Part shown: positions 1 to 64,000 of the stretch, in pieces
Layout of the letters: every line of letters begins with the position of its first letter
Numbering within the stretch: position 1 is the stretch's first letter
Source: Phycisphaeraceae bacterium
GTDB taxonomy: Bacteria > Planctomycetota > Phycisphaerae > Phycisphaerales > Phycisphaeraceae
Direction of reading: 5' to 3'
DNA: 64,000 nt
NCBI GenBank assembly: GCA_963674705.1
Contig: OY771506.1
Span: forward strand, 2,880,001 to 2,944,000
The notes under the pieces: generated by a model
Database searches by the model: none
Told to the model about the DNA's origin: nothing
The model's input: the letters and a program-made list of their open reading frames with translations, nothing else
Program-made: the position numbers and the translations under genes

Positions 1-1277
1 TATTCCTTGTTGATGTAGCAGCGGCCTAGGAATTCGTGTGACATTGCACGGCGTTTTGGATCGGCCTTGGCTTGCTGGAACGCGCCGATCGCGTCGTCAT
101 ATTTACCCGCTGCATACAAGCGTCGGCCAAGCTCGTAACGCAGACCCATGTCCGTCGGATAGTTCTTGCAGCGGTCGGTGAATTCCTGAAGCTCGAACAG
201 CAACTGTTTCTGCTTGCCCGCCTGGAACTTCTGGATGAGTTCCTGGTTCTGCGGCTCCTTGTCGATCTTGGCCTTGATCTGACGCAACACCCGGTTGAAC
301 TGTTTCATCTGGATGTCGCCCATCCGCACGCGGTGGCGGTACTGGCCCGTCTCTTCCCAGCTCTTCTTCAGCAGCTCGATCGCTTCTTTTTCGGTTTCGG
401 CACTTTCGCGAGCGACCAGTGCGTCGACCAGCTTCTGCATGCGGTTGACGTCGCTTGGGTCTTCTTCATACTCCGCCCGGCGGCGTGCAATGATCTCGTC
501 GCCGGCGCTACCGCTCTTACGCAACTGCAATTCCTGCTGGATCGCTGCCTGGGCATCGCTGTCCTTGAGGTTCTTACGGAAGCCACCTTCTCCCTCAGAA
601 TGGTAGTGTTTCTCCGCCATCATCTGCTCGGCCTGAAGGTCTTTCAGCTCGCTGAGCAGCTTGCTGTCGTTGGGGCTTAAAGCGGCGGCTCTCCGGCAGG
701 CTTCAACCGCCTTGTCATACCGGTTCAACCTGACGAACAGGTCCTTGGCCTGGATGTACTTCTTGGGGCTGGGCTTCTTCTGCTGGCTGATCATCGGCAC
801 CCAGATCTCGCCCACCCAGAACGCGACATCGCCCAAGCCAAGCTCATCGTCGATTTCGTCAAATGCATCAACGGCCGCCTTGAACACATCCCCGGCCAAT
901 CCCTCATCCAGCGGATTCTTCGCCCAGAGCTTCTCGGCATGCAGCATCTTGTCCACCGGCGTATTCCCAGAACGCTTCATCCGTTCACCCATGCCGGCCG
1001 GCTTCCCACCACTGACCTTCCGACGCTTGGCGACCTCGTACAGCGCCTCGTGTTGCTTCAGGTTGCCCGGGTCGTACTTCAGACCGCTGATGTACAGGTC
1101 CACTGAGTAGTCGTAGTTGCTGGCGTTGGCTGTGGTTTCGGCATGCTCGAAGAAACGACGGGCCTTGCGGGGATCGGTCTTGTATGAGACGCCGCCCTCA
1201 CCGTTATCGCCACCGTCGCCGTTACCGCCGCCGTCGTCTTTGCCTTTACCACCTTTGAACTTATCGAGAAAACTCAA
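1..1277 (-). CDS. Tetratricopeptide-repeat protein (partial; C-terminus runs off the window start)
   Basis: Absent from the ORF track. Hand translation from TTG at 1277 gives MSFLDKFKGG...KARRFFEHAETTANASNYDYSVDLYISGLKYDP... and stays open to the window edge, with TPR-like segments (RYDKAVEACRRAAALSP; LRYELGRRLYAAGKYDDAIGAFQQA). Confidence 0.8.
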   Translation of the reverse strand, partial: MSFLDKFKGGKGKDDGGGNGDGGDNGEGGVSYKTDPRKARRFFEHAETTANASNYDYSVDLYISGLKYDPGNLKQHEALYEVAKRRKVSGGKPAGMGERMKRSGNTPVDKMLHAEKLWAKNPLDEGLAGDVFKAAVDAFDEIDDELGLGDVAFWVGEIWVPMISQQKKPSPKKYIQAKDLFVRLNRYDKAVEACRRAAALSPNDSKLLSELKDLQAEQMMAEKHYHSEGEGGFRKNLKDSDAQAAIQQELQLRKSGSAGDEIIARRRAEYEEDPSDVNRMQKLVDALVARESAETEKEAIELLKKSWEETGQYRHRVRMGDIQMKQFNRVLRQIKAKIDKEPQNQELIQKFQAGKQKQLLFELQEFTDRCKNYPTDMGLRYELGRRLYAAGKYDDAIGAFQQAKADPKRRAMSHEFLGRCYINKE

Positions 1278-1497
1278 AGCTATGCTCTCAGAGGGGTTGT
1301 GGGATTATTTACTCGGGATATTTAATTGTAGTAAAACCAACGCGATCTGACCATCCGCACCCCCTGAAAACCCGTATCCGGCTTGCCCGGATGTATCCAC
1401 GGGTTTAAGGTGGCGGATTACGGACCCTTGGGCCCAAACACACTGATACTATCGGTCTCTACATGGCCGGCCAGACCAGAATCACAGGACGAATTTC

Positions 1498-2286
1498 ATG
1501 ATTCAAGTAGCAATCAACGGGGCAGCGGGGCGGATGGGAAGGCGATTGGTCGCCCTGGCCGGGGCGGACCCGCAGCTGGAACTGGTCGCCGCCTTGGAGC
1601 ACGACGGCTGTGATCTATTGGGCCAGGATGCCGGCCGCGTCGCGGGGGAGGCCGAGGCCGGGGTGGCGATCACGACCACGCTCGATGCCAAGCCCGATGT
1701 CATGATCGACTTCAGTGTTCAGCCTGCGGTTCAGGCCGCCGTCAGGCTCTGCGTCGATCGCGGCATCGCCCTGGTCTGTGGCACGACCGGCCTGACCGAC
1801 GCCGATGAACAAGCCCTCCAGGCCGCCAGCCAAACGATCCCCGTCCTGCAGGCCCCGAACATGAGCCTCGGCGTGAACCTCCTGTTTGCGCTCGTCGGCA
1901 AGGTCGCCAAGCAACTCGGTGACGACTACGACATCGAGGTCGTCGAGGCCCATCACCGATTCAAGCAGGACGCACCCTCGGGCACGGCCATGGGCCTGGT
2001 CAAGTCCATCTGCAACGCGACCGGCAAGGACATCAACAAAGACGTTAAGCACGGCCGATCCGGCATGGACCCGCGCAAGCCCGGTGAGATCGGCGTGCAC
2101 GCCCTGCGGCTCGGCGACGAAGTCGGCCGTCACACGGTATCATTCGCCACACTCGGTGAAGAAGTTCAGCTCTCGCACAAAGCCTCGACACGTGACACGT
2201 TTGTCAAAGGGGCACTCAGAGCCGCCATATGGCTGGCCGGGAAGCCCGCCGGACGTTACGGTATGAGCGACGTGCTGGGGCTATGA
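1498..2286 (+). CDS. dapB: 4-hydroxy-tetrahydrodipicolinate reductase
   Basis: N-terminal Rossmann motif GAAGRMG, VCGTTG, APNMSLGVN and substrate-binding motif EAHHRFKQDAPSGTA. Confidence 0.97.
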   Translation: MIQVAINGAAGRMGRRLVALAGADPQLELVAALEHDGCDLLGQDAGRVAGEAEAGVAITTTLDAKPDVMIDFSVQPAVQAAVRLCVDRGIALVCGTTGLTDADEQALQAASQTIPVLQAPNMSLGVNLLFALVGKVAKQLGDDYDIEVVEAHHRFKQDAPSGTAMGLVKSICNATGKDINKDVKHGRSGMDPRKPGEIGVHALRLGDEVGRHTVSFATLGEEVQLSHKASTRDTFVKGALRAAIWLAGKPAGRYGMSDVLGL

Positions 2287-2371
2287 TGGGTTTTCCGGTG
2301 TTGTCCAGGACCCGCTTGCCGCGCCGTCATTATCAATACGATCACAAGCGCGTAATGAAAGGTACTATCAC

Positions 2372-3409
2372 ATGAGCACACAAACACAAACCGCCGTCAA
2401 GGCTGGTGTCAGCTATGAAACCGGTACGGGCCTGATCCGCCGGTTCATGGAATCCAACTACCTGCACTTCAACAGCCGGGAAGTGGTCGCCGCTGCCAAG
2501 GGATATGAAGCCCACATCAACGCAGGCGGCAAGATGCTTGTCTCTCTGGCCGGCGCGATGAGCACCGCCCGCCTCGGTAAGACACTCGCCCGTATGATCC
2601 GTGATGACAAGGTCCACGCGATTTCCTGCACCGGTGCGAACCTGGAAGAAGACCTCTTTGTGTTGCTGGCCGGCGCCGAATACGAACACTGCCAGGACTG
2701 GCAGGCATTGACCGCCGAGGATGAACAGGCCCTCTACGACCGCGGCATGAACCGTGTGACGGACACTTGCATCCCCGAAACCGTCATGCGTCACCTGGAA
2801 AGCCGGCTGATCAAGCAATGGAAGTCCGCCTGTGACGCCGGCATCCGTCGATTCCCCTCGGAATTCCTTTACGAAATCATCCGTAGCGGTGAATTGGAAG
2901 AGCATTACCAGCTCGATCCCAAAGACTCATGGATGCTTGCGGCCTGTGAAAAGAATATCCCTGTGTTTACCCCCGGTTGGGAAGACTCGACCACCGGCAA
3001 CATCTTCGCCGCCAACGTCATGAAAGGCACGGTCCCGAATCATCAATGCGTCAAGAGCGGCACCGAGCAGATGCAGGCCTTGGCCGAGTGGTACATCAAG
3101 AATATGGCGGGCGCCCATGCCGACTCTCCCAGCGTCGGTTTCTTCCAGATCGGCGGCGGCATCGCGGGCGACTTCGCCATCTGCGCTGTGCCCATGATGA
3201 TCCAGGACCTGAAGATGGAAGACACACGCTTCTGGGGCTACTTCTGCCAGACCTCCGATGCTTGCACCAGCTACGGCGGGTACTCCGGCGCGGTGCCCAA
3301 CGAAAAAATCACCTGGGGCAAGCTCGAAGTCGACACGCCCAAGTTCATGATCGAGTCCGACGCCACGATCGTCGCGCCCTTGATCTTTGCGTATGTGCTG
3401 GGCGACTGA
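2372..3409 (+). CDS. Deoxyhypusine synthase-family protein (probable homospermidine/polyamine synthase)
   Basis: LAGAMSTA, CTGANLEED, GMNRVTD, FFQIGGG and SYGGYSGAVPNEKITWGK with the catalytic-position Lys. Confidence 0.9.
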   Translation: MSTQTQTAVKAGVSYETGTGLIRRFMESNYLHFNSREVVAAAKGYEAHINAGGKMLVSLAGAMSTARLGKTLARMIRDDKVHAISCTGANLEEDLFVLLAGAEYEHCQDWQALTAEDEQALYDRGMNRVTDTCIPETVMRHLESRLIKQWKSACDAGIRRFPSEFLYEIIRSGELEEHYQLDPKDSWMLAACEKNIPVFTPGWEDSTTGNIFAANVMKGTVPNHQCVKSGTEQMQALAEWYIKNMAGAHADSPSVGFFQIGGGIAGDFAICAVPMMIQDLKMEDTRFWGYFCQTSDACTSYGGYSGAVPNEKITWGKLEVDTPKFMIESDATIVAPLIFAYVLGD

Positions 3410-3456
3410 ACGCGCGTGCTTTCGATGCGTGCAAAGTTGTAATCGATGAACAGAAT

Positions 3457-3489
3457 AAACAACCCTCGGTGTTACCCGAGGGTTGTTTT
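3457..3489. terminator. Bidirectional intrinsic terminator
   Basis: AAACAACCCTCGG-tgttac-CCGAGGGTTGTTTT hairpin between convergent genes. Confidence 0.8.
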
Positions 3490-3521
3490 GTGAATGCGCC
3501 AATTTGCATGCGCCGTATTGG

Positions 3522-5170
3522 CTAAGCCGCCTGTGCAGCATGTTCGTCAATCTTGAATTGACTGACGATCCGTAGCAACTGTTCGGACTTGCTGCTGAGC
3601 TGAGCCGACGCACTGGCGGATTGGTTGGCGCCTTCCGCCGCCTGACTGGTCACCGCATTGATCGATTCGATACTACGGCTGATCTCTTCACTCGCCGCGG
3701 ACTGTTGTTCGGCTGTGGCGGCGATCGATCGGATCATATCCGCAACCACTTGTGAACTAGCCACGATCTCTCTGAGGCTGTCACCGGCTTCCTTCGCCTG
3801 TGTGACACCCAGGCCCACCTGCTCGGTCCCCGCGTTCATGCGGTTCACCGCTTCCGTCGTTTCGGTTTGAATAGCGCTGATCGATTCGCCTATCTCTTCG
3901 GTCGCTTTCGTGGTGCGGTCTGCCAGCTTACGCACTTCATCGGCGACCACCGCAAACCCGCGCCCGTGTTCACCGGCACGCGCCGCTTCGATCGCGGCAT
4001 TCAGTGCCAGCAGGTTCGTCTGATCGGCGATGTCGTTGATCACATCGATGATCTGACCGATTTGCTCGCCTCGCTTGCCCAGTTCCGAAACACTTGCGGC
4101 ACTGGCGTTCACCGCTTCACTGATCGCGCTCATGCCTTTGATCGTTTCTTCCACAACATGGCCGCCTCGCGTTGCGACCTCGCCCGCCTGATTGGCGTTG
4201 TCCGCCGCTTCCATGCTCTTGTGGGTCACTTCGCTCACACTGGCGGACATCTCCTCCATCGCCGAACTGATCTGGGCGATCTGCGATGACTGCTCCGTCA
4301 TCCCCGTCGCCATCTCCTCGCTGGCGGCCGCGATCTGGGTGGACGCGCCCGCGACTTCCCGTGATCCCTGTGCGATTTCAACAATGATGTTGTGGACCTT
4401 GGCGACAAAAATGTTGAACCACGTCCCCAACTCACCCAGTTCATCATGCCGGTCCTGGTCGACACGCTGGGTCAGGTCGCCTTCACCTTCCGCGATATCC
4501 CTCAGACGTAGCACAATATTACGGATCGGACCAACGACGGAACGTGTGATCAGTAAGCCGATCCCGATCGCCAGAATCGAAGCTACGCCGAACAAGATCA
4601 AGGACATGCTCGACATCTGGGCAAGACTCGACTCAACCGCATCGCTCTTCTTGCTGGCTTCGGTCTCCAACTCGCCACGAATGCCGTTAAGTTCATTTTG
4701 CACCGTCTGTAGGTACTTCGGCGTTTGCTCCAGGAAGATCGTCTCGGCTTTCGAACGGTCCTCGCTGCTACCCGTTTGACACAACACATCTATCTGCTCT
4801 GCGGACTGATGCAGGCGATTGTGCTCAGGCACGATATCCTCCAGGTGCTCTGCGATCTCGCATACTCACCCGAAAGTTGCTTGGCGTCTTCGCTGCTCAG
4901 CCATTTACCCAGCCCGCATTGCGTGGGGTCAAGCTGAACCTCGACACGATCTTTTTTGTATGCAAAGGTTCCATTTAGGCCGTCGAGCCACTTGTAGTGG
5001 TCAACTACTTTTTCAACCATGAACTTCGAATCACTTTGCAACCGCTGCGCGTCATGCTCAGCGGTCTTGACCTCCGCCATCAGGTACCGGTTCACCCCGT
5101 AACTGACACCCATAAGAACAATAACCACACCAAATCCAATCGATAGTTTTCGACCAATCGTCAAACGCAT
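3522..5170 (-). pseudogene. Methyl-accepting chemotaxis protein (TM-CZB-TM-HAMP-MA) split by a 1-nt frameshift near 4860
   Basis: AGGAGG precedes the ATG at 5170. The upstream frame gives TM1 plus DHYKW...DPTQCGLGKW; the downstream frame gives [19 protein letters not shown]2, HAMP (EGDLTQRV...DELGELG) and [34 protein letters not shown]. The junction reads GAG TAT GC GAG ATC, one base short. Could be a sequencing error. Confidence 0.85.
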
Positions 5171-5702
5171 GGCGTTTGCCTCCTAGTCCCCCTTGTTTGA
5201 TGTAACCCCAATGTCTGAAAATGCCCAGGCATTGCCCATTATTCATAAACATCAAGTGTGCAGCCCAACACACACTTTGACAGCATTACCTTGCAAGCCG
5301 CAAGTAACTGTCCTGCTGAACTATCGTGTCTTAATAAGACACGGTTAACCTGAATATGGGTATAAACACCCATTTTTGTTTCTTGAAGAAAATGTGGGGC
5401 CGATAAAGCAACTTTGCTTTATTCATATAACCCGAAACGGCGTTCTACGAGCATCATTCTTCTCAGGCCTTTGGGGTCCGTCACCCTTTTCGTCTCTCCT
5501 ATTACCGAGCCGCCCCTGATAGCGACTTCACCCACCAGGTTGACGCTGCCCGTGGCGGCGCCGATCTTTGCGTGACTACCATCACGCTTGCCGGCATCTC
5601 TCTGATCGCTGGGAAGGCTTGACTGTGTGCTTGATCACGCCGGTTTTCCCGCTGATACGCCCACTTGTGCCAAATCCGATTATCTTCGCTATACTCTCGC
5701 AC

Positions 5703-6828
5703 ATGGCTGAACAGACACTTACCATCGAAAGCGTTCCTTCCATGCTGAAGGAGCTCGAGGCGCGGGTGGAAAGCATCCGCGACTCTCTTTAACTGCGACC
5801 AGAAACAGGCCCGGCTCAAAGAACTGGAAGCCCTGATGGGCGACCCCGGTTTCTGGGACAACCCCGACAAAGCAAACGAAGTCGTCGCCGAACTCAAGAC
5901 GGTCAAGGCTATCGTCGGGCCCATCGCCGCCGCCACGCAGCGGGTCGAGGACGCCGTGCTGCTGTTGGAAATGGCCCAGGAGGCCGACGATGCCGACACC
6001 AAGAACGAAGTCCTTGTAGAAGCAAAGAAGCTCGAGGCCGAGATGGATCGCCTCGAAACGCTCTCGCTCCTGTCCGGTAAGTACGATCCGCGCAACTGTT
6101 ATCTGTCCATCTACTCCCGTGAAGGCGGCACCGAAGCCCAGGACTGGACAGAAATGCTCCTGCGCATGTTCATCTATTATTGTGAGAACATGGGCTGGGA
6201 CGTCTCCGAGGTCGATAAGACCTACGGCGAAGAAGCCGGCCTCAAGGATGTCACCCTCTACATTAAGGGCCCGATGGCCTACGGCTACCTCTCGTGCGAA
6301 CGTGGCACCCATCGCCTGGCACGCGTCTCACCTTTCAACGCCCAAGGCAAACGTCAGACAAGCTTCGCTGCCGTCGACGTCGTACCCGAGTTCCCCGACA
6401 CCGGCGGCGTCGAGATCGACGACAAAGACCTGGACGTCGTCAACTTCGCACGCTCTTCAGGCCCCGGCGGGCAGAACGTCAACAAGGTCGCGACAGCCGT
6501 ACGCATTACGCACTTACCGACCGGTATCCAGATCGTCAGCTCCACCCACAAATCCCAGGAGCAGAACCGCAAGCAGTGTATGAACATCCTGCGCGGCCGA
6601 CTGGAACTGCTCGAAGAAGAAAAACGCGCTGCCGAAATGGACGCCGCCACCGGTGGCAAACTCGACATGGGCTGGGGCACACAGATCCGCTCCTACGTCT
6701 TCTACGACAACCGCGTCAAAGACCACCGCACCCACTACGAACAGCCCAACCCCCAACGCGTCATGGATGGCGACCTGCAAGGCTTCATCGATGCGGAACT
6801 GAGGCGACGCAGACGTGCCAAAGGATAA
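5703..6828 (+). CDS. prfB: Peptide chain release factor 2 (programmed +1 frameshift at 5787-5793)
   Basis: ORF0 MAEQTL...RVESIRDSL ends CTT TAA. The +1 frame continues AAC TGC GAC CAG... into MGDPGFWD, with the SPF specificity motif (RVSPFNA) and GGQ (SGPGGQNVNK). Confidence 0.95.
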
Positions 6829-7027
6829 ATCGCACGGTTCTGTATAAACCTTTGAATTTCTTGTATTTATCGCCGGATAATGCGAAAACGCTTGACTTTT
6901 GTGATCATCGGATGAGACAATCCGGTAAGGCTGTTCCTATCGCCGGGTAAATCAATGGGTACTGCGATAGGGGGGGTGATTCAGTCGTTTTTGTACCTGT
7001 TCATTCGATCCATTTCGAGGAGGCGTT

Positions 7028-8134
7028 ATGAAACGATTCTTCCCGTCGGTCGCATGTCTTGTTTCGTGTTGCGTCACGATACTACCTTGTGACAAAACGG
7101 ATGCCGCCAGCATTCAGGATATCGAGTCACTTTTTCGTCCGATCATCTCTGCCGATGGGTCGGTGGTTGTGGGCTTGTCGAAACCCGATAGTACGTTCCA
7201 AGTCACGCGCTGGACAGAGGCCGGAGGGACGGCGTATTTGGGTGATGTTACGGGGGCATACCATAATTGTTATTTGGCTACATCAGCCGATGGCTCTGTC
7301 ATTGTGGGGCGTGACGTACCCAGCTATGGTTTGGGAGGAATAATTTGGACCGAAAGCAGTGGTTTGGTACGTCTTACTGAGTACTTCCCGGATCACCCAC
7401 TGGTTCCATACGACATAACCGATGATGGCAATCTGATCGTCGGCACGGAATATGATTTTTCAGATGATGGATCCAACCAGGCATATATGGCGGAACTCGG
7501 TGGAAGTATTACCTACTTGTCTGGCTTAAACGGCGCTACATCAGCTTATCCCGAACTTGTATCGTCCGACGGCTCAGTGATTGCCGGGGCAACCTATACC
7601 GAAGACGAATCCTCGGTCGCATATGCAGGCGCACGCTGGACCGCTGACACGGGATGGGTTCCGCTCGGTGACTTGCCGGAGGATTTTTATTATGCACTGC
7701 CCAAGGCCATGTCTTCGGACGGTTCAGTTATCGTTGGATACAACTACGATTCTTCGAATCTGCAGGCTTTCCGTTGGACCGCAGACACGGGTGTGGTTGG
7801 ACTAGGTTTTGAGATTTCCGGCGGGGCGATTAATATCTCTGCGGACGGTTCGATTATCGTGGGGACCAGCGATCATGTGCCATTCATCTGGACCGCGGAT
7901 GGCGGCATGCGCTCATTGGAAGATGAACTAACCAATACCTACGGCCTCGATCTATCCGATTGGTATCTTTATTCAGCCAACGGCATATCCGCCGACGGCA
8001 TGCATATCGTTGGCACGGGCTACCATATAGGCCACACCCCCGGCGAAGGTTCCACGACCTTCCTGATTACGATCCCCGAGCCGGGAACGCTGATGTTAGT
8101 CATGACCGGGTTTGTGTGTGTATTGCGTCGATGA
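7028..8134 (+). CDS. PEP-CTERM surface protein with HAF-like extracellular repeats
   Basis: Signal-peptide-like N-terminus, repeated (I/V)S(A/S)DGSVIVG...A(F)RWT units and C-terminal IPEPGTLMLVMTGFVCVLRR. Confidence 0.88.
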   Translation: MKRFFPSVACLVSCCVTILPCDKTDAASIQDIESLFRPIISADGSVVVGLSKPDSTFQVTRWTEAGGTAYLGDVTGAYHNCYLATSADGSVIVGRDVPSYGLGGIIWTESSGLVRLTEYFPDHPLVPYDITDDGNLIVGTEYDFSDDGSNQAYMAELGGSITYLSGLNGATSAYPELVSSDGSVIAGATYTEDESSVAYAGARWTADTGWVPLGDLPEDFYYALPKAMSSDGSVIVGYNYDSSNLQAFRWTADTGVVGLGFEISGGAINISADGSIIVGTSDHVPFIWTADGGMRSLEDELTNTYGLDLSDWYLYSANGISADGMHIVGTGYHIGHTPGEGSTTFLITIPEPGTLMLVMTGFVCVLRR

Positions 8135-8333
8135 TGAATTCCCCGAATCCCGCGGGGCGTTATTGTTCCTGAAATCTAAGTATTCAAATATCCATCACAG
8201 AAGCGACACAGATACGCAAAGGGGAAGACCAGTAGATTTACGGCAATCTAATCAATTGCGATCGTATTTCGATTGCAATTTCGTGCTCATTTTGGTTAAA
8301 TAGCGGCTCATACAATCAGGAGGAGAGAATCAT

Positions 8334-9983
8334 ATGTTCAGTTCACGCCGGGTGGTTGTTCTGTTTGCCTGTATCCCGCACCTACTCATATCCGCATTGG
8401 CGCCCAGCGCATCGGCCGAAGTGTCTTACAGGTCGGTGGCAGTTACCGGTACGCAAGCGTCGGATACAGATCTGGATACTGAGTACATTTTTTTTCTCTG
8501 GAATCCAGTCATTAATGATTATGGGAAAGTCGCTTTTCACGCTTTTCTCACCGGACCCAATGTAAGTGCCGCAAATAATAACGGCATTTGGCTTTCATCA
8601 TCGGATCATACAAGCTTAGCGGTTCGTGCCGGAGACCAGGCTATTCCTCTCAATTCTGACGTCGTCTTTAGTGGGGTCGGCGCACCGAATATTAATTCAT
8701 CTGGTGATATCGCATTCATCGGATCACTAAACGGTTCCGGGGTATCGCCATCAAATGACTCGGGTATCTGGGTTCAGGATTCAAGTGCTACACGGTTGGT
8801 TGCTCGGGAAGGAGGTTTAATCCCCGGGACCACATCAAGTGAGGTGTTTACATCATTCAGTTCATTAGTCTTCAATAATGATGCAAAGACTGCATTTATT
8901 GCTGATTCTCAGGTCCCCGGAGATCTTTCCACTTCCAGGCAGGGCATTTGGTCAGAGGGTTCCGATGCGTTGAAAGCGGTTGCGGTACAGGGACAGTTGC
9001 CGCCCGGCGTTGTTAATGGTGTGGAATATACCTCACTAAGCGGATTGGTTATGAATGACCAAGGACAGACCGCTTTTCATAGTCAATTGTTATATCCGCC
9101 TGCATTAGATAATTACGGCCAAGGTGTCTGGTCCGAGGGCACTGGAAGTTTATCACTGGTTGCATTAAGGGGAGAAGTTGCTGATATACATGAACCGGGT
9201 AATGTCATTCTCGGGCTAAGCCAGCCCGTGATCAATAACGCCGGTGATACGGCTTTTGCCGTTGTTATCGATAGGCCTCAGTTGAGCGATAGTGGGATCT
9301 TGCTTTATGACGGTGATGCTGTAGACACTATCGTGCAAAGCGGTGACTACGTCCAGGACAGTGAATATGGAATCAAGTTTGGTCAGATTCTGGCTGAACT
9401 TCAATACTCGAATGTGGTGATCAATGCGAGCGGTCAAACGGCATTTTTCGCCACGACAGCATATAGTCGGCATGGGAGCTTGACCGGTATTTGGAGAGAA
9501 GATCACGGGGTGATTAAATCAATCGCATCTGTGAGTGATGATGCACCAGGCGCGTCATACCGAGAGAAGTTCGGCTTTCATTTTGGCCCATCTTCTGACT
9601 ACTACCCCGTCATCAACGCGAGTGGACAGGTTGCTTTCATGGCCCAGGCACTTGACCCTGATCGGCCTGATCAAGCGCGCGATGGGTTATGGGCAACCAA
9701 CACAGATGATGAGCTTGAATTGATCGCTTTGGTGGGTGAACTATTTGATGTCAATGATGATCCTTTGATTGAGGATTGGCGCATCATCAGCTCGGTTGAC
9801 TTCGCCAACGGATCCGGAGGTGAAGACGGGCTCCCCAATTCATTCAATGATGCCGGTCAACTTGTGTTCAAGCTCGGTTTTTCTGATGGCAGTTCGGGGA
9901 TCTTTGTCGCAACCGTGCCTGAACCCGCCACAGCCTGTATATTGGCAATTAGTGCTGTAAATCTATTGCGACCTAGGCGCTGA
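8334..9983 (+). CDS. PEP-CTERM surface protein with NxxGxxAF tandem repeats
   Basis: Signal peptide, repeats INDYGKVAF, INSSGDIAF, MNDQGQTAF, INNAGDTAF, INASGQTAF, INASGQVAF, and C-terminal VPEPATACILAISAVNLLRPRR. Confidence 0.9.
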   Translation: MFSSRRVVVLFACIPHLLISALAPSASAEVSYRSVAVTGTQASDTDLDTEYIFFLWNPVINDYGKVAFHAFLTGPNVSAANNNGIWLSSSDHTSLAVRAGDQAIPLNSDVVFSGVGAPNINSSGDIAFIGSLNGSGVSPSNDSGIWVQDSSATRLVAREGGLIPGTTSSEVFTSFSSLVFNNDAKTAFIADSQVPGDLSTSRQGIWSEGSDALKAVAVQGQLPPGVVNGVEYTSLSGLVMNDQGQTAFHSQLLYPPALDNYGQGVWSEGTGSLSLVALRGEVADIHEPGNVILGLSQPVINNAGDTAFAVVIDRPQLSDSGILLYDGDAVDTIVQSGDYVQDSEYGIKFGQILAELQYSNVVINASGQTAFFATTAYSRHGSLTGIWREDHGVIKSIASVSDDAPGASYREKFGFHFGPSSDYYPVINASGQVAFMAQALDPDRPDQARDGLWATNTDDELELIALVGELFDVNDDPLIEDWRIISSVDFANGSGGEDGLPNSFNDAGQLVFKLGFSDGSSGIFVATVPEPATACILAISAVNLLRPRR

Positions 9984-9986
9984 TAT

Positions 9987-10838
9987 TTGTACGAAGATAA
10001 AAAGAATATTGACGCAAACTCAGGCCCCATCGCCACCAACCGCCTCATGTGGGACGACCGTGTCGAAGCGCACTGGAAGTCCGCGATGTATCGCGCGGAT
10101 GCGGACGCTTTGCGTGGTGGGGGACATTGCCTTTACCCGCATGTCGTCGAAGCGGTGGGGGGTGTGGCGGGCAAGTCGCTGCTTCAACTGCAATGCCACA
10201 TGGGTATGGAAACGCTTTCGTGGGCGCAGCTCGGCGCGGATGTTGTAGGGCTCGACTTCTCGCAACCTGCGATCGATAAAGCCAAACTGCTGCGCGATGA
10301 ACTCGCTCTTAATGCTGAATTCATCTGTGCCAATTTTTACGATGCGCCGAAGGTCATCAACAAACAATTCGACATCGTCTTCCAATCCATCGGCTGCCTC
10401 TGCTGGCTGCCGGACCTTGAAGGCTGGGCGAAAGTCATCGCCGCAATGCTCAACGAAGGTGGCCGGTATATCCTCAACGAATGTCACCCATTCTCCGATG
10501 TGCTCGAACAACGTACCGGGGCTGAAGGCACATCACATCTTCAAGCGGTGAATCCCTATCTCGGCAACGAACCCATCGAATTCAACGATGGCGGCACCTA
10601 CGCCGACCCGCACGCGACATTCACCCACAACCGCAGCATCGAACACATCCACCCCCTCGGCGACATCATTACAAACCTCATCGAAGCCGGCCTGACCCTC
10701 GACCGCGTCAGCGAGTCCGACTTCTGTCCCTTCCCCCGCTACGCCATGATGCAGCAAACCCGCCCGTTCCAATGGGAACTTCCAGGAACCCTGCACGGCA
10801 AACTCCCCATGACCTTCACACTCACCGCCCACAAGTAA
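9987..10838 (+). CDS. Class I SAM-dependent methyltransferase
   Basis: Motif I-like LLQLQCHMGME, GLDFS, FDIVFQSIGCLCWLPDL and ECHP. Start codon uncertain. Confidence 0.85.
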   Translation: MYEDKKNIDANSGPIATNRLMWDDRVEAHWKSAMYRADADALRGGGHCLYPHVVEAVGGVAGKSLLQLQCHMGMETLSWAQLGADVVGLDFSQPAIDKAKLLRDELALNAEFICANFYDAPKVINKQFDIVFQSIGCLCWLPDLEGWAKVIAAMLNEGGRYILNECHPFSDVLEQRTGAEGTSHLQAVNPYLGNEPIEFNDGGTYADPHATFTHNRSIEHIHPLGDIITNLIEAGLTLDRVSESDFCPFPRYAMMQQTRPFQWELPGTLHGKLPMTFTLTAHK

Positions 10839-10839
10839 C

Positions 10840-11035
10840 CCCATATAGCCCGGCCATTCTGGTCGGGTTCTTCATGTAAAGCCGCGACCAGTGGTCGCGC
10901 TTGCTTGAATTCGTTACGTAATCAACCCGGCCCTCACGCCAACCCTCTCCCGCGGGGAGAGGGGGTGAATGCTGTGGCACCGCAGATATTCAACGTGAAG
11001 AGCCCATATAGCCCGACCATCCTGGTCGGGTTCTT
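10840..11035. repeat. Cluster of REP-like palindromes
   Basis: Two copies of CCCATATAGCCCG(G/A)CCAT(T/C)CTGGTCGGGTTCTT (10840, 11003), plus GCGACCAGTGGTCGC and CCCTCTCCCGCGGGGAGAGGG hairpins. Confidence 0.7.
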
Positions 11036-11160
11036 GCCATGTCTGGTTTTGCTGGAATCCGTACCATACAACGGTCCGATAATATTCAATTCAACACTGC
11101 ATATTCACACAATTTCTTCGCCATTCTCAACCCCATCCTTATTAACGCACACCCGCTCGC

Positions 11161-11177
11161 TTTGACGATATGTCAAA
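11161..11177. promoter_or_regulatory. Candidate operator palindrome upstream of the MerR-family gene
   Basis: TTTGAC-GATAT-GTCAAA, about 90 bp before the ORF. Confidence 0.35.
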
Positions 11178-11214
11178 TTACCGGCCCCTCGTGGGTGGGT
11201 GTTGTTGTGGCTGA

Positions 11215-11331
11215 TAGCCATGAGCCATTAGCCGTTAGCCATTAGCACAGATAAGTAACTATATAGATGAGTACACAAACACACACGACTAGCGACCAAT
11301 CACTCGCCACCAGCCACCAATCACCAGTCAC
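11215..11331. repeat. Two 7-bp tandem arrays (TAGCCAT-type, then CA(G/A)TCAC-type)
   Basis: tagccat gagccat tagccgt tagccat tagc (11215-11246) and tagcgac caatcac tcgccac cagccac caatcac cagtcac (11290-11331). Confidence 0.85.
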
Positions 11332-11608
11332 CACACCCCAGCCCGTCATCAACCGCCGGCTGGTCATCCCGCCTAAGCGGTTCAAGGTCGGCGAGCTGGT
11401 CAACGCGACCGGGCTAAGCCGGCAGACGCTGCACAACTACACCAAGTGGGGCTTGATCGGTGAGGCCGGCTGGACCAAGGGCGGGCATCGGCTGTACGAC
11501 GAATCTGTCTTCGCCCGGCTCGAACGCATCATGGTGCTCAAATCCCAGCGCACCATGGATCAGGTCCGCGAGATCCTTGAACTTGAAGACAAGGAGCAGG
11601 CGGCGTAA
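11267..11608 (+). CDS. MerR-family HTH regulator
   Basis: FKVGELVNATGLSRQTLHNYTKWGLI...TKGGHRLYD. Short, with no effector domain; the N-terminal extension is made of heptamer repeats. Confidence 0.88.
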   Translation: MSTQTHTTSDQSLATSHQSPVTTPQPVINRRLVIPPKRFKVGELVNATGLSRQTLHNYTKWGLIGEAGWTKGGHRLYDESVFARLERIMVLKSQRTMDQVREILELEDKEQAA

Positions 11609-11610
11609 CC

Positions 11611-14169
11611 ATGGCCGAAGCCCCTCCGACCCAACCCGACGCCCGGCCGCCAGGCGACCCGGATACGCCGGATATGTCGCGCGCTGATGCAGGCAATGAA
11701 GAACTGCGCTGGTCGCAGGTCTGGCAGTTGCCCATGCTCCTGTTCGGCATGGGCCTGCTGGTGATCGGCGTTTTCATGGCCATGCCCTCGCAGGACCCGA
11801 ACGAATTCCATGGCCGACTCGCCAACGCGGATACCTTGATCCAGAAAGAAAAGTTGGATGAAGCCGAAACGGTTCTTGAAGAAGTCAAGGAAAGGATCGC
11901 CGAGGCCCCGGATGTTGAGCAGGGCTACTTCTGGCAGCTTTACGCCGACCTGAACTTCGAGAAACTTCATAAAACAGACATAACCCTCGATGCCGCCACG
12001 CCCATCAATGAACGCATCGTTGAATACTACGGGAAAGCCCAATTAAAAGGCCGGGAATTGCCCGGACTTTCCAGGGTTCATCACGTTGATTCGCTGGTCG
12101 CGTTGGGTAAAGACAAGCAGGCGCTGGCGATCCTCGATCAGATGACCGGTTCGGAAAGGGTGTATCGTCACCAGATCCTCCGCAGGATGATCGAACGCCG
12201 TCGTGCTGACAGCCCGAAGATCGATCAGGCAGTGCTGGATCAGATATCCCCATTGATGGATCGGTTCCGCAACGACATCGAAACTTTGCCGGACAAATCA
12301 CTCGCTCGCAAGCAAGAGATATGGGCGGACAGCTTCCAGGCATCATTGATGTTGCAGGCCGATCACCCGCAGGCCGCGATCAACTATCTGTTGCGGCGCA
12401 TCCAACGCCTTGCGGCCCGTGGTGGCGATGATGATCTTGCCCCGTTGAGTATCAAGCTCGCTCAGGCCTACCAGGCGGTTGAAGATGTCGAAAACGCTCA
12501 GCAGCTCTACCTGCATGCCCAGCAAAGCCTCAACCCCACCGACGAACTCAACGCGGATATCCTTGTCGGCCTCGGGCAACTCTCGTTAGCACAATCCAAC
12601 GGCCAGAACATCCAGCAGGCGCTGGAATTCTTCCGCGAGGCCGAGGAAGGTTACCCCTCCTACGCTGATGCACACATCGCCGCACTCGTCGGCCGGGCCA
12701 CCTGTGAAGCGCATCTGAACGATCATGCAGCAGCCGTCCGCTACTTCGAGCTGGCTGTGCGTGAAATGATCGAACGCACCCGCGCCTGGGACCCGCGCCG
12801 CCAAGAAGCCAACATCGCTATCCGCACCCAGTATGAACGCGCCGTCGATCTGGACGACTACGACCGTGCCAAGGATTATCTGGATGTACTGGCCGTGCTG
12901 GAAGGGGATAATCCTTCGCCGCTGCTTTTGCTGGACCTTGCGGTGACGTGCCAGAAGATTGGTGACCTTCGTCTTGCCGAAGCACAGCACAGCGCCGAGC
13001 GTGCCCCGGGTCAACCCCAGCTAACTCAGGAAGCTCGCCGTTTGGCGAATCAGCAGGCCGCCTCCTACTACGCCAAGGCCGCGGAATATTACGAGCAACA
13101 CGCCGACCTTGTCACCATCCAGGACAATGAACTGCACGGCCAAAGCCTCTGGAACGCCGCCGTCAACTACGACCGTGCCCAGCTCTGGCCTCAGGCGATC
13201 CGCGTCTACGATGAATTCATCCGCACACGCGATGGCGACCCCAAACGCCTGCGTGCGATCCGCAATATCGCCCAGGCATACATGGCCAATGGGCAGTACC
13301 TCCCGGCACTCGAGAAGTTCCAAACACTTGTCGAAGAATATCCACGCAGCCCCGAAACCTACAGCAGCCTCGTCCCCATGGCCCGCTGTCTTGATGAGCT
13401 TGGCAAGACACAGGAAGCGATCGACAAACTCACCATCGTGATCGACGATCATGAAGCGATCACACCCGACAGCGGCGAGTACCAGCAGGCGCTGATTAAC
13501 CTGTGCAAAATCTACCACAGGCTGGGTGATGAAGACCCCGTTCAGTATGTCCGCGCGATCGAACTGTTGACCGAAGCGGTGCAACGCTACGGCGACACGC
13601 CAGACGGCCCGGTCCTCCGCTACCTGCTGGCCGACTCGAACCGCCGCAGCGTGCCCGGCATCGAAAAGCAGATCGCAACTACGCAATCCCATGCAACCCA
13701 GCTTGAATTGCAGGATGAACGCAAAGACCGCCTAAGCCAGGCGCAGGTCCTCTACAACCAGGCGATCAGTGGCCTGGAAGCCAAACGCAACAACGGCGAG
13801 ATACTCACCCCGGTCGAAGACATCTACCTGCGAAACGCCTACTTCTACCAGGCCGACTGTGCCTATGACCTTGGCATCTACGCCCAGGCGATCCAGCTCT
13901 ACAACACCGCCGCCAATAATTACGCCAACGACCCGGCGTCCCTGATCGCCCGGGTCCAGATTGTCAACGCCCATTGCGAGTTGGGCCAGTTCCAGCAGGC
14001 ACGCGTCGCCAACGACATGGCCCGTCGCCAACTGGAGCGCATCCCCGACTCGGCGTTTGATGATGAGAACCTGCCCATGAAGCGAGAACACTGGGAAAAT
14101 TGGCTCCGCTGGACCAGTCAGCGAAACCTGTTCAACAGCCAGGCCAGCGCCGACGGGGTTGGCGGGTAA
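11611..14169 (+). CDS. Membrane-anchored tetratricopeptide-repeat protein
   Basis: N-terminal TM (WQLPMLLFGMGLLVIGVFMAM) followed by many TPR-like helices (e.g. NIAQAYMANGQYLPALEKFQTLVEEYP). Confidence 0.85.
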   Translation: MAEAPPTQPDARPPGDPDTPDMSRADAGNEELRWSQVWQLPMLLFGMGLLVIGVFMAMPSQDPNEFHGRLANADTLIQKEKLDEAETVLEEVKERIAEAPDVEQGYFWQLYADLNFEKLHKTDITLDAATPINERIVEYYGKAQLKGRELPGLSRVHHVDSLVALGKDKQALAILDQMTGSERVYRHQILRRMIERRRADSPKIDQAVLDQISPLMDRFRNDIETLPDKSLARKQEIWADSFQASLMLQADHPQAAINYLLRRIQRLAARGGDDDLAPLSIKLAQAYQAVEDVENAQQLYLHAQQSLNPTDELNADILVGLGQLSLAQSNGQNIQQALEFFREAEEGYPSYADAHIAALVGRATCEAHLNDHAAAVRYFELAVREMIERTRAWDPRRQEANIAIRTQYERAVDLDDYDRAKDYLDVLAVLEGDNPSPLLLLDLAVTCQKIGDLRLAEAQHSAERAPGQPQLTQEARRLANQQAASYYAKAAEYYEQHADLVTIQDNELHGQSLWNAAVNYDRAQLWPQAIRVYDEFIRTRDGDPKRLRAIRNIAQAYMANGQYLPALEKFQTLVEEYPRSPETYSSLVPMARCLDELGKTQEAIDKLTIVIDDHEAITPDSGEYQQALINLCKIYHRLGDEDPVQYVRAIELLTEAVQRYGDTPDGPVLRYLLADSNRRSVPGIEKQIATTQSHATQLELQDERKDRLSQAQVLYNQAISGLEAKRNNGEILTPVEDIYLRNAYFYQADCAYDLGIYAQAIQLYNTAANNYANDPASLIARVQIVNAHCELGQFQQARVANDMARRQLERIPDSAFDDENLPMKREHWENWLRWTSQRNLFNSQASADGVGG

Positions 14170-14178
14170 GGTAGGTTT

Positions 14179-14210
14179 GCATGTCGCCGGGCGGGTGACA
14201 GGCTTTTTTT
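14179..14210 (+). terminator. Possible intrinsic terminator
   Basis: TGTCGCC...GGTGACA stem followed by a T7 run just after the TPR gene. Confidence 0.5.
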
Positions 14211-14336
14211 GCCCGGATCGCCGAAGTTGACCCGGTAAGATTTGCGCTATCGGCCCCGAATTGCCGATAGCACGTATGCCAGGGCAGGATGCCCGGCGGC
14301 CGCGGCACCGAGCCGTTACCAAAAGAGAGGTCATGG

Positions 14337-14813
14337 ATGACCGTCATGATGAAAGACACCCCGTTTCAGCAGGTCTCGAACATGCTGAGCCTTCTAAACG
14401 GCCAGCGTGATCTTTACCACCAACTCAAAGCCCTCAGCGAGCAGCAGACCCGCTGTATCCGCGAAGGTTCCACCGAACAACTTCTCTCCGTTCTCTCCGA
14501 ACGGCAGGCGGTGATCGAAGCGTTATCCCGTTCCAACGCCGAACTCGCGCCATACCGCGACAAGTGGGGTGAACTGACCGCCACCGCTGATCCACGACAG
14601 CGTCAACAGGTCCGCGAAACACTCGACGAAATCGAGCGCGTGCTCAAGGAAGTCGTCGAGCAAGACGAGCGCGATCGGGTCGAACTGAAAGGCGCTCAGC
14701 AGCAGATCGGCGCCCAGTTGACGCAGGTTAATAAAGCCGGCCGGGCGATCAGTGCCTACGGCCCACCCCAAACCAGGCCTCACGTGCCAACCTTCACCGA
14801 CAAGCAAGGCTAA
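14337..14813 (+). CDS. FlgN/FliT-like flagellar export chaperone
   Basis: Helical pattern LLNGQRDLYHQLKALSEQQ...LLSVLSERQAVIEAL, C-terminal ...AISAYG...FTDKQG, and flagellar context. Start chosen after GAGAGG. Confidence 0.6.
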   Translation: MTVMMKDTPFQQVSNMLSLLNGQRDLYHQLKALSEQQTRCIREGSTEQLLSVLSERQAVIEALSRSNAELAPYRDKWGELTATADPRQRQQVRETLDEIERVLKEVVEQDERDRVELKGAQQQIGAQLTQVNKAGRAISAYGPPQTRPHVPTFTDKQG

Positions 14814-14824
14814 CCCGGATCAAT

Positions 14825-15751
14825 ATGAGTATGACCTCGCAAACTCAGCAATCCGTTCCTGCTGCTCAAGGCGTCGATGACCTGGCGGAAATCATCCGCG
14901 CCTACAACCAGGTCACCGATAAACTCCAGCGCAGTCACGAGGCGCTTCAGTCGGAAGTCGTTCGGCTCCGTCAGGAGCTGGCGTCGGCTGATGCTCAACT
15001 GCAACGGTCCAAACGCCTCTCTGCGCTCGGCGAAATGGCCGCCGGCATCGCCCACGAAGTCCGCAACCCGCTGGCTGCGATCCAGCTTTACGCCTCTATG
15101 ATTGTCCAGGACCTTAAAGAAGTTGGCTCCGACGTCAAAGAACCGCTGCGTTGTGCGACTGAAATCGCCTCTGCCGTCCGCGGACTCGACGGCATCGTCG
15201 GCGACGTCCTGAGTTTCGCCCGTGAGGTCGAGCCCAAGCCGTCACCTCTGATCGTCAGCGAAGTCTTCGACCGCGTGCTTGCCACGCACCGTCCTGCCAT
15301 CGAGGCGGCCGAAGTCACCGTCAGACGTATCTATTTAAAGAAGGCCGATCTGGTCGTCTTGGCTGATCCCGAACTGTTGCACCGGGCGCTACTGAACCTT
15401 GTGCGCAACGCCGTCGAAGCCATGAGCCAGACCGACCTGCCTCGCAAACTCACGCTCGATGCCTGTGAGAGTGACGACGGCCTGAGCCTCAGCGTCCGTG
15501 ACACCGGGCCCGGCATCGATCGCGAAACGGTCGACCGGCTTTTCAACCCATTCTTCACCACACGCGCCACAGGCACGGGCCTCGGCCTCGCCATCGTCCA
15601 CCGCATCGTCGATGCGCACAGCGGGTCCATCAGTGTCACCGACAACCACGAAGCCGGCCGCGGCGCAGCCTTCGATCTGTGCCTGCCTATATACAAAATT
15701 ACCCCTGCTGATCCTTCTGACGACACCGTTTTTGCCGGAGCATGTGCATGA
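14825..15751 (+). CDS. Cytoplasmic sensor histidine kinase (FlgS/FleS/FlrB-like)
   Basis: H-box LGEMAAGIAHEVRNPL, N-box NLVRNAVEA, DTGPGI, FNPFFTT and GTGLGL. No TM or sensor domain. Confidence 0.92.
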   Translation: MSMTSQTQQSVPAAQGVDDLAEIIRAYNQVTDKLQRSHEALQSEVVRLRQELASADAQLQRSKRLSALGEMAAGIAHEVRNPLAAIQLYASMIVQDLKEVGSDVKEPLRCATEIASAVRGLDGIVGDVLSFAREVEPKPSPLIVSEVFDRVLATHRPAIEAAEVTVRRIYLKKADLVVLADPELLHRALLNLVRNAVEAMSQTDLPRKLTLDACESDDGLSLSVRDTGPGIDRETVDRLFNPFFTTRATGTGLGLAIVHRIVDAHSGSISVTDNHEAGRGAAFDLCLPIYKITPADPSDDTVFAGACA

Positions 15752-17193
15752 GCAACAAGGTCCTTGTTGTCGATGATAAACAGATGATGCGCGATAGCGT
15801 TGGTTCAACGCTGCAACGCGCGGGTTACAGTGTGGTCGCCGCGTCGGATGGCGGCTCCGCGCTGAGCATGGTCGCCAAGCACCGGCCCGCCGCCGTCATC
15901 ACCGACCTGAAAATGCCAGAGATGGACGGCCTGGAACTGCTCAGCCGTCTCCGTCAGGCCGACGATCAACTGCCCGTCGTATTGATGACCGCCTATGGCA
16001 GCGTCAACGACGCCGTCGCCGCGATGAAAAAGGGCGCGTTCGACTTCATCCAGAAGCCGTTCGAAGGTGATCAACTCGTCATGGTCATGCGTCGTGCGGT
16101 TGAACACAGCCGGCTCCTGCGTGAAAACGCGGCGCTACGCACCGTCACAGTCCCGCAGGGCGACACCCCCGTGCTTGTCGGCAAAAGCCCGGCCATGCGG
16201 CAACTCGCCCAGCAGATCCATCAGATCGCCAACTCCAACGGCACCGTCCTGATCTGCGGTGAATCCGGCACCGGTAAAGAAGTCGTCTCCCGCACGATCC
16301 ACGCCCACAGCACGCGCCGCAGCAGCATCATGCTTGCCGTCAACTGTGCCGCACTCTCCAGCAGCCTGCTCGAAAGCGAACTCTTCGGCCACGAGAAGGG
16401 GGCCTTCACCGGTGCCGATCAGATGCGCAAAGGCCGTTTTGAGCTTGCCGACGGCGGAACACTCCTGCTTGATGAAATCAGCGAGATCGGCCCCGAGCTT
16501 CAGGCCAAACTCCTGCGCGTCTTGCAGGAACAGAGCTTCGAGCGCGTCGGTTCCAGCCTCACTATGAAAATCGATGTGCGTGTCATCGCGACGACCAACC
16601 GCGACCTCACCGCCGCCGTCGCCGCCGGCGACTTCCGCCAGGACCTGTACTACCGCTTGAACGTCCTGCCTGTTGTCCTGCCGCCGCTTCGCGTGCGTAC
16701 CGATGACATCCCGCTTCTGGTCGACCACTTCCTTATGCAGCTTGCCATGCGTGACGGCCGTGATCCCAAGAAGTTCGACGCCGAATCAATGATATTGATG
16801 CAGCAGTACACCTGGCCCGGCAACGTCCGCGAACTGCAAAACATCTGCGAACGCGCAAGCGTTCTCAGCCGCAGCCAGGTCATCAAGGCGGGTCTCATCC
16901 AGCCATGGTTGTCCAGCCCCGAGCCGACCGTGTCCATCCAGCCCGCCCCGGCCATCGGCGCCGTTGCTCAAGCAACCAAAACCTCCATTCAACACACCAT
17001 GCAGACCGCGCCGACCCCGCCCGGAACCATACGCAGCCTCGAAGAAATCGAACGCGAACAGATCGTCCAGACGCTCGGTTACTTCTCAGGCAACCGCATG
17101 CGGACCGCCAAGGCCCTTGGCATCGGCGTGCGTACCCTCGGTCTCAAACTCAAGAAGTGGAAGGAGATGAACCTCGTTGCTCAGTCGATCTGA
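15748..17193 (+). CDS. Sigma54-dependent response regulator (FlgR/FleR/FlrC-like)
   Basis: REC domain (VVDD, DLKMP, KPF), GESGTGKE, GAFTGA, LLLDEI, WPGNVREL and a C-terminal Fis-type HTH. ATGA overlap with the kinase. Confidence 0.95.
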   Translation: MSNKVLVVDDKQMMRDSVGSTLQRAGYSVVAASDGGSALSMVAKHRPAAVITDLKMPEMDGLELLSRLRQADDQLPVVLMTAYGSVNDAVAAMKKGAFDFIQKPFEGDQLVMVMRRAVEHSRLLRENAALRTVTVPQGDTPVLVGKSPAMRQLAQQIHQIANSNGTVLICGESGTGKEVVSRTIHAHSTRRSSIMLAVNCAALSSSLLESELFGHEKGAFTGADQMRKGRFELADGGTLLLDEISEIGPELQAKLLRVLQEQSFERVGSSLTMKIDVRVIATTNRDLTAAVAAGDFRQDLYYRLNVLPVVLPPLRVRTDDIPLLVDHFLMQLAMRDGRDPKKFDAESMILMQQYTWPGNVRELQNICERASVLSRSQVIKAGLIQPWLSSPEPTVSIQPAPAIGAVAQATKTSIQHTMQTAPTPPGTIRSLEEIEREQIVQTLGYFSGNRMRTAKALGIGVRTLGLKLKKWKEMNLVAQSI

Positions 17194-17314
17194 CAACATG
17201 ATGTCGCGCAAAACAAAACCGCGATCGCGCAACGCCTGCGCTGTCGATGCGCAAATGCTGCGCAGTCATTGCGATCCTTCCTCCATCTGCCGCACGCAAT
17301 CCACCATCCACTAC

Positions 17315-17330
17315 TGGAACATGGATTGCT
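17315..17330 (+). promoter_or_regulatory. Sigma54 -24/-12 promoter of the flgB operon
   Basis: TGGAACATGGATTGCT (GG-N10-GC) about 55 nt before flgB and next to the enhancer-binding protein gene. Confidence 0.75.
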
Positions 17331-17385
17331 ACAAGATTCACGTAGCGCCCGGTGTGCGGGTGTCCTGTGTTGTGGAGGACGGGCG

Positions 17386-17826
17386 ATGATCAGCAAGCTC
17401 TTTACAAACGGTTCCATGCAGGCCGTCGAAAAGCTCGTTGACTTCACCAGCGCGCGGCACAAGGTCCTGACCAACAACATCGCCAACTTCGAGACGCCGT
17501 TCTATCGCAGCCGCGACCTCGATCCCGTCGCATTCCAGGCAAACCTCCGAGACGCGATCGAAGACCGCCGCAAAGTACTCGGCGGCACGACCTACGGTCG
17601 GCTCGAACTCGACGACACCGACCAGGCCCGCTACCGCGATGATGGCACCGCGATGTTTATGCCCGGCTTCGACGACACCGGCATCATGTTCCACGACCGA
17701 ACCAACGCCGACATCGAACGCACGATGCAGCACCTGGCCGAAAACACCATGGCCCACAACGCCGGCCTCGAAATGCTGAAAAACCAGTTTGAACTGTTGA
17801 AAACCGCGATAAGAGGCAGGGTGTAA
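17386..17826 (+). CDS. flgB: Flagellar basal-body rod protein FlgB
   Basis: RHKVLTNNIANFETPFYRSRDL and ADIERTMQHLAEN; GGAGG before ATG 17386. Confidence 0.92.
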   Translation: MISKLFTNGSMQAVEKLVDFTSARHKVLTNNIANFETPFYRSRDLDPVAFQANLRDAIEDRRKVLGGTTYGRLELDDTDQARYRDDGTAMFMPGFDDTGIMFHDRTNADIERTMQHLAENTMAHNAGLEMLKNQFELLKTAIRGRV

Positions 17827-17829
17827 GCA

Positions 17830-17946
17830 AAGCCAATAGCTTTTAGCCGTTAGCCATTAGCACGGACATAAAAGACGACAGCAGATTGAACATTAGAGAT
17901 TAAACATCAGAAATTAGAGATCAAAAACCCCCAAACCCTAGACCCC
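17830..17946. repeat. Three consecutive 7-bp-period arrays in the flgB-flgC gap
   Basis: aagccaa tagcttt tagccgt tagccat tagc; agattga acattag agattaa acatcag aaattag agatcaa; aaacccc caaaccc tagaccc. Confidence 0.75.
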
Positions 17947-17952
17947 ACCAAC

Positions 17953-18357
17953 ATGTTCGGATCACTAGACACCTCGGCATCAGCGCTCGTCGCACAACGC
18001 ACACGATTGGAGACCATCTCCGCGAACATCGCGAACGCGAACTCGATCGAAGGGCCCAACGGCGAATACGCCCCCTTCAAGCGACGCATCGCCGTGTTCG
18101 CGCAAGGAGATCCCAGCACCGGCAGCAACCAGGGCGTGCACGTCAAAGAAATCCTGCAACTGCCCAAGTTCACGCAGAAGTTCGAGCCCGACAACCCCTA
18201 TGCCGATCCGGAAACCGGCATGGTGAATTACCCCGACATCAGCCCCGAAGTGGAAGTCATCAACGCGATGGCGGCCTTCAGGGCCTATGAAGCAAATGTC
18301 ACCGCCGCGGAGGCGACAAAGTCAATGATACAGGCAAGCCTGCGTTTGCTCGCCTGA
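17953..18357 (+). CDS. flgC: Flagellar basal-body rod protein FlgC
   Basis: SASALVAQRTRLETISANIANA, PYADPETGMVNYPD and AFRAYEAN. Confidence 0.96.
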   Translation: MFGSLDTSASALVAQRTRLETISANIANANSIEGPNGEYAPFKRRIAVFAQGDPSTGSNQGVHVKEILQLPKFTQKFEPDNPYADPETGMVNYPDISPEVEVINAMAAFRAYEANVTAAEATKSMIQASLRLLA

Positions 18358-18383
18358 TATATTGATCGATACGGACGAATACG

Positions 18384-18707
18384 ATGGCCGACCCATTAGG
18401 TTTAATCCCGAGTTCAAATGGCATCTCGTCGATCGGCAACGCCGCGAGCGGCACGCAGCGCGCAGGCGCCAAAGACCAGGCCAACGGCGCGAGCTTCAAA
18501 GATGCGCTCATGAAGCAGATTGATCAGGTCAATCGCTTGCAGCAGGATGCTGAAACAGCGATTGAAGATGTCGTCTCCGGTAAGCGGGACGACCTTGACA
18601 ATGTTATGATCGCTAAACAGAAAGCGGATATCGCTTTCCAGATGCTTTTGCAGGTGCGCAACCAGATGATGGACGCCTACGAGGAGATCAAACAGATTCG
18701 TGTATAA
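18384..18707 (+). CDS. fliE: Hook-basal body protein FliE
   Basis: SFKDAL..VNRLQ, VMIAKQKADIAFQMLLQVRNQMMDAYEEI. Confidence 0.95.
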   Translation: MADPLGLIPSSNGISSIGNAASGTQRAGAKDQANGASFKDALMKQIDQVNRLQQDAETAIEDVVSGKRDDLDNVMIAKQKADIAFQMLLQVRNQMMDAYEEIKQIRV

Positions 18708-18774
18708 CACCACAAGCCGCGCACTGCCGACCGGAGGTCGGTTGTCGCGGATCAAATAAGCGCGGAGCGCTTCA

Positions 18775-18800
18775 TAGCCAATAGCTCATAGCTAAAAGCT
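18775..18800. repeat. 7-bp tandem array (TAGC-type) before fliF
   Basis: tagccaa tagctca tagctaa aagct. Confidence 0.7.
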
Positions 18801-18818
18801 TCTTCGGCATGGAGGCCG

Positions 18819-20438
18819 ATGATGGAGTTTGCGAAAAAATCCTGGGCCGAAATTGTGGCCTACTTCAACGGTGTGTCAGCACTCACCAAGGCGTTGCTCG
18901 CCGCGTGTCTGCTGATCCTGATCCTCTTCGTCCTGCTGACGATGGTCTACGTCAGCGCCGAGGAAACCGCGCCGGTCGGCTTAGCCGGTGCAGACCCCGG
19001 CGAAGCCATCGCACGTCTTAACGCCGTCGGCATCGACGCCAAAGTCGTCGACGGCATGATCCAGGTCCCCACCGGCAGCCAGTACCACGCGTTCCTGATC
19101 CTCACGCAAAACGACCTGCTCGGTGAAAGCCCCGCCGCCGCAATGGATCGCATGCTCAGCAACGCCTCGCCCTGGGAAACCGACAAGAGCCGGACCGATC
19201 GCATGAATACCGCCCGCGCCCAGGTGCTCGGGATCATCCTTTCCAAGATCAACCGCATCAAAACCGCAGACGTCATGTTCGACCCCGGGCAGGACGGTAT
19301 CGGTTCACGGCATGTCCCCGCCAGCGCCAGTGTGACCATCCTGACGACCTCCGGCCAGGTGGATTCGGAAATGGCCGACGCTGTCGCCAGCGTTGTTACC
19401 GGCGCAATCGCTCGTATTGATATCGAGAACGTCAAGGTCATCGATGCCCGTACAGGCAGGCGCATCGCGGTTTCTGATCCGAACAACACGCTGCCTTCCG
19501 ATGCACTGGAAGTCAAACGCGATATCGAAGAACGTAAACGTCACGAAATCGAAAACATTCTTGACTACATCCCCGGCGTCCGCGTGGGTGTGAATGTCCT
19601 GATGGACTCCGTCGCTTCACAACGCGAGCACCGCCGCGAGTATGAGAAAGAGCAGCTTCTGGAAAGCGAAAGTCGTGAAGAAACAAGCAGCCGCGACATG
19701 GCAGACGCCGGCGAACCCGGTCCCCGCTCAAACGCCGGCCTGTCAATCAATGGTGCCGGCGCCGCCGGCCGTGAGCAGACCTCCAACAAGACCGAAAGCC
19801 GATTTTACGAAAGCAAGCCCATCCTCCTCGAAAAGGACACGGTCCATACCGGGCACCAGGTCAAGCAGATCAACGTTGCGGTCAACATCCCGCGCAGCTA
19901 CTTCGTCAGCCTGTTCAAGCAACAGAATCCCGAGGCCGAAAACGAACCCACCGCGGCGGACCTCACACCGCTTGTTCAAACCGAGTTGCCTTCCATTGAG
20001 AAGAAGGTGCAGGTCCTGACCCTGGCCGATGTGCAGGGCCAGGTCACCGCCGACATGGTTCCCGATCCGCCGGTCCTCGCGATGGCTTCTGACACCTCAA
20101 CCATCGTTCAGATGTTTGACGGCGGTTGGGCAAGCAAGGGCGCATTGACGGCGCTGGGGCTGATCAGCCTCGCACTGATGCTCAAGGTCTACCGCAACGC
20201 CACTCGGCCCGAAACCTTGCCCAGCATCGAGGAACTGGCCGGCGTCCCCCCGAGCCTGCCCTCTGATGAAGAATTGATCGGCGAGGCCGAGGAATCCGAA
20301 GCCACCATGCCGGGTGTCGAACTCAATGAAGAAGACCTGCAGGCTCGACGTATCGCCGAGCAGATCGGCGACCTGGTCCGCGCCGATCCGGCCGAAGCCA
20401 GCAGGCTCTTGGGTAAGTGGGTCTCCGCTAACGACTGA
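18819..20438 (+). CDS. fliF: MS-ring protein FliF
   Basis: Two TMs, ASASV motif, ENVKVIDARTG, GEPGPRSN and C-terminal DPAEASRLLGKW; lies between fliE and fliG. Confidence 0.88.
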   Translation: MMEFAKKSWAEIVAYFNGVSALTKALLAACLLILILFVLLTMVYVSAEETAPVGLAGADPGEAIARLNAVGIDAKVVDGMIQVPTGSQYHAFLILTQNDLLGESPAAAMDRMLSNASPWETDKSRTDRMNTARAQVLGIILSKINRIKTADVMFDPGQDGIGSRHVPASASVTILTTSGQVDSEMADAVASVVTGAIARIDIENVKVIDARTGRRIAVSDPNNTLPSDALEVKRDIEERKRHEIENILDYIPGVRVGVNVLMDSVASQREHRREYEKEQLLESESREETSSRDMADAGEPGPRSNAGLSINGAGAAGREQTSNKTESRFYESKPILLEKDTVHTGHQVKQINVAVNIPRSYFVSLFKQQNPEAENEPTAADLTPLVQTELPSIEKKVQVLTLADVQGQVTADMVPDPPVLAMASDTSTIVQMFDGGWASKGALTALGLISLALMLKVYRNATRPETLPSIEELAGVPPSLPSDEELIGEAEESEATMPGVELNEEDLQARRIAEQIGDLVRADPAEASRLLGKWVSAND

Positions 20439-20456
20439 TCACGGAACTATTGAATC

Positions 20457-21494
20457 ATGCCACTAGCGCAAGATGCAGCTACAGACAAGACGGAGGAACT
20501 GTCCGGCGTACAGAAGGCAGCCGTTCTCCTGCTTGCGCTTGATCAGGAAGCCGCTTCGATGGTGTTAAGCCGGCTTAACCCCAAAGCCGTTGAAGAAATC
20601 ACGCGCGAACTGGCCAGCACCTCCCGTGTGCCGGAGGGCATTCGTGATTCGGTGCTCAATGAGTTCTACGAACTGGCCGTTGCACAAAACTGGGCACGTG
20701 AAGGCGGACTCGATTACGCACGCGCCTTGCTCATGAAGAGCCTGGACCCCAAAGACGCCGAGCGCATCATCAGCCAGATCAGCCAGCAGGTCCGCCGCAC
20801 GCCGTTTGCCTTCCTACAGAAAGCCGAATCCACCAACCTGTTGACCTTTATCCAGGATGAACACCCCCAAACGATCGCGCTGATCGTCAGCCACCTCGCA
20901 CATCACAAGGCTTCGGAAATCCTCGCCGGTCTGCCCGGGCCCAAGCAGATCGAGGTCGTCAAACGTGTCGCCAATATGGAGCAGACCAACCCCGAAGTTA
21001 TCGCCGAGGTCGAGCAGGGCCTGGAGGCCCGTTTGGCGAACATGCTCAGCCAGAGTTTCGAGAAGATCGGCGGTGTCGAAACCGTTGCCGAGATGCTCAA
21101 CCTCGTGGATCGCACAACAGAGAAGGGCATCATGGAAGGCCTCGAGGCCGAGGACCCCGACCTGGTCGAAGAAATTCGCCGCCTGATGTTCGTCTTCGAA
21201 GACATCAACCTCGTGGACGACAAGGGTATCCAGGCTGTGCTCAAGGAGGTCGAGAACGACGAACTGGCTATGGCGCTCAAGGCCGCCAGCGACGAACTGA
21301 AAGAAAAGATCTTCAAGAATATGTCCGAACGTGCCGCGACCATGATCGCCGAAGACATGGAATACATGGGCCCGGTCCGCATGAGCGACGTCGAATCGGC
21401 GCAGCAACGCATCGTCGATATCGTGCGCCGTCTGGAGGATGCCGGCGAAATCATCATCACCGGCCGCGGCGGCGCAGGAGAAATGGTCGTTTAA
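20457..21494 (+). CDS. fliG: Motor switch protein FliG
   Basis: QKAAVLLL, GGLDYA, EHPQTIALI, GGVETVA, MFVFED and NMSERAA. Confidence 0.98.
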   Translation: MPLAQDAATDKTEELSGVQKAAVLLLALDQEAASMVLSRLNPKAVEEITRELASTSRVPEGIRDSVLNEFYELAVAQNWAREGGLDYARALLMKSLDPKDAERIISQISQQVRRTPFAFLQKAESTNLLTFIQDEHPQTIALIVSHLAHHKASEILAGLPGPKQIEVVKRVANMEQTNPEVIAEVEQGLEARLANMLSQSFEKIGGVETVAEMLNLVDRTTEKGIMEGLEAEDPDLVEEIRRLMFVFEDINLVDDKGIQAVLKEVENDELAMALKAASDELKEKIFKNMSERAATMIAEDMEYMGPVRMSDVESAQQRIVDIVRRLEDAGEIIITGRGGAGEMVV

Positions 21495-21503
21495 CTATTG
21501 CAT

Positions 21504-21538
21504 GCTAACGGCTAAAGGCTAACAGCTAAGGGCTCATT
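21504..21538. repeat. 7-bp tandem array (GCTAANG, reverse orientation of the TAGC-type)
   Basis: gctaacg gctaaag gctaaca gctaagg gctcatt in the fliG-fliH gap. Confidence 0.8.
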
Positions 21539-21540
21539 CA

Positions 21541-22344
21541 ATGTCCGTCATCAAAGCAGATAAGAACATCGGCTTCACCAAGGACGCCATCGTCCTGGAC
21601 CTGGGCGATCTGGGCAGGCAAGCCGCACGCATCCGCATGGCCGCGGAAGACCAGGCCGGCAAAATCATCACCGCGGCCGAACGCAAGGCCAAGGAAATCA
21701 TTGCCGCCGCCGAGAAAACCGGTTTCGAGGAAGGCCAGGTCGCCGGCTTCGATCAGGGGCTTAAGGATGGTCGCGAACAAGGTCGCCAGGAAGCGCTCGC
21801 AGAATACCGTGAACAACTCGACCAGCTCCAGGCCGCATGGTCCGACGTCGCCACGCAATGGGACGCCCAGACCAAGAGCATGACCATCGAAGCTCGCCAG
21901 GTTATCCTTGAGTTCGCATTGAATATGGCAGAACGGCTGGTGCACCGCGTGATCGAAGTCGATCCGTCGGTTGTTGTCGACCAGGTGGCCGGCGCGTTGG
22001 CGTTGGTGCTCAAGCCGATGGATGTATCGGTCAGTGTGCATCCTTCTGAATTGCCCGTGATCTCCGAAGCGTTGCCCCAGCTCATGGCCGAATTCGACCA
22101 CCTCGAACACATCCATCTCACCGAAGACGCACAGATCAGCCCCGGCGGATGCGTCGTGTCCTACGGCCAAGGCCAGATCGACGCCACCATTGAGAAACAG
22201 ATCCAGCGCGTCGTCGACCTGATCCTCCCACCGGATGAAAGACAATCTCAGCAACCGGTGGATACGTTTGACCAGCTCCCACCACAGCAGGCGCCGGACG
22301 AACAGGATTCATCGTCAGACGCCGAACCATTCGACGCCGGCTAG
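21541..22344 (+). CDS. fliH: Flagellar assembly protein FliH
   Basis: GxxxG repeats (GFEEGQVAGFDQGLKDGREQG), VHPSE and ISPGGCVV..GQIDATI. Confidence 0.93.
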   Translation: MSVIKADKNIGFTKDAIVLDLGDLGRQAARIRMAAEDQAGKIITAAERKAKEIIAAAEKTGFEEGQVAGFDQGLKDGREQGRQEALAEYREQLDQLQAAWSDVATQWDAQTKSMTIEARQVILEFALNMAERLVHRVIEVDPSVVVDQVAGALALVLKPMDVSVSVHPSELPVISEALPQLMAEFDHLEHIHLTEDAQISPGGCVVSYGQGQIDATIEKQIQRVVDLILPPDERQSQQPVDTFDQLPPQQAPDEQDSSSDAEPFDAG

Positions 22345-22395
22345 CCCGTCCGTGGCGTTTTTTTGTGGCACGTCTTTCGCAGGGTGAGGTATCGA

Positions 22396-23778
22396 ATGAG
22401 TGTTTTGACCGAACAGTTGCGGATTCTCGACTACGCGGCCCCGCTGGAATTGCGCGGTACCGTCTCAGAAGTGCGCGGTCTTGCGCTACGCGTCAACGAT
22501 CTGCCCGCACCGATCGGAGCCATGGTGAGTATTTGCGAAAAAAATTCGCGTCACCACAAACTTGAAGGCGAAGTCGTCGGCTTCGACCGCGAGCAGGCGA
22601 TCGTCATGCCGCTCGGCGCTACAACAGGCGTCCGGCGGGGTGACCGTGTCATCGCCGATCACTTCGCACCCGTCGTGCGCGTCGGCGATACCTTGTTAGG
22701 CCGCATCCTCGATGGCATGGGCAGGCCGATCGACGGCAGAGGCCCGCTGACCGATTCCGTCATCCGCCCGCTGACTCCAAAACCTGTCGACCCGCTCGAT
22801 CGACCGCTTATCAACGAACCACTTGCGACCGGTGTTCGCGCGATCGATTCATTGATCTCGGTCGGCCGCGGCCAACGCATCGGCGTCTTCGCAGCACCGG
22901 GTGTGGGTAAGTCAACCTTATTAGGCACGATGGCACGACACACCGCCGCCGATGTCAGCGTGATCGCACTGGTCGGCGAACGTGGCCGTGAAGTCCGTGA
23001 CTTCATCGATAACATCCTCGGCCCGGAAGGCCTCGCTCGCAGCGTCGTCGTCTGCGCCACAAGCGATCAGCCGGCTCTGCAGCGCATCCGTGCCGCTATC
23101 GTTGCCGCCGCCATCGCCGAGTACTTCCGCGATCAAAGCCTCGATGTCATGCTCATCATGGACTCGATCACGCGCTTCTGTCAGGCGCAGCGACAGGTCG
23201 GCCTCGCCGCAGGCGAACCCCCGGCTACCAAGGGCTATCCGCCCAGCGTCTTCGCCATGCTCCCGACACTGCTCGAACGCTCCGGCCGAACCAGCAAGGG
23301 ATCGATCACCGGTATCTATTCCGTGCTCGTTGAAGGTGACGATATCAACGAACCGATCTCCGACGCCTGCCGCGGTATCCTCGACGGCCACATCCAGCTC
23401 TCGCGCGACCTCGCTCAGCAGGGCCACTACCCCGCGATCGATGTGCTTGCATCCGTCAGCCGAGTCGTCGATGACGTAACCAGCGCCGATCAACAAAGCG
23501 CACGCCGTGCCGTTCTCAAGCTCGTACACAGTTACCGTCAGGTGGAAGATTTGTTGAACATCGGCGCGTATGCCCCCGGGTCGAATCCGGACTACGACCT
23601 GGCCATAGCATGCAAGCCCGCGCTCGACCGCCTGCTGCAACAGGGCCGAGGCGAAGTGCGCGGCGCAGCCGACTTCAACATCGCGAAGAGTCAATTGCTC
23701 GCCATGATGCAGCAGATCCAGCAGGCACAACAGGAAGTCAGTAAGAGGACGCGTCAGCCCATGCAGGCGGCGCGATAA
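22396..23778 (+). CDS. fliI: Flagellar export ATPase FliI
   Basis: GRGQRIGVFAAPGVGKSTL, GERGREV, DSITR, GEPPATKGYPPSV and ILDGHI. Confidence 0.97.
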   Translation: MSVLTEQLRILDYAAPLELRGTVSEVRGLALRVNDLPAPIGAMVSICEKNSRHHKLEGEVVGFDREQAIVMPLGATTGVRRGDRVIADHFAPVVRVGDTLLGRILDGMGRPIDGRGPLTDSVIRPLTPKPVDPLDRPLINEPLATGVRAIDSLISVGRGQRIGVFAAPGVGKSTLLGTMARHTAADVSVIALVGERGREVRDFIDNILGPEGLARSVVVCATSDQPALQRIRAAIVAAAIAEYFRDQSLDVMLIMDSITRFCQAQRQVGLAAGEPPATKGYPPSVFAMLPTLLERSGRTSKGSITGIYSVLVEGDDINEPISDACRGILDGHIQLSRDLAQQGHYPAIDVLASVSRVVDDVTSADQQSARRAVLKLVHSYRQVEDLLNIGAYAPGSNPDYDLAIACKPALDRLLQQGRGEVRGAADFNIAKSQLLAMMQQIQQAQQEVSKRTRQPMQAAR

Positions 23779-23821
23779 ACCATTCCCGGCCCGGCGGAGC
23801 CAGGCCCAGTGAGAATCCGAG

Positions 23822-24283
23822 ATGGCAAAGTTCCAATTCCGATTCCAAACGTTGCTAGCGCATCACCGCAGGGTGGAAGACCAGCGGCAGCGCGACCTCG
23901 CGCAGCACCTGCGCACACGCATGATCCTGCACGATCAGATACGTGACATGCAGGACACCATCCGTGACTCCAAACGTTCCATGGCAGACGGGCTCATCGG
24001 CTCCGTCGACCTCACACGTGTCGGACAGTTTGCTCGATACTCCGGCCACGCCGCGCACCGCGCACGCCAGATCGTCGTCAAGCTCGCCGCACTTGAAAAA
24101 GAAATCGAGGCCGCACGCCAGCTCCTGCTCGAAGCCACCAAGCAGCGCAAAGCCCTCGAGCTGCTGCGTGACAAGCACGAGGCGCAGTGGCGCTACGAGC
24201 AGAACCGCCGCGAGACCAACGAACTAGACGAGCTGGCCACCACTCGCTACGCACGTAGCATGATGATCGGGGGCGCTCAATGA
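23822..24283 (+). CDS. fliJ: Flagellar export protein FliJ
   Basis: KFQFRFQTLL N-terminus, coiled coil and ...ELDE; follows fliI. Confidence 0.9.
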   Translation: MAKFQFRFQTLLAHHRRVEDQRQRDLAQHLRTRMILHDQIRDMQDTIRDSKRSMADGLIGSVDLTRVGQFARYSGHAAHRARQIVVKLAALEKEIEAARQLLLEATKQRKALELLRDKHEAQWRYEQNRRETNELDELATTRYARSMMIGGAQ

Positions 24284-25002
24284 AGTTGATCTGGAACGTC
24301 ATCATCGGTTTCATCCTCATCAACCTGCTCGCCGTAGTGGTGTTTGTTGCATGGATGTATTCCGACGGCCGGATCAACAAAGAACGTATTGACAAAGTCG
24401 TTGACACCTTCCGTATGACCATCGCTGAAGAAGAAGCACAGAACGCCGAAGCCGAAGTGCTCGCCGAGCAAGCTCAAAAACAACTCGAACAGCAGGCCCG
24501 ACTCGAATCCACCGCCAACGGCCCGGTCACGCTACGCCAGCGCCTCGACCGCGAACAACAGACCGACGAAATGGCCCTGGCGAAGCTGCAACTGTTCAAC
24601 GATCAGAACAAGGCCCTACGCGACGAGATGGCTCGTTTCCAGGCGGACTACAACAAACGTTCCGCAGCACTCGAAGCCGAACGCGCCGCTTTCGAGAAGT
24701 GGGTTAAGGACTACGCCGATCAGACCAAGGATGAAAACTTCCTCCAGGTCGTCTCGCTCTACGAGAAGCAGCCCCCGAAGCTGACCAAGCAAGCCTTCCA
24801 GACGCTGATGCAGAGCGGCCAGGAAGATCAGGTCGTCGAATATCTCGCCGCTATGTCTTCCCGAAAAGCAAGCACCGTGCTTAGCGAGTTCAAGACGCCT
24901 GCCGAAGTTATGCAGGCCGCATCACTTCTTGAAAAACTCCGCACACGCGGCGAATACACGATGGACCAACAAAACACAACGACTGAGGACCAATCGTCAT
25001 GA
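24280..25002 (+). CDS. MotE/FlbB/YlxF-like flagellar protein (TM, coiled coil, MgtE_N-like tail)
   Basis: N-terminal TM, coiled coil and YLAAMSSRKASTVLSEF; occupies the usual fliJ-fliK slot. Confidence 0.6.
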   Translation: MKLIWNVIIGFILINLLAVVVFVAWMYSDGRINKERIDKVVDTFRMTIAEEEAQNAEAEVLAEQAQKQLEQQARLESTANGPVTLRQRLDREQQTDEMALAKLQLFNDQNKALRDEMARFQADYNKRSAALEAERAAFEKWVKDYADQTKDENFLQVVSLYEKQPPKLTKQAFQTLMQSGQEDQVVEYLAAMSSRKASTVLSEFKTPAEVMQAASLLEKLRTRGEYTMDQQNTTTEDQSS

Positions 25003-26417
25003 GCATGATGCCCGTACTCAACCAGAGCGTCACCGAGATGCTTCCGTCGCGCAGGCCGGAGCAGGCTGTGACGTCGAGTTCCGAGGGCTTCGATCGTGAA
25101 CTGAAAGACGCAAGCACACGCCTCGATCGGCCCAAGCCCGTCGAGGAGCCGCAGCGCACCACCAACGAAACACAAAAGCCTGAGCAAAAGAAAGACAAGC
25201 AAGTCGAGGCCACCGACAAGCCTGATAAGACTAAGTCCGACGAGCCGGTCAAGAATAAGGACACGCAAGCCAAGACAGATGAAACGTCCGAACCTACCGA
25301 GTCCACGGACGCCACACAGGACACGCAGGCCTCGACCGACACCGAGCAGCAAACCACTGATACGCAAACAACCACCGACACCGTCACGACCGACACCACC
25401 GTGGTTGCCGTAGCCGATGCGCAGCTCGTTGAACAGTTCGCCGCAACTTTAACGGCCGACACCACGACGCAGCAGCCGCAAGCCACCGAGCAGGTGCAAA
25501 CCGCCACAACGCAACAGCAAACACAAGCGACCGAACAAGCCGCGAATCAGGTCGTCACCGAAGCCGTCTCCGCACAATCTACTTCCGAGCAGGAGGCCAA
25601 GCAGGTCGTCACCGTTGCCCAGCCACAACAGCAGCAGGCCAAGGCCGAGAATACTCAGCAGAACCAGGCCGCCACGCAGGCGCAAACATCCGTCAGCGCC
25701 GAACGCATCGCGTTTGTCAGCCAGGCACGCCAGGAAAACGCCCGGCAATCGTCTACCGACGATGCCGATCAACAACTGCAAACCGCGCTCAAGGGTGACA
25801 ATAAATCGCAAACTGCGGCCACATCGACGCAAACTTTCTCAACCACGACCACCACGGCGTCCACCATCGAAGCCGTGACCTCTGCCACGCGCGCCATCAC
25901 CGGTGCGGAAACCACTTCCGCGCAGGCCAACGCCGCCAATGCGCAAGCCGGCCCGACCGCTAACCTGCAAGCCTCCGACAATACGGAAATCAACACCGCA
26001 CGTATCACACGCGGCATTCAAAATGCCGTCCAGCAGAAGGGCGGTTCCGTCACGCTACGACTCACCCCACCAGAAATGGGAACCGTTCGCATCCAGTTAC
26101 AGATTCAAAACGGCACCGTCAACGCACAGTTCCACGCCGAAACCGAATCCACACGCAACATGCTTCATCAACAGATGTCGCAACTGCGAAGCGCCCTTGA
26201 AAACCAGGGCCTCGGTGTCGAACGCCTGGGCGTCCATTCCATGCAGTCCTCGTCCAACACCTCGATGCAGCACAACTTCTCTTCTGACCAGGACACGCAA
26301 ACAGACGACGGCCGAAGCCGCGGCGGCTTCACCCACCAGGGCGGACGACAGGATCAACCGTCCGACACAAACGAACAGCAACAAGCCTTTGAACAGGAAT
26401 TATCCAGCGCGGCATAA
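24999..26417 (+). CDS. fliK: Hook-length control protein FliK
   Basis: Long T/Q-rich low-complexity region followed by VTLRLTPPEMGTVRI...LRSALENQGL. Confidence 0.93.
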   Translation: MSMMPVLNQSVTEMLPSRRPEQAVTSSSEGFDRELKDASTRLDRPKPVEEPQRTTNETQKPEQKKDKQVEATDKPDKTKSDEPVKNKDTQAKTDETSEPTESTDATQDTQASTDTEQQTTDTQTTTDTVTTDTTVVAVADAQLVEQFAATLTADTTTQQPQATEQVQTATTQQQTQATEQAANQVVTEAVSAQSTSEQEAKQVVTVAQPQQQQAKAENTQQNQAATQAQTSVSAERIAFVSQARQENARQSSTDDADQQLQTALKGDNKSQTAATSTQTFSTTTTTASTIEAVTSATRAITGAETTSAQANAANAQAGPTANLQASDNTEINTARITRGIQNAVQQKGGSVTLRLTPPEMGTVRIQLQIQNGTVNAQFHAETESTRNMLHQQMSQLRSALENQGLGVERLGVHSMQSSSNTSMQHNFSSDQDTQTDDGRSRGGFTHQGGRQDQPSDTNEQQQAFEQELSSAA

Positions 26418-26461
26418 GTACCCGGCGTATGACGCCAACCGCTTAAGGATGGAGTAATAAG

Positions 26462-27148
26462 ATGTCCAGCGTTAGTTCGACAACCAGCAGCACGACCGCG
26501 GCGGCATCCGAAGTCAGCAACAATGCCTTTGCCGAAATGTCCAGCACAGAGTTCATCGGTATCCTCGTCACCGAACTGACCACGCAGGACCCGTTCGAGC
26601 CGAACGATTCCGCCGCCATCCTCGAGCAGCTCTCCAGCCTCCGCAACATCGAAAGCCAGGCCAACCTCGCCGAGCAACTCGAGACCATGGTCAGCCAGAA
26701 CACGGTCACCTCCGCAACCGGCATGATCGGCCAGTACATCACCGGTACCGACGAGAACAGCTCGGAAGTCGAAGGCGTCGTGCAATCCGTTTTGATTGAA
26801 AACGGCGAACCCATCCTCAAGCTCGCCGACGGCAGCCGCGTCCCCGCGGACAACATCACCGATGTCCAGAGCCTCGGTGATTACGACACGCAGATCGTCC
26901 AGCAACTGCTGCGCAACCTGATCATCCTCAACTCCAGCGCACTCGTCGGCAAGATGGTCAGCGGTTTTGATGAGAACAATAAATACATCCAGGGCCTGGT
27001 CACCAGCGTTGTCACCGAAGACGATGACCTCATCCTCGAACTGGATAACGGTAAGTCCCTCTCCGCCGGCTCGGTGACTCGCTTCGCTGACAGCGATGCA
27101 GAGTTCGAGAACCCGGATACCACCGACGATTCGGATGATTCCGAATAA
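26462..27148 (+). CDS. flgD: Hook cap protein FlgD (duplicated C-terminal domain)
   Basis: FIGILVTELTTQDPFEP and ...ATGMIGQYITG. Confidence 0.92.
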   Translation: MSSVSSTTSSTTAAASEVSNNAFAEMSSTEFIGILVTELTTQDPFEPNDSAAILEQLSSLRNIESQANLAEQLETMVSQNTVTSATGMIGQYITGTDENSSEVEGVVQSVLIENGEPILKLADGSRVPADNITDVQSLGDYDTQIVQQLLRNLIILNSSALVGKMVSGFDENNKYIQGLVTSVVTEDDDLILELDNGKSLSAGSVTRFADSDAEFENPDTTDDSDDSE

Positions 27149-27172
27149 CCTTGAACCAGGAGCGCAACACAC

Positions 27173-27469
27173 GTGTCCAACAGCGGCGACTTATTAAGGA
27201 TGCTCATGCCGGCCGTCACGCCGGTCCCGACATCCAACGCGCCACGACCGGATACATCACAACCGATCGAATCACGCAGCTTCGATTCGCTGCTCGCTGA
27301 AGCCCAGCAATCCGAATCCACCGAAGCCACTGATGCGATCGAACAGACACAGCAAAATGAAAGTACAAAAGAAGCACAACCAGCCAACCTTTTACCCGGC
27401 CTGACCGGCATCAGTTCGATTCATAACGCGTCGCTGCGACAGATCATCGCCGGCGATTCGCAAACATAA
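27173..27469 (+). CDS. Hypothetical flagellar-operon protein
   Basis: Fills the flgD-flgE gap after AGGAG; contains SFDSLL. No recognisable family. Confidence 0.6.
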   Translation: MSNSGDLLRMLMPAVTPVPTSNAPRPDTSQPIESRSFDSLLAEAQQSESTEATDAIEQTQQNESTKEAQPANLLPGLTGISSIHNASLRQIIAGDSQT

Positions 27470-27527
27470 GTTTTTGTTACATCAGTACCACGCCCGGTGA
27501 CCGGGCGCAACCTGCAGGAGCACAACC

Positions 27528-29237
27528 ATGGCGTTACAGACCGCTCTCTTTTCCAGCCTCACCGGTATCACGTCCAACTCGAAGTTACTCGCGGTCAGTG
27601 GTAACAACATCGCTAACGTCAACACCACCGCCTACAAAAGAAGCCGCATTACCTTCGAGACCGAAATCTCCCAACGCCTCACCACCGGCTCCGCGCCCAC
27701 CGCAACCCTCGGCGGCACAAACCCCTCGCAGATGGGCCTCGGTACCCGTTTCTCCTCCATCACACGCGACTTCTCCACTGGTTCCCTGCAGACCACCGGC
27801 GTCAATACCGATATGGCGATCGACGGCAACGGCTTCTTCATCGTCGAACTCGAAGGCAACACACGCTACACACGAACCGGTAACTTCGTCCTCGATCGCG
27901 ACTACAACCTCGTCAACACCGACGGCGGACTCGTCCAGGGCTTCGGCGTCGATGAGAACTTCGATGTCGTCGACGGCGTGCTACAGGACCTCACCATCCC
28001 TATCGGTGTGCTCACGATCGCCGAAGCCACCGAGAACGTGAAGTTTGCCGGTAACTTCAACTCCAATGGCGACGTCGCTACCGTCGGCAGTATCAGCCAG
28101 AGCGAAGTACTCTACTCCGATGCCACCGCCACCACGCAACTGCTCGGCACCGACTCTCTCGCTTCGATCTACGACGCAGACGGCAACCTCCTATATAACG
28201 CCGGTGATGTCATCACTATCTCCGGTGTCTCCAAGGGCGGTGCGACACTGGAGGATCGAACCTTCGAAATCAACGCCACCAATACCACCGCCAGCAACGA
28301 CAACGGCACCACCGTCGACGACTTCCTCGACTTCCTCGACGATATCTTCGGCATCGATACCACGCTCACCAGCGGGACCAGCACGCCCGGCGTCACACTC
28401 GTTGGCGGACAGATCCAGGTTGAAGGCAACACCGGTGAAGCAAACCATATCGAATTCGCCGCGTCCAGCGTCAAGAACGATACCGTCGTGACCATCGGCT
28501 TCACGACCACGCAGGACGCCGTCGGCGGATCGGCCCGAACCTCCTTCGTCGGCTTCGACAGTCTCGGGACCGAGGTCACCGTCGACTTGCGGTTCGTCCT
28601 CGAAGAAAAAACAACCAACGGCGTGACATGGCGCTACTACGCCGACTCCGCTGATGACACCGATGTCGATGCCTCGGTCGGTACCGGCACACTGACTTTC
28701 GATACCGAAGGCAACCTCCTGTCCGTCACCAACCCCAGTATTTCGATCGATCGCGAAAACACCGGCGCCATCACCCCGCTGGGTATCACACTTGTTTTTG
28801 ACGATCCCTTCGCCACCGTTACCTCGCTGACCGATACCACAAGCTTCGTCGCCGCGCAGAGCCAGGACGGCTCGCAGATCGGCACGCTTGAAGACTTCAG
28901 CGTCGGTGAAGACGGCACGATCTCCGGCGTCTTTTCCAACGGTCTGCTGCGAAACCTCGGCCGCGTCGCGCTCGCCGTCTTCGCCAATAACAACGGCCTG
29001 GAAGAATTCGGCGGCAGCCTCTATCGCCCGACCATCAACTCCGGCATCGCCACCGTCGTCAACGCCGGGCAGGGCGGTTCCGGTCGAGTTATCGGACGCA
29101 ACCTCGAACTCTCAAACGTCGAACTCGCCGAAGAGTTCATCAACCTCATCAGCGCCAGCACCGGCTTCAGCGCCAGCTCACGTGTCCTGACCACCAGCGA
29201 CGAACTTATACAGGAACTGCTCGCTTCCGTCCGATAA
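27528..29237 (+). CDS. flgE: Flagellar hook protein FlgE
   Basis: GNNIANVNTTAYK, TDMAIDGNGFF, YTRTGNF and LELSNVELAEEF. Confidence 0.97.
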   Translation: MALQTALFSSLTGITSNSKLLAVSGNNIANVNTTAYKRSRITFETEISQRLTTGSAPTATLGGTNPSQMGLGTRFSSITRDFSTGSLQTTGVNTDMAIDGNGFFIVELEGNTRYTRTGNFVLDRDYNLVNTDGGLVQGFGVDENFDVVDGVLQDLTIPIGVLTIAEATENVKFAGNFNSNGDVATVGSISQSEVLYSDATATTQLLGTDSLASIYDADGNLLYNAGDVITISGVSKGGATLEDRTFEINATNTTASNDNGTTVDDFLDFLDDIFGIDTTLTSGTSTPGVTLVGGQIQVEGNTGEANHIEFAASSVKNDTVVTIGFTTTQDAVGGSARTSFVGFDSLGTEVTVDLRFVLEEKTTNGVTWRYYADSADDTDVDASVGTGTLTFDTEGNLLSVTNPSISIDRENTGAITPLGITLVFDDPFATVTSLTDTTSFVAAQSQDGSQIGTLEDFSVGEDGTISGVFSNGLLRNLGRVALAVFANNNGLEEFGGSLYRPTINSGIATVVNAGQGGSGRVIGRNLELSNVELAEEFINLISASTGFSASSRVLTTSDELIQELLASVR

Positions 29238-29243
29238 CTATTC

Positions 29244-29333
29244 AGGCTTGAGACTTGAGCGGTGAGGCTTGAGCAAAAACCGCTCAGCCCTCAAGCCCCA
29301 AAACTCAAGCCTCAAGCCTCAGGACTCAAGCCT
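29244..29333. repeat. Inverted pair of 7-bp arrays (AGGCTTG... / ...CAAGCCT)
   Basis: aggcttg agacttg agcggtg aggcttg agc ... ctcaagc ctcaagc ctcagga ctcaagc ct, filling the flgE-flbD gap. Confidence 0.85.
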
Positions 29334-29338
29334 ACCCA

Positions 29339-29536
29339 ATGATCACCGTCACGCGCCTCAACGGCAAACAATTCGTTGTCAATGCTGAACTCATCCGCAC
29401 CGTCGAAGAGAACCCCGATACAACGATCATACTCGTGAACGGCGATCACTTCATCGTCAAGGAAAACATGAAGCAAGTCGTCGATCTCGCCGTCGAGTAC
29501 GGCCGAAGCCTGCGCAAACTCCTGCCACCCACGTAA
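29339..29536 (+). CDS. flbD: Flagellar FlbD/SwrD family protein
   Basis: MITVTRLNGKQFVVNAELIRTVEENPDTTI is the family signature. Confidence 0.93.
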   Translation: MITVTRLNGKQFVVNAELIRTVEENPDTTIILVNGDHFIVKENMKQVVDLAVEYGRSLRKLLPPT

Positions 29537-29565
29537 ACCACGTCACAACACAACATATAGTAATC

Positions 29566-29605
29566 CACACTTTGTTCTAATAAACAAAGTGTGCTGTGCT
29601 TTTTT
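29566..29605 (+). terminator. Hairpin or terminator after flbD
   Basis: CACACTTTGTT-ctaata-AACAAAGTGTG, then a T6 run a few nt later. Confidence 0.5.
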
Positions 29606-29688
29606 AATTGGTGGCTGGCAACGGGTGGCTAGTAAGTTCAGTAGAAGTTGGTATGTGTATCGAAGTCCTTTTAATGATAACTAAGACT

Positions 29689-29759
29689 CCCCCCAACGCC
29701 GGTCCTGAGCGCAGCGAAGGTCCGGGCATCTTCAAATCCAATCTTCAATGTTCAATCTG
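29689..29759 (+). repeat. Dispersed ~40-bp hairpin element, copy 1, with trailing heptamers
   Basis: CCCAACGCCGGTCCTGAGCGCAGCGAAGGTCCGGGCATCTT, then caaatc caatctt caatgtt caatctg. Confidence 0.85.
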
Positions 29760-29812
29760 TATCTACACAGACAACGATCCTTTGTTCACCAGTCACCAGT
29801 CACTAAACATCT

Positions 29813-29841
29813 TAAATATTCACCGCCCGATGGACCGATAA
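29813..29841 (+). promoter_or_regulatory. Candidate sigma28 (FliA) promoter for motAB
   Basis: TAAAT-N16-ACCGATAA, 44 nt before motA. Confidence 0.55.
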
Positions 29842-29884
29842 GCTTTGCATGGGCTTTCAACTAGCCACGTTTTGAGGTGCGCTT

Positions 29885-30664
29885 ATGGATCTTGGCATCT
29901 TATTTGGATTTCTCGGCGTGTGGGTTCTGATCCTCTGGGCGCTATTCGGTAGCGGTGACATCAGGATGTTCGTTGACACCAACAGTGTCATCCTGGTCAT
30001 CGGCGCGTCCAGCATGATCATTTTCTATGCCTTCCCGGTGAAGAACGTGAAGTCGCTCATCAAGGTGATCAAACGTGCGGTGTTCTACAGTTCGCCATCC
30101 ATCCCCAAGCTTATTGAAGACATGGTCTCCTATGCCGAAGTCGCACGCCGCGACGGCATCCTCAGCCTGGAAAGCACCACGAAGGATATCGACGATCCAT
30201 TCATCGTGCGCGGCATCCAGATGGCGGTCGACGGCACGGACCCCGAACTGATCGAACAGGTCTTGAATAACGACCTGGAAAACCTCGCAGAACGCCACGA
30301 TGTTGGTAAGGCGCTACTGGAATGTATCGGTAAGTATGCGCCGGCTTATGGCATGATCGGAACGCTCGTGGGCCTGGTCATCATGCTTAAAAACATGGAC
30401 GACCCCGCAGCCATCGGCCCCGGTATGGCGGTTGCCTTGCTCACCACCATGTACGGCGCGATCATCGCCAACGCCTTTGCGCTACCCCTGGCCGACCGAC
30501 TCGGCAGGCGCTCCGCCGAGGAAGTGCTCTACCGCACCATCATTATCAAAGGCGTCATGGCCATCCAGAGCGGTGACAACCCGCGTATCGTCGAACAGAA
30601 GTTGCGTACTTACCTGCCCCCGAGTGAACGGCCGAGGGAAGAGGACGCCAAGGATGCGGCGTGA
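29885..30664 (+). CDS. motA: Stator protein MotA/PomA
   Basis: ARRDGILSLE, GIQMAVDG, APAYGMIGTLVGL and IGPGMAVALLTTMYG. Confidence 0.96.
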   Translation: MDLGILFGFLGVWVLILWALFGSGDIRMFVDTNSVILVIGASSMIIFYAFPVKNVKSLIKVIKRAVFYSSPSIPKLIEDMVSYAEVARRDGILSLESTTKDIDDPFIVRGIQMAVDGTDPELIEQVLNNDLENLAERHDVGKALLECIGKYAPAYGMIGTLVGLVIMLKNMDDPAAIGPGMAVALLTTMYGAIIANAFALPLADRLGRRSAEEVLYRTIIIKGVMAIQSGDNPRIVEQKLRTYLPPSERPREEDAKDAA

Positions 30665-30667
30665 TAA

Positions 30668-30733
30668 AAGCCGTTAGCCTTTAGCTCAGAATCTAACCAC
30701 TAACCACTAACCACTAACCACTAACCACTAACC
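30668..30733. repeat. 7-bp arrays between motA and motB
   Basis: aagccgt tagcctt tagctca, then (TAACCAC)x5 + TAACC. Confidence 0.9.
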
Positions 30734-30742
30734 GTCCTCCTC

Positions 30743-31501
30743 ATGGCAATCGAGAAGAAATGTCCGCCGGTCGGTGCTCCCGAATGGGTATTAACCTTCG
30801 GCGACATGATGTCTCTTTTGCTGACCTTCTTCATCCTTCTGGTGTCGCTTTCCGAGATCAAGAAAGAAGATGAATGGAAAGCCGTGGTCGAAGAGGTGAA
30901 GAAGTCGTTCGGCATGAAGGGCGGCGGCGGCCGGTTACCGACCGATAACGATCCGGCCCTGACGCTCGTACAGATCCTCGAGACCGTCCAGAACCAGCAA
31001 CGCAAGGAAGAACACACCTCGAACACCGATGACCCCGGGATGACCGGCCGAGATCAACGCGTTACGACCGTCCGTGAAGGCGACTTTATCCCTGTCGGGG
31101 GCAAGATTACGTTCCAGCCCGGATCTGCCGATCTAAGCGATAGGGCTAAGTCCCTGATACGTGCGTTCATTGAGAACGAGGAGTTTGATATCCGTGGCAC
31201 GAACTATATCGTCGAGCTGCGGGGACATGCCGCGACCGCTGAATCCGACCTGGTGCAGGAAGGGACCGACTTATGGGACCTGAGCTACCTGCGGGCCAAA
31301 GCCGTGATGCAGTACCTGGTCAGTGATGAGATCGGGCTCAAACGTGAGCAGATCCGCCTGATCGGCAACGCCGACCGTGAACCGCTTGAGAAGCAGGCGT
31401 ATACCTCGGCGGAGCAACAGGTGAACCGGCGGGTGGAAATCATGGTCAGCGAGAACATCATCAAGGATTATGCGGTGACCCGCGGCACGACAACCTGGTA
31501 G
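30743..31501 (+). CDS. motB: Stator protein MotB/PomB
   Basis: APEWVLTFGDMMSLLLTFFILL and an OmpA-like domain (LWDLSYLRA, NRRVEI). Confidence 0.95.
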   Translation: MAIEKKCPPVGAPEWVLTFGDMMSLLLTFFILLVSLSEIKKEDEWKAVVEEVKKSFGMKGGGGRLPTDNDPALTLVQILETVQNQQRKEEHTSNTDDPGMTGRDQRVTTVREGDFIPVGGKITFQPGSADLSDRAKSLIRAFIENEEFDIRGTNYIVELRGHAATAESDLVQEGTDLWDLSYLRAKAVMQYLVSDEIGLKREQIRLIGNADREPLEKQAYTSAEQQVNRRVEIMVSENIIKDYAVTRGTTTW

Positions 31502-31517
31502 GAACCTGAGGAAGACC

Positions 31518-32051
31518 ATGGCCGACGAAAACAAAGCAGCAAACGCCGATGCCCAGAATGAGCAGAAGAAGAAGCCGCCGCTCAAAACCGCGATCGTGTT
31601 GCTGGCTGCGCTATTGATCGAAGGTGTTGCGATCTCTGCGGTGTTCATCTTCGCCAAGGGCCCCGAGCCGATCAAAGCCGACGCGACGATCTCGCAAGAG
31701 CTGATCGATGAAGAAAAAGAAGTCGAAGTGCTCGTGATCCAGGACAAGTTCCAGAACACCCGCACCGGCCGCAGCTATCTATATGACACAGAGATATACG
31801 TCATCGTGCGTAAGAAGCATATGAAACAGATCGAGGGTGATATCGAAAGTATGAAAGCCCAGCTCAACACGGAGGTCGCGACGATCTTCCGCCGGGCCGA
31901 GCCGTCCTACCTGATGGAGCCCGACCTGGCGACCCTTACCCGCCAGGTCAGTGCCGTGCTGACGGAGAAGCTCGGCGTGGATACGGAAGGTGAACCCTAT
32001 GTATTGGGCACCCTGATCGAGAAGTGCCTGCGGATCCGCGCCGACATGTAA
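31518..32051 (+). CDS. fliL: FliL-like basal-body protein
   Basis: KKK-preceded single TM plus periplasmic domain; lies between motB and fliN. Confidence 0.7.
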   Translation: MADENKAANADAQNEQKKKPPLKTAIVLLAALLIEGVAISAVFIFAKGPEPIKADATISQELIDEEKEVEVLVIQDKFQNTRTGRSYLYDTEIYVIVRKKHMKQIEGDIESMKAQLNTEVATIFRRAEPSYLMEPDLATLTRQVSAVLTEKLGVDTEGEPYVLGTLIEKCLRIRADM

Positions 32052-32082
32052 ACCGGCGTGGCCGAAGACTCAAGGATGAGCT

Positions 32083-32526
32083 ATGGCAGACGAAACCAAA
32101 GACAACGAAGCCAAAAGCGCAGCCGAAGCCGAAGCGGAGGCTCAGATGCTGGCTGCGCTGAATGATGCTCAGTCATCACTGAACCAGATCAAAGACTCTG
32201 CCGAGAGCGTGGACAGCGTGGACTTCAGCGAAGCGGCGTTCAGCGCTGCGCCGACCGGGTTGGAAATGCTCGGCGACGTCGATCTGCACGTTGCGGTTGA
32301 ACTCGGCCGAACGGAAATGCTTGTTGAAGATGTATTGAAGCTGTCGTCCGGCAGCGTGGTCGAGTTGGACAAGCTCGCGGGCGATCCGGTTGATGTCTAC
32401 GTGAACCAAAGGCTGGTCGCGCGTGGTGAAGTGCTGGTGTTGAACGACAACTTCTGTATCCGCATCAGTGAGATCATCGCAAACCTTCAGGAAGAGACGC
32501 AGCAGGCCACACAGGAACAGAGTTAA
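32083..32526 (+). CDS. fliN: Motor switch protein FliN
   Basis: [31 protein letters not shown] and ARGEVLV. Confidence 0.96.
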
Positions 32527-32593
32527 ACGGTATGATGAGCGGCCCGCAGAGGCGGGCATAGAAAAGTGAACCCGATGGGCAGGATGCCCTACC

Positions 32594-33460
32594 GTGGCGG
32601 AGCCGCGGACGCAAGGCCAGGAGGGCCGAGTGGTGTTCAGGAATGCGTTTTCCACCGTCGTTTGTGCGCTGGTTCTTGCCACGTTGGTGACAAGTGCGCA
32701 CGCAGACGACACAAAAACTCCCACTTCCGGGACATCTGCGAACGCATCCGAGACCGACGCGCGGCTGACACGTCTTGCGCACAAACTTGCCGATGACCAG
32801 GCCGAACCAGACGCCCGAACATCCCTGGCAAGCGCCGCCGAGTCGGTCGAATCATCCGATGCCTCTGACACGATCGATGAGCCGGCGACCAAAGGCACGC
32901 CGATCGTCAACGAGCGGACGAACCTCGCGCGGACGCCGCTGCTGCGTGGCGGCGCGGACAGTGAGACGCTAGCCGAGCGCGCGGATGGCAAGTCGTGGTT
33001 AATGCAGACGCTCATCGCGCTTGGCATCGTGGTTGGTTTAGCACTGGGTGTGCGGTTCATCTATGCACGGATGGGCGGTAAGGTTGCGGCCCATTCAAGC
33101 CCGGTCGTGGAAGTGTTGAGCCGAACGACGGTCGCGCCGCACAGTCATGTGATGCTGCTGCGTGTGGGTTCGCGTGTGCTGGTTGTCAGTGATTCATCTG
33201 CGGGGATGCGAACGCTTGCGAATGTTGATGATGCCGAAGAGGTGGCGGACATCCTCGGCGCGGTCAGCGCGACCAAAAACAACAGCATCACGCGCGGTTT
33301 CAGCCAACTATTGCATCGTTTCGGCGAAGAGCATGAAGACGATGAAGTTGCCGCGTTAACCGGCGAGCAACCGGCATCGGTGCACAAGGTGCGAGACAGC
33401 ATGTCGAGCCTGCTTTCGCGTGTGCGTTCGATGGGGCGCGAAGGGGGTGGGCCTGGATGA
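32594..33460 (+). CDS. fliO: FliO/FliZ-type export assembly protein
   Basis: Signal-like N-terminus, TM, and VEVLSRTTVAPHSHVMLLRVGSRVLVV; precedes fliP. Confidence 0.8.
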   Translation: MAEPRTQGQEGRVVFRNAFSTVVCALVLATLVTSAHADDTKTPTSGTSANASETDARLTRLAHKLADDQAEPDARTSLASAAESVESSDASDTIDEPATKGTPIVNERTNLARTPLLRGGADSETLAERADGKSWLMQTLIALGIVVGLALGVRFIYARMGGKVAAHSSPVVEVLSRTTVAPHSHVMLLRVGSRVLVVSDSSAGMRTLANVDDAEEVADILGAVSATKNNSITRGFSQLLHRFGEEHEDDEVAALTGEQPASVHKVRDSMSSLLSRVRSMGREGGGPG

Positions 33461-34311
33461 CGCTGCACCTTCGACATCATTGGGTCTGGTTGATCGCGTT
33501 AGTTGCCGCGATCTTGTTGCTTTTAATCACCGCTACGCCTGCACACGGCCAGGGCGTGCCCGAGAACTTCAACGCGGAAAACGTCGGTTCGGTCGTCCGC
33601 GCCGCAAGCGAAGCGTTCCCGGATACGGATGGTGACGGCAACTATCACGTCACGATCTCGATCGTCCTGCTGCTGACGGTCCTGACACTCGCGCCGGCGA
33701 TCCTCGTGATGTGCACGAGCTTCACGCGGATCATCGTCGTGCTGGCACTGTTGCGTCAGGCGCTGGGCACGCAGGCGCTGCCGCCATCGCAGGTGCTGGT
33801 AGGTTTGTCACTGTTCATGACGATGCTGGTGATGGCGCCGACGTTCGATCGGATCAACAACGAAGCGATCATCCCACTTACGGAGCAGCAGATCAACGAG
33901 GTCCAGGCTTGGGAGATCGCGAAGGTTCCGATCAAGACGTTCATGTTCGATCAGATTCAGTACGCGGGTAACGAAGCGGACATCTTCATGATCCTGGAAT
34001 ACCGGGGCGTGGATACGAGCGAGCCGCAGAAGCTGACGCTTGAAGATGATGTGGACATGATCACGCTTGTGCCGGCTTTCATCCTGAGTGAGTTGAAGGT
34101 CGCGTTCTTGATGGGGTTCCAGTTGTACCTGCCGTTTTTGATCATCGACATGGTGATTTCGAGCGTGTTGATTTCGATGGGCATGATGATGTTGCCGCCG
34201 GTGCTGATTTCGCTGCCGTTCAAGCTGTTGCTGTTCGTGCTGGTGGATGGTTGGCTTCTGGTGGCGGGGAACCTGTTGTCGAGCTTCGCGGTTCCCGGCG
34301 TTACTACGTAG
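33457..34311 (+). CDS. fliP: Export gate protein FliP
   Basis: TSFTRIIVVL, PAFILSELK and GMMMLPP..ISLPFKLLLFVLVDGW. Confidence 0.98.
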   Translation: MTLHLRHHWVWLIALVAAILLLLITATPAHGQGVPENFNAENVGSVVRAASEAFPDTDGDGNYHVTISIVLLLTVLTLAPAILVMCTSFTRIIVVLALLRQALGTQALPPSQVLVGLSLFMTMLVMAPTFDRINNEAIIPLTEQQINEVQAWEIAKVPIKTFMFDQIQYAGNEADIFMILEYRGVDTSEPQKLTLEDDVDMITLVPAFILSELKVAFLMGFQLYLPFLIIDMVISSVLISMGMMMLPPVLISLPFKLLLFVLVDGWLLVAGNLLSSFAVPGVTT

Positions 34312-34360
34312 AAAAAGTTTCGGCGCTACCGCTGCGCGCAGATGGATTGAGCGAAAGGGC

Positions 34361-34627
34361 ATGACGATGGCGATGACCGTAGAACAAGCGATTGATGTGG
34401 TGCGTGAGACGCTGACATTGATGTTGATGCTGTCGCTTCCGATCCTCGCGGCGGCGCTATTGATCGGCCTGGCGGTGAGTCTGCTCCAGGCGGTGACGCA
34501 GGTGCAGGAACAGACGCTTAGCTTCGTGCCGAAGATCATCGGGATGGGGCTTGCCGCGATCTTCGTGCTGCCTTGGATCACCGCACAGATCATGGACTTT
34601 GCCACGCGCATGTTCGGCGGCGCTTAA
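34361..34627 (+). CDS. fliQ: Export gate protein FliQ
   Basis: LLQAVTQVQEQTLSFVPKI. Confidence 0.97.
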   Translation: MTMAMTVEQAIDVVRETLTLMLMLSLPILAAALLIGLAVSLLQAVTQVQEQTLSFVPKIIGMGLAAIFVLPWITAQIMDFATRMFGGA

Positions 34628-34698
34628 CGGAAACGTTTTTGTGTCAGCAGGCAAGCGGGTGGAACCCGCTTAACAGATAAGGGCAGGAGGCCCGAACC

Positions 34699-35526
34699 TT
34701 GATCGGCGATTTTGGACCATTACTCGATCACTTACCGGCATGGCTGATGGTCATGTTCCGGCTGACGGGTATCTTCCTGCTCGCGCCGATCTTCGGCAGC
34801 GCGACGATCCCGCGCACCGTCAAGGTCATGCTTGTCTTTACCTTGACGTGTTGCATCTACCCGATGCTGCTGAATCCGGGTAATTCGTCCGCGGTGATGC
34901 TTGCGCCGGTGATCGATCACGATCTGAACCTGTGGCTATTGCTTCCTTACATCGCGATGGAATTGATGATCGGCCTGGTGATCGGCTACTGCGCGAGCCT
35001 GCCGATGATCGGGATGCAGCTTGGGGGGGATGTGATTGATAAGCAGATCGGCATCGGCTTTGCCGACATCGTGAACCCGGAAACGGGCGAGCAGTCGGGC
35101 GTGATGGCGAACTCGCTGTTCATGATGGGGCTTGCGATCTTCGCGATCCTCGGCGGGCACCGGATCATGCTGCGTATCCTCGTCGGCAGCTTTGACATGA
35201 TTCCGATCGGCGGATTCGCGGACTTCGCGAAGGTCGAAGGTCTGGTCAACCTGGTTTTGGGTTTGCTGACCGTGATCTTCCAGATGGGGTTCCGGATCGC
35301 GGCGCCGTTGTTGTGTCTGATCTTCCTTCAGACGGTTGCATTGGGTTTCATCGCGCGAACGGTTCCGCAACTGAACATCATGAGCGTGGGTTTCACGATC
35401 CGTATTTTGAACGGCACGACGATGATGATCGCGTTCATTGCGATCGCCGCGTGGCTGTATGCGGATCAGATGATGGGGATCCTGACGGAGATCGCGAAGT
35501 TTTTCGATTTGGAGTTGTTGTTTTAA
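34699..35526 (+). CDS. fliR: Export gate protein FliR
   Basis: FRLTGIFLLAPIFG, ELMIGLVIG, IDKQIG and ARTVPQLNI. Confidence 0.96.
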   Translation: MIGDFGPLLDHLPAWLMVMFRLTGIFLLAPIFGSATIPRTVKVMLVFTLTCCIYPMLLNPGNSSAVMLAPVIDHDLNLWLLLPYIAMELMIGLVIGYCASLPMIGMQLGGDVIDKQIGIGFADIVNPETGEQSGVMANSLFMMGLAIFAILGGHRIMLRILVGSFDMIPIGGFADFAKVEGLVNLVLGLLTVIFQMGFRIAAPLLCLIFLQTVALGFIARTVPQLNIMSVGFTIRILNGTTMMIAFIAIAAWLYADQMMGILTEIAKFFDLELLF

Positions 35527-35529
35527 GCC

Positions 35530-36600
35530 ATGGCTGAGAATCAATTTGAAAAAACCGAAGCCCCAACGCCACGGCGCAAGCAGGAAGCGCGTGAGGATGG
35601 CAACGTGGCGCGCAGCACAGACCTGACTGCGGCGATCATGTTGCTGGCGGCCATCGTGGCGTTGAACGTGCTGGGCACACGGATGATTCAGACACTGGGC
35701 CATGCGACACGTGTGCTGTTGAGTTCAGAGCACCACCCGAACCCGACGCGCATCGATGGGCTTGGTGAGAGCGCTTACTACAGCGTGTACATGTTTGCGA
35801 TAGCGCTCGGTCCGATCGTGTTGGCGATCATGGCGGTGGGTCTGCTGGCATCATTGGGGCAGGTCGGTTTCTTATTAACGCTTAAGCCGCTTCAGCCTAA
35901 CTTCGGCAAGCTGTCGCCGATCAAGGGCGTGTCGAACCTGTTCAGCGCCCGTGCGGGGATGCGGCTGGTGATGAGCGTTTTGAAAGTGATCCTGATCGCG
36001 ACGGTGGCGATCTGGTTCGTGATGGGTGACATGCCACGCATCCTGCATATCGCGGAGATGGAGGCGCTGCAGGCGTTCGCCGCGGCGGGCACGATCGTTT
36101 ACGTGCTTGCGCTGAAGCTTGCTCTGCTTCTGCTGGTGATGGCGATCCTGGATTATGCGTTCCAGCGCTATCAGCACGAGCAGGATCTGAAGATGAGCAA
36201 GCAGGATGTGAAGGAAGAGATGAAGCGGATGGAAGGCGATCCGATGGTCAAGCAGCGACGTACACGTGTTGCACGTCAGCTCGCGATGCAGCGGATCGCT
36301 CAGGCGGTGCCGAAGGCAGACGTCGTGGTGACGAACCCGACGCATTACGCGATCGCGCTGCAATACGATTCGCAGACGATGCGGGCGCCGAAGGTGATCG
36401 CCAAAGGCGCAGACTTCATGGCGATGCGTATCCGCCAGATCGCGATAGCCAACGGCATCCCGCTGGTCGAGCGCAAGCCGCTGGCGCAGGCGTTGTACAA
36501 GCACGTAGAGATCGGCGATGAGGTGCCGCCGGAACATTACACGGCGGTGGCGGAGATTCTTGCTTACGTTTACAGGTTGAGTGGGAGGAAGTCGGCGTAG
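35530..36600 (+). CDS. flhB: Export switch protein FlhB
   Basis: EKTEAPTPRR, KRMEGDP and the NPTH autocleavage motif. Confidence 0.98.
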   Translation: MAENQFEKTEAPTPRRKQEAREDGNVARSTDLTAAIMLLAAIVALNVLGTRMIQTLGHATRVLLSSEHHPNPTRIDGLGESAYYSVYMFAIALGPIVLAIMAVGLLASLGQVGFLLTLKPLQPNFGKLSPIKGVSNLFSARAGMRLVMSVLKVILIATVAIWFVMGDMPRILHIAEMEALQAFAAAGTIVYVLALKLALLLLVMAILDYAFQRYQHEQDLKMSKQDVKEEMKRMEGDPMVKQRRTRVARQLAMQRIAQAVPKADVVVTNPTHYAIALQYDSQTMRAPKVIAKGADFMAMRIRQIAIANGIPLVERKPLAQALYKHVEIGDEVPPEHYTAVAEILAYVYRLSGRKSA

Positions 36601-36604
36601 CGAC

Positions 36605-36636
36605 AAGCCATTAGCCATTAGCCGTTAGCCATTAGC
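36605..36636. repeat. Left 7-bp array flanking the four-helix-bundle gene
   Basis: aagccat tagccat tagccgt tagccat tagc. Confidence 0.95.
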
Positions 36637-36647
36637 TAGAAAGACGT

Positions 36648-37019
36648 ATGGGACAGACTTCACGAGATTATGCGAAGCTTCAGGTGTGGCAGAAAGCCCA
36701 CGTGCTGACGCTGCGCATCTACGAAGCAACTCGACGTTTTCCTGCTGATGAACGGTTTGGTTTGACCAGTCAGATGCGGCGATCGGCGGCCTCTGTGCCG
36801 GCGAACATTGCTGAAGGCTGTGGGCGTGGCGGTGAAAGTGAACTGGCCCGGTATCTGCAGATTGCTCAGGGCTCCGGATCGGAGCTGAGTTACCACCTGC
36901 TGCTAGCTCGCGATTTGGGCTTTATGAAAGAGGAGATCGCAAACGAACTCATTAGGTTGTCGCGTGAGGTTACACGCATGCTCCAGTCCTACCGTTCCAA
37001 GCTAAGGGCTAATGGCTAA
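36648..37019 (+). CDS. Four-helix-bundle protein (23S rRNA IVP / TIGR02436 / Avd-like family)
   Basis: LQVWQKAH, FPADERFGLTSQMRRSAASVPANIAEGCGR, YLQIAQGSGSEL and LARDLG. Confidence 0.95.
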   Translation: MGQTSRDYAKLQVWQKAHVLTLRIYEATRRFPADERFGLTSQMRRSAASVPANIAEGCGRGGESELARYLQIAQGSGSELSYHLLLARDLGFMKEEIANELIRLSREVTRMLQSYRSKLRANG

Positions 37020-37032
37020 TGGCTAATGGCTT
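37001..37032. repeat. Right 7-bp array (reverse complement of the left array)
   Basis: gctaagg gctaatg gctaatg gctaatg gctt; contains the four-helix stop codon and the flhA start (TAATG). Confidence 0.95.
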
Positions 37033-39226
37033 AAACACCACCCCCGCATGGCTTCTACGGCTGTACAAGTACCGGCCGTTGTTGGTGCCTATTGCTTTTA
37101 TCGGGATGTTGGCGATGGTGGTGGTGCCGATGCCGCCGATGTTGATGGACTTGATGATCTCCATGAACATCGCTCTGGCGGCGATCATTCTGCTGACGAC
37201 GATCTTTGTCGAAAGCCCCTTGGACTTTTCCGTGTTCCCGTCGCTTTTGTTGGGTACGACTCTGTTCCGGCTTGTGTTGAATATCGCAACGACGAAGATG
37301 ATCCTATCGGCCGACCCGACAAGCCCGCAGGCGGCGACGGCGGCGGCGGGGAAGGTGATCCAGGCGTTTGCCGAGTTCGTGACGGGTTCGTCGATTGTGG
37401 TCGGCGTGGTCATGTTCTCGATCCTGATCATCATTCAGTTCGTCGTGATCACCAAAGGTGCGACACGTATTTCGGAAGTGGCGGCGCGTTTCACGTTGGA
37501 CGGGATGCCGGGCAAGCAGATGGCGATCGACGCTGATCTGAACGCCGGGCTCATTGATGAGCAGACGGCCCGCATGCGTCGTGAAGCGATCGCACAGGAA
37601 GCCGATTTTTATGGAGCGATGGACGGTGCTGCGAAGTTCGTTCGCGGCGACGCGATCGCGGGCATCATCATTACGATCGTGAACATCCTCGGCGGGTTTG
37701 CGATCGGTGTGTTTATGAACGGCTGGACGATCGCGGAATCGGTCGATGTGTTTACCAAGCTGACGGTGGGTGATGGTCTTGTGTCGCAGTTACCGGCGTT
37801 TGTGATTTCGGTGGCGGCGGGTTTGATCGTGACGCGATCCAGCAGCCGACAGGACCTGGGGACGGAACTGACGGGGCAGTTGACCAGCCGAAAAGCGGCG
37901 CTGGGGATCACATCAGGATTTCTGATCTTGCTGGGGCTATTGACGCCCTTGCCGACGGCGCCGATGTTGTTGCTGGGTCTAGCGTTAGGTGGATTTGTGT
38001 TTATGACGCACCGGTCGGCGGCGCAGGTGGCGCAGGTCGAAGCGCAGAAGGCTGCCAAGCCTGCGCGTGCGGATGAGTCGCCGGTCGAAGAGGTGATGAA
38101 GGTCGACATGCTCGAGCTTGAAGTGGGGTATGGCTTGGTACGTCTGGTGGATCAATCGCAGGGCGGAGATCTGTTGAACCGGATCACGATGATCCGCAGG
38201 CAGTTGGCGACGGAGATGGGGCTGGTGATGCCGCCGGTGCGTATCCGCGACAACATGCAGCTTCAGCCTAATGATTACCAGATCAAGATCCGCGGTAACG
38301 TGATGGCGCGCGGTCAGGTGCATCCCGGCAAGTACCTGGCGATGGACTCGGGGCTTGCCAGTGAACCGTTGAAGGGCGTTAAGACGGTCGAGCCTGCGTT
38401 CGGGTTGGAAGCGGTGTGGATCAGCCCGGGCCAGAAGGAACGTGCCGAGGCGCTCAACTACACGGTCGTCGGCGCGACGGATGTGTTGGCGACGCATATC
38501 ACCGAGGTTGTGCGTAACCATGCACGCGAACTGTTGACGCGCGAAGAGACAAACAACCTTATCATCCAGTTGAAGGAACGTGCACCGAAGCTGTGCGAAG
38601 AGGTGCTGCAGCCGACGGGCGACAAGCCACCGCTGGTCAAGCCGGGCGAATTACAGCGTGTCTTGCAGAACCTGTTGTCCGAGCGTGTGCCTGTGCGTGA
38701 TCTTGAAGTGATAGTGGAAACGTTAGGCGATTGGGCGACGCGGACAAGAGATTTAGATGTTTTGACAGAATATGTACGAAATTCACTTAGTAGGACGATC
38801 TGTAATCTGTACACTGTGTCAGAACCATCGGGTGATGGCACGAATCCAGGTATGACGTCGAACAAGTTATATTGTGTAAGCCTGGACCCGGCGATAGAGG
38901 ATCAAATCAACGGCTATGTCGAAAGGTCGAACGAGGGGACAAGCATGACAATGCCGCCGGCGGTTGCGAACAAGATAACTGGGGCGATCCTTGAAGAGTT
39001 GAATCGTCTGACTCAGATGGGTCATCACCCGGTGCTGTTGGCGTCGCCGCAAGTCCGTGGGCCAGTCAGGCAATTGATCGAACCGCACCTGCCGACGGCG
39101 GCGGTATTGGGATACAACGAAGTCAGTAAGGGGGTCGAGGTCGAGGCGCTGGGTATGGTGCAGATGCCGCAACCACAGCAGGCCGGCGGCCGCAGGGTTG
39201 AAGAATTACAAGGGGCAGTTAATTGA
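37019..39226 (+). CDS. flhA: Export apparatus protein FlhA
   Basis: FSVFPSLLL, EVAARFTLDGMPGKQMAIDADL and FYGAMDGA. Confidence 0.98.
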   Translation: MANGLNTTPAWLLRLYKYRPLLVPIAFIGMLAMVVVPMPPMLMDLMISMNIALAAIILLTTIFVESPLDFSVFPSLLLGTTLFRLVLNIATTKMILSADPTSPQAATAAAGKVIQAFAEFVTGSSIVVGVVMFSILIIIQFVVITKGATRISEVAARFTLDGMPGKQMAIDADLNAGLIDEQTARMRREAIAQEADFYGAMDGAAKFVRGDAIAGIIITIVNILGGFAIGVFMNGWTIAESVDVFTKLTVGDGLVSQLPAFVISVAAGLIVTRSSSRQDLGTELTGQLTSRKAALGITSGFLILLGLLTPLPTAPMLLLGLALGGFVFMTHRSAAQVAQVEAQKAAKPARADESPVEEVMKVDMLELEVGYGLVRLVDQSQGGDLLNRITMIRRQLATEMGLVMPPVRIRDNMQLQPNDYQIKIRGNVMARGQVHPGKYLAMDSGLASEPLKGVKTVEPAFGLEAVWISPGQKERAEALNYTVVGATDVLATHITEVVRNHARELLTREETNNLIIQLKERAPKLCEEVLQPTGDKPPLVKPGELQRVLQNLLSERVPVRDLEVIVETLGDWATRTRDLDVLTEYVRNSLSRTICNLYTVSEPSGDGTNPGMTSNKLYCVSLDPAIEDQINGYVERSNEGTSMTMPPAVANKITGAILEELNRLTQMGHHPVLLASPQVRGPVRQLIEPHLPTAAVLGYNEVSKGVEVEALGMVQMPQPQQAGGRRVEELQGAVN

Positions 39227-40548
39227 ATCTGAAGACATTTTCCGCGGAATCGATGGCACAGGCGTTGGCGCTGGTCAAGCGTGACCTGGGTTCGGACGCA
39301 GTGGTGCTTCACACACGCAGCTATAAGCGAGGCGGTGTGCTGGGGATAGGTGCGAGAACGATCGTGGAGGTGACGGCCGGGAAGGGCTCGGAGGTAGCGC
39401 GTAGTCGCCGGCGTGCGGCGGGTACAACACGTGCCACGGCATTACCGAAGCGCAGGCCTGCGATCGCGCAGGCCGATCCGAAACAGCACGCAGCGGCGGG
39501 GGACCTGATCCGCCGGACCTATGCCGCAGCGAAAGCGGAGATCGAACAGTCCCGTCAACAGGAGTTGCAGGAAGCGGCGACCGCGACGTTGGAGCCACCG
39601 GTCATGGTGACTTCGCCGGCGATGCCTGATCCGTATCAGTTGGCTAAAGAGATGAGCGAGGTGAAGCATCTTGTTTCGTGCATGATGCACCAGCAGCAAT
39701 GCAAGGGCGAGCCGACGAGTCTGCCCAAGGGTTTGAGCCAGCAGTATGCGACGCTGCTGCAACAGGAAGTGGCGTGCGAACTGGCGGATGAGATTGTGAG
39801 CAAGGTTCGCCGAGAATTAAGCGACGAGCAGTTGGCTGATGAAACAGCATGCCGGGACGCGGTCCGCAAGCATCTGGCTGGGTATTTGCCTACCGAAGCG
39901 GGGGTCGAGGTTGTGGACGTGGCCAAAACCGAGGACGGCCGGCCGCGGACGATTGCGCTGGTCGGGCCGACGGGTGTGGGTAAGACGACGACGATCGCCA
40001 AGCTCGCAGCGACATTCAAGATCAAGCAGAAGAAAAATGTGGCGCTGATCACGCTGGACACGTACCGTATTGCGGCGGTGGATCAGTTGAAGACGTATGC
40101 GGGGATCATCGGCGTGCCTCTGCACGTTGTGCTCAAGCCGGAGGAGGTCGAATCGACGCTCGCCAAGTGCTCGCGCTACGATGTTGTGCTGATCGATACA
40201 GCCGGTCGCAGTCAACGTGACGATGAGCGGCTGACACAATTGTCACAGTTTTTGGCTGAGGCGAGGCCGCACGAGACGCACCTGGTGCTGTCCTCGACGT
40301 GCTCGCAGCAAGTGTTGATGGAGACGGTGGATCGGTTCAGTTGCGTGAAGACGGACCGGATCATCTTTACCAAACTGGATGAAGCCGTTACCTTTGGGGT
40401 GTTGTTGAATGTTCTGGGCAAGGCGGACAAGCGCCTCAGCTACGTGACGACGGGGCAGGAAGTGCCACATCAGATCGAGCGGGGGTGCCCGAACCGGTTG
40501 GCCGACCTGGTTTTGGGCAGTGTCTCGGGAGGGAGAAGTGATCGCTGA
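39223..40548 (+). CDS. flhF: SRP-type GTPase FlhF
   Basis: KTFSAESMAQALALVKRDLGSDAV, GPTGVGKTTTIAKLAA, DTAGR, TKLDE and TTGQEVP. Confidence 0.96.
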   Translation: MNLKTFSAESMAQALALVKRDLGSDAVVLHTRSYKRGGVLGIGARTIVEVTAGKGSEVARSRRRAAGTTRATALPKRRPAIAQADPKQHAAAGDLIRRTYAAAKAEIEQSRQQELQEAATATLEPPVMVTSPAMPDPYQLAKEMSEVKHLVSCMMHQQQCKGEPTSLPKGLSQQYATLLQQEVACELADEIVSKVRRELSDEQLADETACRDAVRKHLAGYLPTEAGVEVVDVAKTEDGRPRTIALVGPTGVGKTTTIAKLAATFKIKQKKNVALITLDTYRIAAVDQLKTYAGIIGVPLHVVLKPEEVESTLAKCSRYDVVLIDTAGRSQRDDERLTQLSQFLAEARPHETHLVLSSTCSQQVLMETVDRFSCVKTDRIIFTKLDEAVTFGVLLNVLGKADKRLSYVTTGQEVPHQIERGCPNRLADLVLGSVSGGRSDR

Positions 40549-41431
40549 TCAAGCAGAAGCACTGAGGGAACTGGTGGCTGAAGACCAGGCCCGGGGTCCG
40601 ATCGCCCAGACGATATCACTGGCGCCGGCCCCCCCGCGCGCGATAACTATAGCCGTAACAAGCGGTAAGGGCGGCGTGGGCAAGACAAGCGTGTCGGTGA
40701 ACCTGGCGGTTCAACTGGCGAAGATGGGCAGGCGGGTGATCCTGATGGATGCCGACCTGGGCACCGCCAATGCCGACGTCATATGCAATCTCAATGCCCC
40801 GCGGAATCTTTCGCACGTGGTTGCTGGACGATGTTCACTGCATGAGGCGCTGGTCGACGCGCCGGGCGGTTTCAAGCTGATCGCGGGGGCGTCGGGGCTG
40901 AGCCAGATGGCGGCGCTGGGCGAGTTCGAGCGTGCCCGGCTGATGGACCAGATGCGGTACCTGGAGGATGAGGCGGACCTGATCCTGATCGACACCGGTG
41001 CCGGGGTTGGCCCCAATGTCTTGGGATTTCTTGTGGCGGTGGACCAGATTCTTGTGGTCACGACACCCGAGCCGACGGCGATCACGGACGCCTATGCGGT
41101 GATCAAGACGGCCAGCCGTCAGGCGGATGACCTGGACATGCGCTTGCTGGTGAACCAGGTTCGCGACGAGCGCGAAGCGCGCGCCGTTTACGATCGGGTG
41201 GGTGGCGTGTGCCGTCGTTTTCTGGATGTAACGCCGCGTTACGCCGGGCATGTATTGAGCGATCCGCGCGTGCCGTATGCGGTGCGTCGTCGTCAACCTT
41301 TCGTGCTTGAACATCCGGCGAGTCCGGCGAGCATGTGCATGCATCGATTAGCGCACCGCATTGATCGTCACGCATCGACTCCGCGTGACCAGGGTTTGTT
41401 ACGGCGCATGGCGGCGTGGCTTGTTGGTTGA
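40538..41431 (+). CDS. flhG: MinD-like ATPase FlhG/FleN
   Basis: TSGKGGVGKT, DADLG, IDTGAG and PEPTAITDAY; follows flhF. Confidence 0.94.
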   Translation: MIADQAEALRELVAEDQARGPIAQTISLAPAPPRAITIAVTSGKGGVGKTSVSVNLAVQLAKMGRRVILMDADLGTANADVICNLNAPRNLSHVVAGRCSLHEALVDAPGGFKLIAGASGLSQMAALGEFERARLMDQMRYLEDEADLILIDTGAGVGPNVLGFLVAVDQILVVTTPEPTAITDAYAVIKTASRQADDLDMRLLVNQVRDEREARAVYDRVGGVCRRFLDVTPRYAGHVLSDPRVPYAVRRRQPFVLEHPASPASMCMHRLAHRIDRHASTPRDQGLLRRMAAWLVG

Positions 41432-41582
41432 AGAACTGCGCATTTTTTGCCGATTAACCTGTTCAAAAAATTTTTTTTATTGACTCTGACTTTCCCCTTC
41501 ACAGGCGCGCGCGATCGGCTATACTCGCAGTTCAACGGATTGGATTGTCTGAGCAAAGGAGTGCTCCACCATCCCCGCAAGA

Positions 41583-41810
41583 GTGATCGCATCCTGTTTC
41601 GCGCTCATCAGCTTCGCCGCTGCATTGGTTGTCGGTTTGCACGTGGGTAACAGCACGTCGACCGTCATCTTCCGCGCGTCGTGTGTGATGCTCGTATGTT
41701 GGGTCGTGGGGTACATGGTTGGTTCGCTCGCGCAGTGGGCGGTACTCGAACACGTGAAGAAGTACAAGCAGGATAATCCTATCCCTGAGGACAGTGTGCC
41801 TGACTCGTAA
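41583..41810 (+). CDS. Small two-TM membrane protein (start possibly ATC at 41571)
   Basis: Two hydrophobic segments; lies between flhG and fliA with AAGGAG upstream. Confidence 0.65.
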   Translation: MIASCFALISFAAALVVGLHVGNSTSTVIFRASCVMLVCWVVGYMVGSLAQWAVLEHVKKYKQDNPIPEDSVPDS

Positions 41811-41955
41811 TCGGCACGCCGGTGAGTAACGCCGGATGTTTGTGGCGGATGTGTGCTTTTCAATGCACCATGAATGAATCAAGACCTGAATGAGAAACAC
41901 AACACGCCGTGCACGGATAGCACATTAAGGCGTTGAGCCGGTCAAGGAGTAGACG

Positions 41956-42768
41956 ATGGCGAAGTCCAGGCAGTCGGTCAAAACAGCCTCACAGAGCGAT
42001 CCCCCAATCCTCGATGTGTGGAACGAATACAAGAAGCTCGGCACCGAGCCCTTGCGCAACAAGCTCATGGAGCATTACCTGCCGCTGGTGAAGTACAACG
42101 CCGAACGCATCTACGCCAAGCTGCCCGATGAAGTCGACATCGACGACCTGATGAGCGCCGGCATCTTCGGCTTGATGGACGCCATCGACGCGTTCGACAT
42201 GGAGCGCGGCGTAAAATTCGAAACCTACTGCGCTCCGCGTATCCGCGGCGCGATCCTCGACGAACTGCGCTCGATGGACTGGGTCCCTCGCCTGGTGCGC
42301 AGCCGATCCAGCCAGGTCGAGCAGGCGCGTCGTTCGCTTCAGATGGAACTCGGCCGCAAGCCAACCGATGACGAACTGTGCAAGAAGATGGGCGTCGACG
42401 ATGAGGAGTTCGCCAAGATCCGCAAGGATGCCGGCGCGGTCGGCGTGGTTTCGCTTTCACGTAAATGGTTCGAGACGGATTCCAACAAGGACGTGCGCGA
42501 GATCGACGTCCTGAAAGATGCCAAGCAAGTCAACCCGTTCAAGGCTGTGCAGAAGCGCGACCTCAAGGATTTAATCACCAAGGGCCTGAGCCGGGCCGAG
42601 CGCTTGATCGTCATCCTCTATTACTACGAAGAGATGACGATGAAAGAGATCGGCGTGACGCTTGATCTGTCCGAATCGCGCGTCAGCCAGATGCACAGCT
42701 CCATCCTCGCCCGCCTCAAAGCACAGCTCCAACATCGTGGCGCGGACCTGCAGCAAGAGGCGGTGTGA
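41956..42768 (+). CDS. fliA: RNA polymerase sigma factor FliA/WhiG (sigma28)
   Basis: GVKFETY..RIRGAILDELRSMDWVPR and EMTMKEIG..LSESRVSQMH. Confidence 0.96.
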   Translation: MAKSRQSVKTASQSDPPILDVWNEYKKLGTEPLRNKLMEHYLPLVKYNAERIYAKLPDEVDIDDLMSAGIFGLMDAIDAFDMERGVKFETYCAPRIRGAILDELRSMDWVPRLVRSRSSQVEQARRSLQMELGRKPTDDELCKKMGVDDEEFAKIRKDAGAVGVVSLSRKWFETDSNKDVREIDVLKDAKQVNPFKAVQKRDLKDLITKGLSRAERLIVILYYYEEMTMKEIGVTLDLSESRVSQMHSSILARLKAQLQHRGADLQQEAV

Positions 42769-42771
42769 GTT

Positions 42772-42806
42772 TAGGGTGTCGGGTGTAGGGTGTTGGGTAT
42801 AGGGTA
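42772..42806. repeat. G-rich 7-bp array after fliA
   Basis: tagggtg tcgggtg tagggtg ttgggta tagggta. Confidence 0.85.
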
Positions 42807-42941
42807 AGAACAAAGCTTTGAACATGGATAATGCACGAATGGTCCGATTGTTTTCGGCATTCGTGTATTTTCATTTGTGTATTTACGGCTTGAGACTGTC
42901 AACTTGACTTAAGCGTACGATTGCCCGACCCTGTCGGGCTT

Positions 42942-44669
42942 ATGTCAGATATTCAACAGACACTTGAGTCGCTATTAAGTAGCGCTGTGACCGACGCGTT
43001 TGGCCCGGAGTATGCCGATGCGGACCCGATCCTGCGCCTGGCCGGGAACCCGAAGTTCGGGGATTACCAGGCCAATTTAGCGATGGGTTTAGCCAAGAAG
43101 CTGGGCCAGAAGCCGCGCGACATCGCCGAGGCGATCCGTGAGAAGCTGCCGATCGGTGGCGTCATCGAAAAGGCGGAGGTCGCCGGGCCGGGGTTTATTA
43201 ATCTGACACTGTCAGCGAAGCTGCTCAACGATCAACTCGCCACGGTTGCCGGCAACGATCGGCTGTGTATCGATAAAGCTGAACCGCCCGTGACGGTGGT
43301 CATCGACTACGCGAGCCCGAACCTTGCCAAGGAAATGCACATCGGGCACCTGCGGTCGACAATCATCGGCGACGCTATCGCGCGCGTGCTCGACTTCCAG
43401 GGACAAAACGTTATCCGACACAACCACCTCGGCGATTGGGGCACGCAGTTCGGCATGCTGCTCGAACACCTGATCGATACCGGCTGGGTGAAAAGCGAAG
43501 ACCACACGATCGGCGACCTGAATACGCTTTACCAGGAAGCGAAGAAGCGCGACGACAGCGATCCCAACTTTGCTGAGCGAGCGCGCAAGCGCGTGGTTGC
43601 TTTGCAGGGCGGTGATGAGCAGTCGCTTGCGATCTGGAAGATGCTCATCGGTGAATCCGTCCGGCACATGAACGACATCTTCACTCGCTTAAACGTCGGC
43701 CTGACCGACAGCGACCTGAAAGGCGAGAGCTTTTACAACGATCGGCTTGGTCCCGTTACCGAATCCCTCAAGGAAGCCGGCGTCGCGCGTGAAAGCGACG
43801 GCGCGCTTTGTATCTTCGGCAACAACGAAGACGAAGCGCCGCTGATCATTCGCAAGAGCGATGGCGGATTCGGTTATGCCACGACCGACCTGGCGGCGCT
43901 ACAGCACCGTATCGGGGATCTTGATGCATCGAGGTTGATCTATGTCGTGGACTCAAGGCAGCGCGACCACTTCAACAAGTTCTTCGCCGCAGCCGAAAAA
44001 GCCGGCTGGGTCGGCGACGCCAAGCTCGATTACGTCCCGTTCGGCACGATCATGGGCCAGGACCGAAAACCCTTCAAAACCAGGGAGGGCGGCACGGTTC
44101 GGCTCGTTGATGTGTTGGATGAAGCGATCGAACGGGCCGGCAAGGTGATCGCCGAGAAAGCACCGGACTTATCGAGCGATGAACGCGATGCGATCTCGCG
44201 CGTCGTCGGCGTCGGAGCGGTCAAGTACTTCGATTTGTCTAACGACCGGATCAAGGACTACATCTTCGACTGGGACCGGATGCTCGCGCTGGAAGGCAAC
44301 ACCGCGCCATATCTGATCAACGCTTACGTGCGGATCAAATCCATCTTCCGCAAGGGCGAGATCGACCCGGTCACGATCACCGGCGACATGATCAACCTTG
44401 AAGAGGACGCCGAGCGAGCGCTTGCATTGCATTTATTGCAATTGCCACGCATCGTGGGTTCGGTCGCGGACAGCCTGGAGCCGCACCGGTTGTGTACATA
44501 CCTGTACGAACTCGCCGCCGGCTTCCACAAGTTTTACGAGAAGTGCCCTGTGCTGACAGCCGAAACTGATGCGCAACGCAGCAGCAGGCTGGCGCTGTGT
44601 GATCTTGTTGCGCGGACGTTGAAGCTTGGGTTAGGATTGCTCGGGATCGAGACGGTGGAGCGGATGTAA
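42942..44669 (+). CDS. argS: Arginine--tRNA ligase
   Basis: GDYQAN, GPGFIN, SPNLAKEMHIGHLRS, NHLGDWGTQFG, FKTREG, GNTAPY and ...ERM. Confidence 0.98.
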   Translation: MSDIQQTLESLLSSAVTDAFGPEYADADPILRLAGNPKFGDYQANLAMGLAKKLGQKPRDIAEAIREKLPIGGVIEKAEVAGPGFINLTLSAKLLNDQLATVAGNDRLCIDKAEPPVTVVIDYASPNLAKEMHIGHLRSTIIGDAIARVLDFQGQNVIRHNHLGDWGTQFGMLLEHLIDTGWVKSEDHTIGDLNTLYQEAKKRDDSDPNFAERARKRVVALQGGDEQSLAIWKMLIGESVRHMNDIFTRLNVGLTDSDLKGESFYNDRLGPVTESLKEAGVARESDGALCIFGNNEDEAPLIIRKSDGGFGYATTDLAALQHRIGDLDASRLIYVVDSRQRDHFNKFFAAAEKAGWVGDAKLDYVPFGTIMGQDRKPFKTREGGTVRLVDVLDEAIERAGKVIAEKAPDLSSDERDAISRVVGVGAVKYFDLSNDRIKDYIFDWDRMLALEGNTAPYLINAYVRIKSIFRKGEIDPVTITGDMINLEEDAERALALHLLQLPRIVGSVADSLEPHRLCTYLYELAAGFHKFYEKCPVLTAETDAQRSSRLALCDLVARTLKLGLGLLGIETVERM

Positions 44670-44685
44670 CGGTACTATATGGCGG

Positions 44686-45459
44686 ATGCCTGATTCAAAT
44701 ACAGTGCGGCATTCCAAACAAAACCGGCGGCAAATCTGCCGGAGTAAATATTGGGTTTCCCCTCGTTCGCAGTTACCACGACCTGCTCGTCGGGCAGGTT
44801 CCTCGCCTAAAGCGCAACAAACGATCTGGGAAAAAGACTTTGCAGGCCATGAAACGTGCTGGATATCTGATCCAGTCCGGCATATGTGGCCGTACCTCAT
44901 ATTTACGTTTTTCATTTTTTGTCTGTGGGCCTTCCTGATCTTTCTGGCGATCTATGATATGTCATGGGGTTTACTTGGTTTTCTTCCCCTGATCTTCCTG
45001 TTTGCATGGTTCTTGTGCATCTATGTGCCTGATTTTTATCATGCTTTGCGCGTTGGTAAATCTGTACTTCACTTTGAATCGTTCCCTTATGTTCCGGGGA
45101 AGTCGTTTGTGGCAGAATGGGTATCGCCGCGTCGGTACGATGATCCCGATGCCTTGGTCTTCACGCTGCGTTGTGTCGAGTCTGTCTGGGAGACGGTGGG
45201 CGATAGTGAAACATGGGTGCTGTATGAATGCTGGTCAAGGGAGGTTGAGGTTAAAGAGATACATACCAGGAATACCGGCACGCATGCCAAGCTCTACTAC
45301 CAATTGCCGCACAAACTTCGTTCAACTCGGTTGCACAGCAAGGCGCCACGTCATTGGGAACTTGAAGTGAGTGTCAGAGGCACGGAAGATAAACCCGTCG
45401 CCATGCATCGCGTACCCATTTACCGAAAAACAAGAAACCACGGTAAGTCATCTGACTAG
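44686..45459 (+). CDS. Hypothetical two-TM membrane protein
   Basis: Long ORF with two hydrophobic helices and a beta-rich tail (WELEV); AT-richer than its neighbours. Confidence 0.6.
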   Translation: MPDSNTVRHSKQNRRQICRSKYWVSPRSQLPRPARRAGSSPKAQQTIWEKDFAGHETCWISDPVRHMWPYLIFTFFIFCLWAFLIFLAIYDMSWGLLGFLPLIFLFAWFLCIYVPDFYHALRVGKSVLHFESFPYVPGKSFVAEWVSPRRYDDPDALVFTLRCVESVWETVGDSETWVLYECWSREVEVKEIHTRNTGTHAKLYYQLPHKLRSTRLHSKAPRHWELEVSVRGTEDKPVAMHRVPIYRKTRNHGKSSD

Positions 45460-45528
45460 GCTATACGATCTTGTCGCACGGACGCGACAACATTCTCAAT
45501 CCAAGTGTAGTGATCGCCACACTTAACA

Positions 45529-45603
45529 GTCATCCCCGCGCAGGCGGGGATCCATGTACAGGGATTCATTGTGCGCGTGGATTCCCGTGTGCACGGGAAT
45601 GAC
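45529..45603. repeat. REP-like double-hairpin element
   Basis: GTCATCCCCGCGCAGGCGGGGATCCA...TGGATTCCCGTGTGCACGGGAATGAC. Confidence 0.75.
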
Positions 45604-45660
45604 GACCTCTGTTAACGCGAGTATTTTTCGTCCCCGAATGCTACGAATCTTCGGGCACGA

Positions 45661-45695
45661 AAATCATAAATCCCAAATCCCAAATCATAAATTCA
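45661..45695. repeat. 7-bp array overlapping a stop codon
   Basis: aaatcat aaatccc aaatccc aaatcat aaattca. Confidence 0.75.
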
Positions 45696-46932
45696 AAGCT
45701 TTCCTCAACTCACTTGCGATCCAGGCGAGTTCGTTGTTGGATAGCTGGTTAAGCATGGTAATCATTTTGCCTTGTTTGCAATTGATCTGCAGATTCAGGA
45801 TGGGCACATCGTCGCTCTCTTTGCCGCAATATTCCAAGCGGATGGATTCGATGTTGTCTCGATGGACCTCCTGCTGTTTTATCTTGAAGATGCTTTGGTG
45901 CGAGATCAGTAGTGTCTCGCCGACGACGTCGATGATGGCTCGGCGCTTGCCGATATTGATTGCCGCGATCAATGTTGCGATACCGAGCCCCCAGAGCGTA
46001 GTGAGACACATTAGCACAATGTAACTATTCCAGCCTTGTGTGCTTCTGTGGCCGGCAAACCATAAGCCGGTAAATAGTGCCATGAACAGGTTCCACGACA
46101 ATGAGAAGGCTAATATGCCTTTGGATCCTTTGCGTATGCCAACCGATGGGATGGTGAATGTCAGACCGTTTTTGTGAAGTTCCAGCCTTACATCTGTATA
46201 TGTAGGCTTCGGTGCGTTTACATCCGGTCCTTGCGGGATGTTTGGAACGTCAAGCGGTTTTATTTTCTTGTGTGTTAACTTCCCCAATCCTTCGATCAGA
46301 CTCTCGGGGTCGGACGACTGTTCTTCGATCGGGATCGATGCGTGTCTGGGATCGAGTAGTGTGATGTCAACATGTAGTTGAAAACGTTCTGTGAGATGCT
46401 GGGCGAGAGCTTGAAGCGTGTCTCTGTGATATCCCCATGCAATGATTCGTCGTTGACCACCGACAAGGTCGGCTTTGAGTGTCCCGATCATCGGGTGGAT
46501 CCCGCTCAGTTTGTTTCCGGGATTACCTGTCTTAATCTGGAACGTGCGAATATTGTTGATCAGCATCTTTCGCCACAGCCGAAGCGGGCCGCTATGGTGG
46601 GCGGCGATCAGCCATTCATTGTGAACTTCGATTGTATTGTGTCCGCCAATCATGAAGCAGCCGAGTAAGACAGGCAGAAGCATGATGAGGAACCAGACGA
46701 TGCCGAAGAGCACAACGAGGGGGCCTGTGCTGCTGCTTCCGTTTTCAGAAGTGGTGAAAAGCCCGCTGCCGATCAGTGAGATGTATATCCCGAACACCGC
46801 GTTGAAAACGGAAAATATTATGATGGGCCAAGCCGCGACACGCAGACACCCGACATGCCGTTGCGGCAACTCATAACGCTCACCTGTCGGTATCGGGATA
46901 ACCTTGATCTCCGGAGGCAGGTTGGCGGGCAT
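45685..46932 (-). CDS. Hypothetical membrane protein, paralog 1 (two [2TM + PH-like] modules)
   Basis: Start MPANLPPEIKV aligns with the neighbouring MPTPLPPEVTV; C-terminus is highly similar to the repeats of 47051-48877. Confidence 0.8.
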   Translation of the reverse strand: MPANLPPEIKVIPIPTGERYELPQRHVGCLRVAAWPIIIFSVFNAVFGIYISLIGSGLFTTSENGSSSTGPLVVLFGIVWFLIMLLPVLLGCFMIGGHNTIEVHNEWLIAAHHSGPLRLWRKMLINNIRTFQIKTGNPGNKLSGIHPMIGTLKADLVGGQRRIIAWGYHRDTLQALAQHLTERFQLHVDITLLDPRHASIPIEEQSSDPESLIEGLGKLTHKKIKPLDVPNIPQGPDVNAPKPTYTDVRLELHKNGLTFTIPSVGIRKGSKGILAFSLSWNLFMALFTGLWFAGHRSTQGWNSYIVLMCLTTLWGLGIATLIAAINIGKRRAIIDVVGETLLISHQSIFKIKQQEVHRDNIESIRLEYCGKESDDVPILNLQINCKQGKMITMLNQLSNNELAWIASELRKALNL

Positions 46933-47050
46933 GGCTGTATTTATAGCAACCTCGTATTCGGCATGCTTTGGAAGCGGGGCGGATGGGGGGAATCGCTGAA
47001 CTGTAATCGTTAATCGCTGATGTCCGCGCTTTCGCAACTCACATTAACAA

Positions 47051-48877
47051 TCAGCAATCTATCCCCATGGCCTTCCTTAACTCACTTGCGATCCAAGCGA
47101 GTTCTTCGTTTCTTAACTGGCTAAGCATGGTGATTTTTCTGCCTTGTTTACGGTGGATCTGCAGGTTGAGGATGGGGATGTCGTTGACGCGGGTGCCGGA
47201 TTCGTCGCGGCGGATGGAGGCGATGTTGTCGCGGTGTACTTCGTCCTGTAGGGTTTTGAAGATGTTCTTGCGTGTGATGAGCAGTGTGTCGCCAACGACG
47301 TCGAGGATGGCGCGGCGTCGGCCGGCGTTGATGGCGCCCAGCAGCATGCCGATGCCGATCAGTAGGAAGATACCGAGGAAGGGGATGATGAAAAGCAGGT
47401 CGGTCCATTGTTTGAACGCGCCGACGAAGATCATCACCGTGATGATGATGGCGATGATGAGATTCCATACGATCGCGAAACCGAACAGGCCTTTGCTGGC
47501 TTTGAGGATGCCAACCGGTGGGACGGTGATGGTGATGCCGTCGCGGCTTTTTTCGAGCGTGGCGATGGCGCTTGCGGGGCGGGGCAGATCGTTGGATTGA
47601 TTGGCTTCGAGGTCCTGGCTTGCATCGCGTGGTTTGGCTAAAACGCTGCGCAGTTCGCCGGCGATCCATGCCAATTCATCGTTGGACAGTTGGCTTAGCA
47701 GTGCGATCTTCTTGCCTTGTTTGCGGTGGATCTGAAGGTTGAGGATGGGCACATCATTGACCTCGGTGCCGCTTGCATCGCGGCGGATCGATTCGATCTC
47801 GTCGCGGTGGACTTCTTCCTGCCTGGTTTTGAAAATGCTTTTACGTGTGATGAGCAGTGTGTCGCCGACGACATCGAGGATAGCGCGGCGTTTGCCGGCG
47901 TTGATCGCGGCGAGCGCCATCCAGATGCCGACAGTCCAGAAAAGCGGGACTATCAGCCAGACCACCCAAGCGTCGGGGTCTGTCATCGCACCGCCTGCAA
48001 TCGTGCCGATAGTGAACACAGACATGAACAGGTTCCATATGATCGAGAAGCCGAACATCCCTTTGGAACCTTTGCGCATGCCGACGGGCGGGACGGTGAT
48101 GGTCAGGCCGTCGCTGTTGTATTCAAGCGTTGATACGGCATCGTCGGGGCGTGGCGGTGTTTCATACTGGTTTGATGGTTGTGGTTCGTTATTGCGGTGT
48201 TGGCTTGCTGACCTGACGAGATTATCACCGAGCGTGCGCTCTTCGACGGCAATGGAGGTTTGGTCGCTCTCGAAGAGGGTAGCGCCGGCCTGCTGTTCGA
48301 CTTGTGCCGAGATATCGGTGGCGAGGGCGAGCAGCAGTTCTTGTTTATAGCCCCATGTAAGGTTGCGTGTTTTGCCGTCGGTGAGCGTGATGTTAAGCGC
48401 CGCGGCGATGTTTGAAAGAAAGTCAGGCGCTTCGCCGGGGCGGGCGGTTTTGACTTGGAGTTTTTTGATTTTACTGATGTTGTATTTCCTGCGGCGGCGC
48501 AGCGGGCCCGAGCCTTGGGTTGTGATGAGTTGATCGCTGCGCAGTTCGATGCTGGTTTTTCCGCCAGATAGGAATCGGCCGAATTTGAGCAGGGGGATGC
48601 CGAAGAACAGGCAGGGCAGCGCGAAGAAAGCGCCGAACAGATTGGTGAAGTCGTAGCTGCCAGCTTGTCCACCGCTTGACCATTGGTCCATCAACCACGT
48701 GTACAGGCCGGTGGGGAAGAGGATCAGGTAGAGCGCAACGCCGATCAGAATCAACCCGATGAGCGTGAGCAGGTTTGCGATTTTTTTAAGCCAGCCGGCT
48801 TCACGTTTCGGCAGCAGGTACATCACGCCGGTTGGCGTGGACTGCACGGTGACTTCGGGGGGCAGGGGAGTTGGCAT
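47051..48877 (-). CDS. Hypothetical membrane protein, paralog 2 (three modules, last two duplicated)
   Basis: Repeated DG(L/I)TITVPPVG...SKG.FGF.I.WNL...AINAG.RRAILDVVGDTLLITRK...PILNLQIHRKQG...ELAWIA.EL. Confidence 0.85.
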   Translation of the reverse strand: MPTPLPPEVTVQSTPTGVMYLLPKREAGWLKKIANLLTLIGLILIGVALYLILFPTGLYTWLMDQWSSGGQAGSYDFTNLFGAFFALPCLFFGIPLLKFGRFLSGGKTSIELRSDQLITTQGSGPLRRRRKYNISKIKKLQVKTARPGEAPDFLSNIAAALNITLTDGKTRNLTWGYKQELLLALATDISAQVEQQAGATLFESDQTSIAVEERTLGDNLVRSASQHRNNEPQPSNQYETPPRPDDAVSTLEYNSDGLTITVPPVGMRKGSKGMFGFSIIWNLFMSVFTIGTIAGGAMTDPDAWVVWLIVPLFWTVGIWMALAAINAGKRRAILDVVGDTLLITRKSIFKTRQEEVHRDEIESIRRDASGTEVNDVPILNLQIHRKQGKKIALLSQLSNDELAWIAGELRSVLAKPRDASQDLEANQSNDLPRPASAIATLEKSRDGITITVPPVGILKASKGLFGFAIVWNLIIAIIITVMIFVGAFKQWTDLLFIIPFLGIFLLIGIGMLLGAINAGRRRAILDVVGDTLLITRKNIFKTLQDEVHRDNIASIRRDESGTRVNDIPILNLQIHRKQGRKITMLSQLRNEELAWIASELRKAMGIDC

Positions 48878-48986
48878 GATGCTTTTATATCGGCCGTTGT
48901 GGACGGATGCTGGAATTGGTGATTGTTGCCACGAAAAGGCACAGATATGGGTCTGGGGTCTAGGGTCTAGTCAGAAACTTCCGGGG

Positions 48987-49059
48987 CAACGCCGGTCCTG
49001 AGCGAAGCGAAGGGGCGGGTATCTTCATGTTCAATGTTCGATGTGCGATGTTCAATCTG
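48987..49059 (+). repeat. Dispersed hairpin element, copy 2, with heptamers
   Basis: CAACGCCGGTCCTGAGCGAAGCGAAGGGGCGGGTATCTT, then catgt tcaatgt tcgatgt gcgatgt tcaatct. Confidence 0.85.
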
Positions 49060-49182
49060 GAAGCGGCAACCAGTAATCCGTGCTAATGGCTAACGGCTTA
49101 AACAACTCATACATTTCGAAAGGAAACTTTGGGATAGCCACGAAAAGGCACAGAAGGGGCTGGTGAATTGACTCGGGTTGAT

Positions 49183-50436
49183 TTAGATGCTTGCCGGCAT
49201 CATCAACCGTCTTAAGACTTCGACTAGCCAGACGAGGTCTTCGGTCTTTCGGCCGTGGAGGAGCCTGAGCTGTTTGCCTTTGTGTTGATCGATGACCAAT
49301 TCGTATTCGGATTGGTTGTTACGCTGGACTTCAGTGTCTTTGAGCGTGACTGATTTGATGTTGGTGCCGGGGATCGAAGTTAATGAAGTGCGGCCAAACC
49401 GATGACGGTAGATCAGCAGGTGGGGTTCGTCCGCTTCCATTTTGATGATGAATCGGTATTCGCTGAGCAGGCGCTGGAGTGGTAGGAAGACTAACATCGT
49501 GAACAAGCCGGGGCCGGCTCCAATGAATACAAGCAGGCATAGCCACGCGAAGCCGTCCTGGTTCCACTTGCTGTAGTGTGTCAGTACGTGTCCTGTGCCG
49601 AACAATGCGCCGCTCGCCGCGACACTGCCGAATCCTATTCTTAGAAAGTCAGAAAGCGTCGGCTTGGGCCTGAAGATACGCACTTCCAGTTGATCGGCGG
49701 TTTCGCTGTAATAGAGTTCCGATCCGTCGGGTAGTGGTGGCAGACGTGACTCGTAATCGGGTTCCGTGCATTCGGATGCTTCGGCGACTTTGAGGCCGTA
49801 CTCGTTGATGAAGTCGAACGCAAGCGGCAGAGGTTGATGTTGCATTTGCAATTGATATGCAAGCGGAACGAGCCAATCGGCGGGGTAATCGTTGGCGATG
49901 ATGAAGGGATTGCCAGATTGCCTTGTCACTGTCAGCGTTGCGAGTGCTGGTCGTTTATTAAAACGCTCGGCGGTTTGCTTTTCCAGCGCGCTATGCGTTG
50001 GCTGGGTGATTCTCAGGCCGGTCAGTTCAGTGAGTTGGACGTGTTTGCGTGATCTGAATGGCCCCCGGTGGATGAGGGTGTATAACCGATCGTTGTCTGA
50101 CGAGACTTCCAGCCAACCGAAGCTTTGCAGCAGGAATTTATCCGTGTTTATGAGTACTGGGATCAATGCAATCAGTAGTGGCACAAGTATTGAGAGAGCG
50201 ATCGCCAGAGCTCGGGAGGTGAGTGGTGGGCTTGTCAAAATCACCCAGGTCATTCTGCCGGCAAAAGGGAGGATTGCCAGGATGACTAACGTGTAGAACA
50301 GGTGAGTCAGCAAACCTGTTTTGTAAGGTCGAGGGCACAGCACGAAACGATAGCCGTCGGAGGCGTCGTGGCGTTGAACCGCTGGGGGCAGTTCGGTTGG
50401 TCGCTGAATGCTGTCGTCGGCGTTATCCCGGTTCAT
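49183..50436 (-). CDS. Hypothetical membrane protein, divergent paralog 3
   Basis: PTELPPAVQ..GYRFVLCPR N-terminus, RGPFRSRK, two TM pairs, and ending EDLVWLVEVLRR, similar to paralogs 1 and 2. Confidence 0.75.
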   Translation of the reverse strand: MNRDNADDSIQRPTELPPAVQRHDASDGYRFVLCPRPYKTGLLTHLFYTLVILAILPFAGRMTWVILTSPPLTSRALAIALSILVPLLIALIPVLINTDKFLLQSFGWLEVSSDNDRLYTLIHRGPFRSRKHVQLTELTGLRITQPTHSALEKQTAERFNKRPALATLTVTRQSGNPFIIANDYPADWLVPLAYQLQMQHQPLPLAFDFINEYGLKVAEASECTEPDYESRLPPLPDGSELYYSETADQLEVRIFRPKPTLSDFLRIGFGSVAASGALFGTGHVLTHYSKWNQDGFAWLCLLVFIGAGPGLFTMLVFLPLQRLLSEYRFIIKMEADEPHLLIYRHRFGRTSLTSIPGTNIKSVTLKDTEVQRNNQSEYELVIDQHKGKQLRLLHGRKTEDLVWLVEVLRRLMMPASI

Positions 50437-50507
50437 GGCACCATTATGCCATGGTTACGCGACATGTGGTTAGGATTAGCAGCGTGCCCATGTCTGGTAT
50501 GTCAGGA

Positions 50508-50603
50508 TAGCCATGAAAATGCACAGAAGACACAAAAGGGGCTGCGTAAAGAAGACCTCTGTGTGCCTTTGAATTATGTGTGTTTTGTGCCTTTTTGTGG
50601 CTA
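50508..50603. repeat. Imperfect ~30-bp inverted repeat (GCCACGAAAAGGCACA family)
   Basis: tagccatgaaaatgcacagaagacacaaaa pairs with ttatgtgtgttttgtgcctttttgtggcta; half copies at 48928 and 49137. Confidence 0.75.
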
Positions 50604-50619
50604 GATCTTAATGTTGAGC

Positions 50620-52167
50620 TTACGCGGCTTGTGGTTGTAGTCGGCGGGTGTTGAGGGCTGAGCGGAAGTGTGTCCAGAGGCTTGTCGTGCCGACGTAGAA
50701 GTAGCCGGTGGCGAAGAGGCAGAGGAAGGGGAGGCTGACAGCGCGGTGGCCGGTGTGCAGGGACAGCCAGAGGCACAGCAGCATGTACGCTCCCATCGCC
50801 AGTTCGAGCAGGCAGACGGGGCGTTTGATTTGCGGGATGTGGATGATGCGGTCCGTCTTTGCGGTGTTGTATTTAGGTGTGCGGATGAAGGGTGAATCGT
50901 GGCCGATGAGCGCTTCGATACAGGCGATGGCGTTGTTGAGTGCGATGCCGATGGTGATTGCCATGAGGAAAGGGATCTGCACTATGGTTGATAGTATGCT
51001 GCGTTTGAGGACTTTCTGGCTTGCGATGTAGAAGACACTGGCGGAGACGGTGCCGAGGCAGAACAGGCTCATGCCCAGGATCAAACCGAGCCAGGCGCTG
51101 TTGCCCGCAGCTTTAACGTTGAGCGAGATCACTGGAAAAAATAGCAGCGCGAGCAGTGTGACATATAGGTGTACCATCGGCCCGGTGAGGTGGAAGAACG
51201 CTTCGAGCTTGATCTTCTTTGAGACATTGGCGCGCATTAATGTGGGCAGGAGTTTTAGCGCGGTCTGGATCGAGCCTTTGGTCCAGCGGTGTTGCTGGCT
51301 TTTGAAGGCGTTGATTTCGGGCGGCAGTTCGGCGGGGCATTCAACCCAAGGCAGGAACAGAAAGTTCCAGCCGGCAAGCTGGGCGCGGTAGGACAGGTCG
51401 ACATCTTCGGTGAGTGTGTCGTGCTGCCAGCCGCCTGCGGATTCGATGGCCTCACGGCGCCAGAGCCCGGCGGTGCCGTTGAAGTTGAACCATGCGCCGT
51501 TGCGGTTGCGTGCGGTGTGTTCGATGACGAAGTGGCCGTCGAGGAAGATGGCCTGGCCGCGTGTGAGCAGCGAGTCATTGCGGTTGAGGTGTGCCCAGCG
51601 CGTCTGGACCATGCCGAGGGTCGGGTCGGTGAAGTAGTGGACGGTGCGTTTGAGGAAGGAAGGGGGCGGGACGAAGTCTGCATCGAAGATAGCGATCAAC
51701 TCGCCCGTCGCGGATTGGATCGCGGCCTGAAGCGCCCCGGCTTTGTAGCCCGAGCGGTCGATGCGGTGCAGGTATTGGATGTCGATGCCCTGCTGGGCCC
51801 AGTACTCGACGCGTTGTTTGGCGGTTTCGGTGGATTCGTCTGTCGAGTCGTCGACGACCTGGATTTGGAGCCGATCGGGTGGATACTCGAGCCGGCAGGC
51901 GGCGTCGATGATGCGCTCGACGACGGTCCCTTCATTATAGATAGGCAGTTGTAGGGTCACGCGAGGCAGGTCGGCGAAGCGCTCGACCGGGCGGGGGATG
52001 GTGCGGCGGTATTTATTGAAAAGGTAGACCAGCCAGTAGCGGTGCAGGCCGTAGATCGCGATCAGGGTCATGATGGCCAGGTAGAGGCCCGTGACGACCC
52101 AGCGCAGGATGGGTGAATTCAGCCAGCCTGTGAGGTCGTTTGTTGTGGATAAGAGCAACTGGATCAT
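50620..52167 (-). CDS. Processive GT2 glycosyltransferase (cellulose-synthase-like)
   Basis: QLPIYNE, DDS, GYKAGAL, DADF, LTED, QQHRW (QxxRW), multiple TMs and F.RTPK. Confidence 0.92.
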   Translation of the reverse strand: MIQLLLSTTNDLTGWLNSPILRWVVTGLYLAIMTLIAIYGLHRYWLVYLFNKYRRTIPRPVERFADLPRVTLQLPIYNEGTVVERIIDAACRLEYPPDRLQIQVVDDSTDESTETAKQRVEYWAQQGIDIQYLHRIDRSGYKAGALQAAIQSATGELIAIFDADFVPPPSFLKRTVHYFTDPTLGMVQTRWAHLNRNDSLLTRGQAIFLDGHFVIEHTARNRNGAWFNFNGTAGLWRREAIESAGGWQHDTLTEDVDLSYRAQLAGWNFLFLPWVECPAELPPEINAFKSQQHRWTKGSIQTALKLLPTLMRANVSKKIKLEAFFHLTGPMVHLYVTLLALLFFPVISLNVKAAGNSAWLGLILGMSLFCLGTVSASVFYIASQKVLKRSILSTIVQIPFLMAITIGIALNNAIACIEALIGHDSPFIRTPKYNTAKTDRIIHIPQIKRPVCLLELAMGAYMLLCLWLSLHTGHRAVSLPFLCLFATGYFYVGTTSLWTHFRSALNTRRLQPQAA

Positions 52168-52188
52168 CGGCTGATATTCATGGTGCAT

Positions 52189-52217
52189 TTATCGGACCGG
52201 GGCATTTATGAGCTTCA
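52189..52217 (-). promoter_or_regulatory. Candidate sigma28-like promoter for the GT2 gene
   Basis: TGAAG-N16-TCCGATAA on the minus strand. Confidence 0.45.
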
Positions 52218-52308
52218 GACAGGTCTGTTTTATGTAGATCAGCGATCTAAGCGTGGATTCTGCCCTCTCTGGTGTGTCCGGATAGTTGTTGAGCTAAGTG
52301 TCATCCCT

Positions 52309-52337
52309 TCAAGTGCTTTCGCGTGGCGGTCCGATAA
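52309..52337 (+). promoter_or_regulatory. Candidate sigma28-like promoter for the TolB-like cluster
   Basis: TCAAG-N16-TCCGATAA; a second TTAAG-N17-CCCGATAA at 52356-52385. Confidence 0.5.
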
Positions 52338-52432
52338 AGCATCTATGGGCTTCGCTTAAGCCCAGAGGACCCGCTGCCCCGATAACGGCATAGCGGTGTT
52401 CACGACTTACGAGTTTGGAACCAAGGTGGGCC

Positions 52433-53761
52433 ATGACGTTTCGTAACCTCACGCAAATAACTGCCTTGGGCCTGTTTTTATTCGCGACGGGTGGCTGCCA
52501 TCAGTTCTACACCGGCGGATACGGGCTTAAGAGCGGCGACCGGGAAGCTGTTTTGGCATATGAAAAGGCCAAGCAGGAGCGTGCGGAACAGGTGAAAGTG
52601 GCCGAGCTTGAAGCCAAGCGGACCGGCCCAATCGACTTCCAGTCCGGCGGCCAGAACATCGAAACCGGCCCCGTCCCGCGTCCGGGCTACACAGTACAAA
52701 ACACGGCCAACAACGTGCCGATCAACCAGCGGGCGACCGGGAATCTCGGACTCTACGGTCACATCCCCAACGCCAAGCGGCCCCGCACCAGCGCCCTGGA
52801 CGGGCTGAACAACCTTAAACAGGTCACTTTCACCACCGAGGGTGCGGATTTTGATCCAGATATCGACCCGACCGGCAACTGGCTGGTCCATGCCTCGACC
52901 CGCCACCGCGTGACGTCGGACCTTTACATCAAGAGCGTGAACGGTCAGACGCTGCGGCAACTGACGGACGATCCGGGCAACGAGGTGATGCCGGCGTTCA
53001 GCCCGGACGGAACGCGGATCGCTTTTGCATCCGATCGGTCGGGTAACTGGGATATTTACATCGTCGACGTCAATGGCGGTCGGCCGGTGCAGATCACCAA
53101 CAGTCCGAGCGACGACATCCACCCGAGTTTCTCTCGCGACGGGCAGAAACTGGTTTACAGCACCTACGGCTCACAGAGCGGGCAGTGGGAGATGGTGCTG
53201 GTGGATTTGAACCATCCCGCAGACAAGCGCTTCATCAGCAACGGTTTATTCCCGAGCTGGTCGCCGACGGAAGACAAGATCGTTTTCCAGCGGGCACGTC
53301 AGCGTGGGACGCGATGGTTCAGCATCTGGACGATCGACCTGGTCAATGATGAAGCGATGGCTCCGACAGAGATCGCGGCGAGCACAAATGCGGCGGCCAT
53401 CACCCCGGACTGGAGTCCGGACGGCAAGCAGATCGTTTTCTGCACCGTGATCGATCCGGATGCAACGGAACAAGAGGGTCCGCCGCAGGCAGACATCTGG
53501 CTGGTGAATGCAGATGGATCGAACCGTGTTCGCCTGACGATGGGCCGATTCTCAAACATCCAGCCGACGTGGGCGAACTCTGGGCAGATCTACTTCACCT
53601 CCGACCGTGCGGGTGAAGGGATTGAGAATGTCTGGTCGATCAGGCCTGACCACGCCCAGCGCATGGCGATGAATCCCGTGAATCCCATGACGATGCAGGC
53701 TCATAACGAGGCTGCAGATACAGAGAGTCAAGGAACAGAGGCCATGGTGCCGACCCCATAA
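52433..53761 (+). CDS. TolB-like PD40 beta-propeller lipoprotein
   Basis: Lipobox-like FATGGC and repeats PAFSPDGTRIAFASDRSGNWDIY, PSFSRDGQKLVY, PSWSP and PDWSPDGKQIVF. Confidence 0.88.
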   Translation: MTFRNLTQITALGLFLFATGGCHQFYTGGYGLKSGDREAVLAYEKAKQERAEQVKVAELEAKRTGPIDFQSGGQNIETGPVPRPGYTVQNTANNVPINQRATGNLGLYGHIPNAKRPRTSALDGLNNLKQVTFTTEGADFDPDIDPTGNWLVHASTRHRVTSDLYIKSVNGQTLRQLTDDPGNEVMPAFSPDGTRIAFASDRSGNWDIYIVDVNGGRPVQITNSPSDDIHPSFSRDGQKLVYSTYGSQSGQWEMVLVDLNHPADKRFISNGLFPSWSPTEDKIVFQRARQRGTRWFSIWTIDLVNDEAMAPTEIAASTNAAAITPDWSPDGKQIVFCTVIDPDATEQEGPPQADIWLVNADGSNRVRLTMGRFSNIQPTWANSGQIYFTSDRAGEGIENVWSIRPDHAQRMAMNPVNPMTMQAHNEAADTESQGTEAMVPTP

Positions 53762-53893
53762 GGACCGATTTGTTGCTTTGCCCCTGGGTATCCCCGGATA
53801 CGCCGGAGGTCTTCGGACCTCCGAAGTGAGGCGAGCGGAAACTGAATAGAACCCCGGCAGCGGAGGCTGCTGGAAAACTCACGGCAGGACGCC

Positions 53894-54646
53894 ATGAAAA
53901 GTGAACAGGCCATGTGGATGGTAGTGGCGCTAGCCGTGTTAGCGGTTGGCTGTCAGTACCGAGGCGTCAAGAAGACCGAAGGCTTAAGCGCCCCTTACGA
54001 GGAGCGGCAGGTCTGGGCGGTGGCTCCGTTACGTAACGAATCCGGCAGCTTGTATGCCGACGGCTTGCGTACCGCGGACAAACTCGCCCAGCGGCTGGAG
54101 ACGGTCGTCGGCGTGGACACGATCCCGGTGAATCGGGTGCTTGCAGCGATGCAGGCCCAGCAGATGTCGGCTGTGACCAGTGCGGATGATGTGTTTCACT
54201 TACGCGAGCTTTTGGGCGTTGATGCGATCGTGATCGGGTCGATCACGGATTACGATCCGTACGATCCGCCGAAACTCGGGCTGACCATCGAGCTGTACTT
54301 CAATCCAAAACGGGTTCAGGCGAACGCAACGAATCTGCGTAAGCTGGTCACCGCCCCGACGGGCGATTCGACCGTGCCCGCCGAACCCGCCCGCCCGTCT
54401 CCGCCGGTCAGCGTCGTATCCGGTTTCTACGATGCCGCCGATCCGGGCGTGCATGAACTACTTGTTGAATACGCCGAAGCCAGGGACGACGCGGTGCGTG
54501 ACGATCCGGCTCGCGGCTGGCGCCTCTACCAACTGGACATGGACCTGTACACCGAGTTTGTGACTTACTTGGTGAGTCGGCAATTATTGCGGGTCGAAGA
54601 ACAACGACTCGCACCACCGCCGCTCGCCGCAGAACCCGCGACCTGA
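53894..54646 (+). CDS. Putative lipoprotein (alpha/beta, CsgG/TolB-N/DUF799-like pattern)
   Basis: Lipobox LAVGC; VWAVAPLRNES and LGVDAIVIGSITDY. Confidence 0.7.
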   Translation: MKSEQAMWMVVALAVLAVGCQYRGVKKTEGLSAPYEERQVWAVAPLRNESGSLYADGLRTADKLAQRLETVVGVDTIPVNRVLAAMQAQQMSAVTSADDVFHLRELLGVDAIVIGSITDYDPYDPPKLGLTIELYFNPKRVQANATNLRKLVTAPTGDSTVPAEPARPSPPVSVVSGFYDAADPGVHELLVEYAEARDDAVRDDPARGWRLYQLDMDLYTEFVTYLVSRQLLRVEEQRLAPPPLAAEPAT

Positions 54647-54693
54647 CGGGTCGGCACGTAGCCGATCCCGAAGCGGGATCGAGAGCGTGCCGT

Positions 54694-54990
54694 ATGTCAG
54701 AACCCATTGAAGACAACCAGACGGGCCCGGGCCCAAGCCTGCACGAGCAGGTCGCCGCCGACGGCGGCCGAGAACTGCTGCTGATCAAGCACGGTCAGCG
54801 TTACGTGTTCCGATGCGCGCACGGCCAGGAGCCGCAACTGCTCGATCAGATCATCGAAATGGCGCGTGATCCGGAGTCGGACATCCAGTGGTTCGACGCG
54901 GCGATGTTGTCGCATCAACTCGGCTCACGCATCGCGGATCAACTCAACCGTGTCAAGCAAACACATGACCCGTTAGGGCTTAACGAATAA
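54694..54990 (+). CDS. Small hypothetical protein
   Basis: Coding-like ORF (LIKHGQRYVFRC..GQE, WFDAAMLS) co-oriented between the lipoprotein and xerC. Confidence 0.7.
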   Translation: MSEPIEDNQTGPGPSLHEQVAADGGRELLLIKHGQRYVFRCAHGQEPQLLDQIIEMARDPESDIQWFDAAMLSHQLGSRIADQLNRVKQTHDPLGLNE

Positions 54991-55085
54991 CCCAAAACCA
55001 TGATGCGGGCGTGATGTCCGCAAACTGTCCGAGAAAACGTGCGGTGTGACAGCCGCAACGGCCGATGAATAAAGAGGAAACGACC

Positions 55086-56066
55086 ATGGCAGCACAAAAT
55101 CAAACTATCGAACAGTTCGTCAATTACCTGCGGTATGAAAGGCACTTCAGCCCGTATACCGCCCGCTGCTACGGCGCGGACCTCCGACAGTATGCCGAGT
55201 TCCTCAACGGCGACGCTCCGGGCCAGCAGCCTGACCCGAACATGCAGCCCGGTGAGAACACTATCGAACGGCTCGAACAGCGTTTGAAGAACGCAGACGC
55301 CATGATCATCCGCAGCTTCCTGACACACTTGGACGGCTTCGGCTATTCACCGGCAACCACCGCACGCAAGATCGCGACGCTCCGCAGCTTCTACAAATGG
55401 CTGCTGAAGCGCGGCGAGTGCACGACCAACCCGATGCTGCTGATCCGCACACCCAAGCAGACCAAGCGCCTGCCCAAAGCCATCACCGTCGAGCAGGTCG
55501 AAAAACTGCTCAGCGCTCCGGACAACCGCGACACGCTCGGCGCCCGTGACCGTGCGATCCTCGAAACGCTTTACTCCACCGGCGTCCGCGTCAGCGAACT
55601 GGTCGACCTCAACCGTAACGACCTGGACCAGACAGGCCAGACTTTGAACATCCGTGGCAAGGGCAAGAAAGAACGCATCGTGCCGCTTGGTTCGCACGCC
55701 ATCGCCGCCATCCGTCACTACCTGACGCTGCTCGAGCCCGATCAGCGTTTCACCGCACTGCGTCAGCAGTCGATGTCGGATCCGGCGATCCCGCTGTTCG
55801 TCAATAAGAACGGTGGCCGGCTCTCGACCCGTTCGGTGCGTCGTAAGCTCGATAAGTATCTCAAGACCTGCGGCCTCGACGCGACGATCAGCCCGCATAC
55901 CTTGCGTCACAGTTTTGCGACCCACTTGTTGGACAATGGCGCCGACCTGCGCAGTGTCCAGGAACTGCTCGGCCACCAGTCGCTCTCGACCACGCAGATC
56001 TACACCCACCTGTCGAGCATGCGACTCCGCACAGCCTACGATGAGGCACACCCCCGCGCTGTGTGA
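55086..56066 (+). CDS. xerC: Tyrosine recombinase XerC
   Basis: ER.FSPYT, ARKIATLRSFYK, RDRAILETLYSTGVRVSEL, GKGKKER, SPHTLRHSFATHLL and LLGH..LSTTQIYTH. Confidence 0.9.
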   Translation: MAAQNQTIEQFVNYLRYERHFSPYTARCYGADLRQYAEFLNGDAPGQQPDPNMQPGENTIERLEQRLKNADAMIIRSFLTHLDGFGYSPATTARKIATLRSFYKWLLKRGECTTNPMLLIRTPKQTKRLPKAITVEQVEKLLSAPDNRDTLGARDRAILETLYSTGVRVSELVDLNRNDLDQTGQTLNIRGKGKKERIVPLGSHAIAAIRHYLTLLEPDQRFTALRQQSMSDPAIPLFVNKNGGRLSTRSVRRKLDKYLKTCGLDATISPHTLRHSFATHLLDNGADLRSVQELLGHQSLSTTQIYTHLSSMRLRTAYDEAHPRAV

Positions 56067-56112
56067 TGAGGGCACGAGCCAGATGGACCCGGGGAACAGG
56101 TCGGACAAACAC

Positions 56113-56147
56113 AACGCCCACGCACGGAGGTGTGGGCGTTTTTTATT
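56113..56147 (+). terminator. Intrinsic terminator after xerC
   Basis: AACGCCCACGC-acgga-GGTGTGGGCGTTTTTT hairpin with T tail. Confidence 0.75.
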
Positions 56148-56216
56148 TAGAGCATTAGCCGGGGAAAGCAGAAAGCAGGAAACGCAGAAAATTAAGACAA
56201 CTGCTTTGTACGATTT

Positions 56217-56333
56217 TCCGATACCCGATACCCGATACCCGATACCCGAGAAGATACCCGGCCCTTCGCTTCGCTCAGAACCGGCGTTGGGGGGAAGAAA
56301 GCCATTAGCCTATAGCGATTAGCCATTAGCAAT
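56217..56333 (-). repeat. Dispersed hairpin element, copy 3 (inverted), flanked by (CCCGATA)n and TAGCCAT arrays
   Basis: Reverse complement reads CCCAACGCCGGTTCTGAGCGAAGCGAAGGGCCGGGTATCTT, then (TCGGGTA)x4; aagccat tagccta tagcgat tagccat tagcaat at 56299. Confidence 0.85.
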
Positions 56334-56405
56334 ACAATTTCCACACCCCACACCCGATAACCATCCCCCTGAAACTCACACACGTAACCTGATACCCTAT
56401 TACCC

Positions 56406-58193
56406 ATGGCCGCATCCGTGGAACATCCGACAACTGTGGCCCTGCCCCGGACCGGGATCCGGTCTGTTTCGGTCCACCTGATACTCACGGCGATCAGCAT
56501 GTTGTTGCTGATGTTTTCCTTTGCGCCGTGGGGGTGGTGGTGGCTGGCGTACTTTGCACTGGTTCCGGCGGGGATGCTGGCGGCGCGGGCGTCGAGCGCC
56601 AAGCGGCTGCTTTGGACGAGTTTCGCGGTGTTCTGGGTGGGCTGGCTGGTGATGATCCAGTGGATCATCCCGATCTCGTACTTCGCGTATGCCGCGTTAT
56701 CCGCGTTGATGGCGTTTTACTGGGCGCTTGCGCTGGTGCTGACGCATCAACTGCATCATCGGTATCGCTGCGCGATGGTGGTGCTGTTGCCGATGGCGTG
56801 GGTGGCAAGCGAATGGGTGCGGGGGCGGTTCCTGGCGGGGGGGTTCAGTTGGTTCATGCTCGGGCATTCGCAGGCGGATTACGAGATAGGCCAGCCGGCG
56901 GGGCGGTTGATCCAGTTTGCGGATGTATTTGGTGTATTGGGTGTGAGCCTGGTGGTGGCGATGACAAGCGGGCTGGTGATTGATCTTTTGACCCGGCCGA
57001 TCATGAAGCCGACCGGCAAGGGCAAGCACAAGATGCATCCGACGGCGCGCGGATCGATCGTGCTTTGGCTGATCGTCACGGTCGGCGCTCATTTTTATGG
57101 CGAATACCGCATCGGGCAGTGGTCTGTTACATCCAGCCCCGGGCCCCGCATCGCGGTGATCCAGACGAATGTCCCACAGGACAACAAGATTTTCCGCACA
57201 CCCGAGCAGGACCTGCAGGACTGGCGCGATCTGGTGGCATTGACGCGTGAAGCGGCCGCCACCGAGCCGACGCCCGACATCATTGTCTGGCCCGAGACGA
57301 TGGTGCCCACGGCCATCAATCCCAAGGCGGTTGAATACTTCATTAAGAATGACACCGGCGGGGATGTCTATCACGAATCGATCCGACAGTTGGCGCTTCA
57401 GACGGGGTGCAACCTGCTGGTCGGGGCGGCCGCGTATGAGGGATTTGTCAGCGAAACACTGGATAACGGCGAGGTCGTTGACATTCCGTTGCCGAGATAC
57501 AACTCGGCGTATCACTACTACAGCGACGGCGAACAGGCGCCTTTGCGCTATGACAAAACACACCGCGTGCCGTTCGGAGAATACATCCCGTGGGTGGGCG
57601 CGGTGCCGCCGTTGAAGTCGCTGTTCATCAAGCTGTTTACGCCTTACACGCAGGATTATTCGTTAGGTCAGGGCGAGGCGCGGACGGTGTTTGAACTGCC
57701 GGTGATGGTTAATGCGGAATCGGAAGATGAGGCAGGCAAAGCGCCGCCGACGGTCGTGCGCGTGGTCACGCCGATCTGTTACGAGGATGCGGTCGCGCGG
57801 GATGTGCGCCGTCTGGTGTATGAATCGGACGGCAGCAAACGTGCGGACCTGATAGTGAACCTGACCAATAGTGCGTGGTATTCCGGGCACAGCCAGCAGC
57901 CGCAGCACCTGCAGATCGCGACGATCCGCTGCATCGAGAACCGCGTGCCGATGGCGCGGAGCGTGAACGGCGGGATAAGTGGGTTCATTGATTCACTGGG
58001 GCGGGTGAGTAAGCAGGTGGAGGTGGGGGGCCAGCGGCAGTGGGTGTCGGGCTTTGCGGTGGATGCGCCGCGGCTGGATGACCGAAGTACCGTGTATGGC
58101 CGATTAGGGGACGTGCCGGCGGGCTGCCTGGCACTGGTGGCGGGTCTTCTGTTTATCTGGGGTAAGATTGTGCCTCGGAAACACAGGGATTGA
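56406..58193 (+). CDS. lnt: Apolipoprotein N-acyltransferase
   Basis: Multi-TM N-terminus, GFSWFMLGHSQ, IQTN, VWPET, YDKTHRVPFGEYIP, ICYED and RCIENR..ARSVNGG. Confidence 0.96.
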   Translation: MAASVEHPTTVALPRTGIRSVSVHLILTAISMLLLMFSFAPWGWWWLAYFALVPAGMLAARASSAKRLLWTSFAVFWVGWLVMIQWIIPISYFAYAALSALMAFYWALALVLTHQLHHRYRCAMVVLLPMAWVASEWVRGRFLAGGFSWFMLGHSQADYEIGQPAGRLIQFADVFGVLGVSLVVAMTSGLVIDLLTRPIMKPTGKGKHKMHPTARGSIVLWLIVTVGAHFYGEYRIGQWSVTSSPGPRIAVIQTNVPQDNKIFRTPEQDLQDWRDLVALTREAAATEPTPDIIVWPETMVPTAINPKAVEYFIKNDTGGDVYHESIRQLALQTGCNLLVGAAAYEGFVSETLDNGEVVDIPLPRYNSAYHYYSDGEQAPLRYDKTHRVPFGEYIPWVGAVPPLKSLFIKLFTPYTQDYSLGQGEARTVFELPVMVNAESEDEAGKAPPTVVRVVTPICYEDAVARDVRRLVYESDGSKRADLIVNLTNSAWYSGHSQQPQHLQIATIRCIENRVPMARSVNGGISGFIDSLGRVSKQVEVGGQRQWVSGFAVDAPRLDDRSTVYGRLGDVPAGCLALVAGLLFIWGKIVPRKHRD

Positions 58194-58280
58194 CCCAACC
58201 CGGGGCGTGTTGTCAACGTATTGCAGGCAACGTTACATAGATTTGAAAAACCCAGCGACTCAGCAAGGAGCGATGGACTG

Positions 58281-59429
58281 ATGCGAAACGACGACTCCCG
58301 AACAAACAAGCAACTTCTGTTACGAACGGTTCTGGCGGTACTGGTCAGTGTCTGTTGTGTATTGAGCGTATCCCGCGCCGCAGAGCATGAATCGGCTGAG
58401 TCGATCCCCACGCTAGTGGAGTTGAAGGCTGAAGCGATCCGGCAGGTGCAGATCGCGGCGCGTGACGAAGACCCGTTCCTGCGTGCCAACGCAATCGAAG
58501 CGATGCAGAGTGTGCCTGACCGTGCGTTGCCTGTGGCGCAGCTTGGTATTGATGATGAACACCCGGCGGTGCGGTTCACGGCGCTGGTAACGATCGGCAA
58601 GATGCGGTTGCGTGAGCTTGGACCGGCGTCGCTTCGGCTCCTGAATGATCCGGACCCGTCGGTGCGTGCCGCGGCGATGTTCGCGGCGCGGCGCTGCGGC
58701 GAAGAGGCGGACATCAGCGAGATGGCGGAAATGCTCGCTTCGCCGAACCCGTCTGTGCGTGGCAACGTGGTGATGCTGCTTGGGATGATGGGGGACCCCA
58801 GCGCGCTGCCGATGATCGAGGCGCAGGCGAAGGTGCCGATGTCGGATCAGCGGGTGAACAAAGTTCGTCGGGCGCTGGTGCACGTGCAGTTTGCCGAGGC
58901 CCAAGCCATGCTGGGGGACCCGGAGGCGATCAGCCCGCTGCGTGCGGCGATGTATTCGGAGTTCGGCGAGGTGCGTGTGATGGCGGTAACGATGCTGGGT
59001 CGGCTTCGGGACGTGTCGGTGGAGGGCGGTTTGATGGCGATGGTGGAGCGGTCGAACCAGCCGATCGAGCTGAAGCTGGCGGCGGCGGAGGCGGTATCGC
59101 ACTTCGGCGGCCGGGCGACGATCAAGCTGCTTCTGGAGAAGTCGGGCTTCGTGATGGAGTGCTGCCGGTCTGAAAACCCGGTTTTACGCAGCCAGGCGGT
59201 GATAACGCTGGGCTCGCTGGACAGTGCCCGGCGGCGGGTCTACCAGGAATTGCTGCCCTCAGACCCGCCGACGGTCTGGCGGCTGTTTGAAAATCGGGCG
59301 ATGGTGGGCGAGATGGCCCGGCTGCTGGAGGACCCGCATCCGCAGGTGCGTCTGTCGGCTGCAGCGGCGATTTTACGGGACCTTCAGGCCAACCCGCAGG
59401 CCCCAGCCCGGGCGGTGGCGGCCGAGTAG
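58281..59429 (+). CDS. Exported HEAT-repeat protein
   Basis: Signal-like N-terminus and repeats DEDPFLRANAIEA, DDEHPAVRFTA, DPDPSVRAAA and DPHPQVRLSAAAA. Confidence 0.85.
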   Translation: MRNDDSRTNKQLLLRTVLAVLVSVCCVLSVSRAAEHESAESIPTLVELKAEAIRQVQIAARDEDPFLRANAIEAMQSVPDRALPVAQLGIDDEHPAVRFTALVTIGKMRLRELGPASLRLLNDPDPSVRAAAMFAARRCGEEADISEMAEMLASPNPSVRGNVVMLLGMMGDPSALPMIEAQAKVPMSDQRVNKVRRALVHVQFAEAQAMLGDPEAISPLRAAMYSEFGEVRVMAVTMLGRLRDVSVEGGLMAMVERSNQPIELKLAAAEAVSHFGGRATIKLLLEKSGFVMECCRSENPVLRSQAVITLGSLDSARRRVYQELLPSDPPTVWRLFENRAMVGEMARLLEDPHPQVRLSAAAAILRDLQANPQAPARAVAAE

Positions 59430-59437
59430 CCGCAAGG

Positions 59438-59467
59438 TTGACAAGCCCAGTCCCATCAGTAGATAAT
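59438..59467 (+). promoter_or_regulatory. Sigma70-like promoter
   Basis: TTGACA-N18-GATAAT upstream of 59550. Confidence 0.55.
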
Positions 59468-59549
59468 GACGTTCCGAGTGAGGCGTCCTGCACACCTCAT
59501 TCCCGTGCCTAATGTGTGTTCCCAATTCTCGCTTTGAGAGGATGTACCC

Positions 59550-60422
59550 TTGAGTCCGCTGACCAAAGCCTTCGTCGTGCTGGTAACCGTCCTGTCTGTT
59601 CTTTTGGTTGCACTGGTGGTGCCTTTTGTCGCTAAGACGGAAAACTCCTCCGCTACCATCAAACAGCTTCAAACCGACCTGAATGTGGCAAAGGGCCAAG
59701 CCTCCGCACTCCAGGCCGAGATTGATGCAGTCCGCCAAGGCATCTCCGAGGAATCGGCGTTGCTCAATCAGCGGGTGGTTACGATGACCAAGGAAATGAG
59801 CGACCTGCGGACCCAGGCCGCCGAAGCCAAGGCTGAGGTACTTACCGCTAAGCGTGAGAACGAAACGCTCCAGGCCGAGCTTTCCCGCTTCTCCGCAGCG
59901 GCGGAACAGGGTTCGAACCTGCTGACGATCACCACCAGCGACCTGAAGCAGACGCGTCAGAACCTGGTCGATTCCCAGACAAAGCTCGTGCAACTGGGCG
60001 ACCGCAACAACGAACTGGAAAGCCAGCGTGACAGCCTGACCCGTCAGGTGCGTCGTCTGGGTGAGAAGATGGTCAGCCTTGAGCAGGACAACGTCGAACT
60101 GCGTGGCCTGCTGGCGAAGGTGCCCGAACAGTACCGTCAGGAAGTCAGCGCTGATGCACAGACTCAGCCGTTTGAGCCGGATGTCGCGATTGCTGGCAAG
60201 ATCACCGATGTGCAGTCCGCTGCCGGCACGACGCTGGTGCAGGTGGATGTCGGTTCCAAGGACCGTGTTGAACCCAACATGAAGTTCCTGGTTCACCGTA
60301 ATGATCAGTATGTCGGCACGTTCGTGGTTGACCGCGTTGAGACCGCTGTTGCGGCAGGCCGTATCACCCTGTCCAGCGGTGCCGTGCAGGTTGGCGACCA
60401 GATCTACGCCGGGCCTTATTGA
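59550..60422 (+). CDS. Membrane-anchored coiled-coil protein with a C-terminal beta domain
   Basis: N-terminal TM, about 170 aa of heptad-rich sequence, then GKITDV...VDVGSKDRV...VQVGD. Confidence 0.8.
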   Translation: MSPLTKAFVVLVTVLSVLLVALVVPFVAKTENSSATIKQLQTDLNVAKGQASALQAEIDAVRQGISEESALLNQRVVTMTKEMSDLRTQAAEAKAEVLTAKRENETLQAELSRFSAAAEQGSNLLTITTSDLKQTRQNLVDSQTKLVQLGDRNNELESQRDSLTRQVRRLGEKMVSLEQDNVELRGLLAKVPEQYRQEVSADAQTQPFEPDVAIAGKITDVQSAAGTTLVQVDVGSKDRVEPNMKFLVHRNDQYVGTFVVDRVETAVAAGRITLSSGAVQVGDQIYAGPY

Positions 60423-60509
60423 TCGAACACACGCGGGTCGAAAATCGGCCCATGCCCCTGTTAATCCTTGCCGTGACGAAGCGGTTGAAGTTTACGGAGT
60501 GAATCCACG

Positions 60510-60659
60510 ATGGCAGAATCCTCCTCAAGTGGAAGCGGCGAAAGTATCTACACCGTGTTGGTGTTTGTCACGCTCCTGGCGCTGCTGGCAGGCGTTGGTT
60601 ACGTCTGGTACCGGGGCAGTCAGGTATTCGGCGAAGCCATGTGGTTCCTGCCCAAGTAA
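60510..60659 (+). CDS. 49-aa single-TM small protein (not in ORF track)
   Basis: GGAG precedes the ATG; MAESSSSGSGESIYTVLVFVTLLALLAGVGYVWYRGSQVFGEAMWFLPK*. Confidence 0.7.
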   Translation: MAESSSSGSGESIYTVLVFVTLLALLAGVGYVWYRGSQVFGEAMWFLPK

Positions 60660-60861
60660 TTATCTTTGGACGGCGACCGGACGATCGGCACGGATATTCC
60701 GATAAAACTGATACCTTTCGACCCGGATTTCCGATGTAATCACAAGAGAAGTGGGCGTTTAGCCCAATTCGGCCACCGCCGCACAAACCGGCGGCGATTG
60801 GTACAATTATGCCCGGACCGGATTAGACACCGTTACGTCGGGCCGACAGGGGTCGCTTCGT

Positions 60862-61914
60862 TTGAATCTTGACAGCCTATTAAGCTGGTTTTCCGTCGAT
60901 ATGGGGATCGATCTGGGCACATGCAACACCTTGGTGTGCGTGCGCGGCGAGGGGATCGTGCTGAACGAGCCCAGCGTGGTGGCAGTCCGCAAGGGGACGA
61001 ACCAGGTTCTGCAAAACGGTAACGCTGTCGGCTGGGTCGCCAAGGAAATGCTCGGTAAGACGCCCGGCAGCATCACCGCGATCCGCCCGCTCAAGGACGG
61101 CGTCATCAGCGACTTCCAGATCACCGAAGCCATGCTCGGGTACTTCATCCGCAAGGTCAACGGTAAACGTCCGTTCGTGAAGCCGCGCGTCGTCATCGCT
61201 GTGCCTTCGGGCATCACAGCGGTCGAGAAGCGGGCCGTGCTGGATTCTGCCGAGCGTGCCGGGGCACGACGGGTGTATCTCGTTGAAGAGCCCATGGCGG
61301 CGGGTATCGGGGCGAACCTGCCGATCGTCGAAGCGACGGCGAGCATGATCGTGGACATCGGCGGCGGTACGACCGAGGTCGCCATCATGTCGTTAGCGGA
61401 CATCGCGCAGTGCGAATCGGTGCGTGTTGCCGGTGACGACATGGATGAAGCGATCATCAACCATATGAAAAAAGCGTACAACCTCATGATCGGCGAGCAG
61501 ACCGCCGAGCGGATCAAGATCGAGATCGGCTCAGCCGCGTCTGATGGTGACGACCGGTCGATGGAAGTGCGAGGCCGGGACATGATCTCGGGCCTGCCCC
61601 GCAAGACCGTTATCACGAGCGAAGAAATCCGTGAGGCATTGCAGGAACCGCTCAGCGCGATCATCGAGACGGTGACGCGGACGCTGGAGCGGACGGAGCC
61701 GGAACTCGCCGCCGACCTGGTGGACAACGGCGTCGTGTTGGCCGGCGGTGGCTCGCTGCTAAGGGGGATCGATACCGTCATCAGCAACGCGACCGGGCTG
61801 GATTGCCGCGTCGCCGACGACCCGCTGACCTGCGTCGCCCGCGGGACTGCGATCTACCTCGAACACCTCGAGGAATGGAAGCAGACCATGGAAAGCGACA
61901 TGGATGAGGCATAG
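60862..61914 (+). CDS. mreB: Rod shape-determining protein MreB
   Basis: GIDLGT, EPSVVA, RPLKDGVI, EEPMAA, DIGGGTTE and AERIKIEIG. Confidence 0.97.
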   Translation: MNLDSLLSWFSVDMGIDLGTCNTLVCVRGEGIVLNEPSVVAVRKGTNQVLQNGNAVGWVAKEMLGKTPGSITAIRPLKDGVISDFQITEAMLGYFIRKVNGKRPFVKPRVVIAVPSGITAVEKRAVLDSAERAGARRVYLVEEPMAAGIGANLPIVEATASMIVDIGGGTTEVAIMSLADIAQCESVRVAGDDMDEAIINHMKKAYNLMIGEQTAERIKIEIGSAASDGDDRSMEVRGRDMISGLPRKTVITSEEIREALQEPLSAIIETVTRTLERTEPELAADLVDNGVVLAGGGSLLRGIDTVISNATGLDCRVADDPLTCVARGTAIYLEHLEEWKQTMESDMDEA

Positions 61915-61974
61915 CATGTCCGTCCGCTTGTCAGACCCCAACACGCGAAGACCAACAACCGAGGCGATGTGGGT

Positions 61975-62820
61975 ATGAACAGGCCGCCGATTAATGCCAA
62001 GCGCGTGCTCATCTTTGTGACGGTGGCGTTGGTGATTTCCAGCCAGCTGCCGGTGCGGGCTGCGACGTGGATTTCATATCTGCCACATTCATTTGTCTCA
62101 CTGATATCCCAGCCCGCGGTCCTGCTGACGCGCGCATCGACGACGCTACGGCCGCCGCGTGATGATACGGACGAGGTCATCGATGATAAGGACCTGAAGC
62201 ACAAGTACGCCGAGGCGCTCGCCTACATCGACAACCTCGAACAGCAGATCATCGAGCTGCGCAACCTCAGCGAGAGCTTAACTAAAATCGATCAGTTATT
62301 ACAGCTTGAAGATATCCAGATGGCCGGGGCGAGCGTGATCGGGTTCAACGGCGATAAGGAAAATCCCATCCTCACGATCAACATCGGCTCGGATGATGAG
62401 GTGCGTGACGGATTGGCGGTTGTCTGGGGCGCGAACCTGGTGGGGGAGGTGGTCAGTACCTCGGCAAAGACGTCTGATGTAAAACTGATCACCGCGGCGG
62501 ATACGGGCTTCCAGGTTCGTTTTGCCGGGCATTCACCCGATGGCTCAATCAACGCACTAACCGGTTATCTGGAAGTCGGCAAGGACGGCCGGTCGTTCTA
62601 CACCGAAGCGTTTTCCGTAGACGATCCGGTGAACGTGGGCGACCTGGTTTTCCTGGCCGATGATACCTGGCAGTCGCGTGCCAAGGGTTTTATCGTCGGT
62701 GCGGTGGAAGTGGCGGAGCCGCACCCGGACAGGCCTTACTTGAACAAACTGGTCGTGGTGCGACCGATGCTGGATTTAGCACACCTGCCGCGCGTGGTGG
62801 TGTTGGTGCCGAGGGACTGA
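61975..62820 (+). CDS. mreC: Rod shape-determining protein MreC
   Basis: TM, coiled coil, LTINIGSDD.V, LVGEV and VNVGDLV; follows mreB. Confidence 0.85.
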   Translation: MNRPPINAKRVLIFVTVALVISSQLPVRAATWISYLPHSFVSLISQPAVLLTRASTTLRPPRDDTDEVIDDKDLKHKYAEALAYIDNLEQQIIELRNLSESLTKIDQLLQLEDIQMAGASVIGFNGDKENPILTINIGSDDEVRDGLAVVWGANLVGEVVSTSAKTSDVKLITAADTGFQVRFAGHSPDGSINALTGYLEVGKDGRSFYTEAFSVDDPVNVGDLVFLADDTWQSRAKGFIVGAVEVAEPHPDRPYLNKLVVVRPMLDLAHLPRVVVLVPRD

Positions 62821-63372
62821 ATGAACTGGCTGTTGTTTGCCATCCTGACGTATATCTTCCTGCTGATGCAGGTCGGCCTGAAGCCGCTGTTGGGGATACC
62901 CAACGCGCAGGGGGTGTCGCCGGACTTTCTGCTGATCTTCGCGGTGTTCATCGGGATCCACGCACACAGCCGGTCGGTGGCATGGGCGATGCTGACGATC
63001 GGGCTCATTGCGAACCTGCTGCCCGGGCCGATCGCGGAAGGGCCGATCCTTGGGCCGGAAGCATTAGGTTACCTGATGGGCGCGTTTGCGGTGCTGCAAT
63101 TCAGAACACTGGTGTTTAGAGAATCAGTTGTCTCGCTGGTGATCATGGTGGTGGTCGTCGGGATTTTCATCCAACTGGTGACGATCCTGCTGTACACCGG
63201 GCGGGGGATGCCGCTATTTCTCGGTACGCCCGTGCCCAACTGGGACGTGTGGGACGAGATGTTCTACCGCTTCCTGATGCTGCTGTATTCGGCTGTGATG
63301 GCGATCCCGGTCGGGTTGGTGTTGTTGAAGCTGTCACCCGCATTGATCTCGCCACCGAGTCAGCGGGGGTAG
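62821..63372 (+). CDS. mreD: Rod shape-determining protein MreD
   Basis: Hydrophobic 5-TM protein with PDFLLI and LGPEAL; follows mreC. Confidence 0.8.
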   Translation: MNWLLFAILTYIFLLMQVGLKPLLGIPNAQGVSPDFLLIFAVFIGIHAHSRSVAWAMLTIGLIANLLPGPIAEGPILGPEALGYLMGAFAVLQFRTLVFRESVVSLVIMVVVVGIFIQLVTILLYTGRGMPLFLGTPVPNWDVWDEMFYRFLMLLYSAVMAIPVGLVLLKLSPALISPPSQRG

Positions 63373-63392
63373 GGGCTGGGGTGTAGCGATGC

Positions 63393-63502
63393 AATCGCTA
63401 ATCTCTGATCGTTAATCGCTAATGCCTCCCAACGCCGGTCCTGAGCGAAGCGAAGGGGCAGGTGTCTTTATGTTCAATGTTCGATGTGGAATGTTCAATC
63501 TG
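63393..63502 (+). repeat. AATCGCT array + dispersed hairpin element copy 4 + TC(A/G)ATGT array
   Basis: aatcgct aatctct gatcgtt aatcgct aatgcct CCCAACGCCGGTCCTGAGCGAAGCGAAGGGGCAGGTGTCTT tatgt tcaatgt tcgatgt ggaatgt tcaatct. Confidence 0.85.
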
Positions 63503-63539
63503 TGCGGATTATCGATTGAATACATCGACTTCGAGCGTT

Positions 63540-63671
63540 TCACCCTGTCAGAATGATTATCAATCCACCGATGACGGCGGCGCTGATCAGGCCGATGATC
63601 GCCCAGACGACAAACTGGAAGAAGCGTCCCCTTTTGGGTGTCCATGTTGTCGGGGTTTCGTCCTCAGCCAT
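63540..63671 (-). CDS. 43-aa single-TM small protein (not in ORF track)
   Basis: ATG overlaps the galE stop (TGATG); MAEDETPTTWTPKRGRFFQFVVWAIIGLISAAVIGGLIIILTG*. Confidence 0.6.
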   Translation of the reverse strand: MAEDETPTTWTPKRGRFFQFVVWAIIGLISAAVIGGLIIILTG

Positions 63672-64000
63672 CACTTGTCACCGTAGCCATCCGGGTGGTT
63701 CTTGAACCAGCTCCAGGCGGATTCAATCGCCTGGCGGATGTCGGTTTGCTTCGCGCTCCAGCCCAGTTCGTTCTTGATCTTGTCGGCGTTGGCGTAGAGC
63801 ATCGGCGGGTCGCCGGCTCGACGCGGACCTGTCTCAACGGGGATGTCGCAGCCGGTCACCTCACGTGCCGAGTCGATCAGTTGCTTGACGCTCGTGCCCT
63901 GTCCGATGCCGAGGTTGTAGAAGCGTTGGTCGCCGCCCTTCAGTGCATCCATCACCACGGCGTGGGCATCGACCAGGTCTTCAACATGGATATAGTCACG
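63671..64000 (-). CDS. galE: UDP-glucose 4-epimerase (3' part only)
   Basis: RDYIHVEDLVDAH, YNLGIGQGTSV, PRRAGDPPMLYANA..I..ELGW and SAWSWFKNHPDGY. Confidence 0.9.
   Translation of the reverse strand, partial: RDYIHVEDLVDAHAVVMDALKGGDQRFYNLGIGQGTSVKQLIDSAREVTGCDIPVETGPRRAGDPPMLYANADKIKNELGWSAKQTDIRQAIESAWSWFKNHPDGYGDK

Follow-up and report, generated by a model that had tools for sequence, protein, structure and literature searches.

A candidate passenger cassette at the flhB-flhA junction of a Phycisphaeraceae bacterium: a four-helix-bundle gene between inverted heptamer arrays

The best described counterpart of the locus reported here is the S23p intervening sequence (IVS) in Coxiella burnetii, an ORF-bearing insert in 23S rRNA with a 28-bp heptamer stem that is cut by RNase III (Warrier et al., 2016, PMC4990558). 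As that paper sets out, a terminal stem of some 30 bp has a protein of the same family as ours encoded in its loop, and the tandem heptamers, whose number varies between strains, precede the ORF. A second likeness is to the Ssn nucleases and their NTS/SRM repeats, for which the sections cited describe small single-domain genes with cognate inverted repeats on both sides, many gene-less copies, and protein-repeat pairs that co-vary (Chenal et al., 2025, PMC11893778). REPINs are likewise described as extragenic inverted doublets with a short spacer, thought to be derived from the repeats flanking an autonomous RAYT gene (Bertels and Rainey, 2011, PMC3116915). Both of these pairings of gene and repeat have been put to the test. 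Homology of the diversity-generating retroelement (DGR) accessory protein Avd to PF05635 has also been reported (PMC10053308).

Heptamer repeats such as TAACTGA (MacGregor, 2015, PMC4679880) and GGGAATC (PMC4692102) occur in bacterial intergenic DNA as polarised runs just past stop codons or before start codons, often in inverted pairs. The main texts of these two papers do not name a four-helix-bundle gene. Going by those texts, heptamer arrays beside stops and starts are already published, with no link to a cargo. The cyanobacterial STRR are further bacterial intergenic heptamer repeats.

The locus studied here lies in a window of 64,000 nt, the whole stretch of DNA that was analysed, and its features are as follows.

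35530..36600, + strand: flhB, host gene (TIGR00328, 388 bits above cut-off)
36605..36636, + strand: left arm, some 4.5 heptamer units in tandem (AGCCATT, with AGCCGTT once)
36648..37019, + strand: four-helix-bundle cargo gene, 123 aa, PF05635/TIGR02436 (profile match, predicted fold)
37001..37032, + strand: right arm, inverted copy (GCTAAGG, 3 x GCTAATG, GCTT)
37017..37021, + strand: TAATG, where the cargo stop and the flhA start overlap, in this allele only
37019..39226, + strand: flhA, host gene (TIGR01398, 826 bits)
36601..37018, + strand: exchanged unit, the entire 418-nt flhB-flhA spacer (from comparison with sister genome G004 and sequencing run X6)

In contrast to the Coxiella IVS, this cassette sits at a protein-coding operon junction rather than within an rRNA gene, and its cargo is under purifying selection and interchangeable with an unrelated cassette. 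It differs from Ssn in its cargo, which is a four-helix bundle or a PD-(D/E)XK protein rather than a GIY-YIG nuclease, and in its arms, which are tandem 7- to 10-mers rather than single hairpin motifs and which fill junctions from stop to start. REPIN-RAYT systems differ in that the unit here holds no HUH (Y1) transposase, the arms are direct tandem arrays, and several families of arms, linked to different cargo clades, share one genome and one slot. The lack of a transposase also separates it from IS elements and MITEs. Unlike the published heptamers, arrays of this type are tied to a cargo gene and are found in intact, gene-less and solo states at the same junctions. The armed cassette is not described in the parts of PMC10053308 or bioRxiv 10.1101/2024.02.27.582315 drawn on here, and a search that covered mostly open-access papers brought up no account of armed cassettes sitting at operon junctions.

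The left arm begins after a 4-nt gap from the flhB stop codon. The final cargo codons fall within the right arm, which is entirely coding, first for the cargo C-terminus and then for flhA codons 1-5. Third-position GC content is 57% in the cargo against 72-77% in flhA and flhB. The earlier note had described the two arms as near-perfect reverse complements, and they do pair over 30 Watson-Crick positions with one G-U (36624/37013) and one mismatch (36631/37006), enclosing the 123-aa gene; TAATG does fuse the cargo stop with the flhA ATG, which lies inside the right arm. In the folding that it proposed, run here on 36590-37050, the minimum-energy structure is closed by this stem (z -4.14; none of 100 shuffles equally stable). 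In the best-matching sequencing run a DNA contig crosses 35400-37533 with zero differences from the window, so the cassette is not an assembly artefact. There was no Rfam match in 36300-37400 and no promoter in a sigma-70 consensus scan of the cassette, and the one terminator-like match, inside flhA, is at chance level.

The family assignment made earlier is secure, the protein passing both curated cut-offs (PF05635, 129.6 against 33.8 bits; TIGR02436, 124.3 against 24). PF05635 and bAvd were the only matches in a profile search of the cargo, with no GIY-YIG domain among them. The structure model (pLDDT 89) has four helices and matches 2GSC and 2RLD, and Avd more weakly, with a predicted shared fold at a TM of about 0.75. 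The closest structure is Xcc0516 (2GSC, five chains), at 38% identity, and BT_0352 is also close; this identity to a five-chain structure suggests that the window protein may be a homopentamer. A link to DGRs was considered and rejected: the Avd profile NF033474 scores 23.6 bits against a cut-off of 80, no reverse transcriptase adjoins the gene, and the only one in the genome (L325:1309-2589, 426 aa), about 960 kb away, adjoins no cassette.

Arrays flanking other members of the family, which the earlier note had proposed to look for, are common. The window gene's nearest relatives, 80 in number, come from many phyla; 79 have flanks, and 55 of these carry inverted arrays (period 7 in 54), against one of 139 displaced control windows; the other 24 fall under the arm threshold. 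A second set was built from 80 relatives of the GxxExxY gene that occupies the slot in G004. Here 47 of the 73 with flanks are armed, with period 10 in 43, against none of 97 displaced controls. For three other paralogues the armed relatives number 20/25, 9/12 and 14/17, and each group has its own words. The repeat word tracks the protein tree of 96 genes (nine changes at one unit position, against 23.7 when shuffled), and arms are 4-5 units long in 61 of the 96. Kin that share arm words show co-inheritance of arm and cargo only. A residue-to-base code was sought and set aside; the strong column signals follow clades, and the independent pairs, two to three in number, were too few to show one. 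Armed four-helix-bundle loci begin a median of 3 nt past a stop, and 48 of the 51 that were assigned have an upstream gene reading in the same direction (27 of 28 when assigned by homology). The 28 identified upstream genes are 25 different ones. By these comparisons the arms belong to the cargo and not to the host. In a virus collection, contigs gave six and three loci for two of four query proteins and none for the other two. On six such contigs (L316-L321), which may be a vehicle, the window gene has armed relatives whose word is a variant one.

The contents of the slot were surveyed in 130 stretches upstream of flhA (one genome is present twice and one lies outside the family), of which 128 show flhB. 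Four of these 128 junctions hold a four-helix-bundle cassette (four genera) and nine a GxxExxY cassette (six genera), while 15 hold a gene-less hairpin (score of at least 14), 40 a spacer of 40 nt or less, and 60 something else. Empty sites, which the earlier note had suggested seeking, do exist, and 115 of 128 junctions carry no cargo. The GxxExxY cargo (PD-(D/E)XK), with arms of 10-mers, is unrelated to the four-helix-bundle cargo with which it shares the slot; further copies there are L236 and L422 (flhB off the contig). The stem begins 1-9 nt past the flhB stop in 12 of the 13 filled junctions. No transposase or integrase is encoded in the exchanged unit, the cargo being PF05635 or PF13366 instead. 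By eye, no target-site duplication is evident between filled and empty junctions, and the empties, whose sequences vary widely among hosts, have already diverged.

The 11 GxxExxY genes of the slot form a single cluster in their tree (3 changes against 10.7 when shuffled), in a comparison set that had been collected as relatives of slot genes, and between genera they diverge roughly in step with their hosts. Residence is therefore long, and new insertions may be rare; the GxxExxY lineage is an old resident of the slot that is frequently lost.

Sister genome G004 shows the exchange at close range. The comparison covered 1.20 of 5.76 Mb, of which 1.03 Mb aligned at 94.1%. In G004 the slot holds a 446-nt PF13366 (GxxExxY) cassette that extends exactly from the flhB stop to the flhA ATG. 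The window genome has eight armed cassettes in total, three of which are common to G004 at 99-100% identity. In place of the other five, G004 has GxxExxY cassettes at two sites and, at one site each, another four-helix-bundle cassette whose arms differ, a hairpin without a gene, and a shorter spacer. The swaps between four-helix-bundle and GxxExxY cargo are at flhB-flhA and between a moxR-type AAA gene and a DUF58 gene. Seen reciprocally, three G004 cassettes lie opposite gene-less hairpins in the window genome, and one lies opposite 23 nt. Among 165 differing stretches of 60-1100 nt, 32 have an inverted pair on at least one side and 133 have none. One operon of the window genome (C1:2214186-2222842; L006, L351) has three successive junctions filled, by GxxExxY, four-helix-bundle and GxxExxY cassettes; in G004 the middle junction holds a different GxxExxY cassette and the first cassette is absent.

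Exchange is also seen among sequencing runs. A contig of run X6 breaks from the window junction at the same two points as G004, with 446 other letters between them, whereas run X3 has a heptamer arm joined to an flhB allele sharing 31 listed differences from the window with X6. Like flhB alleles with different slots point to recombination among close strains. Removal of the cassette without replacement was not among the joints listed in four DNA contig sets (contigs drop rare variants).

The window genome (5.54 Mb) contains 174 arrays of period 7, against 3-40 at periods 5, 6, 8, 9 and 10. Arrays with units of 6 to 10 nt form 155 inverted pairs, some of which are cross-pairs between neighbouring elements. 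In the census of PF05635 genes that the earlier note had recommended, five of six are armed, with five different words, and each fills one of these junctions:

flhB-flhA
E1 alpha-E1 beta
fabH-fabD type
lepA-Nudix
AAA-DUF58

The sixth, a divergent unarmed gene (L004:1435-1839), differs from its G004 counterpart by 22 synonymous and 6 non-synonymous codon changes. Three genomes of the genus have it next to the same upstream gene, and it looks domesticated. All three PF13366 genes are armed, with 8- or 10-mers, and one contains a stop. At groEL-dnaJ (L211:1450-1890) a GxxExxY cassette with 8-mer arms and an internal stop lies where G004 has a gene-less 10-mer hairpin. No DUF559 gene, which could have been a third cargo, was found in this genome.

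Using gene calls made in the present analysis, gene-less pairs fill 73 spacers and two pairs lie within called genes. Twenty of the 73 spacers are convergent (12.9% expected), and the pairs begin a median of 12.5 nt past a stop (n = 42). A second inverted pair is nested in 22 of 61 longer loops, against 11 of 1220 random controls. At C1:2292076 and C1:1342761, for example, hairpins from two or three families of arms lie one within the other. Hairpins that have a CCCTCACCC-type core make up another common family, despite the missing DUF559 gene. No cargo remnants were found in the loops of 88 gene-less hairpins, so their descent from cassettes is hypothetical. A Y1 (RAYT-like) transposase gene lies between its own palindromic repeats at C1:2628340-2629222; the 14 Y1_Tnp matches in the genome are all away from the cassette.

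The start of flhA carries a further trace. An arm-like ATGGCTAA begins flhA in 9 of 10 stretches of the window genus, 6 of 15 in a second genus and 4 of 103 elsewhere, and it persists in cassette-free relatives of both genera; at L418 a four-unit array spans the flhA start with no cargo. The closest relative of the window protein (62%) comes from another genus and also occupies the flhB-flhA slot, with the ATG in the arm. We read this start as a leftover arm that was retained as the beginning of flhA; alternatively, the flhA start may act as a target that attracts the cassette. A chance match of the host start to the arm was dropped as an explanation, the second genus having the same cassette type and arm relics.

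Other nearest family-level relatives occupy fliE-fliF, fliG-fliH and motA-motB (L067, L072, L135) as intact four-helix-bundle cassettes. The window has arm relics of the same word family at these junctions, which are among the four flagellar junctions, besides flhB-flhA, that carry heptamer arm relics:

17827-17952
18708-18818
21495-21540
30665-30742

The flagellar stretch has four such arrays in 29 spacers against 0.65 expected, the top value among 151 stretches, although it was chosen post hoc. Together with the operon of three filled junctions, these relics are a hint of local spread. A gene-less hairpin with another heptamer word, whose unit number differs in G004, lies between two flagellar genes at 29238-29338.

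On balance, we favour the reading that the locus is a passenger cassette that is gained, swapped and lost as one unit in the flhB-flhA slot, with a protein that probably binds single-stranded nucleic acid at its own repeat word. Counting against it are the missing transposase, integrase and evident target duplication, the long residence of the GxxExxY lineage, the remnant-free loops of the 88 hairpins, the relatives under the arm threshold and the unarmed gene of this genome. The unit, its exchange, the cargo-arm association, selection and position come from sequence comparison. Homologous recombination through the flanking flhB and flhA genes would let strains trade what the slot contains, and this use of the flanks is a fairly safe deduction. 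The predicted five-subunit ring may read about five 7-base units. Rings that bind cognate repeats have a precedent in TRAP, and SsnA and RAYT offer further analogies; with 4-5 units in most arms and a five-chain homologue, such binding seems to us an evenly balanced proposition. Reading of the repeats, as by Ssn nucleases and RAYTs on repeats flanking their own genes, could favour the occasional copying of a cassette into a new junction, frequently one within the same operon. Cassettes would then decay into gene-less hairpins and finally into solo arrays, which would explain the many heptamer runs next to stop and start codons. The old right arm may have turned into the first flhA codons. Standard translational coupling is the basis for expecting ribosomes that finish the cargo at TAATG to open the stem and restart on flhA; held open in this way, it would still allow FlhA to be made.

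A broader version of this reading is possible, but we hold it more tentatively. Operon junctions would then be contested slots, in which transposase-less elements with unrelated small proteins, each reading its own repeat code, evict one another. A five-part ring would read 7-base units and a PD-(D/E)XK nuclease 10-base units, with copies landing behind stop codons. The scars would be the unexplained heptamer excess in bacterial genomes, and some, as at flhA, would have been recruited as core-gene starts.

The strongest competitor to the passenger reading, though an unlikely one, is an intervening sequence of mRNA, in which RNase III would cut the stem in the transcript and the freed RNA would be the mobile form. 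The earlier note's IVS-like interpretation holds up in so far as the anatomy equals that of ORF-bearing 23S rRNA IVSs, as in the account of Coxiella with its heptamers in an RNase III-cut stem (PMC4990558). The 32-bp stem has a duplex energy of -55.4 kcal/mol, the genome encodes RNase III, the cassettes are strictly co-oriented with the host transcript, and the fold resembles Avd, the partner of a reverse transcriptase. However, a selected RNA stem should have more G-U than A-C mismatches on the sense strand, and the counts in three stem sets (44 against 47, 38 against 33 and 77 against 79) show no excess, so selection at the RNA level is not supported. Mirror matching of variant units, at 0.071 per base against 0.060 in the cross-pair control (p 0.31), was also discarded as proof of pairing selection, being large against unit shuffles but not in excess of that control. 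The arms act more like two inverted site arrays than like a tuned helix, judging by these counts. A cut could also behead flhA, whose start lies in the all-coding right arm, and the sole reverse transcriptase is distant.

Slot-specific homing is rather improbable. Each junction's own lineage would re-invade empty alleles, with the GxxExxY nuclease cutting and the four-helix-bundle cassette competing for that slot or sheltering in it. PD-(D/E)XK homing endonucleases do exist, and the GxxExxY lineage is slot-bound and patchy, with intact ORFs in six genera. The following cassette fits as well, as it is identical (0/470 differences) in genomes that are about 6% apart, inside a 688-nt identical run:

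L002:1425-1895 (window genome C1:1196470-1196940): E1 alpha-E1 beta cassette

However, 2.3% of all 400-nt windows are identical between the two genomes and there are 85 such runs, so ordinary recombination can explain this cassette. The four-helix-bundle protein has no known catalytic site, and the widely differing empty junctions also count against homing.

We give slightly less weight again to a gene that serves the host, such as an SsnA-like recombination modulator or defence factor under selection, with the repeats as binding sites spread over the genome. Purifying selection on the four-helix-bundle cargo is indeed strong (dN/dS 0.03-0.11 in 8 of 11 pairs, the other three being saturated), and GxxExxY cargo gives 0.08-0.18 in three of six pairs, with the other three saturated. 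Gene-less copies are many, as described for NTS/SRM repeats (PMC11893778), and the upstream neighbour of an unarmed copy recurs at 3 of the 16 related loci that were tested. Against this, turnover between the sister genomes is rapid (five of eight), pseudogenes occur, and unrelated cargo is interchangeable within one slot.

A translational or phase-variable FlhA switch, in which the start is concealed by a stem that translation of the cargo opens, with coupling tuned through the number of repeats, is very improbable. In its favour, the ATG is paired at a computed probability of 1.0 in naked RNA, a related strain differs in repeat number in a way that alters the overlap (with one extra heptamer, 6 nt would separate cargo stop and flhA; one contig, depth 2.8), and the ATG is again in the arm in G357, but across the 13 filled junctions it lies deep in the stem (14-15 nt inside) in two, at the stem edge in one and 2-17 nt beyond in 10, it is deep at only 5 of 29 other operon sites, most junctions have no cargo, and the differing cassette of the sister genome leaves the ATG outside the stem. 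The built-in stop/start coupling that the earlier note had proposed fails as a shared property, TAATG occurring in one of the three alleles in which a cassette of this type has the ATG inside its arm; that of G357 has 19 nt in place of the overlap. A stem opened by ribosomes makes the cassette tolerable and is not a conserved design. Of the two roles suggested at the outset, the switch falls and the cassette stands, strengthened by the exchange of unrelated cargos in the same slot.

The passenger reading brings together, in a single object open to testing, a very large protein family that lacks a function, the polarised heptamer arrays beside bacterial stop and start codons, and the rRNA intervening sequences, the last of which resemble one of the landing sites used by a broader class. 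The flhB-flhA junction provides a matched set, with two unrelated cargos that have their own periods, gene-less hairpins, clean losses and an arm turned start codon, and so supplies cognate and non-cognate pairs for a comparison of binding. If these proteins do read their own repeats, they would be new sequence-specific nucleic-acid binders, and the precedent of Ssn indicates that gene-repeat pairs can yield new enzymes.
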